A stretch of 64,000 nucleotides of DNA from an uncultured Acidobacteriota bacterium (GTDB lineage Bacteria > Acidobacteriota > JAQAZP01), in the NCBI GenBank assembly GCA_963836075.1, contig CAWIIB010000001.1, forward strand, positions 672,001 through 736,000. Reading direction: 5' to 3'. The notes beneath the pieces were generated by a model. That model saw nothing but the letters and a program-made list of their open reading frames with translations, searched no databases and had not been told where the DNA came from. The translations under genes were made by a program, and so were the position numbers. The first letter of the stretch is position 1. Every line of letters starts with the position of its first letter. Positions 1 through 64,000 of the stretch are shown in pieces.

Positions 1-280
1 TCCGGGCGGCCAGGAACTTGGCCCCCTCCTCCACCGGGCCCACCAGGAGCAGACAGTAGATCGCTATATCGCCGATACCCTCCCCCGGCCACAGCGGAAA
101 GCCGAGCAGTCCGGCCAGCCAGTAAAGGCCCAGGGCCAGAACGGCCGAACCGCACCCGCAGACCCAGGCCAGCAGCAGCAGGCGCCGCGGTTCCGGTTTC
201 AGCGAATCCTTGTGGTCGAAGTAGAGCATCCAGAGCAGGGCCCCGGCGGCGATGAACCCCACTGTGCGCACCAGCAGCAT
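1..280 (-). CDS. PrsW-family intramembrane metalloprotease (partial, runs off window start)
   Basis: Not in ORF track. Manual translation MLLVRTVGFIAAGALLWMLYFDHKDSLKPEPRRLLL...GPVEEGAKFLAAR shows hydrophobic helices, a D...PEP segment and the EExxK motif. GGAGG lies upstream of the ATG. Confidence 0.75.
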   Translation of the reverse strand, partial: MLLVRTVGFIAAGALLWMLYFDHKDSLKPEPRRLLLLAWVCGCGSAVLALGLYWLAGLLGFPLWPGEGIGDIAIYCLLLVGPVEEGAKFLAAR

Positions 281-549
281 CTATCCCTCCCGTTTCTTCA
301 GTCACCAACCGCTTCGGACGCCGCGCCATCTCCCATGAGATGTACCTTTATCGCAAACGCCCGATGTTCAGGAAAAGCTGTTTTTTCATGGAGGTAACAA
401 TTCTCCCCCTAAAGCTATTCCGGGTTTCAGCCGATAAAAAAAGTGGAGACGTCGAATAATTACGGGGATTGTGAAAATTCGACGAATTCGCCCCCTCCGC
501 ACTTACCTCCGCGGAGGGGGCTTCCCACCTTTCTCGTTCCCGGCCTTTC

Positions 550-579
550 TTGACTACATCGCACTGGCCCACATACAAT
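550..579 (+). promoter_or_regulatory. sigma70-type promoter for pcnB
   Basis: TTGACT-N18-TACAAT upstream of ATG 697. Confidence 0.5.
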
Positions 580-696
580 TGCGCTGGTCTGCAACCCTTC
601 GACGCCGTGAGCCAACCGGGCCGCTCACTGCGCCCGCAGGCCGGAGATCCGTCAATAACTGGCCCGGGGGCGGCAAGGGCAGGACACTCAAAGGCA

Positions 697-2040
697 ATGA
701 CCGAAGAGCAGGATTCACTCCCTCCGCCCGTGATCATACCCCGGGCCGAACACTCCATTTCACGGAAGTTTATCGATGAAGACGCCCTGAAGGTGCTCTA
801 CCGGCTGCGGCGCTTCGGCTTCACATCGTACCTGGTGGGGGGCGGGGTGCGGGATATCCTGCTGGGCAAAAGGCCCAAGGACTTCGATATCGCCACCAAC
901 GCCCGGCCCAGCGAGATCCGCAAGCTGTTCCGCAACAGCCGCACCATCGGGCGCCGGTTCCGCCTGGTGCAGGTCTTTTTCCGCGGGTCCAAGATCGTCG
1001 AGGTGGCCACCTTCCGCTGCCTGTCGGAGTTTGACCGGGGACGGGAGGGCGGGGAGAGCGAAAAGAAAGAGAAGGGCGACGAGGAACCCACCCGCAGCCA
1101 GAACAGTTTCGGCACCCCGGCCGAGGACGCCTTCCGCCGCGACATCACCATCAACGGCCTGTTCTACAACGTGGACGACTTCACCGTGGTCGATTATGTC
1201 GGCGGCCTGGAAGATCTGCGCCAGGGTATCGTGCGCAGCATCGGCAATCCCCGCGAACGTTTCCACGAAGACCCGGTGCGAATGATCCGGGTCGTGCGCC
1301 ACGCCGCCCGCACCGGGTTCACCATCGATCCGGAGACCTACAGCGCGGTGCTCGACATGCAGCAGGAGATCACCTCCTGCCCCCAGGCCCGGGTGCGGGA
1401 CGAGTTCCTCCGCGACCTGGGCAGCGGGTCAGCCGCTCCGGCCATGGACCTGCTGATGAAGACCGAAATCATCTTTACCCTCTACCCCGAGTACCGGGAG
1501 TGCCTCGGCGATGGCTCGTGCCCGGAAGCTGCCGAATACCGGGCCTACATGCTGCGGCTGCTGGAGGTCCTGGACCGCACCATGACCGGGCCCAATCCCC
1601 CGGGACGGGCCACCATGCTGGCCACTTTCCTGCTGCCGATGTTCGGCGCCCTGGTGGACCGCACCCCCCACCCCCCGGGGGTCCGCCTCTCCACTTTCCT
1701 CAACCGCCTGGGTATGGAGCAGATCAAACCGCTGCTGATGCGCTGGTCATTTTTCAAACGTGACAGCGAGATCGTGCGCCAGATCCTCTCCGCCCAGCCC
1801 CAGATCCGCCGCGCGGTGAGCCGGGGCAGCCTGCCGGGTTCACTGACCCGCAAAAACTACTTCGACCCGGCGCTGATCCTCTACCAGATCGAGGCCGCCA
1901 CCCGGGGCGAATCGATGCCGCCCCTGCTGCGCGACGCCCGCCCCAACCTGCCCTGGCCGCTGGCCGCACCCGCTCCGCGGCGGCGACGGAGCAAACCCCG
2001 CCGCCGGGCGGGGGGCCGAAGGACCGACACGAAAAACTAA
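697..2040 (+). CDS. pcnB: poly(A) polymerase I
   Basis: YLVGGGVRD..LG..PKDFDIAT nucleotidyltransferase core; IGRRFRLVQV PAP signature; RRDITIN; EDPVRMIR; Arg-rich C-terminal tail. Confidence 0.9.
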   Translation: MTEEQDSLPPPVIIPRAEHSISRKFIDEDALKVLYRLRRFGFTSYLVGGGVRDILLGKRPKDFDIATNARPSEIRKLFRNSRTIGRRFRLVQVFFRGSKIVEVATFRCLSEFDRGREGGESEKKEKGDEEPTRSQNSFGTPAEDAFRRDITINGLFYNVDDFTVVDYVGGLEDLRQGIVRSIGNPRERFHEDPVRMIRVVRHAARTGFTIDPETYSAVLDMQQEITSCPQARVRDEFLRDLGSGSAAPAMDLLMKTEIIFTLYPEYRECLGDGSCPEAAEYRAYMLRLLEVLDRTMTGPNPPGRATMLATFLLPMFGALVDRTPHPPGVRLSTFLNRLGMEQIKPLLMRWSFFKRDSEIVRQILSAQPQIRRAVSRGSLPGSLTRKNYFDPALILYQIEAATRGESMPPLLRDARPNLPWPLAAPAPRRRRSKPRRRAGGRRTDTKN

Positions 2041-2047
2041 GCTGGGA

Positions 2048-3013
2048 TTACCGGTATTCCACCGGGACGGCGCGAAGGTAGCGGGTAGTGCGGTATTTGC
2101 GCTCGAAGTCCACGTAGGCCCGCTGCACCTGCTCTTCTTCCAGTTCCAGAACCGCCGCGGCCTCGGCCACGGGGACACCGTTCTCCTGGGCGTACCACAG
2201 CAGGTCCATCAACTGGAAGGGCAGGCGGTAGAAGAACTCCTCCTGGCTGCATTCGGCACTGTAGGTGTCGGTGGTGGGTATGCGGGTGCGGATCGACTCC
2301 GGAACGCCCAGGCGCTCGGCCAGCTGGAAGACCTGGGTTTTGTAGAGGTGGGCAATGGGCTTCACGTCGGCCCCGCCGTCACCATACTTGACGAAGAAAC
2401 CCTGGTCGTGCTCGTTCCTGTTGCCGGTGCCGATCACCGCATAGTTCAGCAGTTCGGCGTGGTAGTAAAGCATGCACATCCGCGAGCGCTGCTTGAAGTT
2501 CGAGGCGGCCACGATCTGCAGGTAGTCGCGGAGGTTCAGGCGCTTGCTCTTTGGTTCGCCTTGGGGGGGAATAACGGTGAGGCGGAAGATGTTCAGCGCG
2601 CCGGTCTCCAGCAGGTCGGGCAGGACGATCTTGGCCTTCCACTCCGCGGTGAACTCGGGAAAGACCCGCTTGATCGCCTCGTCCCGCCGCTGGTAGCAGC
2701 CGAAGCCGTCCAGCGAGGGTGTCATGTTCTCCAGCAGCGGCTCGGCGGCGCCCACCGCCTGGCAGAGTTCCCGGGCCAGGGCTTCGCTTTCCGGGTTCGA
2801 GTCCTCCTCGGGCATCATCACGCCCCGAACCTTCTCCTTGCCAAAAGCCTTGACGCTGAGGGCCAGAACCACCGACGAGTCGATACCCCCGCTGATGCCC
2901 ACCACGGCGCCACCCCGCTTGAGGTCCAGGACCACCGTCTGCTTCAGCTGCTGCACCAGGTCGTCGATCACCGCATCCGCGTCCAGCGTCAGAATGTCCC
3001 TGTTGAATGACAT
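2048..3013 (-). CDS. nadE: NH3-dependent NAD(+) synthetase (NadE family)
   Basis: GISGGIDS PP-loop, NFKQRSRM, GTGNRNE, GFFVKYGDG, PIAHLYKTQV; start placed at MSFNRD. Confidence 0.85.
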   Translation of the reverse strand: MSFNRDILTLDADAVIDDLVQQLKQTVVLDLKRGGAVVGISGGIDSSVVLALSVKAFGKEKVRGVMMPEEDSNPESEALARELCQAVGAAEPLLENMTPSLDGFGCYQRRDEAIKRVFPEFTAEWKAKIVLPDLLETGALNIFRLTVIPPQGEPKSKRLNLRDYLQIVAASNFKQRSRMCMLYYHAELLNYAVIGTGNRNEHDQGFFVKYGDGGADVKPIAHLYKTQVFQLAERLGVPESIRTRIPTTDTYSAECSQEEFFYRLPFQLMDLLWYAQENGVPVAEAAAVLELEEEQVQRAYVDFERKYRTTRYLRAVPVEYR

Positions 3014-3243
3014 GATTCCCCGTTTTCCCCCTCTTCCCGGCTGTGGTTGACAGCGCCGGCCGATAATCGTCAAACAGTCAGTTTTCCGTATCCCAATAAA
3101 CCGTACACCGATCCGGAGGCCCGTGTCCAGTATTCCATATCGGCCGCGGGTCCACCGATTGACTGATTCCCCGGTCTCCTGTACTATTTTTTTGTGCCGC
3201 AGAGCGACTGATTCATCAACAACCGCGCCAGGGAGGTGGAAAT

Positions 3244-3930
3244 ATGCTCCAGCCAGCCGATCTCTTCGATTTCCAGGGCTGGAAATATGCCGATCTGTTT
3301 GACGATGTGGCTTACGTCTGGGAGGTCCTTCCCCGGATCAGGGAGTACATCCTCTCGCGACTTGAACCGGGCATCGAAGGCACCGTGATGGACGGCGCGT
3401 TTCTCGAAGGGAACGACATCTTCATCGGCCCGGAGACGGTGGTGGAACCGGGAGCGTTGATCCGCGGACCGGCGATCATCGGCGCACATTGTGAGATCCG
3501 CCAGGGGGCCTACATCCGGGGCCAGGCGCTGGTGGGCGACCATTGCGTGGTGGGCCACACCACCGAGATGAAGAATTCGGTGATGCTGGACGGGGCCAAG
3601 GCGGGCCACTTCGCCTATATCGGCGACAGCATCCTCGGCAGGGAGGTGAACCTCGGCGCGGGGACCAAGCTGGCCAACCTGAAGATCAACAACTCGCAGG
3701 TCACCATTCGCCACGAGGGCGAGGTGTACCAGACCGGGCTGCGCAAGTTCGGGGCGATCCTGGGGGACAGTGTCGAGCTGGGCTGCAACAGCGTCTCCTC
3801 ACCCGGGACCATCGTCGGCCCGCAATCGCTGGTCTACCCCAACAGTTCGGTGGCCGGGGTGGTCCCCGCGCGGTCCATCGTCAAGTTGAAACAGAACCAG
3901 GAAATCCATCCCCGGCGGCTCCTCGACTGA
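3244..3930 (+). CDS. left-handed beta-helix sugar acyltransferase (GlmU C-terminal-like)
   Basis: Hexapeptide repeats, HFAYIGDSILG, NLGAGTKLAN, KFGAILGD; RBS GGAGGTGG. Confidence 0.8.
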   Translation: MLQPADLFDFQGWKYADLFDDVAYVWEVLPRIREYILSRLEPGIEGTVMDGAFLEGNDIFIGPETVVEPGALIRGPAIIGAHCEIRQGAYIRGQALVGDHCVVGHTTEMKNSVMLDGAKAGHFAYIGDSILGREVNLGAGTKLANLKINNSQVTIRHEGEVYQTGLRKFGAILGDSVELGCNSVSSPGTIVGPQSLVYPNSSVAGVVPARSIVKLKQNQEIHPRRLLD

Positions 3931-3972
3931 ACGGTGGGCGGAGGCGCGGATTACGGCAGGAGGGCCGGCATC

Positions 3973-4695
3973 GTGAGCAGACTGGACGCCCTGTTCTTCG
4001 ACATCGACGACACCCTCTTCTCCACCTCGGATTTTGCCGCCTCGGCGCGGCGGGCCAGCGTCCGGGCGATGATCGCGGCCGGCCTGCAGGCCGATGAGCA
4101 GCAATGCTTCAAGGAACTGTATGAGGTGATCCGCGAGTTCGGGCCCAACTTCCCGCGGCACTTCGAGAAGCTGCTGCTGCGCTACCCCGAGAAGAACCTC
4201 AGCGGCGTCAACCCGGCCATTATCAGCGCCTCCGGCGTGGTGGCCTACCACAAGACCAAGAACAGCGAACTGCGCCCCTACCCCGACGTGGTGGAAGCGT
4301 TCCAGGTGCTGAAGAGCCGCAATCTGCGCATCGGCATTATAACCGCCGGCCTGGCCGCCAAGCAGGCGGAGAAACTGGTGCGCCTCGACCTGCTGAAATA
4401 CATCGACCCCCACGCCATCTTCATCACCGACCAGCTGGGCATCGGCAAGCCGAACCCCAAGCTCTACCTCACCGCCTGCCGGTCCCTGGACCTCGAGACG
4501 TCCCGCTGCATGTATGTGGGAGACCGCCCGGTGGACGACATCGACCCCGCGGGGGAGGTGGGCATGGTGACGGTGCTCAACCGGCGGGTCAGCAAACCGA
4601 TCAGCCAGTCGGGCAAGCGGCTGCCCGACTACCAGATCTACAACTTCCACGATCTGCTGGATATTCTGCGTTCCGACTTCGGGCTGGATGACTAA
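3973..4695 (+). CDS. HAD-superfamily hydrolase (subfamily IA)
   Basis: FFDIDDTL motif I, IIT, GKPNP, YVGDRPVDDI; start uncertain (3934 or 3973). Confidence 0.85.
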   Translation: MSRLDALFFDIDDTLFSTSDFAASARRASVRAMIAAGLQADEQQCFKELYEVIREFGPNFPRHFEKLLLRYPEKNLSGVNPAIISASGVVAYHKTKNSELRPYPDVVEAFQVLKSRNLRIGIITAGLAAKQAEKLVRLDLLKYIDPHAIFITDQLGIGKPNPKLYLTACRSLDLETSRCMYVGDRPVDDIDPAGEVGMVTVLNRRVSKPISQSGKRLPDYQIYNFHDLLDILRSDFGLDD

Positions 4696-6167
4696 GGTCT
4701 GCCGCTGGACGCCGGCGTGCTGCCGGCCAGCACGGCGCAGATGCTGTCCTGCAGCCGCTTGGCCTCGCTGTTGCCCAGCTTGTTCCCGTTCATCAGAATC
4801 GAGAAGGCCACCGGGCCCGCGTCCGGGTTGCCGGCCACGCCGCTGAGCGAGCTGACCCCGTTGATGAACCCGCTCTTGGCCCTGACCCGGCGCAGCGCGC
4901 TGCCGCCGGTCATCCGTTTCTTCAGCGTGCCGTCCGCCCCGGCCACCGGCAGGGAGGAAAAGAACTCGGGTCCGATCTGGAAGTCATTCCAGGCGTGGCT
5001 GACCACTGCGGTGAGCAGCCGGGCGGTGACCCGGTTGTCCGGAGACAGCCCGGACGCGTCATCCAGCACCACCCCGGCCATCGGCAGCTGCTGATACCTG
5101 AGGTAGGAGTCCACCGCCAGCAACCCATTGGCGGTGGTCCCTGGTGCGCCAAGCATCTCGGCGCCGATGGTCTTGAGGATCATCTCTGCCGAGAAGTTGT
5201 TGGAGTATTTGTTCATCTCCACCAGCAGCCGGCCCAGCGACCGCGACTGGAAGGAGTAGATCTCCTCCGCGCCCTCCGGGACGGTTCCCAGGGAGGGCGG
5301 TCGGCCGAAGGAAATCCCCACCTCTTCGGCCACTTCCACGAACGAAGAGAGGAAATAACCGGCGGGGTCCTCAACGCTGCGCAGGGTCACCGACGTCGGG
5401 TGGTCAAGGGGGATCGCCCCGCCCACCACCACCTCGTTGCGGCCGTCCCGGTAGCGGCGGTCCACGGTAAGGGTCATCTTGCCCTTGCGGGTCACCGCGC
5501 GGTTCAGCACGGTGAAGAACCGGCTGAAGGGGTCGACGACCACCACCGGCGGCTGTCCGGAGCGCTCGGCCGGCCGGACGATCACGTTCACCGAGTTGAA
5601 GTTGCAGGAGAGGGCACCCACCGGCGCGGCAAAAGCGCGGTGGGCATAACTCGACTTCCACCGCCGGTTCCGTCCCTGGCGGTCGAAAAATGTGTCGTCC
5701 CCCACCAGGCCGCCGCGCACTTCGCGGATGCCGAGATTGCGCAACTGACGGGCCATGACCCAGAGGTTCTCGCAGACCAGGTCGGGCGCTCCCCTGCCCT
5801 GCACATGGAGATCTCCCTCCAGCACGCCGTTGCGGACCGGTCCGCCGGCGAAAAACGGTGTCTCGTAGACATAGTCGGGCTTGAGCGCCCAGAGCGCCGC
5901 GGCAGCGGTGACCAGCTTCATGTTCGACGCCGGGACCAACGAGTCATTGGCCGAGCGGGAGTAGAGCACCCGGCCGTCCACCAGGGAGACGGCGTGGAGG
6001 GCCACCTTCATCGAGGCCGGCCGGCGGCCGGCCAGCAGCTTGTCCAGCGCGGCCTCCATGGAACGGGATGGCGCCGTTTCCTTTGCCGCCAGCGGCAGCA
6101 GCATCATGAGCGCGGCCAGGGCCAGCGCCCCGCCGTAGCGCAGCAGTCGAGCGTAATTCCGGTTCAT
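4692..6167 (-). CDS. dacB: D-alanyl-D-alanine carboxypeptidase/endopeptidase PBP4 (peptidase S13)
   Basis: PASNMK (SxxK), KYSNN (SxN), AKSG (KTG-like), DASGLS; N-terminal signal helix. Confidence 0.9.
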   Translation of the reverse strand: MNRNYARLLRYGGALALAALMMLLPLAAKETAPSRSMEAALDKLLAGRRPASMKVALHAVSLVDGRVLYSRSANDSLVPASNMKLVTAAAALWALKPDYVYETPFFAGGPVRNGVLEGDLHVQGRGAPDLVCENLWVMARQLRNLGIREVRGGLVGDDTFFDRQGRNRRWKSSYAHRAFAAPVGALSCNFNSVNVIVRPAERSGQPPVVVVDPFSRFFTVLNRAVTRKGKMTLTVDRRYRDGRNEVVVGGAIPLDHPTSVTLRSVEDPAGYFLSSFVEVAEEVGISFGRPPSLGTVPEGAEEIYSFQSRSLGRLLVEMNKYSNNFSAEMILKTIGAEMLGAPGTTANGLLAVDSYLRYQQLPMAGVVLDDASGLSPDNRVTARLLTAVVSHAWNDFQIGPEFFSSLPVAGADGTLKKRMTGGSALRRVRAKSGFINGVSSLSGVAGNPDAGPVAFSILMNGNKLGNSEAKRLQDSICAVLAGSTPASSGRP

Positions 6168-6284
6168 TCCAATCCGCCTCGGTAGAGCTGTGGTGCGGCG
6201 GCCTTCCGCACAAGTCTGCCTGTGTTGGGGTTTATGCTTGTCTTTCAGCTTACCACAGGGCTCCACCATCGATCAAAAGCGTGC

Positions 6285-6325
6285 AAAAAGAAAAGGCGGG
6301 ACAACGGTTACCCCGTTGCCCCGCC
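6285..6325 (-). terminator. intrinsic terminator after the FG-GAP/selenoprotein gene
   Basis: Minus strand GGCGGGGCAACGG-GGTA-ACCGTTGTCCCGCC followed by TTTTCTTTTT. Confidence 0.75.
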
Positions 6326-6350
6326 AATAGCATCTACTCAAACTGCCGGA

Positions 6351-8090
6351 TCAGAACTGGCCCACCGCCAGATTCACACCGTGAGACACGTCCACCTGGG
6401 GACGATCGAAAGCGGTGAACTCGATGATCTGTTCGAGTTCGCTGCCGCCGTCGTAGTTGTAGCCCAGGACCCAGGCGTCGTAGTCCGCGCCGGGGCCGGC
6501 ACCAACCAGAATCTCGTCGATCCCGTCGCCATCGATGTCGCCGCAGGCCACGTTGCAGCCCCACTCGGTGTAATCGAAGGCAAAGAAGTTGATCGCACCG
6601 ATGGAGGTGGCGGCACCACCGTCAATGTTCCAGGCCCGCACGTGGGGGCCGAACACCGCGCCGGGGCCAGCGCCGGTGACGATCTCGGCAAAGCCGTCGC
6701 CGTCGATGTCGCCGCAGGCCACGTTCACACCGAATTTGTTCGAGCCGTAGGCCAGGAAGCTGACCCCGGGCGCCGGGGAGATACTGCTGTTGTCGTAGTT
6801 CCAGCCGCGCACGTGGGGTCCGTACACCGCGCCGGGTCCGGCGCCGGTGACGATCTCATCGAAGCCGTCTCCGTCGAAGTCACCGGCAGCCACGTTGACC
6901 CCCCACTTGGGCGTGCCGTAGGCGAAATAGCTCACCGCGCTGATCGAGGTTACCGTGCCGCTGCCGTCGTAGTTCCAGCCGCGCACGTGGGGACCGAACA
7001 CCGCACCGGGTCCGGCGCCGGTGATGATCTCGTCGTAGCCGTCACCATCCAGCTCTCCGGTGGCCACGTTGACCCCGTATTTCAGGGTGCCGTAGGCGAA
7101 GAAGTTCAGGCCGTCCAGCTGGTTACCGTCGTAGTCGAACCCACGTACCTGCGGGCCGAAAACCGCGCCGGGACCGGGACCGGTGAGAATGTCGTCGAAG
7201 GTGTCGCCATCGATATCGCCGGTGGCCACCGTGGTGCCGTAACGGTCGGGGCCGTAGGCCTGGACGGTCACATCGGCATACCAGCCGCCGTCAAGATGAT
7301 AGCCCACAGCCTGGTTGACGTTGTCCGGGCCCGGACCGGGTCCGGCGATGATCATCGTGCCCTTGCCGAGGAACTGAATGAACATGATCGCGTGGAGGTT
7401 GGCCTCGTTCCAGTCGCCGCCCACGGCCACCGAGCCGCTGACGTTCTGGATCTGGCCGGTTGATGTCGCGGTCAGCGTTTCCTGCCACACCGGGAAGGCC
7501 CGGGCCATGTGCGGCGAACGGTCGGCCGGTTCCTCGTAGACCACCACGTAGACCTGGCAGGGAGGCACACTGCCCAGGGCTTCGATGGTGCCGTTAACCG
7601 ATACCGTGCCGCCGGCAACGTTCATGTCCAGGGACATCTCCACCGGGCTGGCCTGGGTCAGGTGGTCCTGAACGATGGGCAGGTAGGCGTTGTACATCGA
7701 ACCGCTGGCCTGGCCGCCGACATACTGCCGGTGACCGTCAAACACCGCGGTGGGCGTGCCGCCCACGCTGTAATAGTTGTTCCGATCGCTGTGATGGTCA
7801 CATTCATAACCCGAGCCGTAATACATGAGGCAAACAAACTGATCGGGACCGTAATCCACCATCAGGTCTTCGAGCCCCCGCTCCGCGGAGGGACAGTACG
7901 CTCACCCATCTCGTGAGAAAAGCTCGGCCATCACCACACGGTTGCTGCCGTCGTTCGGCACCCCGTCCTTCACTGCCTGCAGAATCTCCTGGGTGTTCGC
8001 CGCCCAGACGGTGCCGGACATGGTGAACAGCAGAAGGGCGAGCGCACCGGCCACAGTGACCAGCCGTCGCACGTTTGTACGGGTCGACAT
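6351..8090 (-). CDS. secreted thioredoxin-fold (Omp28/DUF1223-like) candidate selenoprotein with C-terminal FG-GAP repeats; 579 aa if TGA 7902-7904 is read as Sec
   Basis: Track ORFs 7902..8207 and 6351..7862 are in the same frame with a single TGA between them: VVMAELFSRDG-U-AYCPSAERGLEDLMVDYG. RBS AAAGGAGG precedes ATG 8090, followed by a signal peptide. The later GTPTAVFDG resembles the cis-Pro loop. Confidence 0.8.
6450..7235 (-). repeat. five FG-GAP-like coding repeats, period about 60 aa
   Basis: Repeated VAxGDxDGDGxxEIxTGAGPGAVFGPHVRGWNYDG units with DxDGDG Ca-binding-type motifs. Confidence 0.85.
7872..7903 (-). promoter_or_regulatory. candidate bacterial SECIS hairpin
   Basis: After the UGA: upper stem CCUCCGC/GCGGGGG with a GGA loop starting 18 nt downstream; possible lower pairing GAG/CUC. 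Confidence 0.55.
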
Positions 8091-8302
8091 TGCAGATCCT
8101 CCTTTTATCGAAGTTTTCAACTCGATTCCCACTGTTGCGGACGTTAAACGAACCGGGATCATAACACGCAAACCGTGTAATATGATCACCACTGTAATTA
8201 TAGACATTAATCGCCAAAAGGGAAAGCTAAACCTTTTAACGGACGTTATTTATCCATGATTAGCGTCCCAACGCCGGGATCATCCCCACCCCGTAAAGAC
8301 GC

Positions 8303-8320
8303 AGGTGAAAAAAATCACAA
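8303..8320. promoter_or_regulatory. Rex- or CRP/FNR-like operator upstream of nuoA
   Basis: AGGTGAAAAAAATCACAA contains GTGA-N6-TCAC, with 3 mismatches to TTGTGAANNNNTTCACAA; an extended -10-like TGTGGTAGACT follows. Confidence 0.45.
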
Positions 8321-8504
8321 TTGCTCTTCCATTTTGCACACGTTGTGGTAGACTTACGCCGATTTTCGCGAGCCGGCCGCGCCCCGGCGCGTTCCGGTTT
8401 CGTCGGGAACGGTAACCAACTGAATCCCGGCCAGTTGAACACCTGGTTCCCGCCGGCGGGAGGCCGAATGCTTCATCGCCGTTGCCGGGCAGCGAGCGCA
8501 GCAG

Positions 8505-8924
8505 ATGCACTTCGATTACGCCAACGTGCTGATCTTTGCGATCCTGGCCATGCTTTTTGTCGGCGGCGCACTCACCGTGGGCCGTCTCTTTCGACCCAAC
8601 AGGCCGAGCCTCGAAAAAAGCCGGACCTACGAGTGCGGCGAGATTCCCACCGGCTCGGCCTGGATCAATATGAACCCCAGGTTCTATCTCATCGCTCTCA
8701 TCTTTCTCATCTTTGACGTTGAAATCGCGTTCATCTTCCCCGTGGCCACCGTCTTCCGCCAGTTCCTCGAAACCGGGCAGGGACTTCTGGTGCTGGGGGA
8801 AATTCTCGTCTTCGTCCTGATTCTCTTCGCCGGCCTGATCTTTGTCTGGGGCCGCGGAGACCTGGAGTGGCTCAAGTCGATCCATCACGAGAACGACCCG
8901 GGAACCGCCGGAGAGGCCAAATAA
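8505..8924 (+). CDS. nuoA: NADH-quinone oxidoreductase subunit A
   Basis: [24 protein letters not shown]. Confidence 0.95.
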
Positions 8925-8934
8925 AAGAGAGAAC

Positions 8935-9414
8935 ATGGGCTACACACCGCTGAATCTTCCGTCAAACGTGATTACCACCAGGGTCGACGCCCTGCTCAAC
9001 TGGGGCCGGCTGAATTCGGTCTGGTACATGCTCTTCGGTCTGGCCTGCTGCGGCATCGAGCTGATGCAGACCGGCGGACCGCGGGCCGACCTGGACCGCT
9101 TCGGCGCCGTCTTCCGTTCCACACCCCGGCAGTCGGACCTGATGATCGTGGCCGGGACGGTGACCTACAAGATGGCCGAGCGGGTGCAGCGCCTCTACGA
9201 GCAGATGGCCGAACCGCGTTACGTCATCGCCATGGGCAGCTGCGCCAACTGCGGCGGCTGGCTGCAGAAGAGCTATGCGGTGGTGAAAGGCGTTGACCTG
9301 ATTATTCCCGTGGACATTTATCTTCCCGGCTGCCCCCCCCGCCCCGAGTCACTGACCGAGGGGATTCTGGAGCTGCAGAAGAGAATGCGCGGCGAGCATT
9401 TCATCACGAAATAA
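8935..9414 (+). CDS. nuoB: NADH-quinone oxidoreductase subunit B
   Basis: [26 protein letters not shown]. Confidence 0.95.
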
Positions 9415-9470
9415 CCCGGAGCGACGGCCGGGAGCGGGACACCGGCCCAGCGGGTCCCAGGTGGACGACG

Positions 9471-10004
9471 ATGACAGCTGAAGAGATCTACCGACACGCT
9501 CTGGAACGCATTCCCGCCGAAACTCTGGGCGAACTGGCCGCAGAGGCCGTTCAACCCTGGGTCATGACCACCCCGGACAACCTGATCGAACTGCTCCGAG
9601 TGCTGAAGGACGATCCGGCCCTGGCCTTTGACTGCCTCGACTGCTTGACCGTCACCGACATGCTGGACGACGGTCAGCTGGAACTGGTCTACCATCTTTA
9701 CTCCTATACCCACGAACACCTCTTCGTGGTCAAGACGCGTGTCGGCCGTGACGAGCCAGAAGCGCCTTCGGTCACCGGGCTCTGGCCCGCGGCCAACTGG
9801 TACGAACGGGAAGAGTACGACATGTTCGGTGTCCGCTTCACCGGGCATCCCAACATGACCAGGCTCTTCCTGCCCGACGAGTGGGTGGGGCACCCGATGC
9901 GTCTGGACTGGAAGGAGGGGGAGACCGCCCTGGGCATCCCCACCACCCGGCCCGACCCGCTGGTCAAAGTGGATGCCGAGACCGGAGGTGGCGCTGATGC
10001 CTGA
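9471..10004 (+). CDS. nuoC: NADH-quinone oxidoreductase subunit C
   Basis: ANWYEREEYDMFGVRFTGHP..R...GHPMR. Confidence 0.95.
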   Translation: MTAEEIYRHALERIPAETLGELAAEAVQPWVMTTPDNLIELLRVLKDDPALAFDCLDCLTVTDMLDDGQLELVYHLYSYTHEHLFVVKTRVGRDEPEAPSVTGLWPAANWYEREEYDMFGVRFTGHPNMTRLFLPDEWVGHPMRLDWKEGETALGIPTTRPDPLVKVDAETGGGADA

Positions 10005-11127
10005 GGAGCTGACCATCAACGGCCCGGACAACATGCTGCTCAACATGGGCCCGCAGCACCCCAGCACTCACGGCGTGATCCGCTTCGTGCTGGAAACCGA
10101 CGGCGAGGTGGTGGCCAAAGCCACGCCGGTGGTGGGCTACCTGCACCGGGGCATCGAGAAGATCGCCACCGAGTTGACCTACTCCCAGTTCATGCCGATC
10201 AGTGACCGGCTGGACTACGTGGCCTCGATGTGCGGCAACCTGGCCTGGTGCGAGGCGGTGGAACGGATGGCCGACATCGAGCCCCCCCGCCGGGCCCAGT
10301 TCCTGCGGGTCATCGCCACCGAACTGAACCGCATCTCCAGCCACCTGGTGGCGGTGGGCTCCTTCTGCAACGACGTGGGCGGGGTGACCCCGCTGGTGGT
10401 GGCCCTGCGCGAGCGGGAAGCGATCAACGACATCCTGGAACTGCTCAGCGGCGCGCGGCTGACCTACAACTACATGCGCATCGGCGGAGTCTCCCGGGAC
10501 ATGAACGAGCAGTGCCGCAAGCTGACCGCGGAATTCCTCGACCACTTCCCCCCTGCCCTGGATGAATTCAACCGCCTGATCACCTACAACAAGATTTTCA
10601 TCAAGCGGCTGGCCGATATCGCCGTGGTCACCCCGGAAGACGCCAAGGCCTACGGCCTCAACGGCCCCAACCTCCGGGGGTCGGGCATCCGCTTCGACCT
10701 GCGGCGCAACGAACCCTACTCGGTCTACCCCGAACTGGACTTCGAGATCCCGGTGGGCGAGGGTTACGCCGGCCAGGTGGGCGACTGTTACGACCGCTAC
10801 ATGGTGCGGATCAAGGAGATGTACGAGAGCGTCAAGATCGTCCGGCAGTGCCTGGAGATGATGCCCGAGGGCGACCTGACCGCCAAGGTGGCCCGGGTGC
10901 TGAAGATCAAGGCCGGCGAGCGCTACACCCGGACCGAGAGCGCCCGGGGCGAGATGGGCATCTACATCGTCTCCAACGGCGGCAAGACGCCCTACCGGGT
11001 GCGGGTGCGCACCAGTTCCTACTCGGCCCTGACCATATTCGAGAAACTGAGCCGTGGTCTGATGATCGCCGACCTGGTGGCGGTGATCGGCAGCTTTGAC
11101 ATCGTGGCGCCGGAAATCGACCGGTGA
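9997..11127 (+). CDS. nuoD: NADH-quinone oxidoreductase subunit D
   Basis: NMGPQHPSTHGV, GYLHRGIEK, DRLDY, C-terminal EIDR; no NiFe CxxC pairs. Confidence 0.95.
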   Translation: MPEELTINGPDNMLLNMGPQHPSTHGVIRFVLETDGEVVAKATPVVGYLHRGIEKIATELTYSQFMPISDRLDYVASMCGNLAWCEAVERMADIEPPRRAQFLRVIATELNRISSHLVAVGSFCNDVGGVTPLVVALREREAINDILELLSGARLTYNYMRIGGVSRDMNEQCRKLTAEFLDHFPPALDEFNRLITYNKIFIKRLADIAVVTPEDAKAYGLNGPNLRGSGIRFDLRRNEPYSVYPELDFEIPVGEGYAGQVGDCYDRYMVRIKEMYESVKIVRQCLEMMPEGDLTAKVARVLKIKAGERYTRTESARGEMGIYIVSNGGKTPYRVRVRTSSYSALTIFEKLSRGLMIADLVAVIGSFDIVAPEIDR

Positions 11128-11161
11128 CCCGTGCCCGTACTGAACGGGCAGGGAGTTCGAG

Positions 11162-12376
11162 ATGCGGTTTTTTGCTGACAGCCTGATCGAATCCTGGCCC
11201 CTGCTCCAGGGATGGCCGCCGTGGCTGGTCTACGCCCTGGTGATGCTGGTCTTTGGCGCGCTGGTGCTCTTTGGCTTTGTTTCGCTCTTCGCCGGCATCG
11301 TCACCGTGGTGGAGCGGCGCATCGCCGCGCGGATGCAGTTCCGCATCGGGCCCAACCGGGTGGGGATCCAGGGCTGCCTGCAGTGGCTGGCCGACGGGAT
11401 CAAGAACTTCACCAAGGAGGACCTGACCCCCGGCGGGGCGAGCAAACTGCTCTACCTCTTCGCGCCCTACCTGGTCTTCACCGGGCTGTTCCTCACCTTT
11501 GTCGCCCTGCCCTTTGGCCAGGCGCTGGTGATCAGCGACCTCAACGTGGGGATCTTCTACATCCTCGCCGTCTCCTCATTTGTCACCGTGGGCCTGGTGC
11601 TCGCCGGCTGGGCCTCGAACAACAAGTGGTCGTTGCTGGGCGGCATCCGTTCCGCGGCCCAGATCGTCAGCTACGAGATCCCCACCGGCCTGGCGGTGCT
11701 CACCGTGGTGCTGATGGCCGGAACCCTGAGCACCCAGGAAATCATCGGCCAACAGGGAGTCATGCCCTGGGACTGGTTCGTCTTTGCCAACCCGTTCGCA
11801 TTCGTCATCTTCTTCATCTTCTTTACTTCCACCCTGGCCGAGGGCAACCGGATTCCCTTCGACCTGCCCGAAGCGGAAAGCGAACTGGTGGCCGGGTACA
11901 ACGTTGAATACTCCGGCATGCGCTTCGTCTTCTTCTTCTTCGCTGAATACGCCAATCTCTTTGTCATGGGGGCGCTGACCGCGATCCTCTTCTTCGGCGG
12001 GTGGAACAGCCCCTTCAACTGGAGCACCAGCTTCTTCGGCCTGTTCCCCGCTCCGCTGGAAATCAGCGGGACGCTGTTCTTCATGGCCAAGGCGCTGAGT
12101 TTCGTGGTCTTGATCATCTGGCTGCGCTGGACCCTGCCCCGTCTTCGCGTGGACCAATTGATGGTGGTCTGCTGGCAATACCTGACCCCCATCGCCTTTG
12201 TCTGCATGCTGGGCACCGCCTTCTGGATGGTGGGCGCCCACCGCTGGGGCGCGCTGGACTATGTGAAATACCCCATCTTCCTCTTCGGGGTCTTCCTGGT
12301 CCTGGCCATGGCGGCCAGGGCCGTCCGCAATATCCGCCGGGTGGGCGACCCGGTGGATCTCAACCCCTTCCAGTAA
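11162..12376 (+). CDS. nuoH: NADH-quinone oxidoreductase subunit H
   Basis: [46 protein letters not shown]. Confidence 0.95.
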
Positions 12377-12403
12377 ACTGGCGGGGAGAACGGACCAGGA
12401 CCG

Positions 12404-12916
12404 ATGAGCGCTGTTGCCGCATACTTCAGAAACATCAGGGAGGCCACCCTCACCGTCTTTGACGGGATGAGCGTTTCCCTCTCCTACCTCTTCCGCAAGC
12501 CGATCACCGTCCAGTATCCCGACCGGACACCGCAGCCGATCCTGGATATGATCCCCGAGGGCTACCGCGGCATCCTCGACGTGAAGACCGAGACCTGCAC
12601 CGCCTGTATGGCCTGTATGCGAAACTGTCCGGTGCAGGTGATCAACATCGTGGTGGAAAAAGTGGGTGATCCGCCCAAGCGGATGATGACCCACTTCGCC
12701 ATCAACGTGGCCAAGTGCATGTTCTGCGGGCTCTGTTCCGAGTCGTGCCCCACCGGCGCCATTTACCACACCAAGGAGTTCGAAGGGGCCTCGGAGAGCT
12801 TCAACGACCTGGTGCGCTTCTTTGTCGACGAGCCGGTGGTGCCCTACAAGCCGCCGAAGAAGGAAAAACCGGAGGCCGAGTCCCCTCCCGTCGCCACCAA
12901 CGGAGAACCGACGTGA
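12404..12916 (+). CDS. nuoI: NADH-quinone oxidoreductase subunit I
   Basis: TVQYP; two CxxCxxCxxxCP motifs. Confidence 0.95.
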   Translation: MSAVAAYFRNIREATLTVFDGMSVSLSYLFRKPITVQYPDRTPQPILDMIPEGYRGILDVKTETCTACMACMRNCPVQVINIVVEKVGDPPKRMMTHFAINVAKCMFCGLCSESCPTGAIYHTKEFEGASESFNDLVRFFVDEPVVPYKPPKKEKPEAESPPVATNGEPT

Positions 12917-13446
12917 GCAGTCCTGCAGACCTGTTGTTTTATCTCTTTGCGGCGATCACCATCGCTTCGGCGGCGGTGGTGGCCTTGGGGCGGAACATCC
13001 TCCACTCGGTCTTTTTCCTGCTGGTGGCCTTCAGCGGGGTGGCCGGGCTCTTCGTCCTGCTCCACGCCGACTTCCTGGCCGCGGTGCAGGTGATCGTCTA
13101 TGTCGGCGGCATCCTGGTGCTGATCCTCTTCGCGGTGATGATGACCCGCAAGGTCCGCACCCCCGAAGTTTCCAACGAGGCGGTGGGCCTCTGGCGCGGA
13201 CTGTTGCTGGGCGCCACGGCCCTGGCCCTGCTGCTGGCCATCGTCCTGCGCAGCACCTGGTTCGGCGGCCGGCCCGCCGGGACACCGGGAGCCGGAATGA
13301 CCACTGTGGATTCCATTGGCCAGTCGCTGCTCGGGGGATATCTCTTCCCCTTCGAGGTGGCGTCGGTGGTCCTGCTGGCGGCCCTGGTGGCTGCCGCCAT
13401 ACTGATTCGCAAGGAGGTCCGCGGATTCAACGGATCCGCGGACTGA
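12913..13446 (+). CDS. nuoJ: NADH-quinone oxidoreductase subunit J
   Basis: QVIVYVGGILVLILFAVM, FPFEVASVVLL; GTG start overlaps the nuoI stop. Confidence 0.93.
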   Translation: MSSPADLLFYLFAAITIASAAVVALGRNILHSVFFLLVAFSGVAGLFVLLHADFLAAVQVIVYVGGILVLILFAVMMTRKVRTPEVSNEAVGLWRGLLLGATALALLLAIVLRSTWFGGRPAGTPGAGMTTVDSIGQSLLGGYLFPFEVASVVLLAALVAAAILIRKEVRGFNGSAD

Positions 13447-13477
13447 TCAACATGTTCCGGGAGGCGTCGTTGAACCA

Positions 13478-13792
13478 ATGATTGGTCTGACCCATTACCT
13501 GGTGGTTGCCGCCGCACTGTTCGTCCTTGGCCTGCTGGCGGTGGTCAGCCGGCGCAACACCATCGCCATCCTGATGGGTGTGGAATTGATGCTCAACGCG
13601 GCGAGCCTCAACTTCGTGGCCTTCAACCGCTTTGCCCCGGGGTTTCCCGGAGCTTTGGACGGACAGGTCTTTTCCCTGTTCATCATCGTCCTGGCCGCAG
13701 CCGAAGCGGCAGTGGCCCTGGCGATCATCTTTGCCTTCTTCAAGATCAACCGCACGGTGGATGCCGATGCGGGGAACAGCCTGATGCACTGA
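13478..13792 (+). CDS. nuoK: NADH-quinone oxidoreductase subunit K
   Basis: RRN.I.ILMGVELMLNA, AAAEAAVALA. Confidence 0.95.
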   Translation: MIGLTHYLVVAAALFVLGLLAVVSRRNTIAILMGVELMLNAASLNFVAFNRFAPGFPGALDGQVFSLFIIVLAAAEAAVALAIIFAFFKINRTVDADAGNSLMH

Positions 13793-13831
13793 CGCCGCAG
13801 CGATGCGGATCAGCGACCGGAAAAGGGAGTC

Positions 13832-16048
<2,217 letters not shown>

Positions 16049-16137
16049 CGGCCCGCTAAATGGGGAAGACACGCACCCTCCGACGGGTGCAGGCGGATAC
16101 AACTTTTACCGGACCGTAGCGCTGGAGGCGAACGTTC

Positions 16138-17634
16138 ATGTTCGAGGAACACATCCTTTCCTGGATCACCTTCTTTCCCATCCTGGGGATGATCGTCATC
16201 ACGTTTCTCCCCAAGGAGAAGCACAATCTGATCCGGTGGACAGCGGTGGCCGCCACCACCCCGCCCCTCTTCTGGGCCTATCAGATTTTCTCCCGGTTCG
16301 ACCGGAGCACGGTGGAGATGCAGTTCACCGAGAAGGTGAGCTGGATTCCGGCGTTCAATATCGAATACTACATGGGCATCGACGGGATCAGCGTGAGCAT
16401 GGTCCTGCTCACCGCCCTGCTCTGCTTCTTCTGCATCTTTGCCTCCTTTGGCATCAAGAAGGGGCTCAAGGGCTACTTCGCCATGTTCCTGCTGCTGGAC
16501 ACCGGCATGATGGGTGTCTTCTGCGCGCTGGACTTCTTCCTCTTCTACGTCTTCTGGGAAGTGATGCTGCTGCCGATGTATTTCCTCATCGGCATCTGGG
16601 GCGGACCGCGGCGGGAATACGCGGCGATCAAGTTCTTCCTCTACACCCTCTTCGGCAGCGTGCTGATGCTGCTGGTGCTCCTCTCCTTCTACTTCTTCAG
16701 TGTTGACCCGGCCACCGGCCAGCACACCTTCAACCTGGTGACGCTGCAGAACCAGGCGACGCACATCGGCCCGCTCACCGGCGAGAACTTCCGCCTGATC
16801 TGCTGGTTCGCGCTGTTTATCGGATTTGCCATCAAGGTGCCGGTCTTCCCCTTCCACACCTGGCTCCCCGACGCCCACGTGGAAGCCCCCACCGCGGTCA
16901 GTGTCATCCTGGCCGGCGTTCTGCTGAAGATGGGGACCTACGGCATCCTGCGGATCTCGTACCCCATCCTGCCCGACGCCACCAGATATTTCGGCACCTT
17001 CCTCGCCGTGATGGGGGTGATCAACATCATCTACGGCGCACTCTGCGCCATGGCGCAGAAGGACTTGAAGAAGCTGGTGGCCTACTCGTCGATCAGCCAC
17101 ATGGGCTTCGTGCTGCTGGGCATGGCCAGTTTCACTCCGGAGGGGATCAACGGCGCGGTATTCCAGATGTTCAACCACGGCACGGTCACCGCCATGCTCT
17201 TCCTGCTGGTGGGCGTGATCTACGACCGGGCGCACCACCGGGAGATCAACGGCTTCGGCGGGCTGATCACCCAGATGCCGAAATACTCGGTGATCACCGG
17301 CCTGGCCTTCATGGCCGGCCTCGGCCTGCCCGGACTGTCCGCCTTCATCAGCGAGGCGATGGTCTTCCTCGGCGCCTTCCAGTCTCACAGGGTGCTGACC
17401 ATCATCGCCGTATCGGGCGTTGTGCTGGGCGCTCCGTACATGCTCTGGACATACCAGCGGATCTTCTTCGGCCCGCTGAAGGAGAAATACAAGACGCTGC
17501 CGGACATCAACGGCCGCGAAATGTTCACCCTGGTGCCGCTGGGAGCTATCGTGATATTCCTCGGGGTCTACCCCCTGCCGGTGCTCAACCTGATCAGCAC
17601 ATCGCTGAATTATCTGAACCAGCTGGTCAAGTAA
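16138..17634 (+). CDS. nuoM: NADH-quinone oxidoreductase subunit M
   Basis: FWEVMLLPMY, KVPVFPFHTWLPDAHVEAPT, LLKMG, DLKKLVAYSS. Confidence 0.95.
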   Translation: MFEEHILSWITFFPILGMIVITFLPKEKHNLIRWTAVAATTPPLFWAYQIFSRFDRSTVEMQFTEKVSWIPAFNIEYYMGIDGISVSMVLLTALLCFFCIFASFGIKKGLKGYFAMFLLLDTGMMGVFCALDFFLFYVFWEVMLLPMYFLIGIWGGPRREYAAIKFFLYTLFGSVLMLLVLLSFYFFSVDPATGQHTFNLVTLQNQATHIGPLTGENFRLICWFALFIGFAIKVPVFPFHTWLPDAHVEAPTAVSVILAGVLLKMGTYGILRISYPILPDATRYFGTFLAVMGVINIIYGALCAMAQKDLKKLVAYSSISHMGFVLLGMASFTPEGINGAVFQMFNHGTVTAMLFLLVGVIYDRAHHREINGFGGLITQMPKYSVITGLAFMAGLGLPGLSAFISEAMVFLGAFQSHRVLTIIAVSGVVLGAPYMLWTYQRIFFGPLKEKYKTLPDINGREMFTLVPLGAIVIFLGVYPLPVLNLISTSLNYLNQLVK

Positions 17635-17661
17635 CCGGCGGCGTCGCGGGGAGCGAGCGAG

Positions 17662-19317
17662 ATGGAAACCGAAAGCGTGAATGCGGTGAGCAGCCTCGGT
17701 GATGTGTGGACCGGCCTGACCCTCGCCGCCCCGGAGGTGCTGCTCACCCTGTTCCTGGTGCTGATCCTGCTGGCGGACCTGGTGCCCGGCCTGCGCCGCC
17801 AACGGATGGCGGCCTGGCTGGCGCTGATCGGGATCACCGTGGCCCTGGCCGCCACCATCCGTTTCTTCGTCATCGACTATCCCGAAACCGCGTTCTTCTC
17901 CGGGATGATGGCGCTGGATCCCCTGGCTCTCTTCTTCAAGCTGATCTCGCTCACCGCCACCGGACTGGCGGTGCTCTTCTCCATCGGCTGCAAAGCCCTG
18001 GACCGCCAGGACCGCGGCGAATACTACGCCCTGTTGCTGGCCACCGCCATCGGCATCAATCTGATGGCCGCCTCGCGCAGCCTGCTGATGGTCTACGTCT
18101 CGCTGGAAATGGTCAGCCTCGCCTCGTACGCGCTCACCGCCTACCTGCGGCGCAACCGCGAGTCGAGCGAGGCCGGCCTGAAGTACATCCTCTTCGGCGC
18201 CGTGGCCTCGGCGGTGATGATCTTCGGCATGTCCTACGTCTACGGCCTCACCGGCAGTCTTTCCTTCGAAGGGATCCGCACCGGCCTCAGCGGCATCGAC
18301 GCGGGCTCCACCCACCTTGCGGTGGGCATCTCGCTGATCATGATCCTCGCCGGCATCGGCTACAAGATCGCCGCCGTGCCGTTCCACCTCTGGTGCCCCG
18401 ACGTCTACCAGGGAGCGCCCACACCTATCGCCGCCTTCCTCTCCGTGGGGCCCAAGGCCGCCGGGTTCGCGCTGTTCATCCGTCTCTTCATCGACGCCTT
18501 TGCCTGGCCGGTGCACGGGTCCACCGGGCAGTGGATGGCCCTCACCTCGTTCAACTGGCCGATGCTGGTGGCGGTGCTCTCCGCCCTGACCATGACCCTG
18601 GGCAATCTGGCCGCCATCCCGCAGAACAACCTCAAACGGATGCTGGCCTACTCCTCCATCGCCCATGCCGGCTACATGATGATGCCGCTGGTGATTCTCA
18701 GCCGCGAGGGCGTGGAGTCGATACTCTTCTATCTCGCCGTCTACCTGCTGATGAACATGGGAGCGTTCCTGGTGGTGCTGGCCCTGGAAAACCGCTCGGG
18801 CCACCCGTCGATCACCGGTTTTCGCGGCCTGGCCTGGAAATCGCCCACCGGCGCGTTCATGGCCATCTGTATGACCGTCTTCCTCGTCTCGCTCACCGGC
18901 ATCCCGCCCATGGGCGGCTTCGCAGCCAAGTTCAAGCTCTTCGGCGCCATCATCGACTCGGAGACATTCTACTGGCTGGCGCTGCTGGGAGTGCTGAACA
19001 GCGCGGTGTCGCTCTACTACTACGCCCGGGTGGTCAAGGCGATGTTCTTCACCGGCAACCCGGTGGTGAAGGGTCACCTGGTGGAGCGCGAGGTGGCCTT
19101 TGGCGAGCGGAGCCAGCGCACCCTCTTTGCCGAGGAACTGACCCTGCGCTCCGGCGGCGCGGCGTCTGCCCCTGCCCTGCAGCGGCTGGACGACGCCCCC
19201 TTCGGCCGGCTGCACGCGGTGGTCATCGGTCTGCTGGCCGCCCTGGTGCTGCTGCTGGGCATCGCCTGGAACCCGCTGGAGCTGCTGTCCCAGTTCTCGG
19301 CCCGTTTCATCCTCTAG
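17662..19317 (+). CDS. nuoN: NADH-quinone oxidoreductase subunit N
   Basis: EAGLKY, KIAAVPFHLWCPDVYQGAPT, KRMLAYSSIAHAGY, GIPP. Confidence 0.95.
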   Translation: METESVNAVSSLGDVWTGLTLAAPEVLLTLFLVLILLADLVPGLRRQRMAAWLALIGITVALAATIRFFVIDYPETAFFSGMMALDPLALFFKLISLTATGLAVLFSIGCKALDRQDRGEYYALLLATAIGINLMAASRSLLMVYVSLEMVSLASYALTAYLRRNRESSEAGLKYILFGAVASAVMIFGMSYVYGLTGSLSFEGIRTGLSGIDAGSTHLAVGISLIMILAGIGYKIAAVPFHLWCPDVYQGAPTPIAAFLSVGPKAAGFALFIRLFIDAFAWPVHGSTGQWMALTSFNWPMLVAVLSALTMTLGNLAAIPQNNLKRMLAYSSIAHAGYMMMPLVILSREGVESILFYLAVYLLMNMGAFLVVLALENRSGHPSITGFRGLAWKSPTGAFMAICMTVFLVSLTGIPPMGGFAAKFKLFGAIIDSETFYWLALLGVLNSAVSLYYYARVVKAMFFTGNPVVKGHLVEREVAFGERSQRTLFAEELTLRSGGAASAPALQRLDDAPFGRLHAVVIGLLAALVLLLGIAWNPLELLSQFSARFIL

Positions 19318-19372
19318 AAGCGGCTTCATCCGCTCATCCGAGGCCCGATGGCGGTATTGACGAGATCCTCTG

Positions 19373-19401
19373 TTTACTCGCCGTCGATGCTCGGGTAAAA
19401 T
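19373..19401 (+). promoter_or_regulatory. sigma70-type promoter
   Basis: TTTACT-N17-TAAAAT upstream of GTG 19493. Confidence 0.45.
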
Positions 19402-19492
19402 TTCAATCTGCAGACGAACAGATCACTTTTCCGGATGATCAGGCCAACACCTTTGTCCGGACGACGCCATTACACAAGAGAGGATTTCACCC

Positions 19493-20284
19493 GTGCTCAA
19501 GACTACGTCACTCTGGATCCTGGCCCTGCTGATCACCCTGGCCAGCGCGGTGTACCAGCGGCAGACCGGCCCCACCTACCCCCTGGATGGTGAGTTTGAC
19601 CTGGACGGCGCAAGGGTCGCCTACAGCCTGACCCGGACCCATGGCGGCCCGGGGGACCAGGAGGTGCTGGTCACCGCCGAAGACCCTGCGGTGACCGGCA
19701 CGGTGACCTGGCGGCGCTACACCAGCGACGAGCAGTGGACCACAGCCCCCATGGAGCGCCGGGACGACCTGCTGGTGGCGGCCCTGCCCCACCAGCCGCC
19801 CGCCGGCAAAATCGAATACCGTCTGACCCTCTCCCGGGGAGGTGAGCAGCGGGCCCTTCCCGCTGCCGGGGTGGTGGTCACCCGTTTCAAGGGCGCAGTC
19901 CCGGGCTGGGCCCTGATTCCCCACATCATCTTCATGTTCGCGGCGATGCTGGTCTCCAACTTTGCCGGTCTCGAGGCCCTGCGGCCCACGGGCAAGACCG
20001 CCAGACCGGCACTGGTCACCTTTTCCCTGCTGACCCTCGGCGGGATGATTTTCGGGCCCATCGTGCAGAAGTTCGCCTTTGGCGAGTTCTGGACCGGGGT
20101 CCCCTTCGGCTGGGATCTCACCGACAACAAGACACTGATCGCCTTTGTCTTCTGGGCCGCGGCCGTCTGGGCCGGGAGGGGTGGTCGTCAGGGCCGCTGG
20201 TGGGTCTTCACCGCGGCCGTGGTGATGCTGGCCATCTTCCTCGTGCCGCACAGCATGTTCGGCTCGGAGATCAAATACAACTGA
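19493..20284 (+). CDS. hypothetical membrane protein (N-terminal TM, soluble beta domain, four C-terminal TMs)
   Basis: Coding-like codon use, RBS AGAGGA; motifs YQRQTGPTYP, WTGVPFGWDLTDNKTL, PHS; function not recognised. Confidence 0.7.
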   Translation: MLKTTSLWILALLITLASAVYQRQTGPTYPLDGEFDLDGARVAYSLTRTHGGPGDQEVLVTAEDPAVTGTVTWRRYTSDEQWTTAPMERRDDLLVAALPHQPPAGKIEYRLTLSRGGEQRALPAAGVVVTRFKGAVPGWALIPHIIFMFAAMLVSNFAGLEALRPTGKTARPALVTFSLLTLGGMIFGPIVQKFAFGEFWTGVPFGWDLTDNKTLIAFVFWAAAVWAGRGGRQGRWWVFTAAVVMLAIFLVPHSMFGSEIKYN

Positions 20285-20362
20285 CGTTAAAATGGGGACC
20301 TGTTCCTATCGCTGACCCCCCGTGTCCCCCACGGGTCGGGGGCTCGTGATGACAGGTGCTGG

Positions 20363-22501
20363 CTACCCGTCGATATAGCCCAGCGACTGCAGCTGGTTAC
20401 GCAGGTCCGCGTCGCCGTCAGCACCGCCGTCGGTCTGGCCGATGATCGGCTTCTTCACCTCACCGTTGCCGTAACTGTCCACCCAGCTCAACGTCTCGGG
20501 GGTGATGGTGCCGGCGTCGAAGAGGTCGTAGAGCACCTTGCCGTCCATGTCATGGGCCAGGGGCAGGCCGGCCAGGGCCAGCAGGGTCGGGGTCACATCC
20601 ACCACACTGCTCATCCCCCTCTCCAGCCGCACGCCGCGGCGGATTCCGGGCCCCCGGGCCATGATGATCCCCTCGGGGTGGTGGACACCGGAACTGAACT
20701 TGCGCCAGATCAGGTCCCCCATGGTGCACTGGCCGCCCTCGTAGCGCACCACCGTGTCCTTCTCGTTGATCCGCCCGGCGAGAAAGTGATCCTTGAGCCC
20801 CATGTTCAGCGAGATCCGCACGTAGTCGGCCTTGGAGCCCGGATTGTCGATCAGCTCGGGCTTGAAGAGCGCCATGTCCACGTCGGGCACCCAGAAGGTG
20901 GCCAGCGCGTTCTTGGCCTGGTTGAGGATCTGGTTCGCCCGGTCCTCGTCATCGGTCTGGGCGGTCATGAAGAGCTGGGACATGGTGTGGAAACCCTCCA
21001 GATCGTCGATGCCCAGACAGCCCAGCAGGGCGTCGGCCTTGATGCTCACCAGCAGGCCGCTGTGCTCGGGGCCGTCCACCAGCGACTGGAAGCCGTGATC
21101 GGAGATGATCATCACCCGGGTCTCCGGGCCGAGCCGGCCCAGCAGGTGGCCCAGCGATTTGTCCATTTCGCGGTAGGCGCCGTCGATCACTTTGCCGAAC
21201 TGCTTCACTTCCTCGTCGGTCACCTCATCGAAGCCGTGGGAGTCGTGATACTGCCAGTAGACATGGGAGATGGGATCGATGGTCTGGTGATAGTAAAAAG
21301 CGTACTTCGGTTTCTCGGTGGCCAACAGGTATTCGAAGATGTCCGCGTCCATGGCCAGGGCCATGAGGTATTTGCGGTAGTGGATCTCCGGCCGGCTGGG
21401 CTTGAACAGGCCGTTGTAGACATAGAGCGTCGCCAGGTTGGTCACCGAGGAGAGCTTCACCCCGTGTTTCACCGCCTTGAGCACGGCGATGCCCAGTTCT
21501 ATTCGCGAGGCCGATTCAGCGCCGGACTTGCCGGCGGTCTTGATCTCCTTGATGAAGGAGAGCGACGTGGGGTAGGTCAGCGAGTTGCGGGCCAGCCAGC
21601 CGGGCACCAGAAAGCCGTTGAGTTTCACCGGCGGCCAGGTGCAGAGCCACTCGTAGAGGCCGGTCTTGCCCCCCTGCTCCTCGAGGATCTCCCAGACCGT
21701 CTTGGCCTTGATGTCGAGGTACGAGGCGTTGAGGAAGTCGCGGACCCCGTGTTTGTCGGGCATCTTGCCGGTGGCGATGCTGGTCCAGATCATCGGCGAG
21801 AAGATCGGCGTCAGCGAGGTCAGCTCCCCGTAGCAGCCCTGGTCCATGATCGAGGCAAAGGTGGGCAGTTCGCCCCGGGACACCATGTCATCCATGATCA
21901 CCGGGCTGGCCCCGTCCAGGCCGATGATGATCATTTCCAACCCGCCGTCGGCCAGGCTCTGCGGCGGGGCGCGGAAGAGGGCCGACACCGGCCAGAAAGC
22001 GGCCAGCACCAGCAGGGCCACCAGGGCGATGTTGCGCGAGGCGCGGAGCATCCCCCGGCTGGCGCCGGCAGCCCGGTTGCGGAAGACCACGTACCAGGCG
22101 CAGAACAGGCCGGCGGCCAGCAGGATGCCGGCCACCAGCAGGAAGGAGACGAAGGCGCTGCCAAAGAGGCCCAGCCCCAGCCCCAGCAGTATGCCGGGCA
22201 GCACGAAGGAGGCGACGATGATCATTGCCAGGCCCAGGGACGGCACGGCCGCCAGGGCGTTCTCTCTGCCGGAGGGAAGCAGCAGGGCCAGCAGACCGGT
22301 GAAAATACCGGCCAGCAGACCGGCGGCCGCGGGAAGCAGCACCAGCCAGAAGAGGAAACCGCCAAAGGAATCGATAAAAACGGGATTGAATATGAGAAAG
22401 ACCACCGCGGTGAACAGCCCGGCAAAAACACCCCACAGCGCGCCGCACGCGGCAAGCAGGGGGATGGCACCCATATCTCCGCTGACCCTGGATTGACTCA
22501 T
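20363..22501 (-). CDS. membrane-anchored alkaline phosphatase superfamily protein (nucleotide pyrophosphatase/phosphodiesterase-like)
   Basis: About 5 N-terminal TMs; IIGLDGAS, SPMIWTSIATG, ISDHGF, GVHHPEG, DVTPT, C-terminal LQSLGY. Confidence 0.8.
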   Translation of the reverse strand: MSQSRVSGDMGAIPLLAACGALWGVFAGLFTAVVFLIFNPVFIDSFGGFLFWLVLLPAAAGLLAGIFTGLLALLLPSGRENALAAVPSLGLAMIIVASFVLPGILLGLGLGLFGSAFVSFLLVAGILLAAGLFCAWYVVFRNRAAGASRGMLRASRNIALVALLVLAAFWPVSALFRAPPQSLADGGLEMIIIGLDGASPVIMDDMVSRGELPTFASIMDQGCYGELTSLTPIFSPMIWTSIATGKMPDKHGVRDFLNASYLDIKAKTVWEILEEQGGKTGLYEWLCTWPPVKLNGFLVPGWLARNSLTYPTSLSFIKEIKTAGKSGAESASRIELGIAVLKAVKHGVKLSSVTNLATLYVYNGLFKPSRPEIHYRKYLMALAMDADIFEYLLATEKPKYAFYYHQTIDPISHVYWQYHDSHGFDEVTDEEVKQFGKVIDGAYREMDKSLGHLLGRLGPETRVMIISDHGFQSLVDGPEHSGLLVSIKADALLGCLGIDDLEGFHTMSQLFMTAQTDDEDRANQILNQAKNALATFWVPDVDMALFKPELIDNPGSKADYVRISLNMGLKDHFLAGRINEKDTVVRYEGGQCTMGDLIWRKFSSGVHHPEGIIMARGPGIRRGVRLERGMSSVVDVTPTLLALAGLPLAHDMDGKVLYDLFDAGTITPETLSWVDSYGNGEVKKPIIGQTDGGADGDADLRNQLQSLGYIDG

Positions 22502-22677
22502 CGCACCTATTTTCCTTTCATCGGAGAGACCGCTCGACTCGGAGGAGGGACGCTGGGCTGTCCGAACGCAAAATGACAACGACAACAACAAACTGAGCTA
22601 AAAATTATATCACAACGGCCCCTCCCGGAACCCTAAAACTGCTTCGGACAGAACAGTTCTCCACTTGAGCGGCCCGC

Positions 22678-22706
22678 TTGTCCGGCGCCTTCGGCGTTTC
22701 TATAAT
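22678..22706 (+). promoter_or_regulatory. sigma70-type promoter, near-leaderless transcript
   Basis: TTGTCC-N17-TATAAT, with ATG 22716 only 9 nt after the -10. Confidence 0.55.
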
Positions 22707-22715
22707 AGCCGCACC

Positions 22716-25113
22716 ATGAATCATCCCCCCATACAGCGACCGCCGGCCACCGCCTGGTTCGCTCTGGGTTTCCTGGCCACCATCTGCCAGGTGCTCCTGC
22801 TCCGCGATTTTCTCGTGGTCTGCGCCGGCAGCGAACTGGGTATTGCACTACTGCTGTTCACCTGGCTCGCCGGCATCGCCGCCGGGGCCGTGATCAGCCG
22901 GCCCCTGCTGCACCGGGCCCGTGCACCCTCGGACCTGCTGCCCCTGGTGCTCATCGCCCTGGCGCTCTCCTGCCCCGTTGGACTGGTGGTGATGCGGCTG
23001 ACCGTCCTGCTGAGCACCACACCGGCCGGCGCCCTGGCCCCGCTGGGATATCTGGCCGCCGTGGCCCTGGCCGCAGTCCTGCCCCCGGCGCTGCTGGTGG
23101 GCCTCTCCTTCCCCCTGGCCTGCGCAGTGGAATCCCGGTTCATCGGGGACGGCCAGGGGGCTGCCTCCATCGGCCGGGTCTACGCGCTGGAAGCCGCCGG
23201 GAGCTTCTGTGCCGGCATGGTTCACACCTGGCTGCTGGTGTCGCTGCTCCCGGCGCTGCAGACAGCGCTGCTCGCCGCTGCCCTGCTCTGCCTCACGGTC
23301 ACCTGGTTCCGGCATCCCCGGGGCCGCACCGGCCGATGGATCGCCCTCCCCGCCGGCCTGCTGCTGCTGGTCTGCGGGCTCACCCCGTCACTGGGCGGCC
23401 GCCTGGACCAGTTGACCCTGGAAATGCGCTGGGCCGAGGTCCACCCCGGCATCGAACTGCTGGAGACGGAGGAGACGCCGTATCAGCGGCTGGCCGCCGG
23501 CCGGCTGGGTGACCAGACCGTCTTCACGGCCAACGGCTCGGTGCTGGCCTCCTACCCCGACCGGTGACGGCGCCACACTCTGGGGCCACTTCATCCTCTC
23601 CGCCCACCCCGCCCCCCGGCAGGTGCTGCTGGTGGGCGGCCTGGAGTCCGGTCTGCTGGCCGCCATGCTCCGGCACCCCGGGGTGGAGGAGATCCGCTGC
23701 CTGGTCCAGGACCCCGAACTGCCGGCCCTCTATGGCCGCTATGTGGAGGAAGGGGACCGCCAGGCCCTGGCCGATCCCCGTTTCACCCTGACCACCGGAG
23801 ACGGGCGCCGCTGGATCAACATGGCGGCGGCAGAACCGGAAACCCGGGGCAGCCTGGATTTGATCGTGATCCTGCTGCCCGACCCCACCACGGCGATGAT
23901 CAACCGCTACTACAGCCGGGAGTTTCATGCCCGGTGCCGGCGTCTGCTGCGCCCCGGAGGGGTCCTGCTCTGCCGGGTCACCGCCTCGGCCAACTATCTG
24001 GAGGACGAGGCCGGGGCACTGGCCCGTTCGGTCTACGCCACCCTGATCAGCGAGTTCCCGGAGGTGCGGGCCGCCGGCGGCGACCGGGTGATCTTCGCCG
24101 CGATAAACGGCGAACCCGGCCCCGGGTTTTTCAGGGTGGACCGCATGTTGCGGAACTATGAGGCCAGCGGCGCCGACGACCCGGGCTTCTCCCCCATGGC
24201 CTTTCACTCTCTGGTGGAGGACCAGCGGTCCCGTTTCCTGGAGCAGGAACTGGCGCTGGTTCCCGCCGAAGGGCCGGCCATGGTCAACAGCGACTGGCGC
24301 CCCCTGGCCCAGGGCCACACCCTGCGCCTCTGGAGCCGCTTCTCCGGGAACAGGCTCGACGCCTGGTTCCGCTGCCTGCTCCTCAGGCCGCTGCCGCTCT
24401 GGCCCACCGTTGCGGTCCTCCTCCTGCCGGCGCTCTGGGCCCTGGCCCCGTTGATCTCGCGCCGCCGCGGCCCTGGCAGGGTCCACCGCACATCGGTGCT
24501 GCTGGCGGTGGCCGCCGCCGGCTTTGCCGGGCTGGCCCTGGAACTGCTCTGTATCCACGTCTACCAGGGGGCCTTCGGCAACCTCTACCGCATGATCGGC
24601 AGCGTGGTAGCCCTGTTCATGCTCGGCCTGGCCCTGGGCGGGGCCACTGCGGTCCCGCTGGGCCTTCGGCTCTCCAGCAGCCCGGTTAGCAGCCTTCGCC
24701 GGGTTCTGATCGTTGGTCTGACCGGCCAGGCACTGATCGCCCTGGCAGCTCCGGCGGCGCTGGGCCTGGCCGGCGGCGGCCGATGGCTGCTCAGCGCCAG
24801 CGGCGTCCCGGAGGCCCTTGTTCTGCTGCTGGTCTGTTCGGCCGGCTGGTTCACCGGCCTGGCCCTGCCGGCGGCCGGGGGATTGCTCATCGGCCGCACC
24901 GGGCAACCCACCGGCGGCGCCTCGGCCCTGGTCAACAGTGCCGATCATCTGGGCGCCGCCGCGGCGGCCGCCCTGGTGGGTCTGATGGCCGTGCCGCGGC
25001 TGGGTGTGGCGGCCAGTTCCGGACTGCTGGCCCTGCTGACCTGCTGCTGTGCGCTGCGGCTGGCTCTGGAGGGGTGGTCGGCCGGGCGTTCCGGCCGTGA
25101 GACGCCGCGCTAG
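22716..25113 (+). CDS. membrane protein fused to a spermidine synthase-like SAM-binding domain; apparent +1 frameshift at about 23566
   Basis: TM block (QVLLLR..GSELG, YALEAAGS), ETPYQ, VLLVGG, GDGRRWI, PDPTTAMINRYYSREF, NSDWRP, C-terminal TMs. Removing G23566 gives a continuous YPDRYGATLWGHF. Confidence 0.75.
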
Positions 25114-25122
25114 CGTCCCGGA

Positions 25123-26271
25123 TCAGGACCAGACCCCGGGCAGCGGCCGCCCGCATCCGGCGCAGTTCCCTTGCTCCAGCAGCTTCTCCAGGATCCTGAA
25201 GCCCACCCGCTGGATGACCCGCTTGCCGCAGCCGGGACAATACGTCGACTCGGCGGGGTGGCCGGGGACATTGCCCACATAGGGGAAGTGCAGACCGCTC
25301 CCCAGGGCCGCGGCATGGGCCATCTCCAATGTGCTCACCGGGGTGGAGGGGAGGTTCTGCACCTTGTACATCGGGTGGAAGCGGGTGAAGTGCACCGGCA
25401 CGTCGGGGCCCAGATTGGCGGCGATCCAGCGGCACATCCGCTGCAGCTCGTCACGGCTGTCGTTCTCCGTGGGCAGGATCAGCACCACGATCTCGAACCA
25501 GATGCCGCAGCGGTGAAGCACCTTCAGCGTTTCCAGCACCGGCTCCAGCTGGCCGCTGCACATCTCGCGGTAGAACCGGTCGCTGAACGCCTTGAGGTCG
25601 ATCTTCACCGCGGAGAGCGAGCCCACCAGCTTCTCCAGCGGCTCACGGTTGATGTAGCCGTTGGAGATCATCACGCTGCCCAGACCCTCCCGCCGGGCGC
25701 GGATGGCCGTGTCGAGCATGTACTCGTAAAAAACCACCGGCTCTGAATAGGTGAAGGCGATGGAGCTGCTGTTTTCCCGGGCGGCCAGCCGCACCAGGTC
25801 CGCGGGGCCGGCCGTCTGGCTCTCTACCTGCTCCGGCCGGAACTGGGCCATCCTCCAGTTCTGGCAGAAACGGCACTCCATGTTGCAGCCCGCCGTGCCC
25901 AGGGACAGGGCGCTGCTGCCGGGCAGGTAGTGGAAGAGCGGTTTCTTCTCCACGGGATCGTTGTGCAGCGCGCAGGGCCGGGAGTGTACCAGGGTGACAT
26001 ACTCACCGCCGCGGTTCTCCCGTACCCCGCAGTAGCCCCGCTCCAGATCGGCCACCCGGCAGGCCCGGGGACAGAGGGTGCACTCCACCCGGGACTGGTC
26101 CAGCTTCTTGAAAAACTGCGCCGGCGCCACCCCGAGACGCGGGTCCTCGCTGCCCGCACCCTTCCCGCCCGTGCCCGCCGCGGCCAGTGCCGGACCGGCG
26201 CAGGCCAGGCAGGCCGTGCCCAGCATCGATTCCAGCAGCAGCCGGCGCTGTTCCAGCATCTTTCCGGCCAT
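25123..26271 (-). CDS. amrS: AmmeMemoRadiSam system radical SAM enzyme
   Basis: CTLCPRAC..GYCGVR, DPVEKKPLFH, GCNMECRFCQNW (CxxxCxxC), FTYSEP, YVGNV, CPGC; RR-containing hydrophobic N-terminus. Confidence 0.9.
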   Translation of the reverse strand: MAGKMLEQRRLLLESMLGTACLACAGPALAAAGTGGKGAGSEDPRLGVAPAQFFKKLDQSRVECTLCPRACRVADLERGYCGVRENRGGEYVTLVHSRPCALHNDPVEKKPLFHYLPGSSALSLGTAGCNMECRFCQNWRMAQFRPEQVESQTAGPADLVRLAARENSSSIAFTYSEPVVFYEYMLDTAIRARREGLGSVMISNGYINREPLEKLVGSLSAVKIDLKAFSDRFYREMCSGQLEPVLETLKVLHRCGIWFEIVVLILPTENDSRDELQRMCRWIAANLGPDVPVHFTRFHPMYKVQNLPSTPVSTLEMAHAAALGSGLHFPYVGNVPGHPAESTYCPGCGKRVIQRVGFRILEKLLEQGNCAGCGRPLPGVWS

Positions 26272-26274
26272 CGG

Positions 26275-27301
26275 TCACCCCACCTCCCGGATCCGGATCT
26301 TTCGCCGGTCCGCCTCACCCAGCCCCAAACGCCCAGCCCTGCCGATCCAGGCCGGCAGCCGCTCCTCCTCGCCCAGCGAGGGGAGGCCCAGCAGGTACAC
26401 GGCGCTCCTCGATCAGCCCGGCCCCCACCCGGTCCACGGCCACCGGGTCCAGACCGGCCAGCAGACCGCCGAAATTCCAGGCCCAGCCGGCCTGATAGGC
26501 CGGTCCGCCATGGCACTGGGCCGTGGTGCCGTCACAGACGGTGAGCCGCAGCTTCCGCCGGATCAGGGGGTGGGCCGCCAGGTCGGCCACGTAGGGGTCA
26601 CAGGCATTGTCATGGTATTTGTTCGGGTTGTGGATCACGCCGTAGAGGTTCTTCAGGCCCACCGATACCCCGGCCAGATCGTGATCCTTGAGCACACCCA
26701 CGTTGATCAACAGGTCGCACTGCTCGGTGAGGATGCGGCTGAAGCAGGACCCCACGCTGCCGCTGCTGCGGATCCGGCTTTCGTACCCCGCCGCCCGGCT
26801 GTCGGTGCCGTAGACCCGCGGTTCGCTGCCCCCGGTGTTGATGGCAAACCCGCAGCGCAACAGCTCGCGGTCGCTTCTCTCCCAGACGACGATGCGCTCG
26901 GGCGGCACTCCGGCCAGGCCCAGGCCAGCGATCAGGGCCTGCACCAGCTCCCGCCGCGGCGCAAGACGCGGGCCGGCCAGGCAGTTGAGCTTGATCCCCA
27001 CGCTCCTGTCCCGGGGGAAGAGCGCCGACCAGGCCTCGACGGTTCCGGCGGCCCCGGTGAGGGCAACCACCATTTCGCCAAGCCACCGCTGGAGCAGCGC
27101 CCGGTCCAGCGCACCGCCCGGCTCCTTGCCCACCCCTTCTCCCCGGGCCAGCAGCACCTCCCCCCGGCCCGCCACTGTGGCACTGTCCGGGTGGCCGGCC
27201 AGGGACGCGGCCGCCGGACAGCAGCCGTGGACCAGCGCACCGCCGGCCGCCAGGGCGGCAGCCCCCACGAAGCGGCGCCGCGACAGGTCAGCGATTCCCA
27301 T
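26275..27301 (-). CDS. DUF362-family protein with twin-arginine signal; apparent +1 frameshift at about 26399
   Basis: SRRRFVGAAALAAGG; VGIKLNC, LINVGVLKDH..GVSVGLKNLYG, DPVAVD. The shifted frame continues LGLPSLGEEERLPAWI...GLG to TGA 26275-26277 beside the amrS RBS. Confidence 0.8.
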
Positions 27302-28955
27302 GGTCACCGGCCCCGGAACCTTCGCCGAACACCTGGGCGGTGAAGGCATAGAGCTCGGCTCCTCGCAGGTAGGCGTCACGTTCCAGACCGGCTTTGAGAC
27401 AGAGGTTTTCGAGAAACATCTGGCGGTCCCACCCCTGCTCGGTGGGCACCTGGGGCAGGAGCAGTCCGGAGTAGAAGCCCTTGACGATGTACAGACCGTG
27501 CAGGCCCACCTGCACCTCCTCCGGGCCGGACAGTTTCTCCAGAGGCGAAAGCACCGAGATCTCGATGTGCAGCTGGGAGAGCTCATCCGGGCCCACCGGT
27601 GAAAAGCGGTTGTCGGCGGAAGCGGCGTTGACCGTGTTGTCCACCACGGTTTCCCACAGCGGTTTGCGGGCCTGGATATAGCCGATACACCCGCGCAGCC
27701 TCCCCCGTTTGTGCAGGGTGACAAAGGCCCCGCGCTGCTGGGAGAGCACCGCGGGCAGGGATGAACCCCGGCTGGCCGGCGGCCGCCGCCCTTCCAGCAC
27801 GTGCATCCTCAGGGTTTCGCGGGCCAGTCCCAGCAGCAGTTCCTCCTCAGCACGGGTCAGACCGGCTGACCCGGCCTGGTCCCTGTCCCCGGGCCCCACC
27901 GCCGGCTGCGGAGTGCCACCCTCCTCCCCGCCTTCGGCCACCGTACTGCTGCCGCCATCGTCCCGGCTGGCCTCGGGCGTTGCGCTGCGCACGGCCAGGG
28001 CCTGGTAGCTGACCACGTGCGACCAGTCCCCGCTGCCGTGGGCCGAAGTGGTGTAGTGCAGGTTGTCCAGCGAAATCTTGCCCCGGTCCCAGTTGCTGCC
28101 AAAGAGGCTGATCAGGATGCCGATGGGCCGGAAACCGCAGATGGTGGCCCCGGTCTCTTTCTGGTAGTCCAGAAAACCCTGCAGGTCCAGTTGCATAATC
28201 CGCTCCACCGCCCCGCCGTCCAGCCGGGCAAGAGAAGCTTCCACGTCGTCGGTGAACGGCAGGTAGCCGAACGAGGACCCGTAGTGCGTGAAATCGCTGC
28301 TGACCACCACCAGGGTTTCCTCGTCGCAGAGCACACGGAGGGCCGTGGCCGCTTCCGCATAGTTGCCGGCGGTCAACTCGCCCACCACCAGGGGCAGGAT
28401 CCGGAACCCGGGCCGCAGGGTGCGCTGGAGAAAGGGGAGCTGGATTTCCAGCGAGTGCTCCTGTTCGTGGGGCCCTTCCTCACGGCTGAACAGGGCCTGC
28501 CTTTCCAGGTAGCGGCAGGCGGCCTGGTCCACCTCCACCCGCCCCAGCGGTGTTTCAAAAAATGCGGAGCGGGGGATCACCAGCCCGCGGCAGCGGGTGG
28601 TGTGACTGGGGCCCAGCAGAATAACCCGCCGGATGTTTCGCCCGGCCACGGTCTTGTAAGCGTAAGCCGCGCAGCGACCGGAGTAAACATACCCGGCATG
28701 GGGGGCCACCAGCCCCACCACCCGGCCCGGTGAACCGGGGGGCGTCCCGGCTTCCTCCAGGTAGAGGTCCAGCTTGGCCCCCAGCCGGTCCGGGTCTGCA
28801 TCGTACCACGAACCGGCCAGCACGCTTGGCCGGACGCCTGCCGCACTCCCGTCAATTTCCGTCCCGCCCGCGCCCGTTGTTGATATATTCATGATCAGTG
28901 ACACCAGTAAGAAAAGGAGGAACATCCGCCCGGTCCAGACAATGGTCATATTCAC
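27288..28955 (-). CDS. amrB: fused AmmeMemoRadiSam protein B (MEMO1) and protein A (AMMECR1) with N-terminal hydrophobic segment
   Basis: AGSWY, APHAGYVYSG, GPSH, EHSLEIQLPFLQ, SSDFTHYG, TICG; C-terminal GAFVTL..LRGCIG, EISVLS, LLLPQV. Confidence 0.9.
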   Translation of the reverse strand: MNMTIVWTGRMFLLFLLVSLIMNISTTGAGGTEIDGSAAGVRPSVLAGSWYDADPDRLGAKLDLYLEEAGTPPGSPGRVVGLVAPHAGYVYSGRCAAYAYKTVAGRNIRRVILLGPSHTTRCRGLVIPRSAFFETPLGRVEVDQAACRYLERQALFSREEGPHEQEHSLEIQLPFLQRTLRPGFRILPLVVGELTAGNYAEAATALRVLCDEETLVVVSSDFTHYGSSFGYLPFTDDVEASLARLDGGAVERIMQLDLQGFLDYQKETGATICGFRPIGILISLFGSNWDRGKISLDNLHYTTSAHGSGDWSHVVSYQALAVRSATPEASRDDGGSSTVAEGGEEGGTPQPAVGPGDRDQAGSAGLTRAEEELLLGLARETLRMHVLEGRRPPASRGSSLPAVLSQQRGAFVTLHKRGRLRGCIGYIQARKPLWETVVDNTVNAASADNRFSPVGPDELSQLHIEISVLSPLEKLSGPEEVQVGLHGLYIVKGFYSGLLLPQVPTEQGWDRQMFLENLCLKAGLERDAYLRGAELYAFTAQVFGEGSGAGDHGNR

Positions 28956-29026
28956 CAGATCTTCCCCCGTTGCCCGTTGCGATCACCAGCGTAAAACATC
29001 GGCACCTGACGTGGCTTCATTTGAAT

Positions 29027-31474
29027 CTAAGTCGTTCCCCGCCCCCTGTCAACCCGTTGTCTCCAGGCGAGCAGCGACAGCAGCAGGAGCAGCGCCACGG
29101 CTGCCGCCGTAACCGCCAGGCCGGGCCGAAAACCGGGCGGCCGGTAGGTCAGTTCCACCCGGTGACGGCCCGCCCCCGGTAACGGAGCAAGGCAAAACCC
29201 GCCCAGGCCCTCCTGCAGCGCCACCGGGTGGCCGTCCACCCGGGCCGTCCACCCGGGGTCGTGGCCCTCGGTAAAGGCGAGGAGCATCCCCGGCCGCCGG
29301 ATCTCCAGTTCCGCCGCCACCCGCTGAGGCCCCCAGGCCGTGATCCGCAGCCCTTCGCCCAGGCCGGCCCCCCGGTCCAGATCGCCGCGCAGCGTATCGA
29401 CCAGGCCGGCCATCCCCTCCCCGGTCGTAAGCAGCAGTGCCTCCGCCCGGGGATACCGGCCGGCAGCGTCAGCGGAGACCGCGAAGAGCCGCGGCAGGGG
29501 CCGGGTAAGCCGGTAGAGCCGCTGCCCGGGCAGGTCCTGCTGGATCTCGACCCGGAACAGCTCATCGGGGAAGGAGAGGTCCCGGTCCATCAGCAGGTAG
29601 TCCACGCCCCAGAGGGCCAGCAGAGCCAGCTTGTCCGGAAGCCCGGCCGCGGTGAGCAGCCGTTCCCGGTGTGCCGGGTGCCGCAGTTCCATCCCGGTGC
29701 TGCCCCGGACCTGGGAGATCCCGTAGATGCCGGAGCTGTTGGGCGAGAGGTAGGCCCGCCAGACCAGGTGGGTATCCAGGGGCGTTGCCTGGGGCCGCCG
29801 GGTCACCGGGGGCCCGCCGGGACATCCGGGCAGGGTGGAACGGACGCGGGGCGGGATCCGGCAGCCCGCCGTGCCTGGCTGCTGTTGCTCCAGTATGACC
29901 CGGGCCGCCGCCGGCACACTGCTGTAAAAACCGGCAGGCGCCGTGCTGTTCAGGGGCCGATGGGCCGAGGAGAGGTCAACCGCCACCAGGATGGCCAGCA
30001 GCAGACCGGCGATGGCGGGGCCCAGCATCTTCCGCCGGGCCAGGAATCGCGTCAGGGCGGCCAGCAGCAAGAGAACCAGGGGCAGGGCCACGGCGTAACA
30101 GGAAGCGTCCCCGCGCGTGCCGCCGGCCCAACCGGCCATGCCGAGGAGAGCCAGTGGCAGCAGCAGCGCTGTCAGTTCGGCAGCCAGTGGCGGCAGCCGG
30201 GGGGGCGGCAGCGGGTCTCCGTAAAGGTCCCGGCACCCCAGGGCGGCCAGCAGCGGCAGCGCCAGACTGGTGAGAAAGACAAATTTCTCCGGGTAGCGGA
30301 ACCAGCCGGCTCCGGGGATAACTTTGAACAGTGCGGCGGTGAGGGGAAAGGCGTCTCCCAGGGCCAGCAGCAGCCCGGCTCCGGCTGCGGCCAGCAGCGC
30401 CAGTCGCAGGACGAGCATTCTGCGCCCGGCCAGCAGACCGGCCAGCGCCAGATAGAGCACCACCGCCCCCTGGTAGATGCTGATCAGCCAGGGCACCCGG
30501 CCGCCGGGAAAGGATTTGAAATAGTCCGGGGCCGCCGGGTCACCCAGACGCCGGGGAGCGCCGATGTTCTGCAGATTCTCGGGCTGGAGCGAGTAGGCGG
30601 CAGCCTCCTCCGTCTCCAGGCCGCCGCCGGAGCGGATCGACCGGCCGGCCATTTCCACGGTGGGCAGGACCTGGAAAGCGGTGAGGCCAGCGGCCAGCAG
30701 GACGGCGCCCCCCACCAGCAGGGGACCGCGCCACACCGCTGCCCCAGCCGGCCGTTCAAACGGCAGAACGGCAAGGACAAGGGCGGCGGCCAGGGTCAGC
30801 GCCGTCACCTCCACACCTCCGCCCAGCAGTTGGCAGGCCACCGCCAAAGAGGTGAAGACCATGCCGCTGAGCGGCCGTCCCCGCAGCAGCGCCAGGACGG
30901 CCACCAGGACCAGTGGGGCCCAGGCCGCCGACTGGAGGTTGTTCAACTGCGAAACCGAGGAGACCAGATACCCGCCACAGGCAAAGGCGGTCCCGGTGAG
31001 ACAGCAGACCCAGAGAGCGGCGCGCAGCAGGGAACGGGCCAGCAGGGCGGCCGACAGAAAGGCCAGCAGAAAATGGAAGGCGACGAACAGCTTGAGCCCG
31101 GCCTGGAACGATGTGCCAAGGATGAAGAGCAGAGAAGGCGGATAGGCCACACCTGGCTGCAGGGAGGCGAAGAACGGCACACCGCACCCCAGGTGGGGTT
31201 GCCACAAGGGGAAGGTGCCGCTGTCCAGCGACTGGGCCAGGAAGAGTTTCTGGGGGTAGAAGAAGGGATGGAAGTCGCGGAGATAGAACTGGCCATCACC
31301 GAGGAAGAGTGCGGGGAAGGTGAGGAAGAAGACCGCGACGGAGAAGAGCAGCCAGACCGTCCAGCGCCGGCCGCCCCCTTGCCGGAGGGCCTGTCCTCCC
31401 GCCGGCTCTTCGTTCCTTGTCACAGTGGATTCCCCCCACGGATGGTAGTGATCTGCCGGCCCTGATGTTTTCAT
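29027..31474 (-). CDS. YfhO-like multi-pass membrane glycosyltransferase
   Basis: RD...FYP, FPLWQP..GCGVPF..QPGVAYP, FRYPEKF, C-terminal PGWTARVDG...G.HRVELTYRP then a TM. Confidence 0.75.
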   Translation of the reverse strand: MKTSGPADHYHPWGESTVTRNEEPAGGQALRQGGGRRWTVWLLFSVAVFFLTFPALFLGDGQFYLRDFHPFFYPQKLFLAQSLDSGTFPLWQPHLGCGVPFFASLQPGVAYPPSLLFILGTSFQAGLKLFVAFHFLLAFLSAALLARSLLRAALWVCCLTGTAFACGGYLVSSVSQLNNLQSAAWAPLVLVAVLALLRGRPLSGMVFTSLAVACQLLGGGVEVTALTLAAALVLAVLPFERPAGAAVWRGPLLVGGAVLLAAGLTAFQVLPTVEMAGRSIRSGGGLETEEAAAYSLQPENLQNIGAPRRLGDPAAPDYFKSFPGGRVPWLISIYQGAVVLYLALAGLLAGRRMLVLRLALLAAAGAGLLLALGDAFPLTAALFKVIPGAGWFRYPEKFVFLTSLALPLLAALGCRDLYGDPLPPPRLPPLAAELTALLLPLALLGMAGWAGGTRGDASCYAVALPLVLLLLAALTRFLARRKMLGPAIAGLLLAILVAVDLSSAHRPLNSTAPAGFYSSVPAAARVILEQQQPGTAGCRIPPRVRSTLPGCPGGPPVTRRPQATPLDTHLVWRAYLSPNSSGIYGISQVRGSTGMELRHPAHRERLLTAAGLPDKLALLALWGVDYLLMDRDLSFPDELFRVEIQQDLPGQRLYRLTRPLPRLFAVSADAAGRYPRAEALLLTTGEGMAGLVDTLRGDLDRGAGLGEGLRITAWGPQRVAAELEIRRPGMLLAFTEGHDPGWTARVDGHPVALQEGLGGFCLAPLPGAGRHRVELTYRPPGFRPGLAVTAAAVALLLLLSLLAWRQRVDRGRGTT

Positions 31475-31529
31475 AACCGGACCCGCGGTTCAAGACCCGA
31501 CGGCCTATTCTGATTCCTGGTCTTCACAT

Positions 31530-31570
31530 AAAAAAGACCCGGAAGCACTGCGAGCAGCAACTTCCGGGCC
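31530..31570 (-). terminator. intrinsic terminator
   Basis: Minus strand GGCCCGGAAG...CTTCCGGGTC followed by TTTTTT. Confidence 0.7.
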
Positions 31571-31629
31571 TCTGGAAATCAATCAACCGGAGGCCGCCGC
31601 GAGGCGGCCCCCGTCAGTCCCTGACCGGG

Positions 31630-33810
31630 TCAGGGAGCATTGGCCACCACCACGTTCGTCTTCGCGGACGTGTCGCCCGAGGGCGGGTACGGCGGCTGGT
31701 TGTACGGAGAAGGCGTCACGTCCTCGGCAGACAACACGAAGGTGTTGTCTCCGATAACGGTGGCCAGCGCCGGGAAGTTCACCGGGAACTGCTTGAAGAA
31801 GGTGACCCCCGGAGCGATGTTGGTGTAACCGGCACGCCACGGGTTGAAGAAGGTGCCGTTACCGATGGTCACCGCGATCCGGAAGGAAACCCGGCGGGTG
31901 TAGACCGCGCCGCCGGAGAGCAGGTTGGACAGGGAGATCCGGTGGGTCGAGGGGAAGGGCACCGTGCCCACCAGCGGGGTGATCGTGTAGTCACAGTCGA
32001 TGGTACCGCCCATCGCGTTGTTGTAGACGGTGACGTTGTCGATCATCCAGCCGGAGTAGCTGGCAACCGAACTGTCGGAACCGAAGGCGAAGCGGATCTT
32101 GACGTCAGTGTTCAGCCACATCGGATCGGTGAAGTCCCAGCAGTCGGTGACCCAGCCGCCGGAGTTGCCGGTGAAGCCGGCGCGGCCGGCAACCCAGGTG
32201 CATCCTGCGGTGGCGGTGATCGTACCATCGGTGCCATCGAGAGGCTCGAAGTTGTAATACCAGAAGTCGTCGGTGGTGAACCAGACCACACCGCCGTCCC
32301 AGCCGGTCTCGATGTCGTAGCACTGGTCGAAGCAGACGAATCCGCCCTTGTCGTCCATGGCGATGCCGGGGGTGTCGAGCAGCCAGCAGGCGTTGTTGAC
32401 GTAGTCGCCGTTGAGGCCGGTGGCCCAGACGTTGCCGTCAGCCGTGTCGAAGCAGGGACCGTAAGTGGGGGCGCCCCACTCCCAGCCGCCGGTGCCGTCG
32501 ACGATGAAGCCGCCGTCGTCGCCCTCGAAGTCCCAGATCACTTCGATGTTGGTGTAGCCCTGGATCATGCAGCACTCGTTGCTGCAGGACGAATCGGTAC
32601 CCACAACGCCACAGACGTAGTAGCAGTGGTAGCCCTTCTCAACGGGGTCCACGACGATGGTGGTGGCCGTACCGCCGAGGGTGGCGACCAGGGTATCGTC
32701 CTGGTAAACGAGGACGTTGTCGTAGGTGTCGTTGTTGACCCAGTTGAGCACCGCAGTGGTGCCAACGGATTCGCAGAGCAGGTCGGAGGGACCGGCGATG
32801 CAGCTGATGTCCACGTCCAGCTGGAAGTCGCCGGAACCGCCGCCGGTGCGGCCGTCAACGATGATGTAGTAGGTCTCGGTCGTAGTGTCGCTGAAGCAGA
32901 AGGTCTCGTCCATGCCGCCGGCCAGCCAGCCGCTGGCGCCGGCCACGCAGGTGCCATTGACATCGGCACAGTCGGTGACCATGTAAACGCCGCCGTTCCA
33001 GGTCATCGCGCTCTGATTCAGGGTGACACAGACTTCGCAGTTGGCCGGCAGGGTGACGGTGTAGGTAACGTCCTTGTCGGCATGGGCCAAACCGCCCACG
33101 CAGGCCGCGCTGCAGTCGTAGTCATTGGTGGCCAGGGAGGTGCTGCCGGTATACATGGTGGCGCCGGGGGTGCCCGGAATCACGATGGCGCCGGCACAGG
33201 TGTCGTTGGCCGGAGGCGGATCATCGGTGACCACCAGGTACGGCACGTTGGCGTCGAGGTGACCGTCGATCTCCAGGTAGTAGGTAGCAACGGTGTCACG
33301 GCTGGCAGCGCCAATGGTGAACCAGTCCTGGGTCAGGGCGGCCATCAGGTCGGCGTTGGCCGTGCCGCCGAGCACCAGCGCCTTCCAGCCGGGGGCATAG
33401 GTGCTGGCCTCGTTCTGGTAATTGTAGTAGCCGACCGATTTCTCAGCCTGGGCATCGTCCCACAGCGCCGCGGCGGTGGAGGGCAGGGGCACCGGGTTGA
33501 GGGCCACCGGAGTGACACTCCAGTAGGGATAGTAGGTCAGGTTGACGTAGAAGTTGAACTCAATGGCGGTGACCGCAGTTGCGTCGGGGATGCTGCTCAC
33601 GTCAAACTTGAAGTAACCGGTCTCCATCCTGGGGGTGCCGGTGGCGAGACCGCCATAGACCAGCGCTTCGTTATTGTTCTTGGAAGCGTAGTCGGTGTAA
33701 CCGGTGGTGTTGGTCTCCGTGGTGGGGTAGACCGTGTAGCTCGCGGCCATGGCGCCCGTGGCACCCAGCCCCAGAACCAGCAAAACAGCGATAAGATGTC
33801 TGATCCTCAT
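31630..33810 (-). CDS. secreted multidomain Cys/Asp/Thr-rich surface protein
   Basis: RBS AGGAG, signal peptide MRIRHLIAVLLVLGLGATGAMA; PANDTC/PPC-like, FN3-like and jelly-roll-like (WDFE...WEWG.P...YDIETGWDGG...GW.IDNV) segments. Confidence 0.8.
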   Translation of the reverse strand: MRIRHLIAVLLVLGLGATGAMAASYTVYPTTETNTTGYTDYASKNNNEALVYGGLATGTPRMETGYFKFDVSSIPDATAVTAIEFNFYVNLTYYPYWSVTPVALNPVPLPSTAAALWDDAQAEKSVGYYNYQNEASTYAPGWKALVLGGTANADLMAALTQDWFTIGAASRDTVATYYLEIDGHLDANVPYLVVTDDPPPANDTCAGAIVIPGTPGATMYTGSTSLATNDYDCSAACVGGLAHADKDVTYTVTLPANCEVCVTLNQSAMTWNGGVYMVTDCADVNGTCVAGASGWLAGGMDETFCFSDTTTETYYIIVDGRTGGGSGDFQLDVDISCIAGPSDLLCESVGTTAVLNWVNNDTYDNVLVYQDDTLVATLGGTATTIVVDPVEKGYHCYYVCGVVGTDSSCSNECCMIQGYTNIEVIWDFEGDDGGFIVDGTGGWEWGAPTYGPCFDTADGNVWATGLNGDYVNNACWLLDTPGIAMDDKGGFVCFDQCYDIETGWDGGVVWFTTDDFWYYNFEPLDGTDGTITATAGCTWVAGRAGFTGNSGGWVTDCWDFTDPMWLNTDVKIRFAFGSDSSVASYSGWMIDNVTVYNNAMGGTIDCDYTITPLVGTVPFPSTHRISLSNLLSGGAVYTRRVSFRIAVTIGNGTFFNPWRAGYTNIAPGVTFFKQFPVNFPALATVIGDNTFVLSAEDVTPSPYNQPPYPPSGDTSAKTNVVVANAP

Positions 33811-34345
33811 TGCTTCTCCTGTGGAGTAGTTGCGACCCGGCGTTTCTCTGTGTGCCGGTGACGCATTACAGGGTTTGGGAACTTGCAACGAATCGGACGA
33901 AACGGTATCTCTAGGAACAACAGCCGCCTGTGCGTGTTCACCTCCTTTGTTTTCGTTCGTCATGCGACTGTTGGCGAGAAATAATTGATAAAACGGCTGA
34001 ACACAGCCGAAGAACAGGGATTTCCCTGCTCATGCTTCCCGCATGTAAAGGAATAAAAAGATGTCTTGTGCCGGGGGACTTGTGTCCGAGCACGGGAGAA
34101 ACAGCTTTCACTACAAAACCACACAGCTTTGTGAAATACGATTCCACCGGAGCGGGCGAGATGGACTGTTCCAGACGCAACTCCGGAAATACCGAGTAGG
34201 CTGACTATAGAACATTCCATGCAAAAATGCAAGCATTGTTCATCTTGGCCGGTTCGGCGTAATCCCCGGCACCCGCAGGCGATACCCGGCTTGGGGAACC
34301 TCAAGCGGCAGCCGTGCGTTATGTGTAGTAGCGGGAAGAGGGCCG

Positions 34346-34374
34346 TTGACAGCAAAGCGGCCCCGTGTTATATT
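34346..34374 (+). promoter_or_regulatory. sigma70-type promoter
   Basis: TTGACA-N17-TATATT with a TG extension. Confidence 0.7.
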
Positions 34375-34461
34375 CTGTTTTGAGCATAACTCTAATCAGA
34401 TCAATGAATTCAAAGCGTTTCTCCTCCCCTGCGGGCGGAGATCGCCATCCGGAGATGCGTC

Positions 34462-35781
34462 ATGGCCCACGACCATCGAACAGACGACCAGGAGAGCCTC
34501 TTCCCCTCCGATGACGGCAAAGAACAGGAAGAACAGCGGGATGACCGCTCTGACCTCTCCTCCCAGGAGGAGCGGCTGCGCAATGGTGATATCTCGTTCC
34601 GACCGGTTTCGCTTCCCGGCTCGCCGCAGGAACCGGCGGCGAGCCGGGGCGGCAGCGGCGGCACCGCGCTGATGATCGTTGCCGCCATCATCGTGGTATT
34701 CCTGCTGACCTATGTCATCTACACCTTCTACTCCCCTTCCCACTCCGGGCAGGAGGAGGCCGCCACCGAACCGGCCGGGGTGCCCGCCGTGGAGGAAGAG
34801 GCTTCCACCTCCGACCGGGAGCGTGAGCGGTTGCCGGAGGAGCCGACGGCCATGTTCCAGGCCCACTCCGAGCTCCAGGAAAAATTCCGCCTGTCCGAAG
34901 TACGGATCGCCGAACTGGAGGCCGAGATCAGGACGCTGAGCGAAGCCAGCCCGGCCCCGGTCCCGGCGGGCGGGTCGGCAGCGGTGGACCAGAACCGTCT
35001 GGACCGGCTGGAGGAGGAGAACCGGACTCTGAAAGCCGGACTGGAACAGCAGCGCCGGGAGAGCGAATCGGCGGTGTCCAAAGCCGAACGGCTGGTGGAG
35101 CGGGCCGAAGCCCAGGTCACCGAGGAACGGGGCAAAACCCGTACCGCCCGGCAGGACGCCGAGACCCTGGCCGGGGAGAAGGCTGCCCTGACCGGGGAGC
35201 TGGACACCCTGAAAGAGCAGGTGGCCGAGCTGGAAGCAGAGCTGGCCCGGCGCAACGAGGAATACGAAATGTTGACCGCCAACGCCACCACCCGGCTGGA
35301 AGGAGAATCGGAGGCAGTGCGGCAACTGATCAGCCGGCACGCCACAGAACTGGAGCGGGAGCGGCAGGCAACCCGGGAGAAGGAGGCGGAGATCCGGCGC
35401 CTCAACGGGTTGATCGCCCGTCTATCGGTGGAGGAGACCGGCTCGGGGCGTCAGGCCAGCAGTAGCCCCCCGGCCGGCTCGTCTTCCACCGGTTCCGCCG
35501 GCGCCACCGACGCTCTCACCCCGCCCAGGATCCTCACCCGCAGCGCTCCGGAGTACCCCATGAACGCCCGTCGGCTGAAGGTGGAGGGAACCGTGCTGCT
35601 CAACGTGCTGGTGGGAACCAACGGCCTGGTGCGGGAAGTGAAGGTGCTGGAGGCAGACGGCGGCAAGCTGCTCTCCCCTGCCGCGGTGGAGGCCGTGCGG
35701 AAGTGGACCTTCACCCCGGCCACCCGCGGCGGACGGCCGGTGGAGTGCTGGCACAAGGTGCCGATCAGGTTTGCCCTCTGA
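34462..35781 (+). CDS. TonB C-terminal domain protein with TM anchor and long coiled coil
   Basis: Single TM, heptad E/R-rich region, PEYP..ARRLKVEGTVLL...AAVEAVRKWTFTPA...G.PV. Confidence 0.85.
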   Translation: MAHDHRTDDQESLFPSDDGKEQEEQRDDRSDLSSQEERLRNGDISFRPVSLPGSPQEPAASRGGSGGTALMIVAAIIVVFLLTYVIYTFYSPSHSGQEEAATEPAGVPAVEEEASTSDRERERLPEEPTAMFQAHSELQEKFRLSEVRIAELEAEIRTLSEASPAPVPAGGSAAVDQNRLDRLEEENRTLKAGLEQQRRESESAVSKAERLVERAEAQVTEERGKTRTARQDAETLAGEKAALTGELDTLKEQVAELEAELARRNEEYEMLTANATTRLEGESEAVRQLISRHATELERERQATREKEAEIRRLNGLIARLSVEETGSGRQASSSPPAGSSSTGSAGATDALTPPRILTRSAPEYPMNARRLKVEGTVLLNVLVGTNGLVREVKVLEADGGKLLSPAAVEAVRKWTFTPATRGGRPVECWHKVPIRFAL

Positions 35782-36259
35782 CCTCGGCGCTCAGGCGGTT
35801 GAAGGTCCCTTCCAGCGTTTCGGGCAACACCTTGGTCTCCCCGATCACCGCCATGGCGCTGGTGTCCCCGGTCCATCGCGGCACCAGGTGCATGTGCAGA
35901 TGGCCCACCACACCGGCACCGGCACAGGCTCCGATATTCAGGCCGATGTTCATCCCTTCCGGGCGATAGGACGCGAACAGGGCCTTTTCGGCCCGGGCAG
36001 TGGCTTCCATCAGCCCGGCCCGTTCCTCCACGGTGAGGTCCTCCAGCCGGGCCGCATGACGGTGCGGCGCCGCCATCAGGTGCCCGGAGTTGTAAGGGTA
36101 GCGGTTGAGCATGATCAGCATCCCGCCGCCGCGCCAGAGCACCAGGTTCTCGCGATCCATGTCCGCCTCCTCCCAGACCCGGCAGAAGAGGCAGCCCTTC
36201 TCCTTCTCCCCCTCGATATAGTTCATCCGCCAGGGTGTGTACATCTGATCGAAACCCAT
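35765..36259 (-). CDS. HIT-family hydrolase
   Basis: PWRMNYI, CLFC, NRYPYNSGHLM, HLHMHLVPRW histidine triad. Confidence 0.9.
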   Translation of the reverse strand: MGFDQMYTPWRMNYIEGEKEKGCLFCRVWEEADMDRENLVLWRGGGMLIMLNRYPYNSGHLMAAPHRHAARLEDLTVEERAGLMEATARAEKALFASYRPEGMNIGLNIGACAGAGVVGHLHMHLVPRWTGDTSAMAVIGETKVLPETLEGTFNRLSAEVRGQT

Positions 36260-36261
36260 CT

Positions 36262-37401
36262 TCACACCCCCTTTCCGACCGCCGGTCCCCGGTCCCCCAG
36301 GAACGGCTCCAGCCGGGCCAGCAGCCTGGTGAACGCGGGCAGGTCCAGCTGCTGGCCGCTGTCGGAGAGGGCCTCCCGCGGCCGGTGGTGAACTTCCACC
36401 ATCAGGCCGTCGGCCCCGGCGGCCAGGGCCGCGCGGGAGACCGGCACAACGATATCCTTGCGGCCGGTGGAGTGGCTGACGTCCACCAGCACCGGCAGGT
36501 GGCTCTCCGTCTTGAGGATCGGCACCGCCGAGATGTCGAGGGTGTTGCGGGTCCAGCGCTCGAAGGTCCGGATGCCACGCTCGCAGAGGATGATCCGCTC
36601 GTTGCCCCGGTGGTAGACATACTCGGCGGCCTGCAGGAACTCCTCCAGGGTGGCCATGAACCCCCGCTTGATCAGCAGCGGCTTGCTGCAGCGGCCCAGC
36701 TCCTTGAGCAGTTCGTAGTTGAACATGTTGCGGGTTCCCACCTGCAGGATGTCGGCGTGATCGGCCACCAGTCCCACGTCTCGCGGGTCGAGGACCTCGG
36801 TCACGGTGAGCAGCCCGTGCTTGGCGGCCACCAGTTGCAGGATCTCCAGGCCGCGCTCCTTGAGCCCCTGGAAGCTGTAGGGCGAGGTCCGCGGCTTGAA
36901 CGCCCCGCCCCGCAGTACCCGGATCCCCAGCTTTTTCATCCGTCGGGCCACCCGGTCCAGTTGCTCGAAGCTCTCCACGGCGCAAGGGCCGGCCATGATC
37001 ACCGGCGGGCTGCTGCCGCCGATGGCCAGGTCGTCCACGCGCACCACCGTGTCCCGCTTGCGGTAACTGCGGCTGGTCTTGGCCACCACCCGGGCCAGCT
37101 CGTCGATGTGCCGGGCCGAGGCCTTGAAGATCTCCTTAAACAGCGCCGTGATCACCGCATCGGGGAAGGGCCCGCGGTTCTTCTTCAGGATCAGTTCCAG
37201 CATCATCGACTCGCGCAGCGGATCGTAGGTGACCAGCCCCTGTTCCTTCTTGATCTCGCCGATGCGCTGCACGGTGTCCGCCCGCCGGTTCAACAGATCC
37301 AGCAGCTCGAAGTTCAGACCGTTCACCTCCCGGCGCAGGGACTCGAGCTTGCCCGGGACCCGGGACACCCCGGATTTTTTCTTTCGCTTCTCCGCTGACA
37401 T
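36262..37401 (-). CDS. bifunctional chorismate mutase / DAHP synthase (class Ib)
   Basis: N-terminal AroQ (LRREV...LLNRRA...YDPLRE); AGPCAVES, GGAFKPRTSPYSFQG, ILCERGIRTFE, DVSHSTG. Confidence 0.9.
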   Translation of the reverse strand: MSAEKRKKKSGVSRVPGKLESLRREVNGLNFELLDLLNRRADTVQRIGEIKKEQGLVTYDPLRESMMLELILKKNRGPFPDAVITALFKEIFKASARHIDELARVVAKTSRSYRKRDTVVRVDDLAIGGSSPPVIMAGPCAVESFEQLDRVARRMKKLGIRVLRGGAFKPRTSPYSFQGLKERGLEILQLVAAKHGLLTVTEVLDPRDVGLVADHADILQVGTRNMFNYELLKELGRCSKPLLIKRGFMATLEEFLQAAEYVYHRGNERIILCERGIRTFERWTRNTLDISAVPILKTESHLPVLVDVSHSTGRKDIVVPVSRAALAAGADGLMVEVHHRPREALSDSGQQLDLPAFTRLLARLEPFLGDRGPAVGKGV

Positions 37402-37406
37402 GAGCT

Positions 37407-38705
37407 CTACCCCTTTCCGTGGATCTCATTCCCCCTGCCGGCGCCGGCGCCCGGCTCCGGGTGGAGCATGAAGGGCAGATCCTTGCGAAACCCCAGCCTC
37501 GCCCGGATCCGGTCCAGCAGTCCCGGCGGGTCTCCGACCACCAGCCGTTCCACCTGGCCGCCGCCGGAGGCGAGACGCACCCGGCTGAACGGCCTGCCTG
37601 CCGCCTCGAACAGCGGCAGGTGCTCGGTCCGGCCCAGCAAGGGCCGGCCGCCGCACAGCAGCAGGTAAATGTCCGTCGCGCCGGCGTCAACCAGGGCGGC
37701 ATACGGATCGCCCACCGGCCCTTCCGGCGCCAAACAAAGAATGTCCGCCTGAAAACCCTCGGCCAGACGGCCCACCAGGCGCTCCATCCGCAGGGCGCGG
37801 GCCGCGTTGACCGTCACCATGCGGAAGAGTTCCCGGGCCGGCAACGCCTCCCCGTAGCGCTCATTGTAGCAGGTGCGGGCCACCCGCATCTCCTGCAGCA
37901 GTCCGGATGTTCCGGTGAACAGGGAGTCGGTGCCCAGGCAGACGTTCACCCCGGTCCGCCGCAACTGCCTGATGTCGGTGGTCTTGCCGAACATGAACAG
38001 GTTGGAACCGGGACACCAGGCAAGGCTGGCCCCCCGCCGGGCGGTCAGGGCTGCGTCCCGGGCGGTGAAGGCCACCCCGTGGATCAGCAGGGTGTGCGGC
38101 CCCAGGGCCCCGAGGGTGTCCAGTGTCTCCAACTCGGCCCGGGTCTCCGGATCGTGCCCCTCGCCAGCGTGAACCATGAACGGCTGGTCCCGGTCACCGG
38201 CCCGGGCATACTCCACCGCGGGCCCGTCCCCCCAGCGCAGCCGGAACGAGGCCACCGAGTGGGCCAGGCAGTATGGCGCCGCCACCCGCACCGGCATGGC
38301 ATGGAGATGGGGGGCTGAGATGTGCGGCGGAATGTGATCGGCCACGGTGGTGACCCCGGAGAGGATCGATTTCAGTCCGGCCAGCTGGTACACCGTGCCC
38401 GCGTCGATCATGTTCCGCTGCCGGAACACCGCTGACCGCTTGAGGTCGTTGTCCCAGTGCAGCCAGTTGAGATACGGGCCGAACCCCACCCGCGGCTGAA
38501 AGGTGCCGATGAGGTGGTCGTGGGCGTTGACCAGACCTGGATAGAGCAGCGCCGTGGGCGGCAGGGAGAGCGGGTACACGCCGTCCCCGGAATCAGCCGG
38601 GCCGTCCAGGGCCTCGATCAGCCCCAAAGCGCCGGCGCGAATCCGGCCGTTGGCCTGCGTCCCCTCCGCCGTGACACGAAGACCGTTGATCAGTTCCAGG
38701 ATCAC
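37407..38705 (-). CDS. amidohydrolase-family protein
   Basis: PGLVNAHDH, SGVTTVADH, HAGEG, IHGV, WCPGSN, LGTDS; GTG 38705 chosen as start because TTGACG-N18-TATACT lies just upstream. Confidence 0.8.
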   Translation of the reverse strand: MILELINGLRVTAEGTQANGRIRAGALGLIEALDGPADSGDGVYPLSLPPTALLYPGLVNAHDHLIGTFQPRVGFGPYLNWLHWDNDLKRSAVFRQRNMIDAGTVYQLAGLKSILSGVTTVADHIPPHISAPHLHAMPVRVAAPYCLAHSVASFRLRWGDGPAVEYARAGDRDQPFMVHAGEGHDPETRAELETLDTLGALGPHTLLIHGVAFTARDAALTARRGASLAWCPGSNLFMFGKTTDIRQLRRTGVNVCLGTDSLFTGTSGLLQEMRVARTCYNERYGEALPARELFRMVTVNAARALRMERLVGRLAEGFQADILCLAPEGPVGDPYAALVDAGATDIYLLLCGGRPLLGRTEHLPLFEAAGRPFSRVRLASGGGQVERLVVGDPPGLLDRIRARLGFRKDLPFMLHPEPGAGAGRGNEIHGKG

Positions 38706-38954
38706 GTCAGATAACCCCGCTCGATATACTGCCCACGTTCCCAAAAAGTATATTGGCGCACTCCGGGCCCCGTCAATTGACCGGCGGCGGGACCGCTTCC
38801 CATATTTTCCATCTGGATCGCTAATGAAAAGTCTTCCATCGGGCGATACGTTAGAGTGAGGTTGTTCGACCGGCCCGCCGGGAAGCCGGTTCAAAGCCGG
38901 CGAGCCCGGGGGTCAACGGCGGTATTTCTTCCGCCTGTTCTGTAGAGGGGCAGC

Positions 38955-39347
38955 ATGAAGGACACAGCGTCAACGGTTATCGATACCGGCCACAAGGACA
39001 TCACGGCCAGTGTCCGGAAAAGCCGCAGAAACAAGGCGCGGATGGAACTCAATGTGAAGGTCGAATACCGTACCCTCGACGCCGTGTTGTGGAACTTCTC
39101 CACCAACATCAACGAGGGCGGGATCTTCATCCGGTCCAACCGGCCCCAGCCGCCGGGAACCGTGGTTCACCTCCGCTTCTTTCTCCCCGACGTGCTCAAG
39201 GCGATCCATGTGGAGGGAGAGGTGGTCTGGTGCAACGACGACCCCCAGGCCGGGGAGTGCGGGATGGGTATCGAGTTCCATGAACTGCGCGGCGGGGACA
39301 AGCGGCTGATCGACCAGCTGATCACCGGTAAACGCATGGAGGACTGA
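38955..39347 (+). CDS. PilZ domain protein (TIGR02266-like)
   Basis: RRNKAR (RxxxR), NINEGG, GEVVW, GMGIEF. Confidence 0.85.
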   Translation: MKDTASTVIDTGHKDITASVRKSRRNKARMELNVKVEYRTLDAVLWNFSTNINEGGIFIRSNRPQPPGTVVHLRFFLPDVLKAIHVEGEVVWCNDDPQAGECGMGIEFHELRGGDKRLIDQLITGKRMED

Positions 39348-39362
39348 GACCCGCCCGGGCGC

Positions 39363-40959
39363 TCACTCCTCTTCCCCCACCAGCAGCCGTGCCATGCCGC
39401 GGCAGCGCAGCCGCTCCTCCAGGACCCCGGTGGATCCGGCCGGCCGGCCGGCAAAGGGCCGCCCCAGATCATTCCAGGACCACGGTCTGTCCGCCCCCAG
39501 CAGCGTCTCCATCTCCTGCCCCAGCTGCGGCAGCACCGGTGTGAGCAGAATGGCCAGGTCGCGGCAGACGGACAGCACGGGGCTCGAGCCGTCCTGCGCC
39601 GCTCGAACCAGTTCCCGCACTCCGGCCAGCGCCCGCTGGCAATCGATCCGCGCGTAGGCCTCGCCGATGCCGGCATAGAGCTGGAGCAGCGCCTCGGGCA
39701 CCGGCGCCGTGGCGGACAACCTGCCGCTGCCACCCCCCGTCTCAAGGGATTCGCCGATGAACCGCAGGATCTGTCCCCCCAGTTCCTCGTTCACTCTGGC
39801 CGCTAACCGGCCCGGGCTGATGTCGATCTCCTCCAGCCCGGGGCCCATCCGGCTGGCCAGTGCATAGCGCAGGCACTCGGGGTCGGCGCCGGCCGCCAGG
39901 TTCCGGGCGATGATCCGCGGCCCGTGCCGGCCGGCCACCCGCCGGCCGTCCAGGTTGAGAAACCCCTGGGCCACGATCCTGTCGGGCAGGCTGAAATCGG
40001 CCCCCATCAGCATCGCCGGCCAGAACAGGGTGTGGAAGGCGATGATGTCCCGGCGGACGAACTGCACGATCTCGCTCTCCCCGTCGTGCCAGGTACGGTT
40101 CCCGTCCCGGCCCGGACCGGGGGCCGTGGCCCGCCGTGCCCGACAGGTAGCCCAGCGGGGCATCGAGCCAGACACAGAAGAATTTTTTTAGTTCCCCGGG
40201 AACCGGGAACCCGAAGTAGGGCCCGTCCCGGCTGATGCACCAGTCGTCCAGCCCCTCCCGCAGCCGGCCGGCCACCCACTGCTCCACTTCCGGCTGCAGC
40301 CCGCCGCCGGAGCGGACCCAGGAAGTCAGCCGGCCGGAGAACTCGCTGAGCCGGAAAAAGTAGTGGCGCGAGAGACGCTGCTCCGGTTCGGCCCCACAGG
40401 TCGGGCAGCGGGTCGACTGTGTGTGGGATGGGTGGTCGGTGCCGCTGCAGACCGGGCAGAGCATACCGTTGCGCACCGCGGCTCCGCACCCGGGACAGCG
40501 ACCGCGGTCAAAACGGTCGGGGAGGAAGCGGCGGCAGCAGCCGCAGTAGTCGAGGAGGACCTCCTTCTCGTAGATATACCCTTTTTCCTTCAGCCGGTTG
40601 AACACCAGCACACTCAGTTCCCGGTTGTTCTCGCCATGGGTGGAGCAGAAGGTGTCGAACTCGATGTGCAGCGAGCCAAAATCGTGCAGGTGCTCTTCGT
40701 GGTAGTGGTCGGCCAGCTGTTTCGGCGGCACCCCTTCGGCAGCGGCGCTCATCCGCACCTCGGTGCCGTGGCTGTCCGCGCCGCCGATGAAGATCGCCTC
40801 CCGTCCCGCCAGCCGCAGGAATCGGGCGTAGATGTCGGCCTGCAGGGCATCCACCAGCTGGCCCAGCATCAGGGGGCTGCTGGCGTAGGGGAAAGAGCTG
40901 GTCAGCAGGACCCTCCGCGACATCTCGGCGGAACTGTACGGCCGGGGGACGGCGGTCAT
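39363..40959 (-). CDS. methionyl-tRNA synthetase-like paralog with degenerate catalytic motifs; apparent +1 frameshift at about 40092
   Basis: DIYARFLRL, GADSHGT, four CxxC pairs, HYFFRLS, WCISRDGPYFG, WLDAPLGY, DIIAFHTLFWPAML. HIGH position reads MLGQ and KMSKS position reads RVAGR. Confidence 0.8.
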
Positions 40960-41073
40960 GGTACTTGATTCTCCGGTTCGGGTTTCTTCCTCGAGCGACG
41001 TATGGTATTACAACAGCTTGCCGCGGGTAAACCCGGGCCGGCCAGCGGCCCGCTGCTGCGGATTCGAGGCCCG

Positions 41074-41586
41074 ATGACCACACATGAAGATGATACCACC
41101 TGCCGCCTGCGGCCGTTCCGGCCCGACGACCTGCCGCAGCTGGTGCGGCTGGACCGCCGCTGTTTCTCCCCCGACATCGCCTACGACCACTCCGAGATGG
41201 TCTACCACCTCACCGCCCCCCGCCACACCTGTCTGCTGGCCGTCCCCCGGGACGACTCCACTCCCGCACTGCTCGGTTTCGTCATCGTTGCCGTGGGGAA
41301 AGCGAGCCGGGAGGGGCAGATCGTCACCATCGACGTGGACCCCGATGCCCGCCGCCGGGGCATCGGCCGGCGGCTGCTGCTGGCCGCGGAAAAGCTGCTG
41401 GCCGGCCGCCGCAACCGGTCGGTGCGGCTGCAGGTGGCCGAGGACAACGCCGGCGCCCAAAGGTTTTACGAGGAGATGGGCTACCAGCAGGCGGGGCGCC
41501 ACCCCGGCTATTACGCCGACGGGACCAACGCCATCGAGATGGTCAAGAAACTCAGCGCACCGGGAAACAGACGTAGCGCAGAATGA
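41074..41586 (+). CDS. GNAT acetyltransferase (RimI-like)
   Basis: TIDVDPDARRRGIGRRLL, LQVAEDN..AQRFYE.MGY, GYYADG. Confidence 0.85.
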   Translation: MTTHEDDTTCRLRPFRPDDLPQLVRLDRRCFSPDIAYDHSEMVYHLTAPRHTCLLAVPRDDSTPALLGFVIVAVGKASREGQIVTIDVDPDARRRGIGRRLLLAAEKLLAGRRNRSVRLQVAEDNAGAQRFYEEMGYQQAGRHPGYYADGTNAIEMVKKLSAPGNRRSAE

Positions 41587-42880
41587 AGAGCAGGGCCACC
41601 AGGTAGAGCAGCCAGCTCACCTTGCGCCCCCGGCCGGAGAGCAGCATGATCAGCGGGTAGGCGATGAAGCCCAGGGCCAGCCCGTCGGAGATGCTGAAGC
41701 AGAAGGGAATGCCGGCCAGGATGAGGAAGGCCGAGATCCCCTCGGCCGGTTCCTTCCAGTCGATCCCGCTGACCCCGCGGATCATCATCGCCCCCACCAC
41801 CACCAGCGCCGGGGCGGTGATCGGCGGGTAGGTGCCCACCATGGCGGCCAGTGGGGTGAAGAAGAGCGCCAGCAGGAAAAGCAGCCCGGTGACCACGCTG
41901 GTCAACCCGGTGCGTCCCCCCTGCTCCACCCCCACCGCACTCTCGGCGTAGGTGGTCACCGTGCTGGTGCCCATGCAGGCGCCGGCCACGGTGCCCACCG
42001 CGTCGGCCATCAGCGCCCGGTTGGCCCGGGGCAGCTTGTTGTCCTTCATGAACCCGCCCTGCTGCCCCACCCCCACCAGGGTGCCCACGGTGTCGAACAT
42101 GTCCATGAAGAGAAAGATGATGATGAAGGGCAGGAAACGAAGGTCAAAAGCAGCCAGCAGATCGAAACCGAAGAACGCGTGATCCCGCGGCAGCCCGAAG
42201 AAACCGTCGAACCGGACCTTGCCCAGAAAGAGCGAGACCAGCGTGGCCGCCAGCAGTGCCCAGAGCACCGCCCCCCTGACCCGCAGCGCCATCAGAACCC
42301 CGGTGAGCAGCAGGCCAATCAAAAAAACCAGCAGGTCCACCGACAGCAGGTCGGGGTTCATGGTCAACCCGGTGGCCGGTGACCGCACCACCAGCCCGGC
42401 GTTCTGCATACCGATGAGGGCGATGAACAGACCGATGCCGGCGGCGATCCCCGACTTGAGGCCCGGGGGGATGGCGGTGATCACCGCTTCCCTGATCTTC
42501 AGCAGGTTGAGCAGAAAAAAGAGCACGCCGGAGATCAGCACGATGCCCATGGCCACCCGCCACGCATCGGCCACCCCCATGGCCACCAGCGACATGATCA
42601 CGGTGACGAAGAAGTAGTTCTCCCCCATCCCCGGCGCCAGGGCAAAAGGGTAGTTGGCCCAGAGGCCCATGATCATGGTGGCCAGGAAGGCGGAGAGACA
42701 GGTGGCCAGCATCACCGCGTCGGCGGACAGCCCGGTGGGGTTGCCGGCAAAGTCGGTGGAGAGCACCGCCGGCTGGAGAAAGATGATGTAGGACATGGTG
42801 ATGAAGGTCACCACCCCGGCGCCCACTTCCGTGCGCACCGTGGTGCCCGCATCACGCAATCCGAACAACCGTTCCAGCAT
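41552..42880 (-). CDS. NCS2/AzgA-family purine permease
   Basis: TFITMSYI, ALAPGMG.N, GIGLFIA, DMFDTVGT, ESAVGV..GGRTGL. Confidence 0.9.
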   Translation of the reverse strand: MLERLFGLRDAGTTVRTEVGAGVVTFITMSYIIFLQPAVLSTDFAGNPTGLSADAVMLATCLSAFLATMIMGLWANYPFALAPGMGENYFFVTVIMSLVAMGVADAWRVAMGIVLISGVLFFLLNLLKIREAVITAIPPGLKSGIAAGIGLFIALIGMQNAGLVVRSPATGLTMNPDLLSVDLLVFLIGLLLTGVLMALRVRGAVLWALLAATLVSLFLGKVRFDGFFGLPRDHAFFGFDLLAAFDLRFLPFIIIFLFMDMFDTVGTLVGVGQQGGFMKDNKLPRANRALMADAVGTVAGACMGTSTVTTYAESAVGVEQGGRTGLTSVVTGLLFLLALFFTPLAAMVGTYPPITAPALVVVGAMMIRGVSGIDWKEPAEGISAFLILAGIPFCFSISDGLALGFIAYPLIMLLSGRGRKVSWLLYLVALLFILRYVCFPVR

Positions 42881-43054
42881 CGGCTCCCCCTCGCTTGTTC
42901 AGGCCAGTATCTTCGCCGCCCTGGAAAGCTGTCAAGCAGCTGATCCAATTGATTCCCCCACACCTCCATGCTATTTTTGATCACGGGGTTATCAATCAAC
43001 CGGCGACCCGGCCAGTGCTCGAGACCGGTCCGCCGGCCCGGGCCGGAGGGAACC

Positions 43055-46000
43055 ATGGCGCGAAAAGAGGGAACCCGTGCGGGCGGCCTTCCCGGTTCGC
43101 CGGCGGCCTGGTTGTTGTCCCTGTCCTTCGCCCTGCTGCTCCCCGACCTGGCCCTGGGGTTCACCCTGCCCCTGCTGCTGGCCGTCGTGCTGCCCGGGAT
43201 CCTCGTCGCCGTTGCCCTTTCCTTTCTTCGAGGCTCCGTTCTTCGCCGTTCATCCATGGCCGTGCTGGCGGCACTGGTGATTCTGCTGCTGCTGATCTCG
43301 ATCAGTGCCCGGGTCATTCCCGTCCCCCTGGCCGGTAAACCGGCCTCGGAGCCGGACCGGGCCGAACTGGCGGAAGCGGCCCAGGCCGACTTCAACCGGC
43401 TGCTGAGCCGGCTCTCCTCCATCGCCGCGGTGCTGGCCCGGGACGAGACGGTGCACCGTGTGCTGACACGGCAGGGGAACCACGTGGAAGACCACATGGC
43501 GCTCTTCGAGGCCGCCCGGGCGGCCCTGGGAGACCAGGACGGCGGCAGCCTGGCCGGCATCACCCTCTACGACCGCAACGGCGTACCGCTGGCCTGGGCC
43601 GGGCAGGCGTCGAGCCTCGAAGCGCAACTGCTGGCCAACGCCCCGCTGAGCCCGGTGGAGGGGCAGGCGCGGCACTACACACCGCAGTTCAGTATCCGCC
43701 GCTACAACCGGCTGGCCTCCCGGCTCTACTGCATCCAGCCCTTTGTGCTCACCCCTCCCGGCAAGGAGGCGGGCAGCGCAGAGAGCGCGTACCTGGAACA
43801 GGTGGAGACGCTGTTCGCGGTGAGCGAGCGGCTGCTGGATACCGGGCGGGGCCGCTTCCGCCGCACCCTGATCGGCGGTTTTTTCCCGCCATCGCTGGAG
43901 GCCGCCACCCTGGCGGAGGGCGTGACCCTGCAGTACCAGCTGCTGCCGGTGGAGTTTTCCGGGACGGAGGACGGGTTCCGGGAAGAGGACAGGGCGGCCC
44001 GCTTCCCCATCATTTTCCCCGACGGCACAATGCTGGGGGAGCTGGCCATCTCGCAGCAGGCTGGCGGCGGTCCCCCGTCCCTCTCTCCGGCCCGGGTGCG
44101 GCTGGCCCTGCTGGGGGGCCTGCTGGTGGCCCTGGCCATCCTGGTGGCCGGGCTGGTGGCGGCCCGGCGGTCATTCATGGCGGACAGTACCCCCGCGGCC
44201 GCCGGGGCCCATGCGGTTCTGGCCACGGGCGCAGCCCTGCTGCTGCGCTCGGTCCCCAACTGGCCTTCCATCCGGCCGGCGCTGCCCGAGTGGCAACTGC
44301 TGGAACCGGTCTACCTCTCCCTGGAGACACCGCTCCAGTTGCTGGGGTCGCCGTTCGATTTTCTGGCCAGCAGCCTGGTCTTTTTCACCATTGCCGGCTA
44401 TGCCGCCCTGCTGGCCTGGCACCACCGGCGAGGGCAGCATTCCCCGCCGGCCACCGGAGGCTGGCTGCAGATCGTTCCGGCATCACTGCTCCACGGCAGC
44501 CTGGTGCTGGCCCTGCACCTGCTGGTGGCCTCGGTGGTCATCCGCGCCCCGGCGGAGATCACCAACTTCGGCAGCCTGCTGGGCTTCGACCCGGTGAGTG
44601 CCGTGCGCAACGGTCTAATCCTCTTCGCCCTGGGTGTGGCCCTGGCCGGCACTGCCCTGGCCCTGCGGGCCGCCGCCCTGCGCACCCGGGCGGCGCTGCT
44701 CGCCTGGATGATCCCCGGACCGCTCCTGCTGGTGGTGGCAGCCTGGCTGGGACCTCGGGCGTTGATTCCGGCTGACGGCAGCGAAGGCACCGTCTTCGGG
44801 CTCACCGCCGCCCTGGACGCCTCCTGTCTCACCGCCCTGGTGCTCTTCCATCTGCTGCCCCTGCTGGTGGCCGCCGGAGCCCTGCAGCCGCCCCGAAGCA
44901 CCGGGTCTCGCATCCCCCACGCCGCCGTCCCGGCCCTCTTCTCGCTGCTGCTGCTTCCGGCGCTGCTCTTCCAGTTCGTGGTCACCCACCACCTGGAACT
45001 GGCCCGGGAGCGCTATATCGGCCAGGAGCTGATGGAGGAAGTGGCCCGGATGGGAGAGCACCGGGCTTCCCTGCTGGACCAGGCCTTCGAGCAGGCAGAG
45101 ACCCGTATCCAGCCGCTGGCCGCCCGGCTGGTGGCCGGGCAGCCCTCGGACATCCCGGGTCTGGCCTACAGTTTCTGGTCCGAAACGCTGATCTCCGAGC
45201 TGGGCTACGGCTCTTCGGTGGAGGTTTTCGGCGATGAGGGGAACCTGGTCAGCGGCTTCACCTACGAGCTGCCGAAGAAGGGGGTCGAAGCGGTGCAACT
45301 GACCGGGCTGGCCACCCCGGAAACGGCGGAAGGGATCATGCAACTGGGCAACCGCAGCCTGGTGGTGCTCTCCCGCAGCGAGGAGCTGCGCTGGCAGGAG
45401 CGCTCGGTGGGCACCCTGGTGCTCACCGTCACCGTGGACTACGCCGACCTCAGTTTTCTTGCCCGGCCCAACCCCTACCGGGAGATGCTTTCTCCGCTCC
45501 CCTCCGCCGGGCGCCTGAAAATGGAATCGCTGGGTGACAACCCGTTCCTCACCGTCTTCGGCGACGACGGCCGGATCATCTACTCCTCACGAGGCGACAG
45601 CCCCGCAGTAACGTCGCGGATCATCTCCGAACTGGAGCTGGTGCCCCACTCCCTGCTCTGGCGAGAGACCACCTTCCGGGACGGCCTGCACCGCGTGGCC
45701 TGGTTCGCCGACGACCAGGGCCGGATCTTCGCCCTGGGCTACCCGGTGCGCTCCTTTCGCGACCAGGTGGTACAGTGGCTGAGGCTGCTGCTGGCCTGCC
45801 TGCTGCTGCCCCTGCCGCCGGTACTGCTGTTGCTGCTGCTGCGGCTCAGCGCCGGCGGCCGGTTCTCCCCGCGCTCACTGCTGGCCTCCGCCACGCCCAG
45901 CTACTACCGCAAGATCCTCGCCGCCCTGCTGGCGGTGGTGATTCTGCCCCTGGGCCTGCTCTCCTTCCTGGTCACCCGGACCATGGGCAACTCGCTGGAG

Positions 46001-47752
46001 GACCAGTTGCGGGGGCAGGGCCGGCAGTCGCTCAACTCCGCCCGCCGGCTGGTGGAGGACTTCCTCAGCTCCCTCGACGAGGGTGAGACCCTGGACGATG
46101 TGCTGACCGACGACTTCCTGATCTGGGTCAGCCGGCTGGTGGACCAGGACCTCAACGTCTACCTCGGCTCCACCCTGGCCGCCACCAGCCGCCGCGAGCT
46201 GTTCTCCATCGGGCTGCTCCCCGACCGGCTGGAGGGCCCGGTCTACCTCGACCTCGACGTGCGGGGCCGCACCTTCCACGAGTCGCGTCGCAGCCTGGGC
46301 AGCGGCCGCTACCTGGTGCTCTCCACCCCGGTGCAGCTGCCCGGGTCTTCGCTGATGCCGGCGGTACTTTCCACGCCGCTGATGGCCCAGCAGCAGCAGA
46401 CCAACCGCACCCTGGCCCAGCTCAACGGCTCGGTACTGCTGGTCTTCTTCCTGCTGCTGCTGATCGCCCTGCTGGTGACCTGGCCGCTGGCCCAGCGGAT
46501 CACCGCCCCCATCAGAACCCTGGTGCGGGGCACGTCACAGATTGCCGAGGGCCGTCTGGACACCCGGATCGAGACGCGGTCGAGGGACGAGATCAAGACG
46601 CTGGTGGACGCCTTCAACACCATGGCGGAGAAACTGCAGAACCAGCGTGAAGCGCTGGAGCGTCGGCGGGACTATATCGAGAAGATCCTGGCCAACGCCG
46701 CCACCGGGGTCATCTCGCTCAACGAGCAGGGGCGGGTCACCACCATCAATCCCGCGGGCTTGCGGCTGCTGGGCCTCGACCAGTCCTACGGCCCGCTGGG
46801 CCGGCGGATCTCCGACCTGCTCTCCCGGCGGCCGGAGCTGGGCAGCCTGCTGGACACCGTGGAGCGTTACCTCAGCCAGCCGGCGGACGAGGAGCGGCGG
46901 CCCAACCAGCCGGTGCGCGAGGAGGAGGTGCGCATCCCCTCCCCCGGAGAGGCCGGGGCTGAGGAGGAACGGCTGCTGCACCTGGTCTTCGCCCCCCTGG
47001 GCAGCGACGAGGACCAGGGGCCCCGGGGCACGATCATGGTTTTCGAGGACATCTCCGGGCTGCTGCGGGCCAACCGGCTGAAAGCCTGGACCGAGATGTC
47101 ACGGCGCATCGCCCACGAGATCAAGAACCCGCTGACCCCGATCCAGCTGCACATGGAGCACCTGCTGCGGGTTCACCGGGACGGCGACCCGGAGTTCGGC
47201 AAGACGCTGCAGTTGAGCATCGACACGGTGCTGAAAAAAGTGGCGGAACTGCGGCAGATCGCCATCGAGTTCTCGGACTTCTCCCGGCACCTGGAGCTTG
47301 AACCGGAAGCCGGGGTGGACCCGGCGGCGCTGGTGGAGGAGGTGCTGGCCCCGTACGAGAGCAGCCTTCCGGATGAGCTGACCCTGGAACTGGCGGCCGG
47401 CCGGCCGCTGCCCACGGTGGCCGTGGACACCAGGCTGGTCAAGCGGGCCCTGGTGAACATCATCGAGAACGCCATCCAGTCGATGGAGGAGAGCCGGGGG
47501 ACGGTTCTGGTGGAAGTGGCCCGGGTGGAGCCGGAGGGTGTCTCCATCGCCGTCACCGACAGCGGTTCGGGAATGGACCGCGAGACCCTGGACAAGCTGT
47601 TCGAGCCCTACTTCTCCACCAAGAACACCGGCACCGGCCTGGGGTTGGCCATTGCCCGGCGGACCATCGTCGACCACGGCGGCCGTATCGGGGCGGTGAG
47701 CGAGCCGGGGAAGGGCACCACGGTCACCATCGTCCTGCCCGCGGAGAAGTAG
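43055..47752 (+). CDS. very large multi-pass sensor histidine kinase (HAMP-PAS-HisKA-HATPase, NtrY-like C-terminus)
   Basis: DEIKTLVDAFNTM (HAMP), IAHEIKNPLTP, NIIENA, DSGSG, FEPYFSTK..GTGLGLAI. Confidence 0.9.
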   Translation: MARKEGTRAGGLPGSPAAWLLSLSFALLLPDLALGFTLPLLLAVVLPGILVAVALSFLRGSVLRRSSMAVLAALVILLLLISISARVIPVPLAGKPASEPDRAELAEAAQADFNRLLSRLSSIAAVLARDETVHRVLTRQGNHVEDHMALFEAARAALGDQDGGSLAGITLYDRNGVPLAWAGQASSLEAQLLANAPLSPVEGQARHYTPQFSIRRYNRLASRLYCIQPFVLTPPGKEAGSAESAYLEQVETLFAVSERLLDTGRGRFRRTLIGGFFPPSLEAATLAEGVTLQYQLLPVEFSGTEDGFREEDRAARFPIIFPDGTMLGELAISQQAGGGPPSLSPARVRLALLGGLLVALAILVAGLVAARRSFMADSTPAAAGAHAVLATGAALLLRSVPNWPSIRPALPEWQLLEPVYLSLETPLQLLGSPFDFLASSLVFFTIAGYAALLAWHHRRGQHSPPATGGWLQIVPASLLHGSLVLALHLLVASVVIRAPAEITNFGSLLGFDPVSAVRNGLILFALGVALAGTALALRAAALRTRAALLAWMIPGPLLLVVAAWLGPRALIPADGSEGTVFGLTAALDASCLTALVLFHLLPLLVAAGALQPPRSTGSRIPHAAVPALFSLLLLPALLFQFVVTHHLELARERYIGQELMEEVARMGEHRASLLDQAFEQAETRIQPLAARLVAGQPSDIPGLAYSFWSETLISELGYGSSVEVFGDEGNLVSGFTYELPKKGVEAVQLTGLATPETAEGIMQLGNRSLVVLSRSEELRWQERSVGTLVLTVTVDYADLSFLARPNPYREMLSPLPSAGRLKMESLGDNPFLTVFGDDGRIIYSSRGDSPAVTSRIISELELVPHSLLWRETTFRDGLHRVAWFADDQGRIFALGYPVRSFRDQVVQWLRLLLACLLLPLPPVLLLLLLRLSAGGRFSPRSLLASATPSYYRKILAALLAVVILPLGLLSFLVTRTMGNSLEDQLRGQGRQSLNSARRLVEDFLSSLDEGETLDDVLTDDFLIWVSRLVDQDLNVYLGSTLAATSRRELFSIGLLPDRLEGPVYLDLDVRGRTFHESRRSLGSGRYLVLSTPVQLPGSSLMPAVLSTPLMAQQQQTNRTLAQLNGSVLLVFFLLLLIALLVTWPLAQRITAPIRTLVRGTSQIAEGRLDTRIETRSRDEIKTLVDAFNTMAEKLQNQREALERRRDYIEKILANAATGVISLNEQGRVTTINPAGLRLLGLDQSYGPLGRRISDLLSRRPELGSLLDTVERYLSQPADEERRPNQPVREEEVRIPSPGEAGAEEERLLHLVFAPLGSDEDQGPRGTIMVFEDISGLLRANRLKAWTEMSRRIAHEIKNPLTPIQLHMEHLLRVHRDGDPEFGKTLQLSIDTVLKKVAELRQIAIEFSDFSRHLELEPEAGVDPAALVEEVLAPYESSLPDELTLELAAGRPLPTVAVDTRLVKRALVNIIENAIQSMEESRGTVLVEVARVEPEGVSIAVTDSGSGMDRETLDKLFEPYFSTKNTGTGLGLAIARRTIVDHGGRIGAVSEPGKGTTVTIVLPAEK

Positions 47753-47767
47753 TACGGAAAGTGGGAC

Positions 47768-48550
47768 CTAGTACCAGTCGTAGTCCCCGCCCAGCGCTTC
47801 ATTCTTCAGGTGCCCCACCCAGTCGCCGCTGATCACGCCGCCGGAGGAGAGCTCGAACATCTGCCAGGTGCCGTTGAGGGTTTCGGTGTTGAAGGCGAAG
47901 GAGGCTTCGAGCACCGAATGGTTCCCCACCCGGGTGTCGCGGCGGATCAGCCGCAGCTTGCCGTCGGCAAAGGTGCCCTCGAGGGTGCCCCGGTCGCTGG
48001 TGCCCAGCAGATACTCCCCCACCACCTGGGGGCCGTCCTGGGAGAGGACAAAGATACCTGTTTCACCCAGCGGCATGATGTTTACTTCCCAGATGCCGTT
48101 GAGCGGCCCCTCGTTCTCCGACTGGTTCTCCTCGATCCGCCCGATGCTCGACTCCACGGCATTGATCAGCCGCACCCGCTCGGTGATGCGGTCCCGGATC
48201 CGCTGGCTCTCGTAGAGGACCGAGTTGAAGCGGGAGACCAGGTCCTGCAGTTCCCGCTCCGCCCGAGCCATCTCCATGGGTTCGATGGACTCCGGGTCGG
48301 CCAGCACCATCCGGTCGATGACCGCGCGCTTGCTGGTGATGCCGTAAAGGGTCTCCTGCCAGATCTTCTGCAGTTCCTCGTAGGCTTTGACATCCTCGTC
48401 CAAATGACTCCGGGCAATCCGCCGCTCGATCTCCAGGCTGTACACGGTTGAGCGGTAGTTGGCGGTGGGAAAGTCCTGGGCCACGGCAAGGCCGGCGAAG
48501 AGGTGCATGGCGATCAGGACGGCGAACAGGACCCGGATACTCCTCATCAT
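47768..48550 (-). CDS. secreted hypothetical protein (coiled coil plus beta domain)
   Basis: Signal peptide ending AVA-Q; start overlaps the pssA stop. Confidence 0.7.
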   Translation of the reverse strand: MMRSIRVLFAVLIAMHLFAGLAVAQDFPTANYRSTVYSLEIERRIARSHLDEDVKAYEELQKIWQETLYGITSKRAVIDRMVLADPESIEPMEMARAERELQDLVSRFNSVLYESQRIRDRITERVRLINAVESSIGRIEENQSENEGPLNGIWEVNIMPLGETGIFVLSQDGPQVVGEYLLGTSDRGTLEGTFADGKLRLIRRDTRVGNHSVLEASFAFNTETLNGTWQMFELSSGGVISGDWVGHLKNEALGGDYDWY

Positions 48551-49461
48551 TCACTTCCCTTTCCCGATGTCTTGGTATTGCTCAACGCACCGTTTTCGCT
48601 GTCTTCGGCTGCAGCTTCCGGAGACTTTCGACGCCAGGGCAGAGACCAGAGGCGGCGCACAATCCCGGAAAAGAGGTAGATCACCGAGAGGCCCAGCAGA
48701 ACCGCCTGGGGCGCGGCGGCCACCGCCACCAGCACCAGGCCCACCAGCACCACGAAGATGTAGGGCCGCCGGCTCTTCAATTTCAGTTTCTTGAAGCTGG
48801 AGTATTTGAAATTGCTGACCATCAGGTAGGAGATGGCCACGCTCACCACCATCACCGCAATGGCCACACGCCGGTCGGTCACCGGCTGCGGCAGGGCGAA
48901 GACCACTGAGGCGAAGAAACAGGCCGCCGCCGGAGTGGGCATGCCCATGAAAAACCGCGGATCGGCGGAACCGGAATCGACACGGATGTTGAAGCGGGCC
49001 AGCCGGGCGGAGCAGCAGACGAGGATGATGAAAGCGGTGAGCCAGCCCACCCGGCCCAGGGACTGCAGGCCCCAGACATAGATCAGCAGCGAGGGGGCCA
49101 TGCCGAAGGAGACGATGTCGGCCAGGGAGTCGAACTCCACTCCGAACTGGCTGGTGGCGTTGGCCAGCCGGGCCACCCGGCCGTCCAGCGCGTCCAGCAG
49201 GGCGGCGATGCCGATGAACACCGCCGAGAGGGAGAGGCTCCACGGTCCCGGAGCGTCACCGCCGGGCCAGGCGAGACAGTGCATGGTGGAGATGATGGAC
49301 ATGAAGCCCATGAAGAGATTGGAGACGGTGAAGAAACCGGGGAGGAGATAGATCCCCTGTTTGAAGCGTCGATCGGTCCGCCCGGAATCGCGGCGCGGCC
49401 GGCGTTTTCTCTTGCGCGCCGGCCTCCGGCCCGTGCTGCCCTCAGACTGTTCCGCAGCCAT
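48547..49461 (-). CDS. pssA: CDP-diacylglycerol--serine O-phosphatidyltransferase
   Basis: DALDGRVAR...FGVEFDSLAD.VSFG.AP; RLARFN; adjacent to psd. Confidence 0.9.
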   Translation of the reverse strand: MAAEQSEGSTGRRPARKRKRRPRRDSGRTDRRFKQGIYLLPGFFTVSNLFMGFMSIISTMHCLAWPGGDAPGPWSLSLSAVFIGIAALLDALDGRVARLANATSQFGVEFDSLADIVSFGMAPSLLIYVWGLQSLGRVGWLTAFIILVCCSARLARFNIRVDSGSADPRFFMGMPTPAAACFFASVVFALPQPVTDRRVAIAVMVVSVAISYLMVSNFKYSSFKKLKLKSRRPYIFVVLVGLVLVAVAAAPQAVLLGLSVIYLFSGIVRRLWSLPWRRKSPEAAAEDSENGALSNTKTSGKGSE

Positions 49462-49494
49462 GGACACTCTCCCTGGACCACCGGGGGCCCGGTC

Positions 49495-50169
49495 TCAGTC
49501 CGCCGCCGGCCGGCGTCGGGCGACAATGCTCGACCCGCCGTGCACCTTGTCACCGGGGGACACCGTGATGTCGTATCCCGGCGGGATCAGGATCTCGGTG
49601 CGCGAACCGAAGCGGATCAGGCCAACCCGCTCCCCACGCAGCACCGTGTCTCCCGGCTTCTTGTAGCAGGCGATCCGTCTGGCGATCAGCCCCGCAATCT
49701 GGGTCAAGGGGATCAGGTCCCCGTGCTGGTCCTCGCCGGACAGCAGGCCGATGCGGTTCCGCTCGTTCTCGGTGGAGGCCTGCGGTTTGAACGCCGAGAG
49801 AAACCGTCCGGCGGTGTAGTCCACACTCTGCACCGTCCCGGCCACCGGTGCCCGGTTGACGTGGACATTGAATACCGAGAGAAAGACCGCCACCCTGGTG
49901 TACCCGGCGCAGGGCAGGCCTGGTTCCTCGATATCCGGCGCCACCTCCACCACCCGGCCGTCCGCCGGGGAGACCACCAGCCCCTGCTCCGCGGGTATCC
50001 GGCGTGCCGGGTCGCGGAAGAACCAGAGGACGAACAGCGCCAGCAGGGCGCAAACGGCCGCCGCCCAGAGCGGGACGAAATATACGGCCAGCAGCGTCAG
50101 CACCACACCGCCGATGACAAAAGGCAGGCCCTCCGGGGCCAGCCGTCCCTTTTCCGACAACGTCTTCAC
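49495..50169 (-). CDS. psd: phosphatidylserine decarboxylase proenzyme
   Basis: FFRDP.R, SPADG, VFNVHVNRAP, ENERN, QIAGLIARRI, IRFGS self-cleavage site; start approximate. Confidence 0.9.
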   Translation of the reverse strand: MKTLSEKGRLAPEGLPFVIGGVVLTLLAVYFVPLWAAAVCALLALFVLWFFRDPARRIPAEQGLVVSPADGRVVEVAPDIEEPGLPCAGYTRVAVFLSVFNVHVNRAPVAGTVQSVDYTAGRFLSAFKPQASTENERNRIGLLSGEDQHGDLIPLTQIAGLIARRIACYKKPGDTVLRGERVGLIRFGSRTEILIPPGYDITVSPGDKVHGGSSIVARRRPAAD

Positions 50170-50204
50170 CCTTTCCGCGCCCGAGGGTCGTCCCGGGCCG
50201 GTTC

Positions 50205-50432
50205 CTACTGGCTCTGGCTGTACTCCGCCAGCCGCGCACCAATCAGATCCTTGAGGTGCAGCTTTTTCTTTTTCAGCGTCACCGTCTCCATCTTCTGCTC
50301 GGTGGTGAGGAGGATCTGCTGGTCCAGATCTTCGATCTGCTTGTCCAGCAGGCGGTGTTTCTCCACCATGTGCCGGAACTCGGCGTCCTCCTCCATCAGT
50401 CTCGTTTTCATGTCGGCAACACTCGCAACCAT
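50205..50432 (-). CDS. DUF465/YdcH-family small coiled-coil protein
   Basis: EF..M.EKH..LD..I...LKKKKLHLKD. Confidence 0.8.
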   Translation of the reverse strand: MVASVADMKTRLMEEDAEFRHMVEKHRLLDKQIEDLDQQILLTTEQKMETVTLKKKKLHLKDLIGARLAEYSQSQ

Positions 50433-50548
50433 CGCGTTCCTCCCCAAGTGGATTGCGGTTAAATACCTCTTGAAATATAGCCTGTACCGGGCAGCGATGC
50501 AATTCCCGCGCCCTGCTCTATTCTATACGAAGCCCGGCGGTCCGCAGT

Positions 50549-51283
50549 TTACGCCGGATTGACTCCCGGTTCCGCCGTACCCCTTCCCGCCGTGACTTCG
50601 GCGTCGGACGGGCGGACATAGACAGCGGTGAGATCCGCCGGGTCCCCGGTCCCCTCTTCCGACCGGAGCGTCTCCAGCCCGATGCGGGCCACCTGGGGGG
50701 CGATGAAACGGTCGGCCCCGGAGGTGCGGCCGGCAATCCCGGCCTGGGCCTCCCGCCCCCCCGGGAGACTGTCCGGCGGATCACCGCTCCACCAGACCTC
50801 CCGGTCTCCGGCCCCCTCGGCCACTTGGGCCAGCAGGGCCGCCGGGAGCTGCACCACCGGTTCCACCAGGGTCCGGGAGACAAATCCCTGCCCACCGGTT
50901 TCGTAGAGCGCGCCGTAAAACTCGCCGCGTCCAGCCTCCAGCAGCGGACAGACCAGGCCGTCCGGCACCCCGGCCCGCAGGGCCGAGGCCTCCAGCGTGG
51001 GGACGCCCACCGCGGGAAGCCCGGCGGCCAGGGCGATCCCCTGGACCATGGAGATACCGATGCGCACCCCGGTGAACGAACCGGGCCCGCAGGCCACGGC
51101 CAGCCCCTGGAGCTGTTCGGGCCGCAGCGACAGCTGCTCCAGCAACCAGTGGATCGCGGGAAGCAGCCGCCGGGAATACGATTCCGGCGACAGCAGGCTC
51201 ACCGAAGCCACCAGGCCGCGGTCAGCGTCGTACAGCGCGATGCTGCCATGGTAGGTTGTGGTGTCCACTCCGAGCACCATCAT
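50549..51283 (-). CDS. tsaB: tRNA threonylcarbamoyladenosine biosynthesis protein TsaB
   Basis: LGVDTT, GPGSFTGVRIG, VPTLEA, YVRPSDAE. Confidence 0.9.
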   Translation of the reverse strand: MMVLGVDTTTYHGSIALYDADRGLVASVSLLSPESYSRRLLPAIHWLLEQLSLRPEQLQGLAVACGPGSFTGVRIGISMVQGIALAAGLPAVGVPTLEASALRAGVPDGLVCPLLEAGRGEFYGALYETGGQGFVSRTLVEPVVQLPAALLAQVAEGAGDREVWWSGDPPDSLPGGREAQAGIAGRTSGADRFIAPQVARIGLETLRSEEGTGDPADLTAVYVRPSDAEVTAGRGTAEPGVNPA

Positions 51284-51422
51284 TCCCCGGCACCCCTTCC
51301 CCGCCCGGACGGTCGGAAACTCCGGCCCGGCCGGCTGGTCGTCATTTTTCAGCCAGAATGAATATGATACACTCCACCACGTTTCCATTGCTACTTTCGC
51401 ACACGCCCGGATCGGCGGCCAG

Positions 51423-54098
51423 ATGACCAAAAGCGACAAAACAACCCCGGTAATGCGGCAGTTCCTGGAGATCAAGGCGCAGCACAAGGACGCCATCCTC
51501 TTCTTCCGCATGGGTGACTTTTACGAGATGTTCTACGAGGACGCGGTGGTGGCCTCGCGGGACATGGAGATAGCCCTGACCTCCCGCGACCGCAATAGCG
51601 ACAACCCGGTGCCGATGTGCGGCGTTCCCTTCCACGCCGCCGAGGGCTACATCGCCCGGCTGATCCGCAAGGGGCACCGGGTGGCCATCTGCGACCAGGT
51701 GGAGGACCCCCGGGCGGCCAAGGGGCTGGTGCGCCGGGCGGTCACCCGGGTGGTGACCCCGGGGACGGTGACCGACGCCGGCCTGCTGGAGGCCCGGGAG
51801 AACAACTTCATCTGCGGCGTGGCGCTGACGTCCGGCGGCGGGGCGGGGGCGGCGTTCCTCGACGTCTCCACCGGCCGCTTCCTGCTGGCCGAGTCGGAGG
51901 AGGAGGAGCCGCTGGAGTTCCTGCGCCGCGAGCTGGCCCGCTACCGGCCGCGGGAGCTGGTGCACGCGGCCCCCGCGGAACCGCCCTCCCCGGCGGACCA
52001 GGAACTGAAGCAGATGCTGGACAACGCCGTGCCGGAAAACGGTGAGGACCAGCCGCTGTTCAGCCCGTGGCCGCCCTGGTCCTTTGGCGAGGAATCGGCC
52101 CGGCGCGCGCTCACCGACCAGCTGGGGGTGGCCACCCTGGACGGCTACGGCTGCCAGGACCGCACGCTGGCGGTGCGGGCCGCCGGCGGGTTGCTGCACT
52201 ACCTCCAGGAGACCCAGGGGGCGGCGCTAAACCACATCGACTCGCTCACCTGGTGCGCCACCGGCCGCTACATGACCCTCGACCCGGCCACGGTGAAAAA
52301 CCTCGAACTGGTGAACAGCATGGAGGGCGGCCGGGAGGGATCGCTGATCTCGGCGCTGGACCTGACCTTCACCGGCATGGGCGGCCGCAAGCTGCGCGAC
52401 TGGTTTCTCCGCCCGCTGCTGGACGCCGACGAGATCCGCCGCCGCCAGGAGGGGGTGGAGGAACTGCTGTCCGATGTCACCGCCCGCAGCCGGCTCAGCG
52501 ACCGGCTGAAACAGATCTTCGACCTGGAGCGCCTGCTGGGCCGGGTGGTGCTGGCCACCGCCGGGCCGCGGGACATGGTGGCGCTGAAGAGCTCCATCGC
52601 CCTGCTCCCCGGCCTGCGCGAGGAGCTGGGCCGCCTCTCCACCCCGGTGATGGACGGGCTGCACCAGGGACTGGACCTGCTGGATGATGTGCACGACCTG
52701 CTGGAACGGGCGATCAACCCCGAACCACCGGCCACCATCCGCGACCCCGGACTGATCCGCGACGGGTACAGCCCCGAACTGGACCAGTTGCGCACGGTGG
52801 CCCGGGAGGGCAAGCAGACCATCGCCGGCATCGAGGCCCGGGAGCGGACACGCACCGGCATCGCCACACTCAAGGTGAAGTACAACCGGGTCTTCGGCTA
52901 TTTCATCGAGATCTCCAAGGCCAACCTGGCCGGCGGGGTGCCCGAGGACTACGAACGGAAACAGACCATGGTGGGCGCGGAACGCTTCATCACCCCGGAG
53001 CTGAAAGAATACGAAGAGCGGGTGGTGGGCGCCGAGGAGCGGATCAGCGACCTGGAGCAGCAGCTGTTTGCCGAGGTGCGGCAGCTGACCGCCGACCAGG
53101 CGGGGCGGATCAAGGGCTCCGCCGACCGGGTGGCCACCCTCGACGTGCTGCTCTGCCTGGCCGAAGCCGCCGCCAGCCACCGCTACTGCCGGCCGCAGAT
53201 CACCGCCGGGAAGCGGCTGAGCATCTCCGCCGGCCGCCACCCGGTGATCGAACAGCTCTCCCCCACCGGCGAACGCTTCGTCCCCAACGACGTGCTGCTG
53301 GACGATGCCGAGAACCAGATCCTGATCATCACCGGGCCGAACATGGGCGGCAAGTCGACCTACCTGCGGCAGGTGGCCCTGATCACCCTGATGGCCCACA
53401 CCGGCTCCTTTGTGCCGGCGGCGGCGGCGGAAATTCCCCTGGTGGACCGCATCTTCACCCGGGTGGGGGCCAGCGACTCCCTGGTCCGCGGCCACTCCAC
53501 CTTCATGGTGGAGATGATCGAGACGGCCAACATCCTCAACAACGCCACCCCGCGCAGCCTGGTGATCCTCGATGAGGTGGGCCGGGGCACCAGCACCTTC
53601 GACGGGGTGAGCATCGCCTGGGCGGTGGTGGAGCACCTGCACAACTCGGAACGGGTGGCCGCCAAATCCCTCTTCGCCACCCACTTCTACGAGCTGACCG
53701 AGCTGGCCGTCACCCTGCCCCGGGTGCGCAACTTCAACATCTCGGTCAAGGAGTGGAACGACGAGATCATTTTTCTCCGCGAGGTGGTGGAGGGCGCGGC
53801 GGACCGCAGCTACGGTGTCCAGGTGGCCCGTCTGGCCGGGCTGCCGCCCCGGGTGCTGAAGCGGGCCCGGGAGATCCTGGCCAACCTGGAAGCCAGCGCC
53901 TTTGATCGCCGGGGGATGCCCCGGCTGGCCGGCGAGGGGGGGGACGGGGAACCTGCGGCCGCGGATACCGATCAGATGCGCCTCTTCACCCCCGGAGAGG
54001 ACCCCCTGCTGGACGAGATCCGCCTGCTGGAGCTGGAACAGATGACGCCCATGGAGGCGCTGAACTACCTCGCCGATCTGCAGAGAAAACTGAAATAG
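51423..54098 (+). CDS. mutS: DNA mismatch repair protein MutS
   Basis: FRMGDFYEMF, ITGPNMGGKST, STFMVEM, DEVGRGTST, SYGVQVARLAG. Confidence 0.97.
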   Translation: MTKSDKTTPVMRQFLEIKAQHKDAILFFRMGDFYEMFYEDAVVASRDMEIALTSRDRNSDNPVPMCGVPFHAAEGYIARLIRKGHRVAICDQVEDPRAAKGLVRRAVTRVVTPGTVTDAGLLEARENNFICGVALTSGGGAGAAFLDVSTGRFLLAESEEEEPLEFLRRELARYRPRELVHAAPAEPPSPADQELKQMLDNAVPENGEDQPLFSPWPPWSFGEESARRALTDQLGVATLDGYGCQDRTLAVRAAGGLLHYLQETQGAALNHIDSLTWCATGRYMTLDPATVKNLELVNSMEGGREGSLISALDLTFTGMGGRKLRDWFLRPLLDADEIRRRQEGVEELLSDVTARSRLSDRLKQIFDLERLLGRVVLATAGPRDMVALKSSIALLPGLREELGRLSTPVMDGLHQGLDLLDDVHDLLERAINPEPPATIRDPGLIRDGYSPELDQLRTVAREGKQTIAGIEARERTRTGIATLKVKYNRVFGYFIEISKANLAGGVPEDYERKQTMVGAERFITPELKEYEERVVGAEERISDLEQQLFAEVRQLTADQAGRIKGSADRVATLDVLLCLAEAAASHRYCRPQITAGKRLSISAGRHPVIEQLSPTGERFVPNDVLLDDAENQILIITGPNMGGKSTYLRQVALITLMAHTGSFVPAAAAEIPLVDRIFTRVGASDSLVRGHSTFMVEMIETANILNNATPRSLVILDEVGRGTSTFDGVSIAWAVVEHLHNSERVAAKSLFATHFYELTELAVTLPRVRNFNISVKEWNDEIIFLREVVEGAADRSYGVQVARLAGLPPRVLKRAREILANLEASAFDRRGMPRLAGEGGDGEPAAADTDQMRLFTPGEDPLLDEIRLLELEQMTPMEALNYLADLQRKLK

Positions 54099-54115
54099 AT
54101 CCAAAAAAAAATAAC

Positions 54116-54144
54116 TTGACAGAATTGTAATGCCGCCCTATGGT
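54116..54144 (+). promoter_or_regulatory. sigma70-type promoter with UP-like A tract
   Basis: TTGACA-N17-TATGGT preceded by A9 (54103-54111). Confidence 0.7.
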
Positions 54145-54205
54145 TAGGACAGAAACCGGGTCCGCGCAACGGGCGGACTCCTGCTCTTGTCTCTCGAGTC
54201 CAGCA

Positions 54206-55096
54206 ATGACACTGGAAGAACTGCAGCAGCTACGGCAGCAAGGCATTGATTGCGGACGGCAAGGTCTGTACGAAGACGCCCTGCTCAACCTCTACCGGGC
54301 CTTCAACGGGTCCGAGGACCATCCCGATTTCCAGGTCAAGGCGGCTCTCGATCTCGGCGTGCTCTACCGCATGCTGGAGAAATACACCGCGGCCGCCGAG
54401 ATGCTGGAGATCGTCGAGCAGAACAGCTCGTCACAGAGCGTCCCGCGGTTCACCGCCTACCTCGAGCGGGCCATCATCGGCTACCGCAAGAAGGATCTGG
54501 GCGGCGCCGACCAGGCCCTGGCCATGGCCGAAGAGGTGCTGGAGCAGAACGAGATGGGCCGGCTGATCGTCTATTTCCTGGTCACCCGGGCCCTGGTGGA
54601 GATGGAACGGAAGGAATATCAGCGGGGGTTGGAAATCCTCCAGCAGTCGCTGACCTTCGTGGAACTGTTCAAGAGCCGGGACCTGCGCTGCACCGTGCTC
54701 TCCAACCTCGGCCACTGCCACCTGCATCTGGGCCAGACCGCCGAAGCGCGGGAGCAGTTGCTGGAGAGCCTCTCCATCTCCCGGGAGACGGGCAACGAGC
54801 GGCGCACAGCAGAAGTCTGCAGCTGCCTGGCCCTCACCGCGCTGAAGGACGACGACCTGCCGTCGGCCAAGGAGTATGCCGCCGAGTCGTTCCGCATCTC
54901 CTACGAGCAGAAATACCGCGATATCATCCGTGACCTCTGTTACCAGATCGGCCGCTACTACCGCAATCACGGCGAGGAATCCATCGCCGAGGTCTTTTTC
55001 GAAAAAGCGGTCAATGCCGACGGCCGGCTGACCACCGACTACCTGAAACTGCTCGATACGGACCGCATGGCCTCCGGCGAGGGTATGCACGACTGA
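54206..55096 (+). CDS. tetratricopeptide repeat protein
   Basis: Repeated TPR helices (LSNLGHCHLHLGQTAEA; YQIGRYY...A..FFEKA); the track start at 54140 falls inside the -10 box. Confidence 0.8.
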   Translation: MTLEELQQLRQQGIDCGRQGLYEDALLNLYRAFNGSEDHPDFQVKAALDLGVLYRMLEKYTAAAEMLEIVEQNSSSQSVPRFTAYLERAIIGYRKKDLGGADQALAMAEEVLEQNEMGRLIVYFLVTRALVEMERKEYQRGLEILQQSLTFVELFKSRDLRCTVLSNLGHCHLHLGQTAEAREQLLESLSISRETGNERRTAEVCSCLALTALKDDDLPSAKEYAAESFRISYEQKYRDIIRDLCYQIGRYYRNHGEESIAEVFFEKAVNADGRLTTDYLKLLDTDRMASGEGMHD

Positions 55097-55119
55097 AGAC
55101 GACAACAAAGGAAAAGATC

Positions 55120-55899
55120 ATGAACATCTCACTCTTCAAACGGTTGGCGGTTCCGCTGCTCCTGCTGCCGTTGATGGCCCTCTGGGTCCCTGGTGCCGGG
55201 GCCAACGTCATCGAGGACGGTGACGGCAGGATGTGGCAGGCGACCTACGCCCGCAACGGGGCCCACTTCCAGGTGCGCGTCGAAGTGACCCAGGGGGCCG
55301 AACCGGCCTTCGCCTTCTGGGCCACCAGCGGCGCCACCAACAGCATCGATCCTTTCCTGTTCACCGACGGGAGCCAGGTCTGGGTGGTCTGGAGCCAGGA
55401 GCGGCTGTCCATCGGCGGCACCTACGACATCTTCCTCCGCCAGATCTATCTCGACGGCACCGTGGACGAGCCGGCAAGCCAGGTGACCAAGGCCAACGAT
55501 GCCGCCATCAGCGACCGGACCCCCTGCGGCGCGGTCTGTCCCCTGGGGTTCCACGTGGCCTTCAAGCGTGAGACCAGCACGCCGGCGAGACTGGCCAAGA
55601 GCATCTGCTACCTGAACAACATCCCGGGGGATGGTTCCAGCACCGGGCTCTGGATCGACGCCGAGATGGAGTGCATCCCGATCATCGAGGACCACGACGG
55701 CACCGAGCCGACGCTGCTGCTGGGCAACGGGGACGACGGTTCGCCCACCATGGTGGTCTTCAAGGACTGGATCACCGTACACGTCCTGGGCGAAGGCAGC
55801 AAAAAGAAGTCGAGCTGCGCCATCTGGGAGCGGGTGCTCAACTCCAGCGACCCCAACCCCTGGGAGAAGGTGCTGGTGCACCTGCCGTTGAACCCCTAG
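55120..55899 (+). CDS. secreted hypothetical protein with SDPNPWE near the C-terminus
   Basis: RBS AAGGA, signal peptide MNISLFKRLAVPLLLLPLMALWVPGAGA, beta-rich, several Cys. Confidence 0.8.
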   Translation: MNISLFKRLAVPLLLLPLMALWVPGAGANVIEDGDGRMWQATYARNGAHFQVRVEVTQGAEPAFAFWATSGATNSIDPFLFTDGSQVWVVWSQERLSIGGTYDIFLRQIYLDGTVDEPASQVTKANDAAISDRTPCGAVCPLGFHVAFKRETSTPARLAKSICYLNNIPGDGSSTGLWIDAEMECIPIIEDHDGTEPTLLLGNGDDGSPTMVVFKDWITVHVLGEGSKKKSSCAIWERVLNSSDPNPWEKVLVHLPLNP

Positions 55900-55901
55900 G
55901 G

Positions 55902-55958
55902 TGGCCGCCGGTCCCGGGGGGCGCTGCCCCCCACCGGCCATGGAGGGTCATTTTTTTT
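55902..55958 (+). terminator. terminator-like hairpin
   Basis: GCCGGT-CCC-GGGGGGC-GCT-GCCCCCC-ACCGGC, with a T8 run at 55951-55958. Confidence 0.5.
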
Positions 55959-55965
55959 GACTGTG

Positions 55966-56079
55966 ATGTTTACTTATATGTACGTTAACACGGAACAGGA
56001 AAGACCTCCCGGCCGACCCCTGCGCAGCACCAGCGACCCGAACCCCTGGGAAGAGGCCTCGATCACCTTCAGCCGATGA
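55966..56079 (+). CDS. candidate small ORF (33-37 aa) carrying a second SDPNPWE
   Basis: Manual translation MFTYMYVNTEQERPPGRPLRSTSDPNPWEEASITFSR; motif matches the upstream protein with synonymous codon differences; RBS weak. Confidence 0.5.
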   Translation: MFTYMYVNTEQERPPGRPLRSTSDPNPWEEASITFSR

Positions 56080-58264
56080 TCTGCAGATCAGGTGAAAATT
56101 CCGCCAGCAGCTCCTTTTCCTCTCCCGAATCGAAGCGGATCCGGATCCGGCCCCCGGCAGTGTCCAGCACCCGGCCCGGGCCCAGGCGGGGGTGCGAGAC
56201 CAGGTCCCCGGCCACCGGCGCCCGGCTGCCGGGCTCCTTGTGGTCCGGCGGGCGCCCGTCACCGTCGAGGAAGGACCCCACAGTCCTGCCGGCCTCGGGC
56301 AACGGCCCGCTGCTCTCGATCAGCTCCCGGGGCAGGCGGTCGATGAAACGGCTGGGCCAGGGGGCAGCCCCGCGGCGGGCAACGGTGAGCATGTGGGTCA
56401 TCAGCAGGTGCCGCCGGGCCCTGGTCATGGCGACGAAGAGCAATCGCCGCTCCTCCTCGAACTCCGGCGTGCCCTCGTCCTTGTTGGCCAGCGGCAGCAG
56501 CCCCTCGTTGAGGCCGATGATGAACACCGCGTCGAACTCCAGGCCCTTGGCCGCGTGGATGGTCATCAGGTTCAGCGCTCGCCCCGGGGGCCCCAGGTCG
56601 TCCCTGCCGGTTCCCATGCTCAACGAGACCTCGGACAGAAAGGCCGACCAGGCGTCCCAGGGCTCCAGCCCCTCCTGGTCGGCGGCCCGGCCGCGGATCT
56701 CCAGGATCCGCTGCCACAGTTCCTCCCCCGCCGCGGTGTGCACCCCGATCTCCTGCTCCCGGAAACCGCTGCGCTCCACCGCCAGGTCGAATATTTCCGC
56801 CGGTGAGCGGACCATCAGTTCGGCGCCCAGCTCCTCCAGGGCGGCGGCAAAGAGCGAGGCCCGCTCCCGGGTCCGCCGGGGCAGGTCGTCCAGGTCGTCC
56901 AGCGAGAGCAGCAGCTGGCCCAGGGTCAGGCCGTGACCTTCCGCCGCCTGCCGCAGACTGCCCAGCATCAGCGGGGTCAGCTTCCATGCCGGCAGGGTCG
57001 CGGCCGCGCAGAGGCTCAGCTGGTCGTCCGGGTTGGTCAGGGCCTTGAACAGCGCCATCAGCTTGCGCACCGGGGGCAGGTGGAGGAGGTTCTTCGGGGC
57101 CACCACCCGCAGCGGCACGCCGTCCCGGCGCAGCGCCGCCTCCACCCGGGGGGCCTGGGCGTTGACCCGGTAGAGTACGGCCATGGAACCGAAGGGGATC
57201 GATTCCTCACTGTTCAGCCGCCGGGCTTCCCGGGACACCAGGTCGGCCTGGTCCCGCTCGTCGTCACAGGCGATGAGCCGCAGCGGCGGCCCGGCATCGT
57301 TCTCGGTCCAGGGGGGCCGGGGCGCTGCCTGGGCCAGTTCCTCCGGGTCGGCCAGTACCGCGGCCGCCTGCAGGATGGTGGAGCTGGAGCGGTAGTGCTG
57401 CACCAGGGAGCAGGTCCGCGACCCGGGGTATTCCTGGTGGAAGCGGCGGAAGATCTCCGGACAGGCGCCGCGCCAGGTGTAGATGCTCTGGTTGGGGTCC
57501 CCCACCACGTAGAGGTTTTTCTGCGGCCCCAGCAGACCCTTGAGCAGCAGATACTGCAGGCGGTCGGTGTCCTGGAACTCGTCCACCAGGATGTGGTCGA
57601 ACCGCTGCCCCAGCCGCTGCCGCACCTCGGCATGGTCGATGAGCATGCGCAGCGGCAAAAGGATCAGGTCGTCAAAGTCGAGGGCGTTGGCCGAGGCCAG
57701 CCGCTGCTGGTAGAGCCGGTGCAGTTCCCGCTCCAGTGAGCCTGCCTCTGTTTCGGGCGCCCCCACACAGCCGCTCTGCTTCAGTTGCACGATGTTGCGC
57801 AGCAGCTCCGCCGGCCGCGGACGCCCGCCGTCCTGATCCAGCGCGGCGGCCAGCTCGCCGATCAGGGCCTGCCGCTCGGACTCGTCGTAGATGGTGAACC
57901 CCCGGCGGTAGCCGTACTGCTCCAGCGGCAGCTCCTCGTTGAGCAGCCGGCGGCAGACCGAGTGGAAGGTGCCGAAAAAGCGGATCGAGCCGGCCACTCC
58001 GGGCCCCAGCAACTGGAGGACCCGCTCTCTCATCTCCCTGGCCGCACGGTTGGTGAAGGTCAGTACCAGCAGACGGTCCGGACGGGCACGGCCGGTTTCC
58101 AGCAGCCAGGCCAGCCGCCGGGTGAGCACCCGGGTCTTGCCGCTGCCCACCGCCGCCTCCACCAGCACCGGTCCCTCACCGGCCAGCACCGCCTCCCGCT
58201 GCAGCGGGTTGAGACCTTCCAGCGCCTGCGGTTCGTTCTGCTCTTCTGTTCCCTGCTCGTTCAT
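56069..58264 (-). CDS. UvrD/PcrA-family ATP-dependent DNA helicase
   Basis: GSGKT, TFTNRAA.EM, GTFH, VDEFQD, VGDPNQSIY.WRGA, TIHAAKGLEF, EERRLLFVAMTRA, C-terminal Tudor-like VSHPRLG.G. Confidence 0.92.
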   Translation of the reverse strand: MNEQGTEEQNEPQALEGLNPLQREAVLAGEGPVLVEAAVGSGKTRVLTRRLAWLLETGRARPDRLLVLTFTNRAAREMRERVLQLLGPGVAGSIRFFGTFHSVCRRLLNEELPLEQYGYRRGFTIYDESERQALIGELAAALDQDGGRPRPAELLRNIVQLKQSGCVGAPETEAGSLERELHRLYQQRLASANALDFDDLILLPLRMLIDHAEVRQRLGQRFDHILVDEFQDTDRLQYLLLKGLLGPQKNLYVVGDPNQSIYTWRGACPEIFRRFHQEYPGSRTCSLVQHYRSSSTILQAAAVLADPEELAQAAPRPPWTENDAGPPLRLIACDDERDQADLVSREARRLNSEESIPFGSMAVLYRVNAQAPRVEAALRRDGVPLRVVAPKNLLHLPPVRKLMALFKALTNPDDQLSLCAAATLPAWKLTPLMLGSLRQAAEGHGLTLGQLLLSLDDLDDLPRRTRERASLFAAALEELGAELMVRSPAEIFDLAVERSGFREQEIGVHTAAGEELWQRILEIRGRAADQEGLEPWDAWSAFLSEVSLSMGTGRDDLGPPGRALNLMTIHAAKGLEFDAVFIIGLNEGLLPLANKDEGTPEFEEERRLLFVAMTRARRHLLMTHMLTVARRGAAPWPSRFIDRLPRELIESSGPLPEAGRTVGSFLDGDGRPPDHKEPGSRAPVAGDLVSHPRLGPGRVLDTAGGRIRIRFDSGEEKELLAEFSPDLQIIG

Positions 58265-58377
58265 GGCGGCAGATTGTACACCATTTTACTTTGCACCCGG
58301 CGCCTCCTATAGTGGCCCAGTTGTCATTGCGAGGAGCCCGCGCAACGGGCGACGCACCAATCTCTCTCGAGGCCCAG

Positions 58378-59640
58378 ATGCAAAACAAGCGCACCGTGAT
58401 CGTGGTGGGCGGCGGCGCCGCCGGTCTGATGGCCGCCGGTATGGCAGCGGAAGCCGGGGCCCGGGTGCTGGTGCTGGAAAAAAAAAGCCGCACGGCCCTC
58501 AAGCTGGGGATCACCGGCAAGGGCCGCTGCAACCTGACCAACACCGCCCAGCTGACCGACTTCATCGCCCGCTTCGGACGGAACGGACGGTTCCTGCGCA
58601 CCGCTTTTTCCGGCTTCTTCTCCCGGCAGCTGATCAGCTTCTTCGAGGAGCGCGGGGTGCAGACGAAAAGCGAACGGGGCGGCCGGGTCTTCCCCGCCGG
58701 CAACGAGGCCCGCCTGGTGGTGCGCGCCCTCAAGGACTGGGCCGCGGAGTGCGGCGCCCGCACCAGGTGCAAGGCAAAGGTCACGGAACTGGTGATCGTG
58801 GAGGGCCGGGTGACCGGCGTACGCGTGGAAAACAAAAGCGGGACGGATCTGCTGGAGGCCGATGCCGTGATCCTGGCCGCCGGCGGCGCCTCGTACCCGG
58901 TCACCGGTTCCGACGGCAGCGGCGCAACCCTGGCCGCAGCCGCCGGTCACCGGATCGTCCCGCTCCGTCCGGCACTGGTGCCGCTGGAGACCGCGGGGAA
59001 TACGGCCCGGCGGATGCAGGGCCTGAGCCTGCGCAACGTGGGCCTGGAGGTCTACATCGAGGGGCGCAAACGGGACAGCCACTTCGGTGAACTGCTCTTC
59101 ACCCACTTCGGCGTCTCCGGCCCCATCGTGCTCTCGGCCAGCCGGAGCATCGTCCCCGCACTGGAAGAAAACCGCAAGGTGACCCTGGCCCTCGACCTCA
59201 AACCGGCCCTGGAGCACCGCAAGCTGGACGCCCGGCTGCTCCGCGACATCGACGCCCACGGCAAACAGCAGGCCCGTAACCTGCTCAAGGGCCTGCTGCC
59301 GCGACTGCTGATCCCGGTCTGCATCGACGAAACCGGCATCTCCCCGGAAGCGCCGGCCCACCAGATCGGTGCCGCGCAGCGCAAGCGGCTGCGAACCTGG
59401 CTCAAGGATTTCCGTCTGGAGGTCACCGGCCACCGGGGCTTTGCCGAGGCCATCGTCACCGCCGGAGGCGTGGACCTTCGTGAGGTGAACCCGGAAACCA
59501 TGGAGTCGCGGAAGGTCAAGGGCCTCCACATCGCCGGTGAAGTGCTGGACCTGGACGGCGACACCGGCGGCTACAACCTCCAGGCCGCCTTCTCCACGGG
59601 GAGGCTGGCCGGGATTTCGGCGGCGATGCCGCCCATTTAG
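58378..59640 (+). CDS. HI0933/YhiN-family flavoprotein
   Basis: GGGAAG, TGKGRCNLTN, GRVFP, LFTHFGVSGP, VTAGGV, GGYNLQAAFSTG. Confidence 0.92.
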   Translation: MQNKRTVIVVGGGAAGLMAAGMAAEAGARVLVLEKKSRTALKLGITGKGRCNLTNTAQLTDFIARFGRNGRFLRTAFSGFFSRQLISFFEERGVQTKSERGGRVFPAGNEARLVVRALKDWAAECGARTRCKAKVTELVIVEGRVTGVRVENKSGTDLLEADAVILAAGGASYPVTGSDGSGATLAAAAGHRIVPLRPALVPLETAGNTARRMQGLSLRNVGLEVYIEGRKRDSHFGELLFTHFGVSGPIVLSASRSIVPALEENRKVTLALDLKPALEHRKLDARLLRDIDAHGKQQARNLLKGLLPRLLIPVCIDETGISPEAPAHQIGAAQRKRLRTWLKDFRLEVTGHRGFAEAIVTAGGVDLREVNPETMESRKVKGLHIAGEVLDLDGDTGGYNLQAAFSTGRLAGISAAMPPI

Positions 59641-61925
59641 CCCCCCACCAGTTCCCGCAGCAGCGCCTGCACGCCTTCACGGTATCCGGCTTCACTACCC
59701 ACACAGGCCGGGCAGCCGTCGCGGCAGCCGCAGCGCTCCACCACGTCCCGGGCCGCGGCCAGCCAGACCTCCAGCTGGTCGTACCCGTGCTTCGCAAAAC
59801 CGATGCCGCCGGGGTGCAGGTCGTAAATGACCACCACCGTGTGTATCCCGGGCAGGCTGATCCCCTCCTCGCCCAGCTTCCCCGGCAGGGCCAGGGTCAC
59901 CACGCCGGAACAGATATCCCTGGCGTCGCAGAGGGCGAAGAGCGGCAGGGTCCGCTCCATCAGGTAGGCCAGGCCTCCGGCCGCCCGAGCCATGGACCGG
60001 CCGCCGGATGCCGCGGCGGTGCGGGGCAGGGCCAGCCAGACCCCCACGGTCTCCAGGGTGGTCTCCGGCAGGTCCAGTTCCTCAACTGCCAGGCCGGCCG
60101 GGGTTCGCGGGCCGAACTTGCGGAAGCCGCTGACCCGGCTGGTCACCGCCACCTCGGCCACGCCGGCCGGGGAACCGGATCCGGCAAGGGGCCGCGAGCT
60201 GATCTCGCTCCCCACGGCCAGCCGGATGTCGGTGACCGGCCGGGTGAGGTAGCCCGGGTCGTGCCTGGTCACCGCGGCGGTTCCGGTATCCAGATCCAGC
60301 GTGCTCACCAGCCAGGGTTCACCCAGATGGAGATAGACGGCACCGGGGTGCACCAGCAGGCCGGCGGCGCTCTGCTCCACCGTGCCCACCTCCTCTCCGG
60401 TCTCCTGGTCGCGGATGATCACGGTGTTCTGGGATGCGCTGCGCAGGCTCACCGCGCCGGCGGGGTGCTCCTCGCCCTTCCAACCCAGGCCACGGGCGGC
60501 CGGTCCCAGGTCACCCTGGTCCAGCAGTTGGGGCAGCAACTCGTCGAGCAGGGGGAAGAAACTGGTGTCGTCGGGGGTCAACGGGATCTCGGCGGCTGCG
60601 GCGGCCAGGTGCGCCCGGAGCACCAGCGGGTTCTCGGGGTTGATCACCGCCCGCTCCACCGGCGAGCCGAAAAAGAACTCCGGGTGGTTGGCGACATACT
60701 GATCGGTGGGGCTGTTCTCCGCCACCAGCAGGGTCAGTGAGGGCCCGTCGCGGCGGCCGGCGCGGCCGGCCCGCTGCCAGGTGGCGGCCACCGAGCCGGG
60801 GTAGCCGCAGAGCAGGCAGAGGTCCAGGCCGCCCACGTCGATGCCCAGCTCCAGGGCGGTGGTGGAGACCACCGCCTGCAGGGCGCCCGAGGACAGGTCC
60901 CGCTCCAGCCGGCGCCGTTCCTGTGGCAGGTAGCCCGAGCGGTAGGCGCTCACCGGGGCGGTCCCCCCGGCGACACCGGCTGTGGCCCCGGCCTGGCGGG
61001 CCAGGCGTTCAGCGGTCATCCGCGAGGGGACGAAGGCGATGGTGCGCACCTGGTGGGCCAGCGCCTCGCGGAGCATCCGCCCCCCTTCCTCCACCGCCCC
61101 CGGTTTGCGGCCATCCGTGGGGTTGGCCGGCGGGTTCCAGAAAATGAAGGTGCGCTCGCTGCGCGGGGCGCCGTCAGCGGATACGGCCAGCTGGGGAAGA
61201 CCGGTGAGCCGCTCAGCCAGTTCCGCCGGGTTGCCGATGGTGGCCGAGCAGCAGACAAAGACCGGGTCACGCCCGGAATAGAGACGGCAGACCCGGCGCA
61301 GGCGGCGGATCACGTTGGCCACGTGGGAACCGAAGACGCCGCGGTAGCCGTGTATCTCGTCGAGTACCACCAGCCGCAGGTTCTGGAAAAAGAACTGCCA
61401 GTGCCGCAGACCGTGGTTGGGCAGGATACCGGTGTGCAGCATGTCGGGATTGCTAAGGATGAAGTTTGCCTCACGGCGCAGCGGCCCCCGGGCGGCGGTG
61501 GGCGTGTCGCCGTCGTAGACCCCGGCGCGGAGGGTGAAGGAGGGGTCGCCGCCGGCCAGGGCCTGAAGCCCCCGCAGCTGGTCCTGGGCCAGGGCCTTGG
61601 TGGGAAAAAGCAGCAGCGAGCGGCTGGCCGGGTCGCTGAGCACCTGTTCCATCGCCGGCACCGTGTAGCAGAGTGATTTGCCGCTGGCCGTTCCGGTGGT
61701 CAGCACCACGTGGCTCCCGTTGCGCACCGCCGAGACGGCCTGGGCCTGGTGGCTGTAGAGCCTGCCGATGCCGGCGGCCTCGAGCATCCTCTCCACTGCC
61801 GGCGCCACGGCGAAGTCTTTCCCGGCATGGTCCGCCGGCTCGGCCGGCAACGTCCGGTGCTCGGCAATGCACTGCCGCCGCTCCCCCTCGCCGATGATCT
61901 GCTGCAGAATACTGTCCAACGACAT
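59637..61925 (-). CDS. DEAD/DEAH helicase with C-terminal DUF1998 zinc domain (YprA/MrfA-like)
   Basis: LYSHQ, TASGKS, PTKALAQDQ, DEIH.YRGVFGS, SATI, ALELGIDVG, QRAGRAGR, C.C..GCP.C. Confidence 0.9.
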   Translation of the reverse strand: MSLDSILQQIIGEGERRQCIAEHRTLPAEPADHAGKDFAVAPAVERMLEAAGIGRLYSHQAQAVSAVRNGSHVVLTTGTASGKSLCYTVPAMEQVLSDPASRSLLLFPTKALAQDQLRGLQALAGGDPSFTLRAGVYDGDTPTAARGPLRREANFILSNPDMLHTGILPNHGLRHWQFFFQNLRLVVLDEIHGYRGVFGSHVANVIRRLRRVCRLYSGRDPVFVCCSATIGNPAELAERLTGLPQLAVSADGAPRSERTFIFWNPPANPTDGRKPGAVEEGGRMLREALAHQVRTIAFVPSRMTAERLARQAGATAGVAGGTAPVSAYRSGYLPQERRRLERDLSSGALQAVVSTTALELGIDVGGLDLCLLCGYPGSVAATWQRAGRAGRRDGPSLTLLVAENSPTDQYVANHPEFFFGSPVERAVINPENPLVLRAHLAAAAAEIPLTPDDTSFFPLLDELLPQLLDQGDLGPAARGLGWKGEEHPAGAVSLRSASQNTVIIRDQETGEEVGTVEQSAAGLLVHPGAVYLHLGEPWLVSTLDLDTGTAAVTRHDPGYLTRPVTDIRLAVGSEISSRPLAGSGSPAGVAEVAVTSRVSGFRKFGPRTPAGLAVEELDLPETTLETVGVWLALPRTAAASGGRSMARAAGGLAYLMERTLPLFALCDARDICSGVVTLALPGKLGEEGISLPGIHTVVVIYDLHPGGIGFAKHGYDQLEVWLAAARDVVERCGCRDGCPACVGSEAGYREGVQALLRELVGG

Positions 61926-62051
61926 GGGGTTCTCCTGTGCGGCTTTACTCGTCCCCGGCCGAAATGATAGCGTCAGGGGGCCGCCGGGGGAACCCCGCGG
62001 CTCCCGGCGCCAATACAGATCACCCGAAATATCCTGCTGCGGAGTTCACCG

Positions 62052-63461
62052 ATGAGGCTCACTGCAACCGGCTGCATCGTCCTGCTGCTGCTCTTTTGCT
62101 GCTGTGCGGCATGGGCCGCCAGTAGCGACGGACCGGTGACTGAAATCGTCCTCGACTGCTCCCGGGCCATGAAAGCCACCGGCCCGGAACACGATTCCTC
62201 GATCCAGATGGCCTGGCAAGCCCTGGCCCACCACTACCTCGGCCTGGCCGCGGAGACGACCGGCACCCGCCGCCTGCCCGCCCTGCGCCTGGCTGGCGGT
62301 TCAGCCGGGGGGGACAACCAGTGGCGGCCCGATCAGCTGGTGCACGACGGCCGTTCCGGTCATTCGCCCTTTCGCCCCGGCTGTCCGCTGCCGCCGGCAC
62401 CCGCTGCCGGTGGGCTCCTGCCCCTTTCCCAGGCGCTCAGCGCCGCCGCCGGTGACCTGGCCCGCAACAGGAACCGCAGCCAGGGGTACATCCTGCTCAT
62501 CGCCGCCGGCTGGGAGGGCGGCACCGGCAATCCTCACGACCTGGCCAACGGATCACAGAGTGGAAACGGGGCCCCGGTGATCCACGTCATCGGTCTGGCT
62601 CCCCTGCCGGCCGAGGCGCGTCAGTTGCGGCAGCTGGCGGCAAAGAGCGGAGGGATCTACCGCGAGGTGGCCGGGCCGGCCGGTCTGGAGCAGGCGCTGC
62701 AGATCCTCGCCGGGTCCGGCGGCATCCTCTTCTCGGCTTCCACCGCGGACGGGGAGCCGCCGCCGCCCGGCTCGCGTCTGAGCATCGCCGACCGCCGCGG
62801 GTGGTATCGCCGGGACTTCGATTACCAGGCCTGGGCCCACCGCGGGGGGCAGACCTGGGTTCCGGCCGGGCCCTACGACCTGGAGCTGCACTGCTCCGGA
62901 CGGTCGTCGCCGTTTCCGGCGCCGCCGGTGTCGGTGGAACGGGGCCGGCTGTCCCGCTGCACGCTGGAGGTGCCCCACCGGGGTCAGCTCACCGTCCAGG
63001 TGACCTCCCCCGAGAAAACAGCCCGCCGGCCGGAATCCACCATCTCCATCTTTGACGGTGACGGCCAGCCGGTGTACCGGCTGAACTACCGTGACCAGTC
63101 CTCCATCCCGCTCTATCCCGGGGAATACCTGATGCGTGTCCGCCCCTACCCCGACCTGAACAGTTTCGGCGAGGAAACCAGATGGTTCCGGATCAAGGAA
63201 GGCGAGCCCACGGCGATCTACATCCACCTGCCCGCCGAGGGGCTGCTGGTCTTCGAACAGAGCGGCCCGGCGCCGCAGGTCCGGATCGAAGACCGTCAGG
63301 GCGCAGTGGTCTGGAACGGCATGGCGGACGGCACCCTGTCCCTGCCCGCAGGGCGCTACCGGATGCGTCTGCTGAACGAAGACCGGGAGCTGGTGAAATC
63401 GAAGCGCTTTCGCATCAGGGGCGGGGAGACGCGGCGGTTGGGGCCGTTCCAGACCGACTGA
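62052..63461 (+). CDS. secreted protein with degenerate vWA-like domain and C-terminal beta-sandwich repeats
   Basis: Signal peptide; IVLDCSRAM, IHVIGL, LA..SGG.Y; repeated PaG.Y motifs. Confidence 0.6.
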   Translation: MRLTATGCIVLLLLFCCCAAWAASSDGPVTEIVLDCSRAMKATGPEHDSSIQMAWQALAHHYLGLAAETTGTRRLPALRLAGGSAGGDNQWRPDQLVHDGRSGHSPFRPGCPLPPAPAAGGLLPLSQALSAAAGDLARNRNRSQGYILLIAAGWEGGTGNPHDLANGSQSGNGAPVIHVIGLAPLPAEARQLRQLAAKSGGIYREVAGPAGLEQALQILAGSGGILFSASTADGEPPPPGSRLSIADRRGWYRRDFDYQAWAHRGGQTWVPAGPYDLELHCSGRSSPFPAPPVSVERGRLSRCTLEVPHRGQLTVQVTSPEKTARRPESTISIFDGDGQPVYRLNYRDQSSIPLYPGEYLMRVRPYPDLNSFGEETRWFRIKEGEPTAIYIHLPAEGLLVFEQSGPAPQVRIEDRQGAVVWNGMADGTLSLPAGRYRMRLLNEDRELVKSKRFRIRGGETRRLGPFQTD

Positions 63462-64000
63462 TCATTTCTTCAGGCCGGCCAGCCGCAGCAGCCGCTGGGC
63501 CAGTTCCTGCTGCTCGTCCTTGTAACGGTTGAATAGCTGGAGCGCCTGCGACTGCCGTCCCATCTTGTAAAAGACGAACGCCAGGCAGAGGTTCACTTCC
63601 GGCAGGTCCGGGGCCACCTGGCGCACCATTTCCAGGTGGTCGTGGGCCTCCTCCAGCCGTCCCACCATGGAGAGGGCCAGGCCGAGGTGGAAGCGCGCCT
63701 CCAGGTCGCCTTCGTCGAGGTCCAGAGCCCTGCTCAGCGACCGTGCGGCGCCGGCGGCGTCTCCCTGCTCCAGCAGCAGGACGCCCACCTTGTAGTGCCC
63801 GTCGGGGTCCCGGGGGTTGAGGTCGGCGGCCCGTCGAAAAGCGGTGAGCGCCTGTTCCCGGCGGCCGGCCCGCCAGCGGACTTCGCCGAGGTAGTAGTGG
63901 CCGTCGGCATTGCGGTCCTGCAGTTCGATCACCTGCCGGAACTCCGATTCGGCCTCGCCCAGTGCGCCACGTTCCAGCAGCACCGCACCGAGGCAGAGCC
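63462..64000 (-). CDS. TPR protein (partial, start beyond window end)
   Basis: Tandem 34-aa TPRs (GHYYLG...A...F.RA..LNP; ARFHLG). Confidence 0.85.
   Translation of the reverse strand, partial: LCLGAVLLERGALGEAESEFRQVIELQDRNADGHYYLGEVRWRAGRREQALTAFRRAADLNPRDPDGHYKVGVLLLEQGDAAGAARSLSRALDLDEGDLEARFHLGLALSMVGRLEEAHDHLEMVRQVAPDLPEVNLCLAFVFYKMGRQSQALQLFNRYKDEQQELAQRLLRLAGLKK

Follow-up and report, generated by a model that had tools for sequence, protein, structure and literature searches.

Between mutS and uvrD of an uncultured sediment member of the Acidobacteriota, a gene for a TPR protein is followed by two ORFs in which the same seven residues, S-D-P-N-P-W-E, recur close to the C-terminus. 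Do these genes encode a short peptide motif together with its receptor? The initial annotation had proposed that they do, with the motif supplied both in an exported protein and as a cytoplasmic mimic or decoy, and had drawn a parallel to the RRNPP peptide-sensing systems. We followed up this proposal by computation in the window (the whole 64,000-nt stretch of DNA that was analysed, to which all coordinates refer) and in related genomes and metagenome contigs.

Gene organisation between mutS and uvrD

Every part that the initial annotation had named was recovered: a near-consensus promoter, a TPR-only protein, a signal-peptide protein, a terminator-like hairpin with an AT-rich patch, and an unannotated small ORF that repeats the motif. 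The sigma70-like promoter (54116..54144, + strand) reads TTGACA-17-TATGGT. It was the single site found in the promoter scan, against a shuffle mean of 0.3, and its core (TTGACA-N17-TATnnT) was invariant in all four aligned genomes (alignment A10). The TPR gene (54206..55096, + strand) encodes 296 aa without a signal peptide and is the candidate motif receptor. The partner gene (55120..55899, + strand; 259 aa) begins 23 nt past the TPR stop codon, with an AGGA ribosome-binding site before its start. This conserved promoter between mutS and uvrD is predicted to drive both the TPR and the partner gene.

An intrinsic terminator (55889..55958, + strand) follows, formed by a long hairpin (55889-55950) and a run of eight T (55951-55958). 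In G000, G002 and L009 the hairpin ends just short of the U-run (z -0.3, -2.0 and -4.2, respectively). The conserved AT-rich patch (55947..55990) contains the block ATGTAYGTTA; it can alternatively be read as a promoter, TTGACT-N18-TACGTT. The small ORF (55978..56079, + strand) has an ATG start, encodes 33 aa (MYVNTEQERPPGRPLRSTSDPNPWEEASITFSR) and contains no hydrophobic segment, while an alternative TTG start (55957-56079) would give 40 aa; its C-terminus reads ...STSDPNPWEEASITFSR. It overlaps by 11 nt the 3' end of the convergent uvrD gene (56069..58264, - strand; Pfam UvrD-helicase, E 6.5e-69), which we include for context only.

The order mutS-TPR-partner-uvrD was found at all four syntenic loci (G000, G001, G002 and L009), a count that leaves aside the loci of P0004, P0006, P0007 and P0008 and of the TPR orthologues P0155 and P0157-P0163. 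TPR and partner genes also adjoin in paralogous cassettes (L006 and L005 in G001, L028 in G000 and L027 in G002), which have their own tail variants (DPDPF, DTSPWF, GNEPWS) and no second motif copy. One G000 cassette has decayed as a unit, with a fragmented TPR gene and stop codons in the partner gene. These observations support the TPR and partner genes as a conserved, co-duplicated functional pair.

Searches of 5.8 billion sequences returned 16 proteins for the TPR query and eight for the partner query. Among 401 genomes of the phylum, 11 matched alignment A2 at E <= 0.001, strongly only in G000-G002. The matches in the other eight (E 4.8e-6 to 9.5e-4) lie in open frames of 456-970 aa and are read as probable shared propeller repeats. 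Among the matches listed, the scan of genome contigs gave two genomes, both of the same genus, and the scan of metagenome contigs gave L009 and a copy of the G002 locus.

The partner protein and the two motif copies

The partner protein carries a signal-like N-terminal helix (residues 4-21) and an A-G-A|N site, as judged from sequence and model, followed by a beta-propeller-like body. The model was all-beta (pLDDT 84.9). Foldseek matched it to GH43 enzymes (E 1.6e-6 to 1e-4, TM ~0.5, rmsd 6-8 A) and, with lower scores, to sialidases and TolB. No Pfam or NCBIfam family reached its cut-off on the partner; the Pfam model Glyco_hydro_43, with a cut-off of 32.2 bits, scored 18.8 (E 0.0011). A blade-like repeat produced matches to many multi-repeat proteins, distant repeat relatives carry BNR_2 or BNR_4, and in the ESM Atlas unnamed clusters scored 0.91 and a BNR_4 lead 0.89. 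In alignment A9, residues W39, W91, P247, A28, D33, T69, P78, G84, S92, G143, H145, Y164, W178 and W248 were either invariant or conserved to 90% or more.

The C-terminus of the partner reads ...NSSDPNPWEKVLVHLPLNP. In a family that is otherwise 44-59% identical, the most conserved block is the C-terminal S-D-P-N-P-W-E-K; D244, P245, P247, W248 and E249 were invariant among eight orthologues (alignment A3), and the paralogues retain G-D-x-x-P-W/F. The motif sits in a tail modelled as coil with one short strand (residues 248-250), and a conserved L-P-x-N-P tail comes after it. In the G002 partner, residues ~135-228 are deleted in frame and the signal peptide and tail are retained. A C-terminal sorting signal of the PEP-CTERM or sortase type was considered, using the known features of these signals for comparison, and rejected: 10-13 residues follow the motif, without a transmembrane stretch.

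Motif copy 1 (55846..55866, + strand) lies in this tail and copy 2 (56032..56052, + strand) within the small ORF. As the initial annotation had described, the two copies differ at only two bases, both synonymous third codon positions, and end 10 and 8 residues from the respective C-termini. The repeat around them is longer than had been noted: over 36 nt the two stretches are 83% identical, at a spacing of 186 nt. The best 21-nt match in the intergenic stretch was 20/21, against a maximum of 17/21 in 300 shuffles, and a shared five-residue word was obtained by chance in 339 of 200000 shuffles. DPNPW occurs three times in the six-frame translation of the 6.2-Mb genome, and two of these are the copies described here. 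The match between the copies is not due to chance.

Structure of the TPR protein and modelling of the TPR-motif complex

Only TPR families were found in the 296-aa protein by the Pfam scan (TPR_12, E 1.5e-16); no DNA-binding family was found. In the predicted structure there are 15 helices, every one part of the TPR array. Structure comparison gave peptide-bound Rap TPR domains as the nearest fold, with ~270 residues superposed at an rmsd of 2.7-3.0 A and a structural-alignment identity of 12-14%. The alignment covers Rap residues ~94-369 only, and neither an HTH nor a Rap-type N-terminal output domain was present on the model. When a TPR profile (alignment A8) was compared with PDB sequences, 224 chains matched at E <= 1. 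The best 60 of these 224 comprised consensus TPR proteins, LGN, kinesin light chain, OGT and LapB, and included no Rap, NprR, PlcR or PrgX. PADLOC returned a generic TPR match alone at this locus (E 0.0059), and no NCBIfam model reached its cut-off. A RiPP precursor was also considered; the NCBIfam model for the cyclophane RiPP TPR protein gave 23.1 bits against a cut-off of 1125, and the idea was rejected because a modifying enzyme is absent at the locus.

The initial annotation had suggested modelling the TPR protein with the motif and comparing it with RRNPP folds. We found that the complex model places the shared motif itself in the TPR groove, with scores of 0.81, 0.80 and 0.81 in three runs and a partner alignment of just three rows. 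Three controls gave 0.02, 0.15 and 0.00. When the modelling tool was calibrated, 58 of 80 solved complexes attained this mark, as did 2 of 110 mismatched pairs, counts that are only a rough guide here because our own alignments were used. The score may partly reflect model memory, since many of the structures solved to date are TPR-peptide complexes. At least 64% of contacts were common to the runs, with a partner pLDDT of 49-51. The confident peptide contacts were residues 14-26 (PLRSTSDPNPWEE). On the TPR side they run along the concave face between residues 14 and 247 and include the near-invariant R55, Y123, N167, D239 and Q247. Among 11 orthologues, 25 of 42 modelled contacts were invariant versus 122 of 240 other positions, which is not significant (one-sided Mann-Whitney p = 0.086).

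There may be no contact between the TPR protein and the motif at all: DPNPW could be a structural or sorting element of the propeller, the TPR protein could scaffold something else, and the modelled complex could be an artefact. The short strand formed by part of the motif would fit such an account, as would the lack of significant enrichment of conserved residues among the contacts, the generic TPR proteins in the best 60 of 224 PDB chains and the different compartments in which the TPR protein and its partner end. We nevertheless hold it to be highly improbable. The complex scores are well separated from the controls and the contacts are centred on the motif; the two genes duplicate together and decay together; and, were the motif important only within a folded exported protein, it would be difficult to see why a non-exported peptide keeps the motif and nothing else.

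Evolution of the small ORF

The initial annotation had allowed that the small ORF could turn out to be unconserved. Instead, an MYV start and the in-frame motif were found in three of the four syntenic lineages (G000, G002 and L009) and in variant metagenome contigs. The ORF is longest in G002 (48 aa), against 33 aa in G000 and 34 aa in L009; its counterparts were located at L003:2069-2215 and L009:4849-4953. G001 lacks the small ORF, and a cassette can thus occur without one. No hydrophobic N-terminal export segment was seen by eye in the three lineages. The 40 nt around the ATG have 25% G+C, against 64% for the genome, and 25-30% in the three lineages. The distance from ATG to motif is 54, 81 and 51 nt in the three lineages and 69 nt in the variant contigs (runs X1 and X4); all four lengths are multiples of three and stop-free. 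Length changes upstream of the motif were +27, +15 and -3 nt, and those downstream were +2 and -11 nt, not multiples of three. Third-position periodicity was fitted equally well by one minus-strand frame. Gene callers left the ORF uncalled, and alignment A7 against 5.8 billion proteins gave three word-sharing candidates, none at E <= 10. Twenty-four sequencing runs were listed, and no holder of the stretch was recorded as RNA. By computation, the small ORF evolves in a coding-like manner, and it may be translated.

Copy 2 could be the relic of a partial duplication, in which a single event copied the 3' end of the partner gene, the copy has simply persisted as untranslated DNA, and the TPR protein and partner work without it. 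Such an origin would fit the direct repeat itself, the absence of the small ORF from G001 and of a second motif copy from the paralogous cassettes. No Shine-Dalgarno sequence was found for the small ORF and no promoter for it in the promoter scan. Apart from the motif, the sequence of the ORF diverges at roughly the pace of intergenic DNA, and the frame of its C-terminal tail is not kept. The small ORF also sits behind a strong terminator. We judge the relic unlikely all the same. Between G000 and L009, ATGTAYGTTA and 18 of the 21 motif bases of copy 2 are kept, with all three substitutions at third codon positions, despite partner proteins that are 48% identical and intergenic flanks that cannot be aligned. 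The in-frame, stop-free spacing of start and motif also argues against a relic. Between G000 and G002, 22 nt of copy 2 are identical within diverged flanks, and copy 1 differs at two synonymous sites. Both genomes have CCG and GAA in copy 2, where copy 1 has CCC and GAG; copy 2 has therefore been inherited as a lineage of its own, without being refreshed by conversion from copy 1. Among the 40 differences listed for the variant metagenome contigs, a listing that leaves aside 18 further rows, copy 2 is unchanged.

A role of the conserved blocks as nucleic acid, either as a plus-strand promoter for a transcript antisense to the uvrD 3' end or, through the reverse complement of copy 2, as a hairpin in the uvrD 3' untranslated region, appears very unlikely to us. 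In all three lineages ATGTAYGTT can be taken for a -10 box, with a -35-like hexamer 18 nt before it (TTGACT/TTGCAA-N18-TACGTT/TATGTT), a site that the promoter scan did not list. The identity of copy 2 between G000 and G002, set beside the two synonymous changes in copy 1, would also be compatible with such an element. A minus-strand hairpin right after the uvrD stop codon does use the reverse complement of the motif (z -3.25 in G002), but it is unconserved: in G000 the pairing is in another register (z 0.1), and L009 lacks the hairpin (z 0.63). No Rfam match at E <= 1 was obtained in 53900-56400, and the plus-strand RNA of the small ORF folds less than shuffled versions (z +1.6). A nucleic-acid element would leave unexplained why the length changes ahead of the motif stay in frame and why substitutions are confined to third positions.

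A candidate motif-and-receptor module

We tentatively favour, at a little short of even chances, a three-part motif-and-receptor module in which the small peptide is a cytoplasmic mimic. The 296-aa protein would be a cytoplasmic Rap-type TPR superhelix without an output domain, whose groove would recognise the short linear motif S-[DE]-P-N-P-W-E. This motif would be presented twice, by the flexible C-terminal tail of the co-transcribed, Sec-exported partner and by a separate peptide of 33-48 aa. One difficulty for this reading is that, with an exported partner and a TPR protein that lacks a signal peptide, binding would need to come before export or after re-import; the absence of a recognisable output domain from the TPR protein is another. 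We suggest that the TPR protein binds the partner tail before export and may act as its dedicated escort, hold it back or sense precursor that has not been exported. The small peptide, which lacks an export signal, would therefore remain in the compartment of the TPR protein, where it could compete for the groove and thus set the amount of free TPR protein.

Part of the initial proposal stands. Computation showed that the parts exist and are conserved, that the TPR and partner genes are coupled and that the TPR protein has a Rap-like fold; the motif sits in the groove in our models. Binding in the cell, its compartment and its output we infer from these results. Release of a 5-10-aa peptide, its re-import and a decoy role would be further putative steps. 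Membership of the RRNPP family was not supported.

Cell-to-cell signalling of an RRNPP-like kind would require that a short peptide with DPNPWE is cut from the exported partner tail, taken back into the cell and bound by the TPR protein; the small ORF would provide an intracellular agonist or antagonist. Several findings are in keeping with this: the partner has a Sec-type signal and its motif lies in a tail modelled as coil with one strand; the G002 partner has lost much of its body and kept precisely these two ends; each genome has several paralogous cassettes with varied motifs, as in Rap-Phr; the TPR fold is nearest to peptide-bound Rap and the complex model passes. Competition between two peptides also has a precedent in PrgX with cCF10 and iCF10, as outlined in the available part of PMC6540685. 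Against it, the partner is a conserved folded domain of 230 aa and not a propeptide of 10-100 aa, and the conserved L-P-x-N-P tail follows the motif. An output domain of HTH or phosphatase type is missing from the receptor, the small ORF lacks an export signal and does not adjoin the receptor gene, and neither a processing protease nor a peptide importer is encoded at the locus between mutS and uvrD. The host is a further obstacle. Acidobacteriota have two membranes, and the outer one would therefore be a further barrier for a signal peptide. We regard this kind of signalling as quite unlikely.

Comparison with known systems

Class II TPR chaperones (LcrH/SycD) are cytoplasmic, are encoded beside an exported client and bind a short linear motif of this client before export, and the favoured module would resemble them in all three respects. 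They differ in size (~160 aa) and in serving type III substrates without Sec signals; the SycD/LcrH model TIGR02552 gave 16.3 bits on our TPR protein, below its cut-off of 104.8. The eukaryotic adaptors APPBP2 (a C-degron receptor), LGN/Pins and kinesin light chain belong to unrelated pathways and are alike in fold and binding mode only.

RRNPP receptors have output domains, an HTH in PlcR, PrgX, NprR, Rgg and AimR and a three-helix bundle in Rap; our TPR protein has no fused output domain. A five-criterion RRNPP signature has been described (PMC10075063), and the criteria given in the accessible part of that paper include a propeptide of 10-100 aa, a receptor of ~250-500 aa with peptide-recognising TPRs, and neighbouring genes. 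The small ORF product (33-48 aa) falls within the propeptide range and the 259-aa partner outside it. The receptor, at 296 aa, has the expected length and is TPR-containing (TPR_12, Rap-like fold), its recognition of the motif being modelled. The small ORF begins 881 nt after the TPR stop codon, with the 780-nt partner gene and the terminator in between. The module is not an RRNPP member, because the receptor lacks an output domain, the small ORF neither carries an export signal nor adjoins the receptor gene, and the partner that does adjoin it has 259 aa.

Recognition of short peptides by TPR receptors underlies Rap-Phr and related quorum sensing, described for Bacillota and mobile elements in the portions available of PMC10075063 and PMC9765709. 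The likeness to Rap-Phr lies in a receptor of ~300 aa with seven TPR-like helix pairs, in a receptor gene followed by a gene for a Sec-exported product with a short conserved C-terminal motif, and in the presence of several paralogous cassettes in a genome, with motif variants that differ from one cassette to the next. Unlike Rap, the module receptor has no N-terminal three-helix output domain, shows only 12-14% sequence identity and retrieved no Rap among the best 60 of 224 PDB chains. The partner is a folded protein of 259 aa, whereas a Phr-type propeptide has ~40 aa; there is a second, non-exported carrier of the motif; and the host belongs to the Acidobacteriota rather than to the Bacillota with their phages and plasmids.

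In Enterococcus pCF10, cCF10 from chromosomal ccfA and iCF10 from the small ORF prgQ compete at one site on PrgX, according to the available text of PMC6540685. Here, too, one receptor pocket would be shared by two related peptides, one from a larger gene product and one from a small ORF. Both pCF10 peptides are secreted and re-imported, whereas our small peptide lacks an export signal; PrgX has a DNA-binding domain; and our copies share an identical core motif, while the pCF10 peptides are only related. In heterocyst-forming cyanobacteria, PatS, PatX and HetN present RG(S/T)GR to one target from a very small ORF and from a much larger protein, as stated in the accessible sections of PMC7761841. 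The sharing of a short motif by a tiny ORF and a larger protein is thus similar. The target HetR, however, is a DNA-binding regulator rather than a TPR protein, the genes do not form a cassette, and they have no sequence or fold kinship to the module proteins.

Our literature search (full text for DPNPW, and Acidobacteria with TPR, signalling peptide or small ORF) gave no description of this system, which the initial annotation likewise had not recognised as a described one. The module looks undescribed and is known from computation alone. That it is the first Rap-Phr-type peptide-TPR communication module outside Bacillota, with a signal cut from an exported propeller tail, an output-less TPR sensor and a non-exported mimic gating from inside, is rather improbable. 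If true, the paralogous cassettes with different motifs would provide several private channels per genome. A Rap-like TPR protein with a motif-bearing exported protein would extend peptide-sensing logic to another phylum and to another architecture, with a folded motif carrier, no output domain fused to the receptor and a second, cytoplasmic motif copy in a 33-aa ORF. The family is tiny (eight partner and 16 TPR proteins), and its impact would therefore be conceptual rather than broad. The small ORF illustrates well how a conserved micro-gene can go unannotated; it can be recognised only because it mimics the motif of its neighbour, which gives a search rule usable elsewhere.

Gene order and conservation of the cassette

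The window corresponds to G000:C1:672001-736000. Its source genome (G000) comprises 6.2 Mb at 64% G+C, and a search of sequencing runs found the stretch in DNA of salt-marsh and marine-sediment metagenomes. The cassette parts that the initial annotation had placed between mutS and uvrD (promoter, TPR gene, secreted-protein gene, hairpin, AT-rich patch and small ORF) are all present in the window. Downstream of mutS (51258-54098, plus strand) lies a promoter-like site, TTGACA-17-TATGGT (54116-54144), followed by the gene for a 296-aa TPR protein (54206-55096), in which Pfam found TPR models only. The gene for the 259-aa exported partner (55120-55899) is preceded by AGGA and begins 23 nt past the TPR ORF; its product has a signal-like N-terminus and ends in ...NSSDPNPWEKVLVHLPLNP. 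Fold computation gave a long hairpin closing at a T8 run (55889-55958). After an AT-rich patch comes the small ORF, of 33 aa if read from ATG 55978 or 40 aa from TTG 55957, with the C-terminal end ...STSDPNPWEEASITFSR; it and the convergent uvrD (56069-58264, minus strand) overlap at their stops by 11 nt.

The order mutS-TPR-partner-uvrD is retained in two other genomes of the genus, G001 (locus L002) and G002 (locus L003), and in L009, a metagenome contig that is more distant. All four carry the promoter core TTGACA-N17-TATnnT without change. TPR orthologues are 73-91% identical overall, and the TPR protein is better conserved than the partner (81% versus 58% identity in the G001 contig). Among partner orthologues the best-conserved part is the block [SG]-D-P-[NT]-P-W-E-[KR], and G-[DG]-x-x-P-W is retained by more distant family members. 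The partner family is very small, with 8 proteins among 451 candidates from a search of 5.8 billion proteins. Partner matches were found in 3 of 41 genomes of a first sample, all of one genus, and in 11 of 401 genomes of a phylum-wide sample, where strong matches were confined to that genus.

In G002 the TPR start codon (L003:587-589) is ATA, not ATG, and the remaining frame is intact. The G002 partner (L003:1480-1992) has lost residues ~135-228 in frame, and the 170 aa left retain the signal peptide, the N-terminal half and the C-terminal motif. This shortened form is also found in contigs L008 and L010, and points either to a cassette in early decay or to a need for signal and tail alone.

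Paralogous cassettes in the same genus likewise contain a homologous TPR gene adjoining a homologous exported-protein gene. Their partner tails are GGDPDPFTKFDKHLLPINTR (L006, in G001), GGGNEPWSSCQ (L005, in G001) and SGDTSPWFQVQ (L028 in G000 and L027 in G002). The L028 cassette (G000:C8:216987-218680) is intact, encoding a 291-aa TPR protein and a 242-aa partner with the tail SGDTSPWFQVQ; an unannotated 290-aa ORF lies downstream of the partner. One partner paralogue (L021, L022) has no TPR neighbour: L021 (G000:C9:1303084-1303780) ends GGDTSPWSVCH and adjoins an isochorismatase-family gene, the nearest type-D-like TPR gene being about 550 kb away (C9:1857285-1858181). Both genes are dead in another G000 cassette (L034 and L038, G000:C9:279300-280950). 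Its TPR gene was recovered in 3-4 tblastn pieces, and its partner gene carries TGA stops with the end ...DGSDPDPWMALIKHRLPINLR still present.

The motif is encoded twice

SDPNPWE is found in the partner tail (copy 1) and again in the small ORF (copy 2). Sequence comparison bore out the earlier observation that the two copies differ at two third-codon positions and nowhere else. The surrounding direct repeat spans 36 nt at 83% identity. This match is far past chance: copy 1 and copy 2 match at 20/21 nt (maximum 17 in 300 shuffles), a shared peptide 5-mer arose in 339 of 200000 shuffles, and two of the three occurrences of DPNPW in the six-frame translation of the G000 genome are at this locus. 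CCG and GAA in copy 2 are common to G000 and G002, where copy 1 has CCC and GAG, which marks copy 2 as inherited separately from copy 1.

Conservation of the small ORF

Comparison of related loci found the small ORF in three of the four syntenic lineages (G000, G002 and L009). The G002 ORF (L003:2069-2215) encodes MYVITISTTISPAHRPLRPPGLHYHTISDPNPWESIAPSGSVDDLQVG, with identical sequence in L008 and L010, and that of L009 (L009:4849-4953) encodes MYVMGHAERPSDAPAIRSEPNPWETTSVRQFEVR. G001 lacks the entire insert of ~190 nt. L009 is probably the outgroup, because its partner is the most divergent of the four (48% identical to that of G000). On this reading, the small ORF would probably predate the genus and have been lost in G001.

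Alignable sequence in these intergenic regions, three in number, is confined to the terminator, the T-run, ATGTAYGTTA, a short GAAMGACCT block and the motif. Our comparison covered these three lineages and the variant contigs. From ATG to motif there are 54, 81 and 51 nt in the three lineages, and 69 nt in the variant contigs of runs X1 and X4, where the inserted letters sum to 15 among the differences listed. All four lengths are divisible by 3, and none contains a stop. Past the motif, lengths change by +2 and -11 nt, with C-terminal tails read in different frames. The G000 and L009 motifs differ at three sites, all of them third codon positions (one D to E, two synonymous). Every codon of the R-P-P-G preceding the motif differs between G000 and G002, with the encoded residues unchanged. 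These four patterns look like coding constraint. Roughly estimated, the chance that three length changes would all be in frame is ~1 in 27, and that three changes would all fall on 7/21 sites is ~0.026.

There are caveats to a coding reading. One minus-strand frame fits the third-position pattern as well, and a -10 box, 18 nt past a -35-like hexamer, is another way to read the ATGTAYGTT block. A strong terminator precedes the small ORF, and no ribosome-binding site was found in the sequence upstream of it. Among the differences listed, its residues outside the motif evolve at the pace of intergenic DNA.

On the minus strand (window 56032-56067), a hairpin whose 3' arm is the reverse complement of copy 2 immediately follows the stop of uvrD in G000 (z 0.1). 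This hairpin takes another register in G002 (z -3.25) and is not formed in L009 (z 0.63).

Models of the proteins and of their complex

The TPR protein was modelled as 15 helices (pLDDT 89.7) with no further domain. Foldseek ranked LGN, consensus TPR proteins and Rap. The margin by which Rap fits better than other TPR superhelices is 2-3 Z units, so the modelled likeness shows a common binding-competent shape, not kinship. When searched by sequence, the TPR profile retrieved only generic TPR proteins (best 60 of 224 PDB chains at E <= 1). Past the signal helix the partner model (pLDDT 84.9) is all-beta, with weak similarity (TM about 0.5) to propellers of the GH43 and sialidase types. Many long repeat proteins, some with BNR models, contain the blade-like repeat of the partner. 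The motif region of the partner model is coil with a three-residue strand, and pLDDT drops there from 80 to 68.

Alignments A8, for the TPR protein, and A6, for the small peptide, were the input for complex modelling in three runs, together with 3 controls. The complex scored 0.81, 0.80 and 0.81 against 0.15 for the best control, in line with the receptor role that had been proposed for the TPR protein. In calibration of the method, 58 of 80 solved complexes attained this score mark, as did 2 of 110 mismatched pairs; the figures are rough here as our own alignments were used. At least 64% of contacts were common to the runs, and the pLDDT of the small peptide was 49-51. Confident peptide contacts were made by residues 14-26, PLRSTSDPNPWEE. 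On the TPR side, contacts follow the concave face, and the near-invariant residues R55, Y123, N167, D239 and Q247 are among them; contact residues are only slightly, and not significantly, more conserved than others (25/42 versus 122/240 invariant, p = 0.086). The model supports TPR-motif binding without showing it, and part of the score may come from model memory, since many TPR-peptide complexes have been solved.

Comparison with known systems and possible mechanism

The cassette had been likened to RRNPP systems, the quorum-sensing family of TPR receptors and exported propeptides that includes Rap-Phr and PrgX. We judged membership by the five-criterion signature of PMC10075063. The receptor size and TPR content of this signature are found in the 296-aa TPR protein. 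The three propeptide features do not occur together in any single gene here: the small ORF is small, yet neither exported nor adjacent to the receptor gene, and the exported product of the adjacent gene is 259 aa long. The 15-helix TPR model also contains no output domain. For these reasons the module should not be filed under RRNPP, though it may work partly like RRNPP. Our literature search found no published description of a TPR/partner/small-ORF module. The doubling of SDPNPWE recalls PatS/PatX and HetN, where one motif is doubled in a tiny ORF and a large protein (PMC7761841).

Taken together, the observations fit a receptor-and-motif module, for which we favour an intracellular mechanism. 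The TPR protein would hold the partner tail before export, or sense the unexported precursor, and the small peptide would compete with that tail for the TPR groove. We favour this because the small peptide, which also carries the motif, lacks an export signal and is in the compartment of the TPR protein, because the TPR protein lacks an output domain, and because the partner is folded and conserved, unlike a propeptide. An extracellular Rap-Phr-like circuit appears improbable to us. It is consistent with the Sec signal of the partner, with the paralogous cassettes each having their own motif, and with the G002 partner, which lost half its propeller in frame and kept signal and tail. PrgX offers a precedent for such a circuit: a single site on this receptor accepts both cCF10, which derives from ccfA, and iCF10, which derives from the small ORF prgQ (PMC6540685).

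Other features of the locus

The 5' region of the operon (window 54090-54205) contains three blocks that are invariant in the four genomes: the promoter hexamers, an intervening TGTAAT, and TCTCGAG ~10 nt before the TPR start. They may serve as an operator or as a translation signal.

At window 51258-51430, the longest mutS ORF begins ~55 codons ahead of the conserved MTKSDKTTPVMRQF region. A similar extension in L009 is poorly conserved, and the true mutS start therefore probably lies internally.
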